The translations under genes were made by a program, and so were the position numbers. Source: a virus (lineage: Duplodnaviria; Heunggongvirae; Uroviricota; Caudoviricetes). From it: a stretch of DNA of 4,160 bases. Positions within the stretch are counted from its first letter, which is position 1, and each line of letters begins with the position of its first letter. The stretch covers positions 1 through 4,160 of the IMG/VR virus record IMGVR_UViG_2778261122_000002, one strand, 5' to 3'. The notes below the pieces were generated by a model. It was not told where the DNA came from. It worked only from the letters and a program-made list of their open reading frames with translations, and did no database searches. This document shows positions 1 to 4,160 of the stretch, piece after piece.

Positions 1-327
1 TCAAATAAGTGGTTTGCTGCCTAATTTCATTTTCTGGCGACCAACACAAGTCACACCCATTTCACTGCGTGGCTTGCTGTACCATGTGCGCTGATTCTTG
101 CGCTCAATACGTTGCAGGTTGCTTTCAATCTGTTCGTGGTATTCAGCCAGCACCGTAAGGTCTATCGGATTCAGTGCGCTTTCTACTCGTGATTTCGGTT
201 TGCGATTCAGCGAGATAATAGGGCGGTTAACTGGTTTTGCGCTTACCCCAACCAACAGGGGATTTGCTGCTTTCCATTGAGCCTGTTTCTCTGCGCGACG
301 TTCGCGGCGGCGTGTTTGTGCATCCAT
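1..327 (-). CDS. N: Antitermination protein N (lambda-type), 108 aa
   Basis: Minus-strand ORF; the internal Met at 327 starts MDAQTRRRERRAEKQAQWKAAN, the arginine-rich motif of lambda N. SD-like AGGAGA lies just upstream on the minus strand (+ strand 332-337); stop TGA is the complement of 1..3. The ORF-track 134-aa version uses an upstream in-frame Met at 405 and is probably over-extended. Confidence 0.93.
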   Translation of the reverse strand: MDAQTRRRERRAEKQAQWKAANPLLVGVSAKPVNRPIISLNRKPKSRVESALNPIDLTVLAEYHEQIESNLQRIERKNQRTWYSKPRSEMGVTCVGRQKMKLGSKPLI

Positions 328-485
328 CTGGATTCTCCTGTCAGTTAGCTTTGGTGGTGTGTGGGAGTCGTAGTCCTGAACGAAAACACCCCGCGATTGG
401 CGCATTGGCAGCTAATCCGGATTCGCACTTCCGGCCAATGCTTCGTTTCGTATCACACACCCCAAAGCCTTCTGCTTTGAATGCT

Positions 486-515
486 GCCCTTCTTCAGGGC
501 TTAATTTTTAAGAGC
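486..515 (-). promoter_or_regulatory. nutL N-utilisation site (boxA + boxB hairpin)
   Basis: Minus strand reads GCTCTTAA (boxA, + 508-515), spacer, then GCCCTGAAGAAGGGC (boxB, + 486-500), a 5-bp stem with a purine-rich loop. It lies in the pL leader upstream of N, as in lambda. Confidence 0.8.
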
Positions 516-555
516 ATCACCTTCATGGTGGTTAGTGCGTCCTGCTGATGTGTTT

Positions 556-584
556 AGTATCACCGCCAGTGGTATTTATGTCAA
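556..584 (-). promoter_or_regulatory. pL promoter
   Basis: On the minus strand: -35 TTGACA (+ 579-584), 17-bp spacer, -10 GATACT (+ 556-561). The surrounding sequence matches the classical lambda pL (GGCGGTGTTGACATAAATACCACTGGCGGTGATACT) and is oriented toward N. Confidence 0.88.
558..574. promoter_or_regulatory. oL1 operator (17 bp, cI/Cro binding)
   Basis: TATCACCGCCAGTGGTA: a 17-bp site with the consensus lambda half-site TATCACCGC, overlapping the pL -10. Confidence 0.9.
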
Positions 585-598
585 CACCGCCAGAGATA
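582..598. promoter_or_regulatory. oL2 operator
   Basis: CAACACCGCCAGAGATA: a 17-bp lambda-type operator overlapping the pL -35. Confidence 0.88.
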
Positions 599-601
599 AT
601 T

Positions 602-618
602 TATCACCGCAGATGGTT
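602..618. promoter_or_regulatory. oL3 operator
   Basis: TATCACCGCAGATGGTT: a 17-bp lambda-type operator, 3 bp from oL2. Confidence 0.85.
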
Positions 619-773
619 ATCTGTATGTTTTTTATATGGATTTATTTTTTGCAGGGTTGTGTGGCTTGGGAGGTGATCGAGAGATCTGAATTGCGATGTA
701 TAGTGAGTTGTATCTATTAATTTTCAAATAAATACAATTGGTTATGTGTTATTGGGTGAAGGGGATCGTGAGG

Positions 774-802
774 CAAAGAAAACCCGGCGCTGAGGCCGGG
801 GC
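774..802 (-). terminator. Intrinsic terminator downstream of the rex-slot gene (timm-like)
   Basis: On the minus strand, stem CCCGGC, loop CUCAGC, stem GCCGGG (+ 783-800), followed by UUUUCUUUG. It sits 8 bp past the stop of the 810..1745 gene. The sequence GTGAGGCAAAGAAAACCCGGCGCTGAGGCCGGG matches my recollection of lambda timm. Confidence 0.72.
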
Positions 803-809
803 AATAAAG

Positions 810-1745
810 TTATTCTGCGTCAATATCTTCTACGGTTAGTAGAGGGTGTACCTTATCAAGCAATTGGATGAAATCTTCATAAGTATCGCTTGCTTGCATG
901 AGTGTTGTTACCCCTGTAAGTCTCTTTTGAAGAAGACCATATCCAGTTCCCTCTGATAGAAACTGATGCATTTTTGCACCTGCCTTTTTTGCTTTTGCTC
1001 TTTCTTCCTTTAGCGCATTTCTTAGCTCTGGTGCCATGCGGTCATAAGTTATGTTATTCACAAGATGACCAAAGTATTGCGGTCTCCGCATGTTTGCTTT
1101 GAATGGGACTCCTCTGAGTCTACATAACTCCTCAAAGAATTCTGGCGGATATGTGCTTACCCATGGTCGCATTTCTTTAGCGATGAATTGCTCAAGGAGT
1201 TTTGCCAGTTCATCGCGCTCTCGTTCTTTTTGGTATCCAGTCGCTTCATCAACGAGCGCAACGGCGCCAACTCTAGCTAGAGCTTTATAGAGCGCTTTGG
1301 CTTTTGCAGCTGTATTCAAGTGATGCTTTTGTCGTAGGGCTCCATCCCTCTCAGCATCTGTCCATGCCTCGCAAAGCGCTGGTAGCATAGTAACGTCAAT
1401 GCCATAAGCGACACCTGCACCTGATGTATTTTTATATACAATTGGTTCTGCTAGCGCTTCTCTTAGTTCATCAGAAATATATGGCTGAAGCTCATTTGCT
1501 TGGAGAACATATGGTAATTGACCTGGCTTCCCATTTGGTACCCATCTTGGCATTTTTGAGCCAACAGATACACCGAATGTTTCTGCCAATCCATTTGCAC
1601 CTTGCATTGAAACCACTCTGCGACCATCAGGCAAAACAGCACAAGAAACACCTGTCGCCATTAATCCTGTGTGAGTTGGCTTTGGAGCTGATCTAACGAT
1701 TGCTGACATTGCTGCTGCTTTTTGAGCTCGTTTTTTAGTATCCAT
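810..1745 (-). CDS. Hypothetical protein (311 aa) occupying the rexAB-equivalent slot; function unknown
   Basis: Long uninterrupted minus-strand ORF. The first ATG is at 1745 (MDTKKRAQKAAAMSAIV...), preceded by GGGGGA; the ORF-track start at 1802 is a TTG and less likely. Stop TAA is the complement of 810-812. The product is soluble-looking with a basic N-terminus and an acidic C-terminal tail, with no obvious transmembrane segments and no Walker A or HNH motif visible by eye. It is neither RexA (279 aa) nor the membrane protein RexB by size and composition. Confidence 0.8.
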   Translation of the reverse strand: MDTKKRAQKAAAMSAIVRSAPKPTHTGLMATGVSCAVLPDGRRVVSMQGANGLAETFGVSVGSKMPRWVPNGKPGQLPYVLQANELQPYISDELREALAEPIVYKNTSGAGVAYGIDVTMLPALCEAWTDAERDGALRQKHHLNTAAKAKALYKALARVGAVALVDEATGYQKERERDELAKLLEQFIAKEMRPWVSTYPPEFFEELCRLRGVPFKANMRRPQYFGHLVNNITYDRMAPELRNALKEERAKAKKAGAKMHQFLSEGTGYGLLQKRLTGVTTLMQASDTYEDFIQLLDKVHPLLTVEDIDAE

Positions 1746-1772
1746 AAATCCCCCATATGCTTGGTTATGGTG

Positions 1773-1802
1773 ATGATAGCTTATTTCAAATAAGCAGGGC
1801 AA
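1773..1802 (-). promoter_or_regulatory. Candidate sigma70 promoter for the rex-slot gene
   Basis: On the minus strand: TTGCCC (+ 1797-1802), 18-bp spacer, TATCAT (+ 1773-1778), about 25 nt upstream of the ATG at 1745. Found by eye only; the surrounding AT-rich DNA offers several alternatives. Confidence 0.25.
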
Positions 1803-1958
1803 TGGTAGCTAAATCATTAATTAGCTACAAAATGCATCATTTTTATTTATCTCATTGATATGTATATATTTATCGATAAAATATTTTTAGCTGTTCTGTG
1901 ATTAAGCTAAATATTAATGCTAATTAATGCGTTAGCACAATGTGTGGATCACGACCAA

Positions 1959-1985
1959 TAAAAAAGGCCGCACTTCTGTGCGACC
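1959..1985 (-). terminator. Intrinsic terminator immediately downstream of cI
   Basis: On the minus strand: GGUCGCAC, loop AGAA, GUGCGGCC (8-bp stem with one G-U pair, + 1966-1985), followed by UUUUUUAUU. It begins 5 nt after the cI stop codon. Confidence 0.68.
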
Positions 1986-1990
1986 TTTCA

Positions 1991-2707
<717 letters not shown>

Positions 2708-2710
2708 TTA

Positions 2711-2739
2711 AATCTATCACCGCAAGGGATAAATATCTA
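2711..2739 (-). promoter_or_regulatory. pRM promoter (cI maintenance promoter)
   Basis: On the minus strand: -35 TAGATA (+ 2734-2739), 17-bp spacer, -10 TAGATT (+ 2711-2716). Transcription would start at or near the cI ATG. Confidence 0.85.
2715..2731. promoter_or_regulatory. oR3 operator
   Basis: TATCACCGCAAGGGATA: a 17-bp lambda operator. Confidence 0.9.
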
Positions 2740-2754
2740 ACACCGTGCGTGTTG
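2738..2754. promoter_or_regulatory. oR2 operator
   Basis: TAACACCGTGCGTGTTG: a 17-bp lambda operator overlapping the pR -35. Confidence 0.9.
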
Positions 2755-2780
2755 ACTATTTTACCTCTAGCGGTGATAAT
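2752..2780 (+). promoter_or_regulatory. pR promoter
   Basis: -35 TTGACT (2752-2757), 17-bp spacer, -10 GATAAT (2775-2780); it drives cro and cII. Confidence 0.9.
2762..2778. promoter_or_regulatory. oR1 operator (variant)
   Basis: TACCTCTAGCGGTGATA: a 17-bp operator overlapping the pR -10. It differs at one position (A at 2769) from the canonical lambda oR1 TACCTCTGGCGGTGATA as I recall it. Confidence 0.85.
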
Positions 2781-2795
2781 AGTTGCATGTACTAA

Positions 2796-3005
<210 letters not shown>

Positions 3006-3012
3006 ATAACCC

Positions 3013-3044
3013 CGCTCTTACACATCCCAGCCCTGAAAAAGGGC
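3013..3044 (+). promoter_or_regulatory. nutR (boxA CGCTCTTA + boxB hairpin GCCCTGAAAAAGGGC)
   Basis: boxA at 3013-3020 and the boxB stem-loop at 3030-3044, just downstream of the cro stop. The rho-dependent tR1 region would lie between here and cII (3045-3120) but cannot be delimited by eye. Confidence 0.8.
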
Positions 3045-3104
3045 ATCAAATTAAACCACACTTATGGTGTATGCATTTATTTGCATACATTCAATCAATT
3101 GTTA

Positions 3105-3146
3105 TCTAAGGAAATACTTACATATGGTTCGTGCAAACAAACGCAA
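3105..3146 (-). promoter_or_regulatory. pRE-type promoter with CII binding site (TTGC-N6-TTGC)
   Basis: The minus strand reads TTGCGTTTGTTTGC (+ 3133-3146), the CII recognition repeat flanking the -35, overlapping the start of cII, with an AAGTAT-like -10 at about + 3110-3118. The arrangement is as in lambda pRE and is oriented toward cI. Confidence 0.55.
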
Positions 3147-3417
3147 CGAGGCTCTACGAATCGAGAGTGCGTTGCTTAACAAAATCGCAATGCTTGGAAC
3201 TGAGAAGACAGCGGAAGCTGTGGGAGTTGATAAGTCGCAGATCAGCAGGTGGAAGAGGGACTGGATTCCAAAGTTCTCAATGCTGCTTGCTGTTCTTGAA
3301 TGGGGCGTCGTTGACGACGATATGGCTCGATTGGCACGACAAGTTGCTTCAATTCTCACCAATAAAAAACGCCCGGCGGCAACCGAGCGTTCTGAACAAA
3401 TCCAGATAGAATTCTGA
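3124..3417 (+). CDS. cII: CII transcriptional activator, 97 aa
   Basis: MVRANKRNEALRIESALLNKIAMLGTEKTAEAVGVDKSQISRWKRDWIPKFSMLLAVLEWGVVDDDMARLARQVASILTNKKRPAATERSEQIQIEF matches lambda CII. The ORF-track start at 3064 is an upstream extension; the ATG at 3124 gives the native 97-aa length and has a purine-rich SD-like stretch (TAAGGAAA, 3108-3115) upstream. Confidence 0.95.
   Translation: MVRANKRNEALRIESALLNKIAMLGTEKTAEAVGVDKSQISRWKRDWIPKFSMLLAVLEWGVVDDDMARLARQVASILTNKKRPAATERSEQIQIEF
3364..3388 (-). terminator. oop-type intrinsic terminator, antisense within the 3' end of cII
   Basis: On the minus strand: GCUCGG, loop UUGCCG, CCGGGC, then G and UUUUUU (+ 3364-3388). This corresponds to the terminator of the lambda oop antisense RNA. 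Whether an oop RNA is actually made here is uncertain because the promoter region is altered (see findings). Confidence 0.5.
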
Positions 3418-3449
3418 GGTCATTACTGGATCAATCCACAGGAGTAATT

Positions 3450-3611
3450 ATGACAAAACGTCGTAAGAAATACCAGGAAAAAGAAGAGATTCGACACCCT
3501 GATTCACCTGAGGGATTAGTGGTAGCCGCAGCAAATAACAGGGCGTTCGCAGAGCGCCTTGTTGGTGTTTACAGACTAGCCAAAGCAGGAGTGAAACATG
3601 GGCGTCGTTAA
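3450..3611 (+). CDS. Small basic hypothetical protein (53 aa) at the cII/O junction
   Basis: ATG at 3450 with SD GGAGTAA at 3441-3447; translation MTKRRKKYQEKEEIRHPDSPEGLVVAAANNRAFAERLVGVYRLAKAGVKHGRR; stop TAA at 3609-3611, 14 bp past the O-like ATG. The start codon and RBS are those of lambda O, but the coding sequence diverges after the second codon, so it may be a genuine small gene or an ORF created at the recombination joint. Confidence 0.4.
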   Translation: MTKRRKKYQEKEEIRHPDSPEGLVVAAANNRAFAERLVGVYRLAKAGVKHGRR

Positions 3612-4160
3612 GTTAGCTGATTACAGGCCTCAACTGGAGGTCGTGGAGCATCGCGTGGCAGATACCGAAGATGGTTTCATGCGCGTTGCTAACGAGATTA
3701 CCGACAGTCTGCTGATGGCTGATTTAACCGTCCGGCAGTTGAAGGTGATGCTCGCTATCATGCGCAAGACATACGGATTCAATAAGCCGATGGATCGACT
3801 CACAAACACGCAGATAGCAGCCATGACAGGTATTCATCACACTCATGTTTGCGCTGCCAAGCGCCAGCTTATTGAGCGTAAATTCCTCATTGCTGATGGC
3901 GTGAAAATCGGAGTGAACAAGGTGGTTTCTCAGTGGATTATCCAGGACAGCTTAACATTAGCTAAAACAGCTAATAAAACATTAGCCAAGTCGGCTAATG
4001 GGTATAAGCCAAGTCAGCTAAACACAAAAGACAATATACAAAAGACAATAAATACAAATACCCCCTTACCCCCTAACGGGGGCGGCGATGGGCAGGTTAA
4101 ACCTGAACGTCGCAAGGCAGAACGAATCGACTACGAATCCTTCCTGAACGCCTACAACAC
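3598..4160 (+). CDS. Replication initiator, lambda O-like (5' partial; continues beyond window end)
   Basis: ATG at 3598 with SD AGGAG at 3586-3590; the frame stays open to the window end (187 codons). MGVVKLADYRPQLEVVEHRVADTEDGFMRVANEITDSLLMADLTVRQLKVMLAIMRKTYGFNKPMDRLTNTQIAAMTGI... aligns with the lambda O N-terminal domain (lambda: ...DLTKRQFKVLLAILRKTYGWNKPMDRITDSQLSEITKL), clearly homologous but divergent. Iterons and an AT-rich ori lie inside the coding sequence, as in lambda O. Confidence 0.88.
   Translation, partial: MGVVKLADYRPQLEVVEHRVADTEDGFMRVANEITDSLLMADLTVRQLKVMLAIMRKTYGFNKPMDRLTNTQIAAMTGIHHTHVCAAKRQLIERKFLIADGVKIGVNKVVSQWIIQDSLTLAKTANKTLAKSANGYKPSQLNTKDNIQKTINTNTPLPPNGGGDGQVKPERRKAERIDYESFLNAYN
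3957..4022. repeat. ori iterons: three 19-bp palindromic repeats on a 23-24 bp period inside the O-like gene
   Basis: ATTAGCTAAAACAGCTAAT (3957-3975), ATTAGCCAAGTCGGCTAAT (3981-3999) and ATAAGCCAAGTCAGCTAAA (4004-4022). Each has dyad symmetry (TTAGCY...RGCTAA); a possible degenerate fourth copy lies around 3945-3956. Confidence 0.7.
4023..4061. other. AT-rich DNA-unwinding-element-like segment of the putative ori
   Basis: ACACAAAAGACAATATACAAAAGACAATAAATACAAATAC, containing a tandem CAAAAGACAATA repeat (4025-4036 and 4039-4050), immediately followed by a GC-rich block CCCCCTTACCCCCTAACGGGGGCGGCG (4062-4088). This iteron, AT-rich, GC-rich order mirrors lambda ori. Confidence 0.5.

Follow-up and report, generated by a model that had tools for sequence, protein, structure and literature searches.

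The window, as we call the whole stretch of 4,160 nucleotides analysed here (positions 1 to 4,160 of the Caudoviricetes record IMGVR_UViG_2778261122_000002), contains a lambda-type immunity region whose rexB-rexA interval has been exchanged for other DNA. Blastn against lambda (J02459) aligned window positions 26-800 with lambda 35062-35824 (93%) and positions 1990-3457 with lambda 37226-38693 (97.5%). The lambda interval that has been swapped out, 35825-37225 (1401 bp), extends in the annotation from the rexB stop codon to 1 base short of the cI stop codon. Its replacement, window 801-1989, measures 1189 bp, 212 bp less, and blastn found no DNA similarity between this insert and the lambda interval. 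A single long open reading frame (ORF), intact and encoding 311 aa on the minus strand, occupies positions 810-1745. The features of the locus are as follows.

783..800, minus strand: timm-type intrinsic terminator hairpin (terminator scan; -12.4 kcal/mol; aligns to lambda 35807-35824)
810..1745, minus strand: P63C-family gene, 311 aa (ORF list, Pfam, phrog_2384, alignment invariants, AF2 model, purifying selection)
1749..1754, minus strand: Shine-Dalgarno sequence GGGGGA, 3 nt 5' of the ATG, read directly from the sequence
1773..1802, minus strand: predicted sigma-70 promoter of the P63C gene, TTGCCC-18-TATCAT (promoter scan, 9/12 matches)
1805..1828, no strand assigned: proximal operator-like palindrome GTAGCTAA-N8-TTAGCTAC (repeat search, pairs I11 and I1), abutting the -35 hexamer
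1854..1861, no strand assigned: conserved non-coding block ATATCAAT (minus-strand reading), invariant in the window and five Enterobacter cassettes
1919..1936, no strand assigned: distal operator-like palindrome GCTAA-N8-TTAGC (repeat search pair I1, pattern count), 111 bp from the proximal one
1962..1989, minus strand: strong intrinsic terminator directly after the cI stop, a 12-bp stem followed by a U-run
1990..2018, minus strand: cI 3' end, the right recombination joint, a remnant of which is carried along with the cassette in two other loci (L020 and L006)
1991..2704, minus strand: lambda-type cI repressor (context), with Peptidase_S24 and HTH_3 domains and 97.5% nucleotide identity to lambda

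The flanking alignments, the ORF list and Pfam agree with the first-pass annotation, which had described a rexAB slot about 200 bp shorter than that of lambda, holding one unrelated non-membrane gene and bounded by a timm-like hairpin at 783-800; the hairpin was recovered on the minus strand, in alignment with lambda timm. One detail is corrected. Identity to lambda had been placed beyond the cI stop, but the string cited for this, CCAAACGTCTCTTCAGG, consists of the final codons of cI, so identity restarts at the cI stop codon itself. The C-terminus of the encoded repressor is that of lambda (...PEETFG). The question raised at the same time, whether canonical lambda carries this very sequence, is answered in the negative, a megablast search of the phage collection having matched the timm flank only. 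We conclude that rexAB was replaced by recombination, with the cI 3' end and the timm terminator as the joints.

The ATG at 1745 was preferred to a TTG start extending the ORF to 330 aa, on the strength of the Shine-Dalgarno sequence and of the homologues, whose N-termini begin at the same MD... position as the 311-aa ORF; a purine-rich block also occupies the Shine-Dalgarno position in two other cassettes (L008 and L100). The gene encodes a soluble protein of about 35 kDa, a clear member of the P63C/phrog_2384 family. Its sole Pfam match is PF10546 (P63C; 81.6 bits against a cut-off of 26.1, E=6.6e-23, residues 183-269, profile positions 1-90 of 93), which turns what had been a weak impression on first reading into a firm assignment, and it matches phrog_2384 at E=6.2e-106 over residues 4-306. 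A basic N-tail (residues 1-22) leads into an alpha/beta N-domain (about 23-135), followed by a helical region and the P63C domain (183-269). The helical region bears an invariant VDEATGYQ..R motif (D166-R175), in which D166, E167, T169, G170, Q172 and R175 are unchanged in an alignment of 41 sequences down to 37% identity. The longer GGxARA...AxARW N-tail of most family members is missing from the window protein. Hydropathy gives no transmembrane segment, the Kyte-Doolittle mean over 19 residues reaching 1.08 at most, and the N-tail has a pI of 11.2; the soluble product with a basic N-terminus that had been anticipated is thus confirmed. The AF2 model has a pLDDT of 78, with confidence dropping after about residue 170.

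Searches for a known function returned little. In the window protein, Pfam found no RexA or RexB domain, no defence-protein model of PADLOC-DB 2.0.0 matched at E<=1, and no NCBIfam model matched, BstA-C included; an Rfam search likewise found nothing. When solved structures were searched with the family profile the best match reached only E=0.86, and structural similarity searches gave no informative or significant neighbour among solved structures. In the literature we found no paper tying P63C to any phenotype and no functional work.

Between cI and the gene lie two elements foreign to the lambda arrangement. The terminator at 1962-1989 folds at -18.5 to -20.4 kcal/mol (z = -5.5), its stem is kept in Enterobacter cassettes, and a scan of the lambda cI-rexA junction found no terminator-like site. 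It is part of the inserted module and is predicted to insulate the P63C gene from PRM/PRE transcripts. The opposite end of the cassette is the timm hairpin, which lambda shares and which the imm-lambda records EF120456-60 list as a 'terminator'; it is the left joint of the recombination and is predicted to end the P63C transcript. The rex position first assigned to the gene therefore holds for the slot but not for simple membership of the cI operon, given the strong terminator between gene and cI and a control region of its own.

That control region, about 215 bp of AT-rich DNA, contains two GCTAA-N8-TTAGC palindromes of the TAGCTA type. The position of the predicted promoter is conserved across cassettes whose proteins share 62-81% identity: the Providencia cassette (L100) has TTGACG-17-TAGAAT (10/12) at the aligned position, and the Enterobacter copies have TTGCTG-17-TACATT, seen in the alignment though under the threshold of the scanner. 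Few non-coding blocks are invariant between cassettes whose synonymous sites are saturated, and both proximal half-sites belong to them. The proximal and distal 18-nt palindromes are 89% complementary in the repeat search, and all cassette copies checked (L001, L006-L010, L020/L021) have GCTAA-N8-TTAGC, the distal palindrome being perfect in E. coli copies and degenerate in Enterobacter copies. A plus-strand TTGATA-16-TAAAAT at 1855-1882 was considered as the promoter of an antisense RNA and rejected because the Enterobacter cassettes keep neither its -10 nor its spacing. The insert thus has the attributes by which a moron is recognized, namely its own promoter, flanking terminators (the promoter and both terminators being predictions) and a gene missing from relatives at the joint.

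The cassette also has a history of movement. A heteroimmune phage with a different repressor (L020) carries it at 99.4% identity, together with what is left of the 3' end of lambda cI. In this locus, and in an island in which the cassette does not lie beside any repressor (L006), the last ~30 nt of lambda-type cI adjoin the cassette terminator; the heteroimmune locus furthermore shares window 758-800 with the left end of the cassette. An S24 gene upstream of the cassette in the Providencia locus was considered as a further cI remnant and rejected, since it encodes a different S24 protein (33% identity over 72 residues). On these comparisons we regard 801-1989 as an accessory ('moron') cassette, autonomous and recently mobile.

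The P63C gene is under strong purifying selection. The reading frame is unbroken in all copies, non-synonymous changes among the Enterobacter copies number 0, and between the window and those copies a pN of 0.13 stands beside saturation at synonymous sites (pS about 0.8). This contrast disposes of the pseudogene that had been named as an alternative on first reading. A decaying passenger or mis-called ORF without function, for which rarity in E. coli might speak, is scarcely tenable for the same reason; the comparison between genera effectively refutes it, and the intact frames, the conserved upstream regulatory blocks and the size of the family, with 2,243 or more clusters at 50% identity and colinearity over the full length, all stand against it.

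Mosaicism of the cI-N slot has already been published: as cited in PMC8585504, Degnan et al. 2007 describe a hotspot at which, as here, cI, OR, OL and timm are kept while the DNA between cI and PL/N is swapped. Comparison of E. coli prophages bore out the suggestion, made on first reading, that rexAB and other cargo can stand in place of this gene between these joints. The alternatives are rexAB, BstA-C/KilA-N proteins, HicA with DUF1902, PIN, NYN, DUF1828, an SDH Clp-fold protease or hypothetical proteins, mostly of defence or toxin type; in some imm-lambda prophages the slot is empty. The P63C cassette is rare at this site. It occurs in 2 of 5,426 complete E. coli genomes, both of them ST131 bloodstream-lineage strains, and the gene is missing from lambda and from more than 1,600 E. 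coli genomes with the same flanks. The P63C cargo is likewise absent from the hotspot records of imm-lambda wild phages in the phage collection: HK542, HK244, mEp332 and mEp234 lack the cassette, since their matches are confined to the timm flank. The P63C cassette is, in short, new to a hotspot that is itself known, is seldom found there, and belongs to a family that is known but uncharacterised.

The family spans phages and satellites of Proteobacteria, Actinobacteria and Firmicutes. It comprises no fewer than 2,243 clusters at 50% identity, colinear over the full length. Among the best 150 matches of a representative search, most align from residues ~5-35 through ~300 in one stretch, and about a tenth begin near residue 70-110 or end near 230-255. 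Three family members carry an N-terminal fusion to an IS1595-type DNA-binding zinc ribbon. An S24 repressor lies directly upstream on the same strand in 16 of 76 IMG/VR family loci, always with a gap of 175-600 bp, and the gene is directly 3' of a repressor in the window and in seven other loci (L001, L007-L010, L020 and L021); other members sit in lytic operons, in tail regions, in other islands or beside an integrase. Full-length homologues with 30-39% identity over 86-96% of the protein, each with the P63C domain and the invariant DEATGYQ motif, are found in 933W (ST933Wp35/L0095), Salmonella phage SPN9CC (SPN9CC_0019) and Burkholderia phage DC1 (gp5). The DC1 gene differs in adjoining an integrase and that of 933W in lying in the nin region beside roi. 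Akin to the window gene, SPN9CC_0019 directly follows cI, but it encodes 409 aa and overlaps the cI end, whereas the window gene is insulated from cI.

Palindromes upstream of the gene are a property of the family. Perfect arms of at least 8 occur in 35% of 60 non-redundant upstream regions versus 5% of dinucleotide shuffles, and arms of at least 9 in 25% versus 1.6%. The enrichment over shuffles is about 7-fold, the sites lie mostly 35-90 bp 5' of the start, and classes of half-site recur across genomic contexts, travelling with the gene. This enrichment and co-travelling suggest that the P63C product is an autoregulated, sequence-specific DNA-binding protein, although the palindromes could be bound by a factor other than P63C.

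Two occupants of the slot invite direct comparison. Like P63C, the RexAB pair sits between timm and the cI stop, the exchange points coinciding exactly with the stop codons of rexB and cI, as dispensable accessory cargo of an imm-lambda prophage. RexAB, in contrast, consists of a sensor and a membrane protein rather than one soluble protein, and its two genes, co-transcribed with cI, continue from it with no terminator between; the P63C gene is separated by a terminator and has its own predicted promoter region. The other is BstA, a protein of prophage BTP1 that occupies the cI-N position and whose abortive-infection activity has been proven by experiment (Owen et al. 2021; PMC8585504). It too is a single protein of about 300 aa, directly downstream of the prophage repressor in the hotspot, with a two-part architecture and a short DNA element at the 5' end of its gene (aba in bstA, the palindromes here), and a BstA-C protein fills the same slot in other imm-lambda E. 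coli prophages. The N-terminal beta-beta-helix starts look alike, hhalign pairing ...CAVLPDGRRV.. with ..MGVLNDGTPY..; at 1.9% probability over 27 columns of the family profile, however, homology to the BstA-type protein of the slot was rejected. The systems differ further in that aba comprises direct CCCGCC repeats rather than AT-rich palindromes, and in that bstA is presumed by Owen et al. (PMC8585504) to use the repressor promoter, whereas a terminator intervenes before the P63C gene.

The arrangement on the minus strand, from the terminator of the cI transcript through about 215 bp of control DNA with its putative sigma-70 promoter to the P63C gene and timm, would make the cassette an autonomous moron. 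Its product may bind DNA sequence-specifically and regulate its own synthesis at the palindromes; by virtue of such autoregulation it would be made in the lysogen independently of cI. By analogy with the slot neighbours, the most likely job of this protein, which we put forward tentatively, is a lysogen-expressed anti-phage function exerted by a single protein, BstA-like rather than RexAB-like, in which superinfection exclusion or abortive infection would act on the DNA, replication or transcription of an incoming phage. The proposal is plausible only through the company the gene keeps in the slot, where RexAB, BstA/KilA-N, HicA, PIN and NYN proteins are found. Against it count the negative PADLOC and literature searches and the hhalign result with the BstA-type protein. 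Many homologues sit where transcription is lytic, or in other islands, and expression in the lysogen is not assured, since the terminator cuts the gene off from cI.

The gene could instead encode a regulator of the phage life cycle, of the antirepressor/Bro/KilA/Ant class, which would bind DNA or a repressor and tune lysis-lysogeny or early transcription of its own phage. P63C was reportedly defined by Iyer, Koonin and Aravind in 2002 inside a Bro-N/KilA-N domain-shuffling network. Several homologues have antirepressor-type neighbours (roi in 933W, Bro-N with P22_AR_C in L016-18, Bro-N and P22_AR_N/Arc in the island L006, Arc in the Providencia locus), the second-best BFVD match is a Bro-N protein (E=0.017), and the operator-like palindromes suggest tight control. 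Pfam nevertheless detects no Bro-N, KilA-N, ANT or P22_AR signal in 41 family members, even at E<=5; the slot is dispensable; and passage of the cassette unchanged between heteroimmune phages is hard to square with a factor tuned to one repressor. We consider such a role possible but rather unlikely. An autonomous architecture with its own predicted promoter and operator-like sites, in a family that appears to bind DNA sequence-specifically and whose only complete E. coli carriers are two ST131 bloodstream-lineage strains, would also suit a lysogenic-conversion transcription factor for host genes (stress, virulence or metabolic regulons), with a benefit to the lysogen unrelated to phages. This is improbable, as the spread of the family over phages and satellites of Proteobacteria, Actinobacteria and Firmicutes makes a conserved host-specific regulon an unlikely target, and neighbouring cargo types are toxin- or defence-like.

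An equally improbable reading makes the protein a nucleic-acid enzyme, whether nuclease, recombination or modification factor, with D166-E167...Q172...R175/E191 as its active site and the N-tail or zinc ribbon serving only as a tether. The invariance of the acidic and polar VDEATGYQ..R motif in members down to 37% identity and the IS1595-type zinc-ribbon fusions would fit it, as would a weak likeness to the C-terminal domain of the DISARM protein DrmE (PF24957). The latter is sub-threshold in three of 41 relatives (best 19.8 bits against a cut-off of 27, E=6.8e-4), where it falls on the C-terminal part in the same register (profile positions 80-149), and the window protein itself has no PF24957 match. 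No likeness to a known nuclease or recombinase fold or profile was found, however, and the motif sits in a helical region, with model confidence falling after about residue 170. An enzyme of this kind would in any case overlap with the defence explanation and does not exclude it.

Genes against phages (RexAB, BstA) have been proven to reside in the cI-N DNA of lambdoid prophages, a stretch that is transcriptionally privileged in lysogens. The window adds to this DNA a rare gene, whose phage protein family is very large and for which our searches gave no phenotype, solved structure or mechanism. If P63C is shown to be a defence protein or a DNA-binding regulator of a new type, over two thousand sequence clusters would gain an annotation in one step; should it do nothing against phages, the cargo of the rex slot would not all be defence. 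Experiment has several handles in a clonable 1.2-kb cassette, two palindromes, the DEATGYQ motif and two natural ST131 hosts.

More broadly, P63C might represent a large, unrecognised family of single-gene anti-phage effectors of prophages and satellites, autoregulated and sequence-specific DNA binders whose palindromes serve both as operator and, like aba, as a self-immunity decoy; this extension is doubtful. More speculatively still, the TAGCTAA-type sites of this subfamily look like the TTAGC-N7-GCTAA iterons in an O-type origin that is common among lambdoid phages and lies at window 3958-4021, and P63C might block replication of competitors that use it. Against this, the window and two other loci (L020 and L007) contain both the cassette and an origin of that type. 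A strict link between cassette and origin was rejected, the origin occurring without the cassette in L012 and L013 and the cassette without the origin in L001 and L008-L010. The TTAGC-N7-GCTAA origin type is found also in SPN9CC and other phages.

The window (4160 bases) is a lambdoid phage immunity region, comprising:

1-327, minus strand: N (Pfam N36)
between N and the hairpin: PL/OL region
783-800: terminator hairpin
810-1745, minus strand: 311-aa ORF
245 bp between the 311-aa ORF and cI: non-coding DNA
1808-1825 and 1919-1936: two 18-bp palindromes, GCTAA-N8-TTAGC, spacing 111 bp
1991-2704, minus strand: cI (HTH_3 and Peptidase_S24)
beyond cI, in that order: cro, cII and a 53-aa ORF
last feature: the start of an O-type replication gene

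Two blocks colinear with lambda were found by blastn, lambda 35062-35824 matching window 26-800 (93%) and lambda 37226-38693 matching window 1990-3457 (97.5%). As lambda is annotated with rexB at 35825-36259, rexA at 36275-37114 and cI from 37227, similarity breaks exactly at the rexB stop and cI stop codons, and 1189 unrelated bp (801-1989) stand in place of lambda's 1401 bp. The first-pass annotation had proposed that a single unrelated gene replaces rexAB between lambda-like flanks, in an interval about 200 bp shorter; the alignment upholds each element. When window 700-2000 was searched by megablast against the phage collection, nothing matched beyond the 100 bases at its start; these form the timm flank, which carries a 'terminator' annotation in imm-lambda wild-phage records. 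The region of the 53-aa ORF (3450-3611, plus strand), which matches phrog_1331 (function not assigned; E=1.4e-37), is a second mosaic joint: lambda similarity stops at 3457, and the E. coli ST131 relative L001 has another small gene at this position.

The suspected P63C resemblance of the 311-aa product was confirmed by a PF10546 match (E=6.6e-23), and the whole protein matches phrog_2384 (E=6e-106), a family without assigned function. As had been judged by eye, the product is not of membrane type, having no transmembrane segment, and its N-terminal tail is basic. An identical protein (P0001) exists in public data. The gene occurs in 2 of 5,426 complete E. coli genomes at 99.9% identity, both ST131, where RefSeq labels it 'P63C domain-containing protein' between N and the LexA-family (cI) gene. 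Enterobacter prophages have a homologue whose protein is 81% identical. Between E. coli-type and Enterobacter copies pN is 0.13 and pS about 0.8, synonymous sites thus being saturated, while copies within Enterobacter show a pS of 0.06-0.08 and zero amino-acid changes. This is a genuine gene under constraint, and the junk-ORF reading is in effect ruled out. The P63C family comprises 2,243 clusters at 50% identity (E<=1e-3), distributed among phages of Proteobacteria, Actinobacteria and Firmicutes and also streptococcal satellites.

Alternation with rexAB and other cargo at the same joint, which the first-pass annotation had put forward for testing, was borne out among E. coli genomes sharing the window's flanks. 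There, the slot between the cI stop and timm holds rexAB, a BstA-C-domain or KilA-N protein, HicA with DUF1902, a PIN protein, an NYN protein, DUF1828 with a hypothetical protein, an SDH Clp-fold protease, hypothetical pairs or nothing. Most of these alternatives to P63C resemble defence or toxin genes. In some imm-lambda-type prophages (E. coli matches H124-H127) the slot is essentially empty, about 1940 bases of the query being matched by a record stretch of about 660 in which cI is the sole annotated gene.

The cassette is an autonomous unit rather than an extension of the cI operon. Directly 3' of the cI stop lies a hairpin (1962-1989, minus strand) with a 12-bp stem and U-run, folding at -18.5 to -20.4 kcal/mol (z=-5.5); the cI-rexA junction of lambda shows nothing that resembles a terminator. 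After this terminator come about 215 bp of 30% GC DNA with the two palindromes, the proximal of which has the extended form GTAGCTAA-N8-TTAGCTAC and adjoins a predicted promoter, TTGCCC-18-TATCAT. Five Enterobacter cassettes share with the window only 52-54% identity over the non-coding part, where the blocks without any change are the stem of the terminator, the two proximal half-sites and a ATATCAAT block. The predicted promoter hexamers keep register in one cassette from Providencia (TTGACG-17-TAGAAT) and in the Enterobacter cassettes (TTGCTG-17-TACATT). The P63C gene ends at lambda's timm. The Enterobacter phages L007-L010 have one more conserved ORF, which separates the P63C gene from N at about 6978-7281 (minus strand); its 65-69-aa product has no Pfam match, and the window lacks a counterpart.

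This cassette moves as a unit. In the IMG/VR phage L020 it is 99.4% identical (window 758-2018) within a different immunity module, containing another S24 repressor, another Cro, a P22-type N, sieB and an Nmad5 protein, and an approximately 30-nt remnant of a lambda-type cI 3' end persists between the resident repressor stop and the cassette terminator. (Left of N, at 5711-7083, sieB adjoins the gene for this nucleotide modification associated domain 5 protein.) In the Enterobacter locus L006 the cassette, with the same cI-end remnant, lies in an accessory island, close to Bro-N, rexB and rexA genes and not beside any repressor. Four further Enterobacter contexts place the cassette after cI; they represent three cI alleles, and the spacer is 256-258 bp in every one. 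The remnants and these contexts identify the joints as the conserved cI 3' end and timm, and the cassette has passed between heteroimmune phages at least once very recently. The L006 island (5700-9500, prophage end) unites the cassette, the Bro-N gene, rexB, rexA and dinI, adjoining tail-fibre and P22 immI-like (Arc, P22_AR_N) genes; a single prophage can thus carry both P63C and rexAB away from the cI slot.

Across the family, the gene immediately follows a same-strand S24 repressor gene in 16 of 76 IMG/VR loci, at a gap of 175-600 bp. A 409-aa relative in SPN9CC overlaps the cI end, that of 933W adjoins roi in the nin region, that of DC1 lies beside the integrase, and others are found between early-left genes or in tail-region islands. 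No conserved partner gene was found across these positions in phage genomes.

We compared 60 non-redundant 150-bp upstream regions of IMG/VR family members with dinucleotide shuffles, scoring perfect inverted repeats with a spacer of <=12. Arms of >=8 occurred in 35% (shuffles, 5%), >=9 in 25% (1.6%) and >=10 in 12% (0.5%). Some of these repeats are GC-rich terminators; the majority are AT-rich and lie 35-90 bp upstream of the start. Half-site classes recur (TGCAAGCA, TGCACGT, TTAGCAT, TAGCTAA), and a given class accompanies its gene across differing genomic contexts. TGCACGT belongs to a repeated group of loci with the identity and span of the 933W-type copies (38%, residues 21-311) and also to the repressor-adjacent L051; TAGCTAA is found in the rex slot of two immunity types, a prophage-end island and a Providencia tail-gene island. 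The simplest reading of these sequence patterns is that the P63C protein may recognize the palindromes and autoregulate. At L027, where the homologue is 55% identical, a perfect palindrome resembling a LexA box, TACTGTATATAAATACAGTA, precedes the P63C gene by about 168 bp, a hint that some family members or neighbours may be under SOS control.

In an alignment of 41 family sequences, V-D-E-A-T-G-Y-Q..R (residues 165-175) is invariant, as are scattered Pro, Tyr and Arg residues of the Pfam domain. The AlphaFold2 model (pLDDT 78) comprises a basic N-helix, a confident alpha/beta domain at about 23-135 and a helical C-terminal half; the sole noteworthy non-family match in BFVD was a Bro-N protein (E=0.017). 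Such hints favour the KilA-N/Bro-N class of DNA-binding folds below significance, and the N-domain of the window protein is, besides, acidic. Three distant members (P0183, P0204 and P0242; 420-460 aa) bear an IS1595-type transposase zinc ribbon at the N-terminus; P0177 has a DUF1214 fragment in its place. Three of the 41 members display a sub-threshold, register-consistent likeness to the C-terminal domain of DISARM DrmE: residues 248-318 of P0065 and 248-316 of P0073, equivalent to about 222-292 in the window protein, resemble positions 80-149 of the PF24957 profile. The best score, 19.8 bits (E=6.8e-4), falls short of the cut-off of 27. The likeness may reflect distant kinship with a defence-system component (function not assigned), or chance.

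These results show the anatomy, mobility and selection of the cassette. Our preferred reading, held tentatively, is that an insulated moron delivers the P63C gene, whose promoter would be active in the lysogen and whose product would bind DNA, autoregulate and, most probably, act alone on incoming phage DNA by exclusion or abortive infection. BstA, shown by Owen et al. (PMC8585504) to be an abortive-infection protein, occupies this slot position, and the P63C protein would by analogy follow the same logic from a different ancestry. A regulator of the phage life cycle, or one of antirepressor type, is a somewhat unlikely alternative to such an anti-phage effect. A host-directed regulator appears improbable, and so does a nucleic-acid enzyme, an activity that overlaps with the exclusion model.

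Owen et al. (PMC8585504) cite Degnan et al. 2007 for the cI-N hotspot, so slot mosaicism was already known; P63C was likewise an established family, and RefSeq had already annotated the gene found here. New is the P63C occupant; new also are the cassette's own terminator, putative operators and predicted promoter, the evidence that it passed recently from one heteroimmune phage to another, and the upstream palindromes throughout the family. The cassette makes a good, cheap experimental target, with so far nothing to astonish a specialist.

Within the O-type replication gene (3958-4021) are three 17-bp palindromes, TTAGC-N7-GCTAA, presumably origin iterons, which have the GCTAA pentamer in common with the operator-like palindromes of the cassette; 12 of the 22 GCTAA/TTAGC pentamers of the window fall inside these two 200-bp stretches. 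The same iterons are present in L004 (SPN9CC), L007, L012 and L013, and therefore belong to the O type and are unlinked to the cassette.

Follow-up and report, generated by a model that had tools for sequence, protein, structure and literature searches.

A predicted intrinsic terminator after cI probably sets a P63C-domain gene apart from the repressor unit in a lambda-type immunity region

The 4,160 nucleotides analysed here (the whole stretch, hereafter "the window") make up the immunity region of a lambdoid E. coli prophage with lambda immunity, in which cI, cro, cII, N, OL and OR are all of the lambda type (Table 1). Its flanks are 96-98% identical to lambda, HK544, HK542 and HK97, and the cI DNA is ~97% identical to that of lambda and HK544, with the stop codon (TGA, 1993-1991) followed directly by a second in-frame TGA (1990-1988). 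The interval from the cI stop to the Timm-like terminator had no match among 50,697 phage records, low-stringency searches included, and neither did the cargo DNA (810-1995) when compared with the same records in distant mode. Among 5,426 complete E. coli genomes, two, each of them ST131, have a near-identical locus; ST131 strains 4993 and MB1159 carry this prophage.

Table 1. Features of the window in order of position.
Feature	Position	Strand	Details
N	1-405	minus	
pL and OL1-OL3	540-620	minus	promoter TTGACA-17-GATACT 584-556; operator half-sites 558, 602; from annotation of homologous records
Timm-like intrinsic terminator	773-800	minus	CCCGGC-CTCAGC-GCCGGG (800-783), then TTTTCTTTGC
Cargo gene, 311-aa P63C-domain protein, in the rexAB slot	810-1745	minus	Shine-Dalgarno GGGGGA 1754-1749
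Predicted sigma-70-type cargo promoter	1773-1802	minus	-35 TTGCCC 1802-1797, 18-nt spacer, -10 TATCAT 1778-1773
Proximal palindrome TAGCTAA-N8-TTAGCTA, putative operator	1806-1827		abuts the -35 hexamer
Distal operator-like boxes	1888-1937		TTAGCT 1888-1893; AGCTAA 1905-1910; palindrome TGCTAA-N8-TTAGCA 1918-1937
Predicted intrinsic terminator after cI	1957-1989	minus	stem 1985-1978/1973-1966; loop 1977-1974; U tract 1965-1960, then AUU
cI repressor gene, lambda immunity type, 237 aa	1991-2704	minus	Pfam Peptidase_S24 and HTH_3
OR, cro, cII	right of cI		
oop terminator	3366-3393	minus	
Replication gene, non-lambda O	rightmost part of the window		

The cargo gene that occupies the place of rexAB (ORF 1745-810) encodes 311 residues, as initially proposed, and RefSeq annotates the same ORF (WP_021552633.1). 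Residues 183-269 match the P63C domain (Pfam PF10546; score 81.6 bits, cut-off 26.1), and the protein falls into phrog_2384, a group of unknown function. Comparisons with PADLOC, NCBIfam and PDB sequences gave no meaningful relative, PPR hits contained no significant stretch, and the protein is not of the BstA family (no PADLOC match). Downstream, the region 700-800 is found at 90-97% identity in 113 phage records, including lambda (35730-35824), and its counterpart is annotated as Timm in EF120455-EF120459.

At the other end of this interval, the minus strand carries a hairpin directly after cI. Beyond the last bases of the gene (...TTTGGA TGA) come TGAAA (1990-1986), GGTCGCAC as the first arm of the stem, AGAA as the loop, GTGCGGCC as the second arm, then TTTTTT and ATTGG. 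Six G-C pairs, one A-U pair and one G·U wobble (T1983·G1968) form the core stem, which can be extended to 12 pairs, six of them G-C, by pairing GAAA (1989-1986) with UUUU. The initial annotation had described a "perfect-looking" hairpin here, beginning 5 nt past the cI stop, in which 8 bp of stem close an AGAA tetraloop and a U6 tract follows: these elements and their coordinates agree with our reading of the minus strand and the anatomy is canonical, but the stem is short of perfect by its one G·U pair.

Energetically, the cI hairpin (core -13.3 kcal/mol, extended -18.0 kcal/mol) can be set beside the oop terminator (core -9.7, extended -17.2 kcal/mol) and the Timm-like hairpin (core -11.4), and a terminator scan placed it level with the oop terminator. 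In a 61-nt context, it reached -27.3 kcal/mol (z = -5.9), and none of 200 shuffles was equally stable. Under strict terminator criteria (stem ≥8 bp with ≥6 G-C pairs, loop of 3-8 nt, ≥6 T in 8 nt), exactly two sites were retained in the window, the oop terminator and the cI hairpin, while 300 dinucleotide-preserving shuffles yielded none. The locus thus combines a G+C-rich stem with a short loop, a U run directly after it, and a position at the end of a co-oriented gene, as known for intrinsic terminators, and its sequence indicates that the hairpin is probably a functional Rho-independent terminator closing the cI transcription unit. The lambda oop terminator is an element of the same class with a similar stem energy and the same tail, but with another stem sequence and location, and it ends a small antisense RNA rather than the repressor mRNA.

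The tail common to these two terminators is an identical 12-nt sequence, TTTTTTATTGGT (1954-1965 on the minus strand for the cI hairpin). Many 7-bp variants of the hairpin found elsewhere continue with TTTTTTATTGG, which may be a coincidence or a preferred terminator tail. An Rfam search returned no match except a sub-threshold one to the Salmonella sRNA STnc320 (window 1956-1997, + strand; E = 0.68, 22 bits where the gathering score is 50), which most likely reflects how terminators resemble each other.

Similarity of the window to lambda, HK244, CL707, HK544 and mEp332 breaks off with the cI stop codon itself. These phages have their next gene 22-122 nt past cI, and no terminator is annotated or detectable between cI and Timm, the records of HK244, CL707, HK544 and mEp332 having been deposited with full regulatory annotation. 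The scan of lambda itself recovered Timm and pLit and nothing between cI and rexA, and hence provides both a positive and a negative control. The lambda cI-rexA-rexB operon, which runs from pRM/pRE to Timm with an internal pLit, fills the same cI-to-OL/pL slot in the same orientation as the cargo of the window, and the two regions have a Timm-like terminator, cI, OR and OL elements in common. However, rexAB follows cI in lambda without any terminator and is transcribed with it, whereas the window has a canonical terminator, a 213-nt AT-rich putative promoter region and an unrelated P63C gene.

Both rexAB of lambda and bstA of Salmonella prophage BTP1 are co-transcribed with cI, and the cI-N interval is a mosaic hotspot (PMC7067206, PMC8585504). 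The bstA gene resembles the window cargo as an accessory gene placed directly downstream of the repressor in this hotspot, but it is driven from the cI promoter (Owen et al., 2020, 2021; PMC7067206), whereas the window cargo is no relative of BstA and has a terminator upstream. We had also considered a separate promoter for bstA, an idea rejected on the published account of the cI promoter (PMC7067206). A cargo lying close to cI with no intervening terminator, as in a cI-cargo operon, is not what the window holds, since 245 nt and a terminator separate its two genes.

Other occupants of the slot were noted in E. coli prophages. TW14425 (locus L007, 2512-2519) has a distant P63C homologue (29% identity) in the same slot with no terminator, its start overlapping or closely following the cI stop, which suggests that the P63C superfamily is found in both operonic and autonomous forms. 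In elppa10 (locus L008, 1609-2370), a gene 31 nt past a lambda-type cI encodes a KilA-N protein that matches the BstA profile (E = 2.5e-20), which supports the slot as a defence hotspot. The cargo of WCHEC040047 is likewise close to cI.

Between the hairpin and the cargo gene of the window, the spacer (1746-1958) is AT-rich (25-30% G+C), as the initial annotation had stated, and contains neither a CI operator half-site nor a credible ORF. The proposal that the cargo has its own promoter in this spacer found a candidate in the hexamers TTGCCC-18-TATCAT, whose position is kept in 13 P63C cassettes. This predicted sigma-70-type promoter matches 9 of 12 consensus positions in a blind scan, would start transcription near 1766, and has a further AGCT box (1779-1782) overlapping its -10 element. 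Consensus promoters are not enriched across the window (5 sites against 7.8 expected in shuffles), so that the call is based on positional conservation. On the opposite (+) strand, a promoter-like site, TTGATA-16-TAAAAT (1855-1882, 10/12 matches), points to the hairpin and cI; its position is not conserved among homologous cassettes.

To describe the leader across relatives, we used P63C homologues of ~80% identity collected by protein similarity, all of which have an AT-rich leader of ~200 nt with 3-8 TAGCTA-type boxes. Alignment of 13 cassettes over the 108 nt that precede the start codon revealed three boxes with invariant GCT/AGC(T) cores and the consensus order TAGCTAA-N8-TTAGCTA, TTGACA or TTTACA, 17 nt, TAAnnT over an AGCT box, and a Shine-Dalgarno sequence, with the full TAGCTAA/TTAGCTA reading in most, not all, of them. 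The TTGCCC of the window is the weakest -35 element among the aligned cassettes, which suggests that its promoter may be weak or may need an activator.

The two palindromes in the leader of the window share one geometry, with 111 bp between their centres, and within them 1808-1825 pairs with 1919-1936 at 89% (inverted repeat I1). Such paired palindromes suggest a dimeric DNA-binding protein, possibly acting with looping. TAGCTA itself occurs four times in the window (0.8 expected) and TTAGCTAA-like motifs eight times (2.35 expected). Given an arrangement that is conserved in homologous P63C cassettes, the TAGCTA-type boxes are probably operators.

A cluster of TTAGCTAA-like repeats also lies at 3958-4021, inside the non-lambda replication gene; these are probably origin iterons, and they resemble the leader boxes. 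We considered whether the TAGCTA boxes could be origin iterons held in common with the replication gene, and rejected any general connection of this kind: in the near-identical ST131 prophage, whose replication module is a different one, these repeats are confined to the leader. Chance probably accounts for the resemblance.

Some P63C cassettes adjoin LexA-box umuDC-like operons or structural genes, with neither cI nor the hairpin alongside, which argues that the leader belongs to the cargo and the hairpin to the cI side. At six loci (L033, L034, L046, L038, L039 and L048), the P63C gene is divergent from a LexA box (CTGT-N8-ACAG) and umuD/umuC-like genes, and no immunity region is recognisable. 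Two other P63C subfamilies have different palindromes, GCAAGCAT and TGCACGT, around predicted promoters in an equivalent position, again also outside cI contexts. The type of motif thus tracks the P63C subfamily, which is consistent with autoregulation. Mapping operator specificity to the P63C N-terminus was not supported, as the three subfamilies differ along the whole protein.

Turning to the hairpin, a search with the spacer identified four more E. coli prophages that carry an identical hairpin and T tract after cI, with a ParA-family gene as cargo; in the alignment, the similarity between these prophages and the window stops right after the T tract. The exact 8-bp hairpin was found only in E. 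coli prophages and IMG/VR contigs: it occurs nine times in IMG/VR, always after a cI-type 3' end and with only P63C or ParA-like cargo, and had no match in GTDB at one genome per species. A 7-bp version, GG(T/C)CGCA-GA(A/G)A-TGCGGCC-TTTT, is present in 119 IMG/VR stretches, usually after a cI-type end or decayed cI remnants, and the genes downstream fall into at least 16 clusters, among them P63C (47), ParA-like (24), a ~175-aa family (10) and a ~235-aa family (6). The annotated genome of ST104, a P22-like prophage of S. Typhimurium DT104, shows the same pattern: its HK022-type cI is followed by two decayed remnants of a cI 3' end, then by the hairpin (L282, 2501-2518) and the P63C gene orf23. 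The hairpin is, by these comparisons of sequence, a conserved junction common to different cargo cassettes, a point absent from the initial annotation.

Several observations accompany this junction. In ST104 (L282, 2424-2500) and in many of the loci L051-L169, the hairpin is separated from an unrelated repressor gene by one or two decayed ~30-nt lambda-type cI 3' ends, which look like traces left by repeated recombination in this part of cI. The same 22-nt hairpin was also seen outside immunity regions (L124, L105, L127, L140, L163), one example being a site immediately before a prohead protease/capsid gene; the sequence may have spread, or may have originated more than once as a terminator. 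The ParA-like cargo (L010, 2782-3005; also L011, L012, L054 and L078) has a leader of another kind, with ~5 direct repeats CTCCTGC/ACCTGC and, in a second ParA-like type, TGGTAAAC...GTTTACCA palindromes; these look like partition-type or autoregulatory sites within the immunity region. No consensus promoter was found in the ParA-like cassette by the scan used for P63C.

Natural variants of the stem include U·G to C-G, one paired C-G insertion (the extra pair of the window) and free variation of the loop, and the hairpin is visibly decayed in L047. No double compensatory substitution was seen among these few variants, in which MAFFT places the extra C-G out of structural register. Since most of the loci were retrieved with the hairpin sequence itself, conservation of the hairpin is partly by construction and the evidence from covariation is weak.

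The frequency of the arrangement was estimated with the conserved cI 3' end as bait, which gave 114 loci with enough downstream sequence among the matches listed (61 distinct tails). Four of these 114 lambda-type cI ends carry the hairpin. The distance from the cI stop to the next ORF (naive calls of at least 80 aa) is 188-303 nt at these four loci and has a median of 80 nt at the loci without the hairpin, again among the matches listed (one-sided Mann-Whitney p = 0.006). Within this sample, a terminator and a long leader go together, as a minority arrangement.

Outside the repressor operon, a second point of reference is provided by morons, which are reportedly (the concept being ascribed to Juhala and Hendrix, 2000) autonomous accessory units of lambdoid phages with their own promoter and terminator; lom and bor are examples. 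Like these, the cargo of the window is a single accessory gene with a promoter-like region and its own downstream terminator (the Timm-like hairpin with a T-rich tail), and it is present or absent between close relatives, its flanks being 90-98% identical to lambda, HK544 and HK542. Unlike typical morons, it carries an array of operator-like TAGCTA boxes and lies in a slot of the immunity region whose documented occupants, rexAB and bstA, are driven by the repressor promoter. In a comparison system from another phage family and another locus, unrelated accessory cassettes are likewise swapped rapidly between conserved flanks; one flank here is a short conserved terminator hairpin, and a defence role is for P63C a candidate only.

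Taken together, these comparisons lead us to favour, with a probability of roughly 75%, a reading in which the hairpin ends the cI unit and the P63C gene forms a separate, self-promoted, moron-like unit closed by the Timm-like terminator. The separation of cI from the cargo by the hairpin had been the central proposal of the initial annotation, and what it predicts at the level of sequence holds and is supported by comparison with other loci. Transcripts from pRM, and from pRE during establishment, would end at the hairpin. According to established lambda biology, antitermination by N acts through nut sites; as the pRM and pRE transcripts have none, it should not apply to them, and pL points away from the cargo, so that no lytic promoter reads into it. 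The P63C gene would instead be transcribed from its own sigma-70 promoter among the TAGCTA-type boxes and end at the Timm-like terminator, which would make its expression largely independent of pRM autoregulation. Some read-through from pRM into the cargo is likely, since intrinsic terminators are rarely complete.

Control of this separate P63C unit would probably be exerted by a protein binding the TAGCTA boxes, most economically the P63C protein itself, the only candidate that the cassette encodes. At the two borders of the unit, the cI 3' end with the hairpin and the Timm/OL segment may then act as conserved linkers, giving the homology for recombinational exchange of cassettes that bring their own promoter.

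The main alternative, which differs from this reading in degree and not in kind, casts the hairpin as a leaky terminator or mRNA stabiliser, protecting the 3' end of the cI mRNA and attenuating pRM/pRE, while the cargo is still fed in good part from the repressor promoter and any promoter of its own is minor or conditional. The poor -35 hexamer of the window (TTGCCC) is consistent with this, as is the use of the cI promoter by other cargo of the slot (PMC7067206), and the four extending A-U/G·U pairs would use up part of the U tract and could lower efficiency. Against it, the hairpin and its U tract are at least equal to those of the efficient oop terminator, with the same tail TTTTTTATTGGT, the cargo promoter region is kept where no co-oriented gene lies upstream, and a 245-nt AT-rich gap is atypical of operonic cargo (median 80 nt among the matches listed). 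We consequently regard a cargo fed in good part from the repressor promoter as unlikely, while giving it some weight.

The hairpin could also be no more than a recombination junction or relic, a boundary sequence carried along with decayed cI 3' ends and of no important role in transcription. Its exact sequence is indeed conserved across very different flanks, tandem decayed cI 3' copies precede it in ST104 and at many IMG/VR loci, and similarity between cassettes stops at the T tract. A role as junction is however compatible with termination, and a relic would be expected to decay, as in L047, whereas the variants observed preserve the helix (U·G to C-G, the paired C-G insertion, a freely varying loop), which points to selection on structure; moreover, the T tract is always kept on the correct side, and helix and U tract are maintained where the flanks have decayed. 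This makes a relic without function very improbable. Equally hard to credit is a two-way insulator, in which the hairpin would also stop + strand transcription from the 1855-1882 site and shield cI from antisense RNA: that site scores 10/12, there are A/T runs on either side of the stem and the hairpin also forms in the folded + strand RNA, but UUUCAUCAU, all that follows the + strand stem, makes a poor U tract, and homologous cassettes do not keep the antisense site in the same position.

Returning to the favoured reading of a terminated cI unit and a self-promoted cargo, it is tempting to speculate further, although we would not expect this to prove right, that GGTCGCA[C]-loop-[G]TGCGGCC-Tn with the last cI codons forms a "docking" linker in lambdoid and P22-like Enterobacterales prophages, behind which self-regulated, insulated single-gene cassettes are swapped. 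If so, these cassettes would include the three P63C subfamilies with their cognate operator arrays, the two ParA-like types and others, and their insulation from the repressor promoter would reflect products, for example those of autoregulated defence or exclusion genes, that need control independent of the lysis-lysogeny switch. By analogy with the aba element of BstA, the repeat arrays might then double as DNA-based self-immunity or decoy sites.

Overall, the hairpin has the form of a standard intrinsic terminator and the cargo that of a standard moron, so that the mechanism is ordinary and the arrangement uncommon. Our literature search found no paper describing such insulated cI-slot cassettes, a recurrent hairpin boundary or P63C repeat arrays. 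What is new is modest and threefold: in a small minority of phages, insulated, self-promoted cassettes appear to fill a usually cI-operonic slot, their upstream boundary is repeatedly one and the same short hairpin, and the P63C family is accompanied by cognate repeat arrays.

The cI-to-N interval is a classic site of prophage lysogenic conversion and defence genes, and the working assumption derived from rexAB and bstA is that genes in this slot are on in lysogens and tied to CI autoregulation through the repressor promoter. In a minority of lambda-type immunity regions (~4/114 among the matches listed), a canonical cI terminator is followed by cargo with its own predicted promoter, which suggests that the timing of cargo expression may differ and extend beyond stable lysogens, and that operon predictions for these prophages should be revised. 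Among the cis elements, the terminator, the promoter and the putative TAGCTA operators lend themselves to direct tests, and the locus would thus offer a handle both on the uncharacterised P63C family and on the exchange of cassettes at short conserved linkers.

Follow-up and report, generated by a model that had tools for sequence, protein, structure and literature searches.

A small gene of the HK97 gp53 family at the head of an HK97/Sf6-type replication cassette

The small open reading frame at positions 3450-3611 of the DNA analysed here (a stretch of 4,160 nucleotides from a virus of the Caudoviricetes, referred to below as the window) is the first gene of an HK97/Sf6-type cassette, in which it is followed by an O-like initiator with an internal origin and then by a DnaB-family helicase; the helicase part of the cassette is known from full-length relatives, and the window itself stops inside the initiator. 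Its conservation marks the ORF as a true coding gene that belongs to the HK97 gp53 family (PHROG 1331), and homologous recombination within a 33-bp boundary block appears to have linked the cassette to an immunity region of lambda type. We hold the identity and anatomy of the gene and its cassette with high confidence; for the explanation as a whole, i.e. an HK97/Sf6-type cassette whose gp53 acts early, as an accessory to replication modules that encode a helicase, we estimate a probability of roughly 0.6. The anatomy in itself adds little: HK97 gp53 is already annotated (GenBank record AF069529), and published work describes the boundary block as well as the cII-oop-orf-O-P layout.

Coding status of the small gene and its overlap with the initiator

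The ORF lies on the plus strand, opens with an ATG, ends with a TAA at 3609-3611 and encodes a 53-aa product, MTKRRKKYQEKEEIRHPDSPEGLVVAAANNRAFAERLVGVYRLAKAGVKHGRR, of about 6 kDa with 14 Lys and Arg against 6 Asp and Glu residues and a pI of 10.7. The window contains 43 ORFs of at least 30 aa, and ORF size alone is uninformative there; we count this ORF as above chance because it is conserved, not because of its size. In tblastn comparisons the product is 100% identical in amino acid sequence to HK97 gp53 (NP_037738) and likewise to the product of Sf6 gene 42, and the only PHROG it matches is PHROG 1331 (E 1.4e-37, residues 1-53 of 53). The family was found by tblastn in 97 phage records, with epsilon34 gp49 (98%) and ES18 gp58 (94%) as near relatives of the window's protein, and the sequence is 100% identical among E. 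coli, Shigella and Salmonella phages. HK97 gp53 occupies the same slot between cII/oop and an O-like initiator, with the same 14-nt overlap; HK97 and Sf6 differ from the window in that the cassette stands there behind a cII of HK97 or P22-c1 type, and here behind one of lambda type.

The comparison extends well beyond these close relatives. Among 17 diverged prophage loci across Enterobacterales, sampled from Edwardsiella to Serratia, Rahnella and Brenneria, the ORF is open in every case at identities down to 55%, and in all 17 it starts with ATG, is 52-55 aa long and has only indels that are multiples of three. The proportion of differing sites (median over locus pairs) is 0.66 for synonymous and 0.18 for non-synonymous sites, dN/dS of gp53 copies against the window copy is 0.05-0.20, and column entropy at codon positions 1, 2 and 3 is 0.55, 0.38 and 1.17, the third being about 2 to 3 times the others; a nonsense mutation was seen in 1 of 76 close copies. 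By these measures gp53 evolves as a protein, under purifying selection over its full length.

The start of the initiator and the stop of the small ORF overlap by 14 nt on the plus strand, ATGGGCGTCGTTAA (3598-3611), and the initiator's own Shine-Dalgarno, AGGAG at 3587-3591 (plus strand), falls within codons 46-48 (A-G-V) of the small ORF. The overlap is kept at 17/17 loci, at 14 nt in most and 17 nt in L016 and L017, and each of these loci has a GGAG or GGGG at conserved spacing ahead of the initiator. Translational linkage of gp53 to the initiator is plausible because this stop/start overlap is conserved in all 17 loci. Structure-dependent coupling finds no support: the initiator has its own Shine-Dalgarno in every locus, and the RNAalifold consensus (-1.5 kcal/mol) places no pairs over the initiator Shine-Dalgarno and ATG, where no conserved RNA structure was detected; the single-sequence fold z-score at the initiator start is -1.4.

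A preliminary description of this DNA had reported a basic 53-aa ORF from 3450 that ends 14 nt inside an O-like gene with its own ATG (3598) and Shine-Dalgarno, and the coordinates and the pI given above bear this out. It had proposed that the ORF could be a genuine part of the donor module and that homologues should then be looked for upstream of other initiators; identity with HK97 gp53, PHROG 1331, the 97 phage records and the 17 intact loci, all with the ORF overlapping the initiator start, agree with that proposal. Its suggestion of coupling from the overlap holds as far as a plausible linkage is concerned, but not for coupling that depends on RNA structure.

Two further ways of relating the small ORF to the initiator were rejected. 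It is no N-terminal part of O: it lies in a different frame (3598-3450 = 148 nt, +1) and ends with TAA, and lambda O shares only ATGACAAA with it. A programmed frameshift from gp53 into the +1 frame of the initiator was judged by inspection, and the sequences at the overlap (CGT CGT TAA G, CGC TAG A, CAG CTA G) offer no conserved shifty site.

The boundary block and the joint with the lambda-type region

Upstream of the small ORF lies a lambda-type cII gene (97 aa; 3124-3417, plus strand; PF05269, E 1.7e-48) that is near-identical to lambda cII in alignment; it is the upstream neighbour of the donor module and lies outside it. The oop antisense RNA (3362-3439, minus strand) is lambda-like in sequence, its 5' end, placed by reference to lambda, would lie about 11 nt upstream of the ATG, within the boundary block described below, and a terminator-like hairpin followed by a run of T is found at 3393-3366 (minus strand). 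In the P22 record, terminator and promoter of oop are marked at equivalent places. An Rfam scan of the window gave no oop family and only a sub-threshold match to STnc320 at 1956-1997 (E 0.68).

An alignment of five sequences (window, Sf6, P22, lambda and HK97) delimits a 33-bp lambdoid 'boundary sequence', ACTGGATCAATCCACAGGAGTAATTATGACAAA, at 3425-3457, which the window shares with HK97 and Sf6 without a difference; P22 departs from it at 1 position and lambda at 3, and the sequence on both flanks is module-specific. Likeness of the window to lambda extends over cII, the oop terminator and ATGACAAA up to 3457; what follows is unrelated to lambda O. At positions 3433, 3437 and 3446 it carries the HK97/Sf6 variants and not those of lambda, and therefore the joint does not lie exactly at the start codon. 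The crossover of the window phage would have fallen between 3422 and 3457, with 3422-3432 as the simplest placement. The preliminary description had placed a module swap exactly at the O start codon, with a lambda match up to the ATG at 3450: the swap relative to lambda stands and the likeness runs on to 3457, but the exact joint does not, and the three variant positions interrupt the match.

The boundary block is an exchange site between immunity and replication modules, already described as a mosaic 'boundary sequence'. The 33-bp homology within oop/pO and the cII-oop-orf-O-P layout have been published (Hayes et al. 2012, PMC3349717), the block is 'sequence 5' of Clark et al. 2001 in the wording by which Hayes et al. 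2012 (PMC3349717) cite that paper, and the Sf6 record marks it as the feature 'bsq5', of which the window holds another instance with no difference. Lambda O is joined to many cII types through the same block. None of 80 close lambda-P loci has gp53 or orf48 (the slot gene of P22, below), and O starts there at the boundary ATG.

The RBS and start codon of gp53 are therefore the ones from which lambda translates its gene O; the Shine-Dalgarno concerned, AGGAG at 3440-3444 (plus strand), stands 5 nt before the ATG. On the opposite strand the block holds a putative extended -10 of pO, the oop promoter, TGTCATAAT (3447-3455, minus strand), assigned from the sequence itself, on the model of lambda pO and of the promoter annotated in P22. 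Its -10 hexamer CATAAT, with TG upstream, is the reverse complement of ATTATG and thus includes the start codon of the small ORF. The -35 would overlap codons 7-9 of the ORF with a poor sequence, TGGTAT, which fits the failure of a consensus promoter scan to call pO. A lambda/P22 laboratory hybrid has a pO with the lambda -10 and a foreign -35, the architecture proposed here for the window (Hayes et al. 2012, PMC3349717). One 33-bp block would thus do four jobs, as a putative -10 on one strand, an RBS and a start codon on the other, and a recombination site.

The replication module and the slot in front of the initiator

The O-like replication initiator (3598-4160, plus strand; PF04492, E 2.6e-33) is truncated by the end of the window and is 273 aa long in full-length relatives. 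Its N-terminal tag, MGVVKLADYR (3598-3627), is common to unrelated initiators and conserved as a peptide, and its 41% identity with lambda O is limited to the N-terminal domain (134 aa). Inside the gene lies a putative origin (3937-4051), in which four 18-nt iterons (3937-4021) precede an A-rich direct repeat (4024-4051); lambda ori, with its four annotated 18-bp iterons, and the rep_origin features of Sf6 and P22 have a matching layout. The lambda O-P module has the RBS, the ATG and the putative pO -10 in common with the window, the N-terminal, origin-binding domains of the two initiators are homologous, and the iterons lie inside the initiator gene in both. It differs in having no small ORF, O beginning at the boundary ATG; in the window-type module the C-terminal domain of O gives way to another one and the P loader to a helicase of the DnaB family.

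All 17 genomic loci have a DnaB-family helicase downstream of the initiator, with four subtypes that share 28-80% identity, and so do 77 of 80 viral contigs; these counts are not independent because modules are inherited as blocks. In one locus (L006) a 76-aa ORF stands between initiator and helicase. Full-length relatives of the window's module (L003) have exactly the lengths and domains given for Eru2A (273 aa, Phage_rep_O motif) and Eru2B (458 aa, DnaB domains) by Llarena et al. 2021 (PMC8044961), and a 97.4% match to the window is seen in the Stx2 phages 1717 and 2851. We infer that the window's module is equivalent to Eru2 of Stx phages, from a comparison of lengths, domains and hosts and not of the sequences; a term search of the Eru2 paper (Llarena et al. 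2021, PMC8044961) returned no mention of a small upstream ORF.

The surroundings of gp53 are constant on one side only. The downstream gene is a replication initiator in all 17 loci, and the upstream neighbour is any of several cII types, a YdaT-like, a KilAC/ANT or a beta-clamp-like protein, with no cII upstream at four loci (L005, L008, L015 and L018). At L004 gp53 is 91% identical to that of the window, with an initiator of only about 24% identity that has no Phage_rep_O domain and a helicase of 31% identity. gp53 is an independent mosaic unit, reassorted separately from the helicase and from the part of the initiator that binds DNA. No co-variation of gp53 subtype with initiator or helicase subtype was seen, which argues against a tightly co-adapted contact with the variable parts of these proteins; a host target fits equally well.

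The slot itself is used by other genes. P22 orf48 (also in HK022 and, as hkaW, in HK620; DUF2740 in some records; PHROG 1913) encodes 48 aa with a pI of 10.1 and occupies the same slot as gp53. Members of the orf48 family use the boundary RBS and ATG in the same way, with ACAAA as the next bases in most members and CCAAA in P22, the stop overlaps the initiator start (gene 18) by 8 nt in P22 and by 4 nt in L098, and orf48 accompanies initiator and helicase types that are also seen with gp53. However, gp53 and orf48 have no detectable similarity and fall into separate PHROGs (1331 only versus 1913 only), and the N-terminal tag of the initiator is MSNLATV... with orf48 versus MGVVKLADYR with gp53. 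The two are positional analogues and not members of one family. The slot gene is also part of the P22 phagemid of Owen et al. 2021 (PMC8585504), laid out as pR-cro-c1-orf48-O-P.

Other ORFs in the slot are of 90 aa (an ST131 prophage), 134 aa (HK639) and 265 aa (Klebsiella phage Mulock), the last two ahead of P-type loader modules, and the three basic slot ORFs analysed (gp53, orf48 and the ST131 90-aa ORF) have pI values of 10.0-10.7. The slot between cII/oop and the initiator may be a general site for accessory genes. A rule that a small slot ORF marks a helicase-encoding module held for gp53 and orf48; extended to all slot ORFs it is broken by HK639 and Mulock, which combine an ORF with a P-type loader. 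HK225, PHB10 and PdC23 have no slot ORF.

Candidate roles of gp53

The AF2 model of gp53 is of moderate confidence (mean pLDDT 70), with a helix at residues 21-49 whose core reaches pLDDT 78-88; the charged N-terminal 20 residues are predicted to be disordered, and residues 21-49 to be helical. The protein would accordingly consist of a charged tail, a Pro-rich hinge and a single 29-residue helix, on which L23, A27, N30, A34, L37, Y41, A44 and V48 would form a conserved stripe. No Pfam family matched at E up to 1, NCBIfam and PDB sequence (profile) searches matched nothing, Foldseek gave no match of the model in the PDB, and when 1.84 billion representatives were searched with a profile, relatives of about 50 aa were the only ones to appear, with the domain in no larger protein. 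None of these sequence and fold searches (Pfam, NCBIfam, PDB, Foldseek) showed a likeness to the loader families of lambda P, DnaC or SPP1 G39P. A CIII-like role, suggested by the size of gp53 and its closeness to cII, was rejected after the Pfam search gave it no sequence support. Literature searches found no functional study of HK97 gp53, P22 orf48, DUF2740 or Stx-phage replication regions; the 'orf48' (gnarl1) of an accessory-gene screen (bioRxiv 10.1101/2023.04.06.535777) is a library number and not P22 orf48.

Many Stx2-converting phages, P22-like Salmonella phages and Shigella phage Sf6 have a member of the gp53 family in their replication cassette. With its fixed position at the initiator start, gp53 is a candidate, inexpensive to test, for a factor by which DnaB-like helicases of P22/HK97 type would be loaded at the origin in modules that lack a loader of lambda-P type. 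We propose that gp53 would be transcribed from pR as an early gene, and that ribosomes ending gp53 probably feed translation of the initiator, on top of de novo initiation at the initiator's own Shine-Dalgarno. It would most likely act by protein-protein contact, as an accessory to modules that bring their own helicase, and its partner could be the N-terminal tag of the initiator, the initiator's C-terminal domain, the DnaB-type helicase or a host replication protein. Phage 77 ORF104 (about 52 aa), which binds the host loader DnaI, and the loader SPP1 G39P are small phage proteins that act on helicase loading; they offer an analogy to gp53 in size and in a module with its own helicase or loader, and not in sequence or fold. 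A replication-accessory role for gp53 is thus a tentative proposal, at somewhat under even odds. A more specific version, which we regard as improbable, is that gp53, orf48 and the ST131 90-aa ORF are unrelated small basic proteins needed once a module's own DnaB-family helicase replaces lambda P; gp53 would then be a minimal helicase-loading or initiator-helicase assembly factor, made in fixed ratio via the overlap and recognising a constant part of the module (the MGVVKLADYR tag or the C-terminal domain).

Alternatively, gp53 may be an early accessory protein aimed at the host, carried along in a variable slot and without a direct part in phage replisome function. It could block a conserved host protein or turn it to the phage's use, act against a defence system, or shift the choice between lysis and lysogeny in the manner of the small lambda CIII. 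As is typical of accessory-gene hotspots, at least five unrelated ORFs occupy the slot in one phage or another, and the three analysed are all basic. In addition, gp53 reassorts, is more conserved than its neighbours and, as noted, does not vary among phages of E. coli, Shigella and Salmonella, which is compatible with a conserved host target. However, free accessory genes usually occur in more than one context, whereas in the 17 loci and about 160 viral contigs gp53 was seen only directly upstream of an initiator that it overlaps, whatever the upstream gene. It also has no promoter or terminator of its own, matches none of the PADLOC defence-system families at E up to 1 and has no similarity to CIII or any other family. 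We consider a purely host-directed function rather unlikely.

The overlap raises another possibility, that the ORF is mainly a translated leader which sets the amount of initiator by termination-reinitiation at the 14-nt overlap, its peptide being of little importance. Retention of the stop/start overlap at every one of the 17 loci would fit this, as would the overlap of the unrelated P22 orf48 with gene 18 and the position of the ORF behind the strong RBS from which O itself is translated in lambda. But the strong purifying selection acts along the entire gp53, beyond the overlap. In every locus the initiator has a good Shine-Dalgarno at the right spacing, and its start is not covered by any conserved RNA structure. 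A leader function of this kind seems to us very improbable.

The remaining explanation, a chance frame or, as the preliminary description had also considered, a by-product of the recombination joint with no functional protein, could draw on the number of ORFs in the window and the one close copy with a nonsense mutation, but we give it next to no weight, as the ORF is intact across genera with dN/dS of about 0.1 and in-frame indels, and stands behind several upstream genes, hence different joints, being carried unchanged by HK97 and Sf6, whose cII is not of lambda type, and by the four loci with no cII at all.

The 53-codon ORF as a member of the gp53 family

The 53-codon ORF at 3450-3611 on the plus strand is firmly identified as a known gene of the HK97 gp53 family (hereafter gp53), the first gene in a replication cassette of the HK97/Sf6 type, and this cassette is just as firmly seen to be joined to a lambda immunity region via a published boundary sequence. 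By its lengths, domains and hosts the cassette resembles "Eru2", a replication unit of Stx phages (Llarena et al. 2021, PMC8044961). The DNA of the window belongs to the immunity and early-right region of a lambdoid phage: the minus strand carries the 5' part of N, a P63C-domain ORF (810-1760), lambda-type cI (1991-2704) and the oop terminator hairpin (3393..3366), and to the right of cI lie cro (2805-3005), lambda-type cII (3124-3417; PF05269, E 1.7e-48), gp53 and an O-like initiator gene that runs from 3598 to beyond 4160, where the window end cuts it (PF04492, E 2.6e-33).

The ORF coordinates reported in a preliminary description of this DNA proved exact, as did the overlap: the ATG at 3450 lies 5 nt past AGGAG, and the stop codon (3609-3611) falls 14 nt inside the initiator gene, whose ATG at 3598 is preceded by its own AGGAG (3587-3591). 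The product (6.1 kDa, 14 K+R vs 6 D+E, pI 10.7) has a full-length match to PHROG 1331 ("unknown function"), E 1.4e-37. HK97 gp53 and Sf6 gene 42 have exactly its sequence (100% identity), and the Sf6 record itself labels its copy "Phage HK97 53 protein homolog"; near relatives are epsilon34 gp49, g341c gp44 and ES18 gp58. With tblastn the gene is found in 97 phage records, Stx2 phages and P22-like Salmonella phages among them, and the copies in Cronobacter, Erwinia and Enterobacter phages are 75-79% identical. All named members of the 68 clusters in a large protein database are "hypothetical" except one 58-aa fragment, called "terminase small subunit". A profile search of 1.84 billion representatives returned 24 matches, all short (29-84 aa), none of them part of a larger protein.

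A scan taking one genome per species yielded 17 loci, from Edwardsiella, Trabulsiella, Yokenella, Enterobacter, Citrobacter, Chimaeribacter, Serratia, Rahnella and Brenneria, and two of them in records with apparently misassigned titles. These two, titled "Bacillota bacterium" MAG and "Chryseobacterium sp." (L003 and L006), have the sequence of enterobacterial lambdoid phages, with gp53 identities of 100% and 83%, and their source assemblies were apparently contaminated or misbinned. In each of the 17 loci the frame is open over 52-55 aa from an ATG, and every indel is a multiple of three. Between pairs of loci the median proportion of differing sites is 0.66 for synonymous and 0.18 for non-synonymous positions; dN/dS against the window copy is 0.05-0.20, and column entropy at codon positions 1, 2 and 3 is 0.55, 0.38 and 1.17. 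Among 76 near-identical viral copies the polymorphic sites are 8 synonymous and 7 non-synonymous, including one nonsense singleton. gp53 is a protein under purifying selection. The preliminary description, sound in what it observed and partly right in how it interpreted it, had left open whether the ORF was carried in with the donor module or created by the recombination joint; given this selection and the intact ORF at all 17 loci, it was carried and not created.

The joint and the oop promoter

Alignment against lambda and HK97 bears out the earlier account of lambda likeness through cII, the oop terminator and ATGACAAA, followed by a stretch with no similarity to lambda O. At this place the window, HK97, Sf6, P22 and lambda have in common a block, ACTGGATCAATCCACAGGAGTAATTATGACAAA (3425-3457), on both sides of which the sequence varies by module, and the Sf6 record labels precisely this segment "bsq5; boundary sequence". 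Hayes et al. 2012 (PMC3349717) described a 33-bp homology inside oop and its promoter pO in 23 lambdoid phages, named homologues of P22 orf48 and HK97 gp53, and reported a lambda/P22 hybrid whose pO has the lambda -10 and a foreign -35; the anatomy of the gp53 locus was already known.

Just left of the block the window reads GGTCATT, as lambda does, where HK97 has GGGAATT, and inside it the window has the HK97/Sf6 variants at 3433, 3437 and 3446, so that the crossover is most simply placed at 3422-3432. The same variants also segregate in phages with lambda O, and an exchange anywhere up to 3457 is therefore possible. The swap had been placed exactly at the start codon; that position marks the end of lambda homology and does not define the site of exchange, since the block carries HK97/Sf6 variants.

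Read on the minus strand, the block gives TGTCATAAT, for which the P22 annotation offers a parallel, and by this reading pO would have a lambda-type extended -10 that takes in the gp53 start codon. The promoter (3447-3476, minus strand) would be a hybrid, in which this -10 is retained and the -35 falls within gp53 codons 7-9; the latter is poor (TGGTAT, 2/6 matches). Levels of oop RNA, and hence control of cII, may differ from those in lambda.

Neighbours of gp53 and other occupants of its slot

In 17 of 17 loci gp53 ends 14 nt (17 nt in two) inside a replication initiator gene, with GGAG or GGGG at Shine-Dalgarno distance before the initiator start. No conserved RNA structure was found over the initiator Shine-Dalgarno or ATG (consensus fold -1.5 kcal/mol, single-sequence z-score -1.4), so obligatory structure-mediated coupling is unsupported; coupling via termination-reinitiation is plausible. 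A frameshift fusion of gp53 with the initiator was rejected for want of a conserved slippery site.

Several kinds of initiator are represented: Phage_rep_O proteins of differing subtypes, and a family with no Pfam match, found in five loci (L004, L006, L009, L011 and L019). All that these initiators have in common is a C-terminal domain of weak similarity (E 2e-5 to 0.003) and their first ten residues, MGVVKLADYR (3598-3627 in the window), a tag found on initiators with unrelated DNA-binding domains whenever gp53 comes before them. Where the tag varies, it does so at the third positions of the initiator's codons, and its peptide sequence is therefore constrained. Lambda O (MTNTAKILNF) and the ST131-type initiator (MSNTAKIYDF) have another such tag in common. 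The N-terminus of lambda O is a ClpX recognition signal, and by analogy these tags may be degrons. Origin-like architecture lies within the window's initiator gene at 3937-4051, where four 18-nt iterons (consensus ATTAGCYAAR.CRGCTAA, each internally palindromic, spaced 20-24 nt) precede two copies of an A-rich tandem repeat, ACAAAAGACAATAT.

After the initiator comes a DnaB-family helicase of one of four subtypes (28-80% identity), separated from it in L006 by a 76-aa ORF; upstream of gp53 lie cII of various types or a YdaT-like, KilAC/ANT or beta-clamp-like protein. Since gp53 of locus L004 is 91% identical to the window's, vs ~24% for the adjoining initiator and 31% for the helicase, gp53 and the initiator tag are a mosaic unit of their own, which stays with the initiator start and not with cII.

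Among 80 viral contigs whose initiator is of the window's type, 78 have gp53. One exception (L098) has an unrelated ORF of the P22 orf48 type at the same ATG (2332-2478; 1201-1347 in the P22 locus), and the other (L096) has neither gene and a different upstream region. orf48 occurs in 127 phage records, P22, HK022 and HK620 (hkaW) among them. PHROG 1913 and several RefSeq phage records call homologues, hkaW included, "tail protein"; as these genes sit in the early replication operon, the label is almost certainly an annotation error that has spread.

Loci with gp53, orf48 or lambda P were sampled at 80 each. HK97-type or L004-type initiator plus DnaB modules follow gp53; orf48 precedes either of these module types or else an O-like initiator with a 626-aa protein. 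Neither ORF occurs in the 80 close lambda-P loci; in these O itself starts at the boundary ATG, and the cII before it is one of several types. Both families are thus tied to helicase-encoding modules in every sample taken. The 626-aa protein (4108-5988 in L200, and in about 40 other orf48 loci) takes the place of a DnaB-like helicase or P loader beside an initiator whose aligned N-terminal region is 49% identical to that of lambda O, and on inspection of its sequence looks like a putative primase-helicase fusion.

The best whole-window relative, an E. coli ST131 prophage, has a third, unrelated ORF in the slot between cII/oop and the initiator gene (5954-6226 of locus L343; 90 aa, basic, pI 10.0), which ends 2 nt short of the gene for a 346-aa initiator, with a DnaB-type helicase next. 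Among more distant P-loader phages, HK225, PHB10 and PdC23 have no slot ORF; two others do (HK639, 134 aa; Klebsiella phage Mulock, 265 aa). Helicase-encoding modules are thus not the only ones with an occupied slot.

Possible roles of gp53 and the region to its left

AlphaFold2 on the family alignment (mean pLDDT 70) predicts a disordered, charged segment at residues 1-20 and helices at 21-29 and 31-49, with a core pLDDT of 78-88. Invariant or near-invariant residues include L23, A27, N30, F33, A34, R36, G39, R42 and A44; an i+3/i+4 stripe made up of L23, A27, N30, A34 and A44 plus L37, Y41 and V48, which are less conserved, suggests a helix-packing face. The C-terminal half is moderately amphipathic (hydrophobic moment 0.4-0.5). 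Foldseek, PDB sequences, NCBIfam and PADLOC gave no relatives.

We tentatively favor a replication-accessory role, in which gp53 would be an early accessory protein of helicase-encoding modules and act by its conserved helix, since it is never found off an initiator start, travels with the initiator tag and always has a phage DnaB-type helicase along. The main rival reading, that gp53 is a host-directed accessory gene in a variable slot, is favored by the diverse ORFs found there and by the independence of gp53 from its neighbours' subtypes. A pure leader-ORF role is unlikely, because the peptide is under selection. Literature searches found no experimental test of the proposed functions.

In the place of lambda's rexA and rexB, between pL/N and cI, the window encodes the P63C-domain protein (316 aa; ATG 1760, alternative TTG 1802; PF10546, E 6.8e-23), which had no match in PADLOC or NCBIfam. 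Related E. coli prophages carry there rexAB, a BstA-C-terminal-domain protein or an SDH-family Clp-fold protease, and this variety suggests a prophage-expressed defence or exclusion slot. Just 3' of the cI stop, 1956-1997 gives a sub-threshold Rfam match to the Salmonella sRNA STnc320 (22 bits vs a gathering score of 50, E 0.68), coinciding with a GC-rich hairpin, aaaaaaggccgcacttctgtgcgacctttc, that is probably just the terminator of the cI/rex slot.

Follow-up and report, generated by a model that had tools for sequence, protein, structure and literature searches.

The window, by which is meant the whole 4160-base stretch of DNA analysed here, is a lambdoid early region. It begins on the minus strand with the gene for the N antiterminator (1-327), which is 90% identical to lambda N, a lower value than might be read from the adjoining OL region, where the identity to lambda is 97%; megablast similarity to lambda DNA was found to start only from base 71. 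Between OL and cI, at the position of rexA and rexB in lambda, the minus strand carries an open reading frame for a P63C-domain protein of 311 residues (810-1745, with a longer open reading frame extending to 1802), identified by its match to Pfam PF10546 (E 6.6e-23). In E. coli ST131 MB1159 and E. coli EC28, too, a similar P63C gene adjoins this cI. The gene may be expressed in the lysogen and have an accessory or exclusion role; PADLOC returned no match for this frame or for the gp53-like frame described below.

The region from cI to cII (1991-3417) is of the lambda immunity type, as judged by the identities of CI, Cro and CII and by comparison of the operators. The cI gene (1991-2704, minus strand) specifies a protein identical to that of lambda at 235 of its 237 residues (99.2%), the cro product (2805-3005) is identical to lambda Cro throughout (66/66, 100%), and the cII product (3124-3417) is 97.9% identical to lambda CII. 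OR3 and OR2, in the operator region at 2715-2778, are the same as in lambda, and OR1 (TACCTCTAGCGGTGATA) departs from it by one base, a G-to-A change at 2769 that is also present in HK97. A further G-to-A change at 2781, directly 3' of the PR -10 hexamer, is found in neither lambda nor HK97. The immunity determinants of the window (cI, cro and the OR operators) are thus those of lambda at the sequence level. Within the 3' end of cII, the terminator scan located an oop-type terminator hairpin on the minus strand (3366-3393), at a position matching that of the annotated oop terminator of P22. In a scan of the whole window at an E-value of 0.01 or below, no Rfam family matched any part of it, the oop region included.

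Past cII the affinity of the DNA changes. A 33-bp conserved block comprising the oop promoter/5' end and a ribosome site lies at 3425-3457 (ACTGGATCAATCCACAGGAGTAATTATGACAAA) and is a verbatim copy of the conserved block quoted in PMC3349717. Similarity to lambda was found to stop at 3457 and, in a three-way comparison, similarity to HK97 to start there, so that a lambda-like cII is joined to an HK97-like replication module at the conserved oop-promoter block. A promoter scan of 3300-4160 returned no sigma-70 consensus site, and the hybrid oop promoter is therefore without support from that scan. The first gene of the replication module is a 53-codon open reading frame on the plus strand (3450-3611), whose product is the same as HK97 gp53 at all 53 residues and is also 100% identical to the HK544 homologue. 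It overlaps the start of the O gene by 14 nt and has no Pfam match.

The remainder of the window is occupied by the 5' part of an O-family initiator gene of the HK97 gp54 type (3598-4160, plus strand), which starts at an ATG at 3598 preceded by GGAG, stays open to the window end and is cut there after 563 nt (187 codons). The full-length gene is 822 nt in HK97, HK544, Nil2, EC28 and 2013C-4991. Residues 19-113 (3652-3936) form a Phage_rep_O origin-binding domain, matched over model positions 1-95 of 95 of Pfam PF04492 (E 2.6e-33, 114.8 bits against a cut-off of 28.7). The truncated protein is 33% identical to lambda O over 184 aligned residues and 38.9% identical over the N-terminal 113 residues, which together with the full-length domain match bears out the earlier note in describing this domain as homologous to that of lambda O and much diverged from it. 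A tblastn search with the N-terminal domain gave a bimodal distribution of identities, with 51 records at 95% or above, 2 at 60-80% and 291 below 60%, indicative of a discrete and tightly conserved HK97-type O allele.

Directly after the N-terminal domain, a repeat search revealed a four-copy family of 18-19 bp repeats starting at 3937, 3957, 3981 and 4004, each copy of which is an imperfect inverted repeat at the DNA level. Iteron 1 (3937-3955, ATTATCCAGGACAGCTTAA) is the weakest copy, and the corresponding site in the relatives reads ATTAGCC at its start. Iteron 2 (3957-3975, ATTAGCTAAAACAGCTAAT) is the same in HK97, HK544, Nil2, EC28 and 2013C-4991, iteron 3 (3981-3999, ATTAGCCAAGTCGGCTAAT) shows the best dyad with 8-nt arms (CATTAGCC/GGCTAATG), and iteron 4 occupies 4004-4022 (ATAAGCCAAGTCAGCTAAA). 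When ATTAGCCAAGTCGGCTAAT was sought with three or fewer mismatches, the matches in the window were confined to the iteron array, against an expectation of 0 from 200 shuffles, and the half-site pattern TTAGC-N7-GCTAA gave four consecutive matches spanning 3938-4021. From one start to the next, the iterons are 20/24/23 bp apart, exactly as are the annotated lambda iterons 1-4 and the P22 repeats. The sequence of the window iterons, TTAGCC-N5-GGCTAA, is unlike the lambda consensus (ATCCCTCAAAACGAGGGA). The non-lambda iterons previously described inside the O gene are accordingly real and distinct from those of lambda, but their extent has to be corrected from three copies beginning at 3957 to four beginning at 3937, the overlooked copy being the weak iteron 1.

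The iterons run into a segment of 80% A+T (4019-4058) that contains ACAAAAGACAATA(T/A) twice and is the presumed unwinding element. The annotated P22 rep_origin has an identical tract at this place, and ACAAAAGACACTATTACAAAAG of lambda is similar. A G+C-rich element follows at 4059-4082, consisting of two copies of TACCCCCT and then AACGGGGG, with a short CCCCC/GGGGG palindrome; it forms the right edge of the origin and is likewise kept in the annotated P22 rep_origin.

Iteron 1 carries the only base that sets 3418-4160 apart from the closest E. coli copy. Position 3941 is T in the window and G in all five relatives inspected (HK97, HK544, Nil2, EC28 and 2013C-4991). The G-to-T change converts the left arm of iteron 1 from TTAGCC to TTATCC, weakening the dyad, and replaces Ser115 of O by Ile just past the DNA-binding domain, with the frame remaining open. 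These facts could be read as the mark of a decaying or attenuated origin, in which the T disables iteron 1 and the prophage replicates with impaired efficiency: the T is absent from every one of the five relatives and strikes the conserved G of the TTAGCC arm. This reading is unlikely, given that the change is a single substitution in an open frame, that iterons 2-4 are intact, that iteron 1 is the least canonical copy in the relatives too, and that a sequencing error is possible. It is more doubtful still that 3941-T is a functional natural variant of the origin, for instance one lowering O-some cooperativity or copy number; if it were, it would offer a natural handle on the contribution of iteron 1 in this class of origin. 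A neutral polymorphism or a sequencing error is more probable than such a functional variant.

The 563 bases of the O gene in the window share 99.3% identity with gene O of HK97 (gp54), and the two proteins agree at 185 of 187 residues (98.9%); identity to the O protein of HK544 is 97.9%. Iterons 2-4 are the same as those of HK97, and iteron 1 differs by one substitution. The same O part is 99.3-99.5% identical to the DNA of more than 40 phage records, among them HK97 gp54, HK544, HK446, Nil2, the Stx phages 1717 and 2851, and gene 18 of Salmonella phage ST104, and 74 phage records match it at 99% or above. The closest prophage, in E. coli 2013C-4991, differs from the window by one base, that at 3941, across the 743 bases of 3418-4160, which hold gp53 and the truncated O (the gp53-O' module). 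At a coverage threshold of at least 80%, 394 of the 5,426 complete E. coli genomes contain this module. Neither the iteron-1 variant nor the conserved stretch of iterons 2-3 turned up when the GTDB species representatives were scanned for the exact patterns; given the 394 E. coli genomes with the module, this absence probably reflects the choice of representative strains. An exact-pattern scan of IMG/VR for the iteron-1 variant also gave no match. Taken together, these data lead us to read the end of the window as the left half of an HK97-type lambdoid replication module, consisting of gp53 and O/gp54 with its internal origin, joined to lambda immunity, and we put the probability of this reading, the initiator-iteron mechanism of the origin included, at roughly 0.9. 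We propose to annotate the locus as an O gene of the HK97 type that contains its own origin, the expected partner being a DnaB-type helicase.

Do the initiator and its iterons vary together? An alignment of eight sequences, representing seven initiator types and five iteron classes, revealed that the segment at residues 78-91 of O varies together with the sequence of the iteron arms across the seven types. HK97 and the window combine TTAGCC/GGCTAA arms with the segment TGIHHTHVCAAKRQ, and Klebsiella RCIP0114 combines arms of the TTAGCC type with TGIHHTHVCKAKNE; lambda and Salmonella phage Oslo both have TCCCTC/GAGGGA arms and the segment TKLPVKRCNEAKLE, and P22 has TTTACC/GGTAAA arms and TGMAPTKCSTAKNE, the spacing being 20/24/23 bp in all of these. 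In mEpX1, TGTCTC/GAGACA arms at a spacing of 20/24/24 bp go with TGLSRQNVNKAKKE, and in phi80, TTCCCG/CGGGAA arms at 21/21 bp go with TGLSDTHVSDALKS. Residues 78-91 thus constitute a putative recognition segment and may correspond to a recognition helix. The initiator of RCIP0114 (1042-1131) is only 55% identical to that of the window over 119 N-terminal residues, yet it has the motif TGIHHTHVC and TTAGCC-type iterons, a likeness which suggests, from the aligned sequences, that the same origin specificity persists across genera. Oslo, in turn, shares with lambda both the motif at residues 78-91 and the iteron type. The Oslo O protein (701-1130) was observed to begin like that of HK97, with MGVVKLADYRP, and then to become lambda-like; its iterons read ATCCCCCAAAATGAGGGA at 20/24/23, its partner is annotated as a primase/helicase, and it is another intragenic mosaic.

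Such co-variation is an established principle and not a new one: O, gp18 and the initiator of phage L bind different iterons located within their own genes (PMC8022706). For the window, the proposal of the earlier note that initiator and iterons co-vary and would define a non-lambda replicon specificity under lambda immunity agrees with the present data, because both partners differ from those of lambda, the same pattern recurs in seven O types, and cI, cro and the OR operators are those of lambda. The locus does not have the lambda type of replicon: its iterons are TTAGCC-N5-GGCTAA, its N-terminal domain is 38.9% identical to that of lambda O, and its segment is TGIHHTHVCAAKRQ as against TKLPVKRCNEAKLE. 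It does share with the lambda O/P22 gp18 family at large a Phage_rep_O domain and an internal origin following that domain. The origin-recognition half of the initiator would, by this evidence, move as a unit with its iterons.

The replicon of the window can also be compared with that of P22. In the HK97 record gp54 is described as resembling P22 gp18, near-identity of the DNA to P22 gene 18 sets in at window position 4014 (P22 4917 onwards), at the boundary of iteron 4 and the A+T-rich tract, the C-terminal part of HK97 O is 64% identical to gp18, and the partner is a helicase like P22 gp12. It could hence be argued that the module has the gene 18/ori-P22 specificity, as in the laboratory hybrid hy106. 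This is highly improbable in view of the half that precedes position 4014, where identity to the N-terminal domain of gp18 is as low as 39.8%, the putative recognition segment at residues 78-91 differs, and the iterons have TTAGCC/GGCTAA arms and not the TTTACC-N5-GGTAAA of the P22 iterons, which are of the ATTTACCAGATCGGTAAA type. With the N-terminal domain, the iterons and the segment all different, an origin-recognition specificity unlike that of P22 is expected, the helicase-interaction part being common to both. The step from about 40% identity in the N-terminal part to near-identity in the 3' part indicates that the initiator gene is itself mosaic, and the DNA comparison places the apparent recombination boundary inside it, between a recognition half and a helicase-interaction half, the latter belonging with the DnaB-type partner. 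The preferred reading remains that of an HK97-type replicon.

The combination of this replicon with lambda immunity had been presented as new by implication, and an origin specificity previously unseen under lambda immunity would be the corresponding interpretation. What speaks for it is that coverage of the window reaches 80% in none of the phage records and, among complete E. coli genomes, in only two (at 83%), and that the exact mosaic of P63C open reading frame, lambda-like cII, HK97-type module and N allele is absent from these collections. The joins themselves, however, are found elsewhere. HK97 has a CI that is 100% identical to that of the window (and 99.2% to that of lambda) and the same OR1 variant beside the same O and iterons; it has a Cro with 98.5% identity to lambda Cro and carries the OR2 and OR3 of lambda. 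HK97 is, moreover, just the kind of case that the earlier note had described as one that would make the combination a known hybrid, namely a known phage with the same iterons and O domain under lambda immunity (iterons 2-4 identical, O part 99.3%). In HK544, annotated lambda-like PL, PRM, PR, cI and cro lie directly upstream of an HK97-type gp53, O and helicase. The lambda immunity of these two phages is deduced from sequence identity and from the annotation of their records. In E. coli EC28 and AVS0969, the stretch cro-cII-gp53-O' (2700-4160) is matched contiguously at 99.2%, and in further E. coli genomes it is matched as two separate pieces covering about 80% of it, with an annotated LexA-family repressor, Cro, CII and replication protein. 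Several of these two-piece matches keep rexA and rexB beside this replication gene. Given also the recurrence of the gp53-O' module in complete E. coli genomes, a new combination is hardly credible: HK97, HK544 and E. coli prophages already pair lambda immunity with this module, and both the module and the pairing are known.

Nil2 was considered as a further carrier of lambda immunity and rejected, its cI (654 nt) and cro (216 nt) differing in length. In E. coli ST131 MB1159 (7454-8769), the P63C open reading frame, cI, cro and cII of the window are matched at 99.2%; a 273-nt open reading frame is present there instead of gp53, together with a 981-nt replication gene that lacks the iteron 2 sequence of the window. 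MB1159 seems to combine the same immunity region with another initiator allele. The mosaic of the window as a whole is ordinary for lambdoid prophages, because its key joins are seen elsewhere, cI-cro-cII-gp53-O' on the one hand and the P63C open reading frame beside this cI on the other. It is a textbook example of how lambdoid phages exchange immunity and replication modules at short conserved sequences, the junction here being 3425-3457. That lambda immunity can be combined with a non-lambda replicon is an idea that goes back to laboratory hybrids such as hy106 (PMC3349717).

The gene following O in HK97, HK544, Nil2, EC28 and 2013C-4991 is that of a 1377-nt DnaB-family helicase, identified by Pfam for HK97 gp55 (DnaB_C, E 1e-77) and by annotation for the other four. 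The partner gene, previously placed beyond the window as either P-like or DnaC/DnaB-like, can be narrowed accordingly: every relative examined has a DnaB-family helicase and not a P-like loader, and for the window's own phage a P22 gp12-type helicase is the expected partner, not a loader of the lambda P type. On the model of lambda O acting at ori-lambda, dimers of the initiator N-terminal domain would bind the four 19-bp iterons at 3937-4022, the resulting O-iteron nucleoprotein complex would destabilise the adjoining 80% A+T stretch at 4019-4058, and the C-terminal half of O, past the window end, would recruit the phage's own DnaB-family helicase, coded directly downstream in the relatives. 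Specificity would reside in the match between the N-terminal domain and its iterons; this pairing differs from those of lambda and P22, the geometry being common. Experiments on initiator binding or origin activity of the HK97-type sequence were not found in the searchable literature, so that function rests here on homology and architecture. It is barely tenable that the repeats only reflect a repetitive peptide linker (LAKTANKTLAKSANGYKPSQLN) and are not protein-binding sites: they do lie in coding sequence and translate to a loosely repetitive peptide, but each unit is an inverted repeat in the DNA, a symmetry that a repeated peptide has no need of, the spacing of 20/24/23 is kept in lambda, P22, RCIP0114 and Oslo despite differing repeats and peptides, and the equivalent sites are annotated as binding sites in lambda and phi80.

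What distinguishes the locus from the known systems? HK97 (AF069529) is very close in its replication module, with gp53 100% and O 98.9% identical and with iterons 2-4, the A+T-rich tract and the G+C-rich element the same, and it resembles the window also in its identical CI and shared OR1 variant. It differs in its cII allele, which is 36% identical to that of the window, the latter being of the lambda type (97.9%), in having G at the position of window 3941, and in carrying gp48/gp49 in place of the P63C-domain open reading frame. The wild phage HK544 (JQ086374) likewise has lambda-type immunity adjoining HK97-type gp53, O and helicase genes, with a Cro 100% and an O 97.9% identical to those of the window; unlike the window, it has an Sf6-like cII allele (49% identity), other genes at the rex position and another single-base variant in iteron 1. 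P22 gene 18/ori-P22 agrees with the window in architecture, spacing, A+T-rich tract and type of partner helicase, but its orf48, judged by eye, is not recognisably similar to gp53. The laboratory hybrid lambda cI857(18,12)P22, that is, hy106 (imm-lambda, repP22), has its junction in the same conserved oop-promoter block (PMC3349717), and an imm-lambda/repP22 hybrid escapes inhibition aimed at the lambda replicon (PMC3349717). Lambda O and ori-lambda share with the window the same Pfam domain, an origin placed in the initiator gene directly after the N-terminal domain, and four dyad-symmetric iterons at 20/24/23 followed by an 80% A+T tract of about 40 bp with a related sequence. They differ from it in the N-terminal domain (39% identical), in the iteron arms (TCCCTC/GAGGGA, not TTAGCC/GGCTAA), in an unrelated C-terminal domain, for which HK97 and lambda give no meaningful alignment, and in the partner, which in lambda is the P loader.
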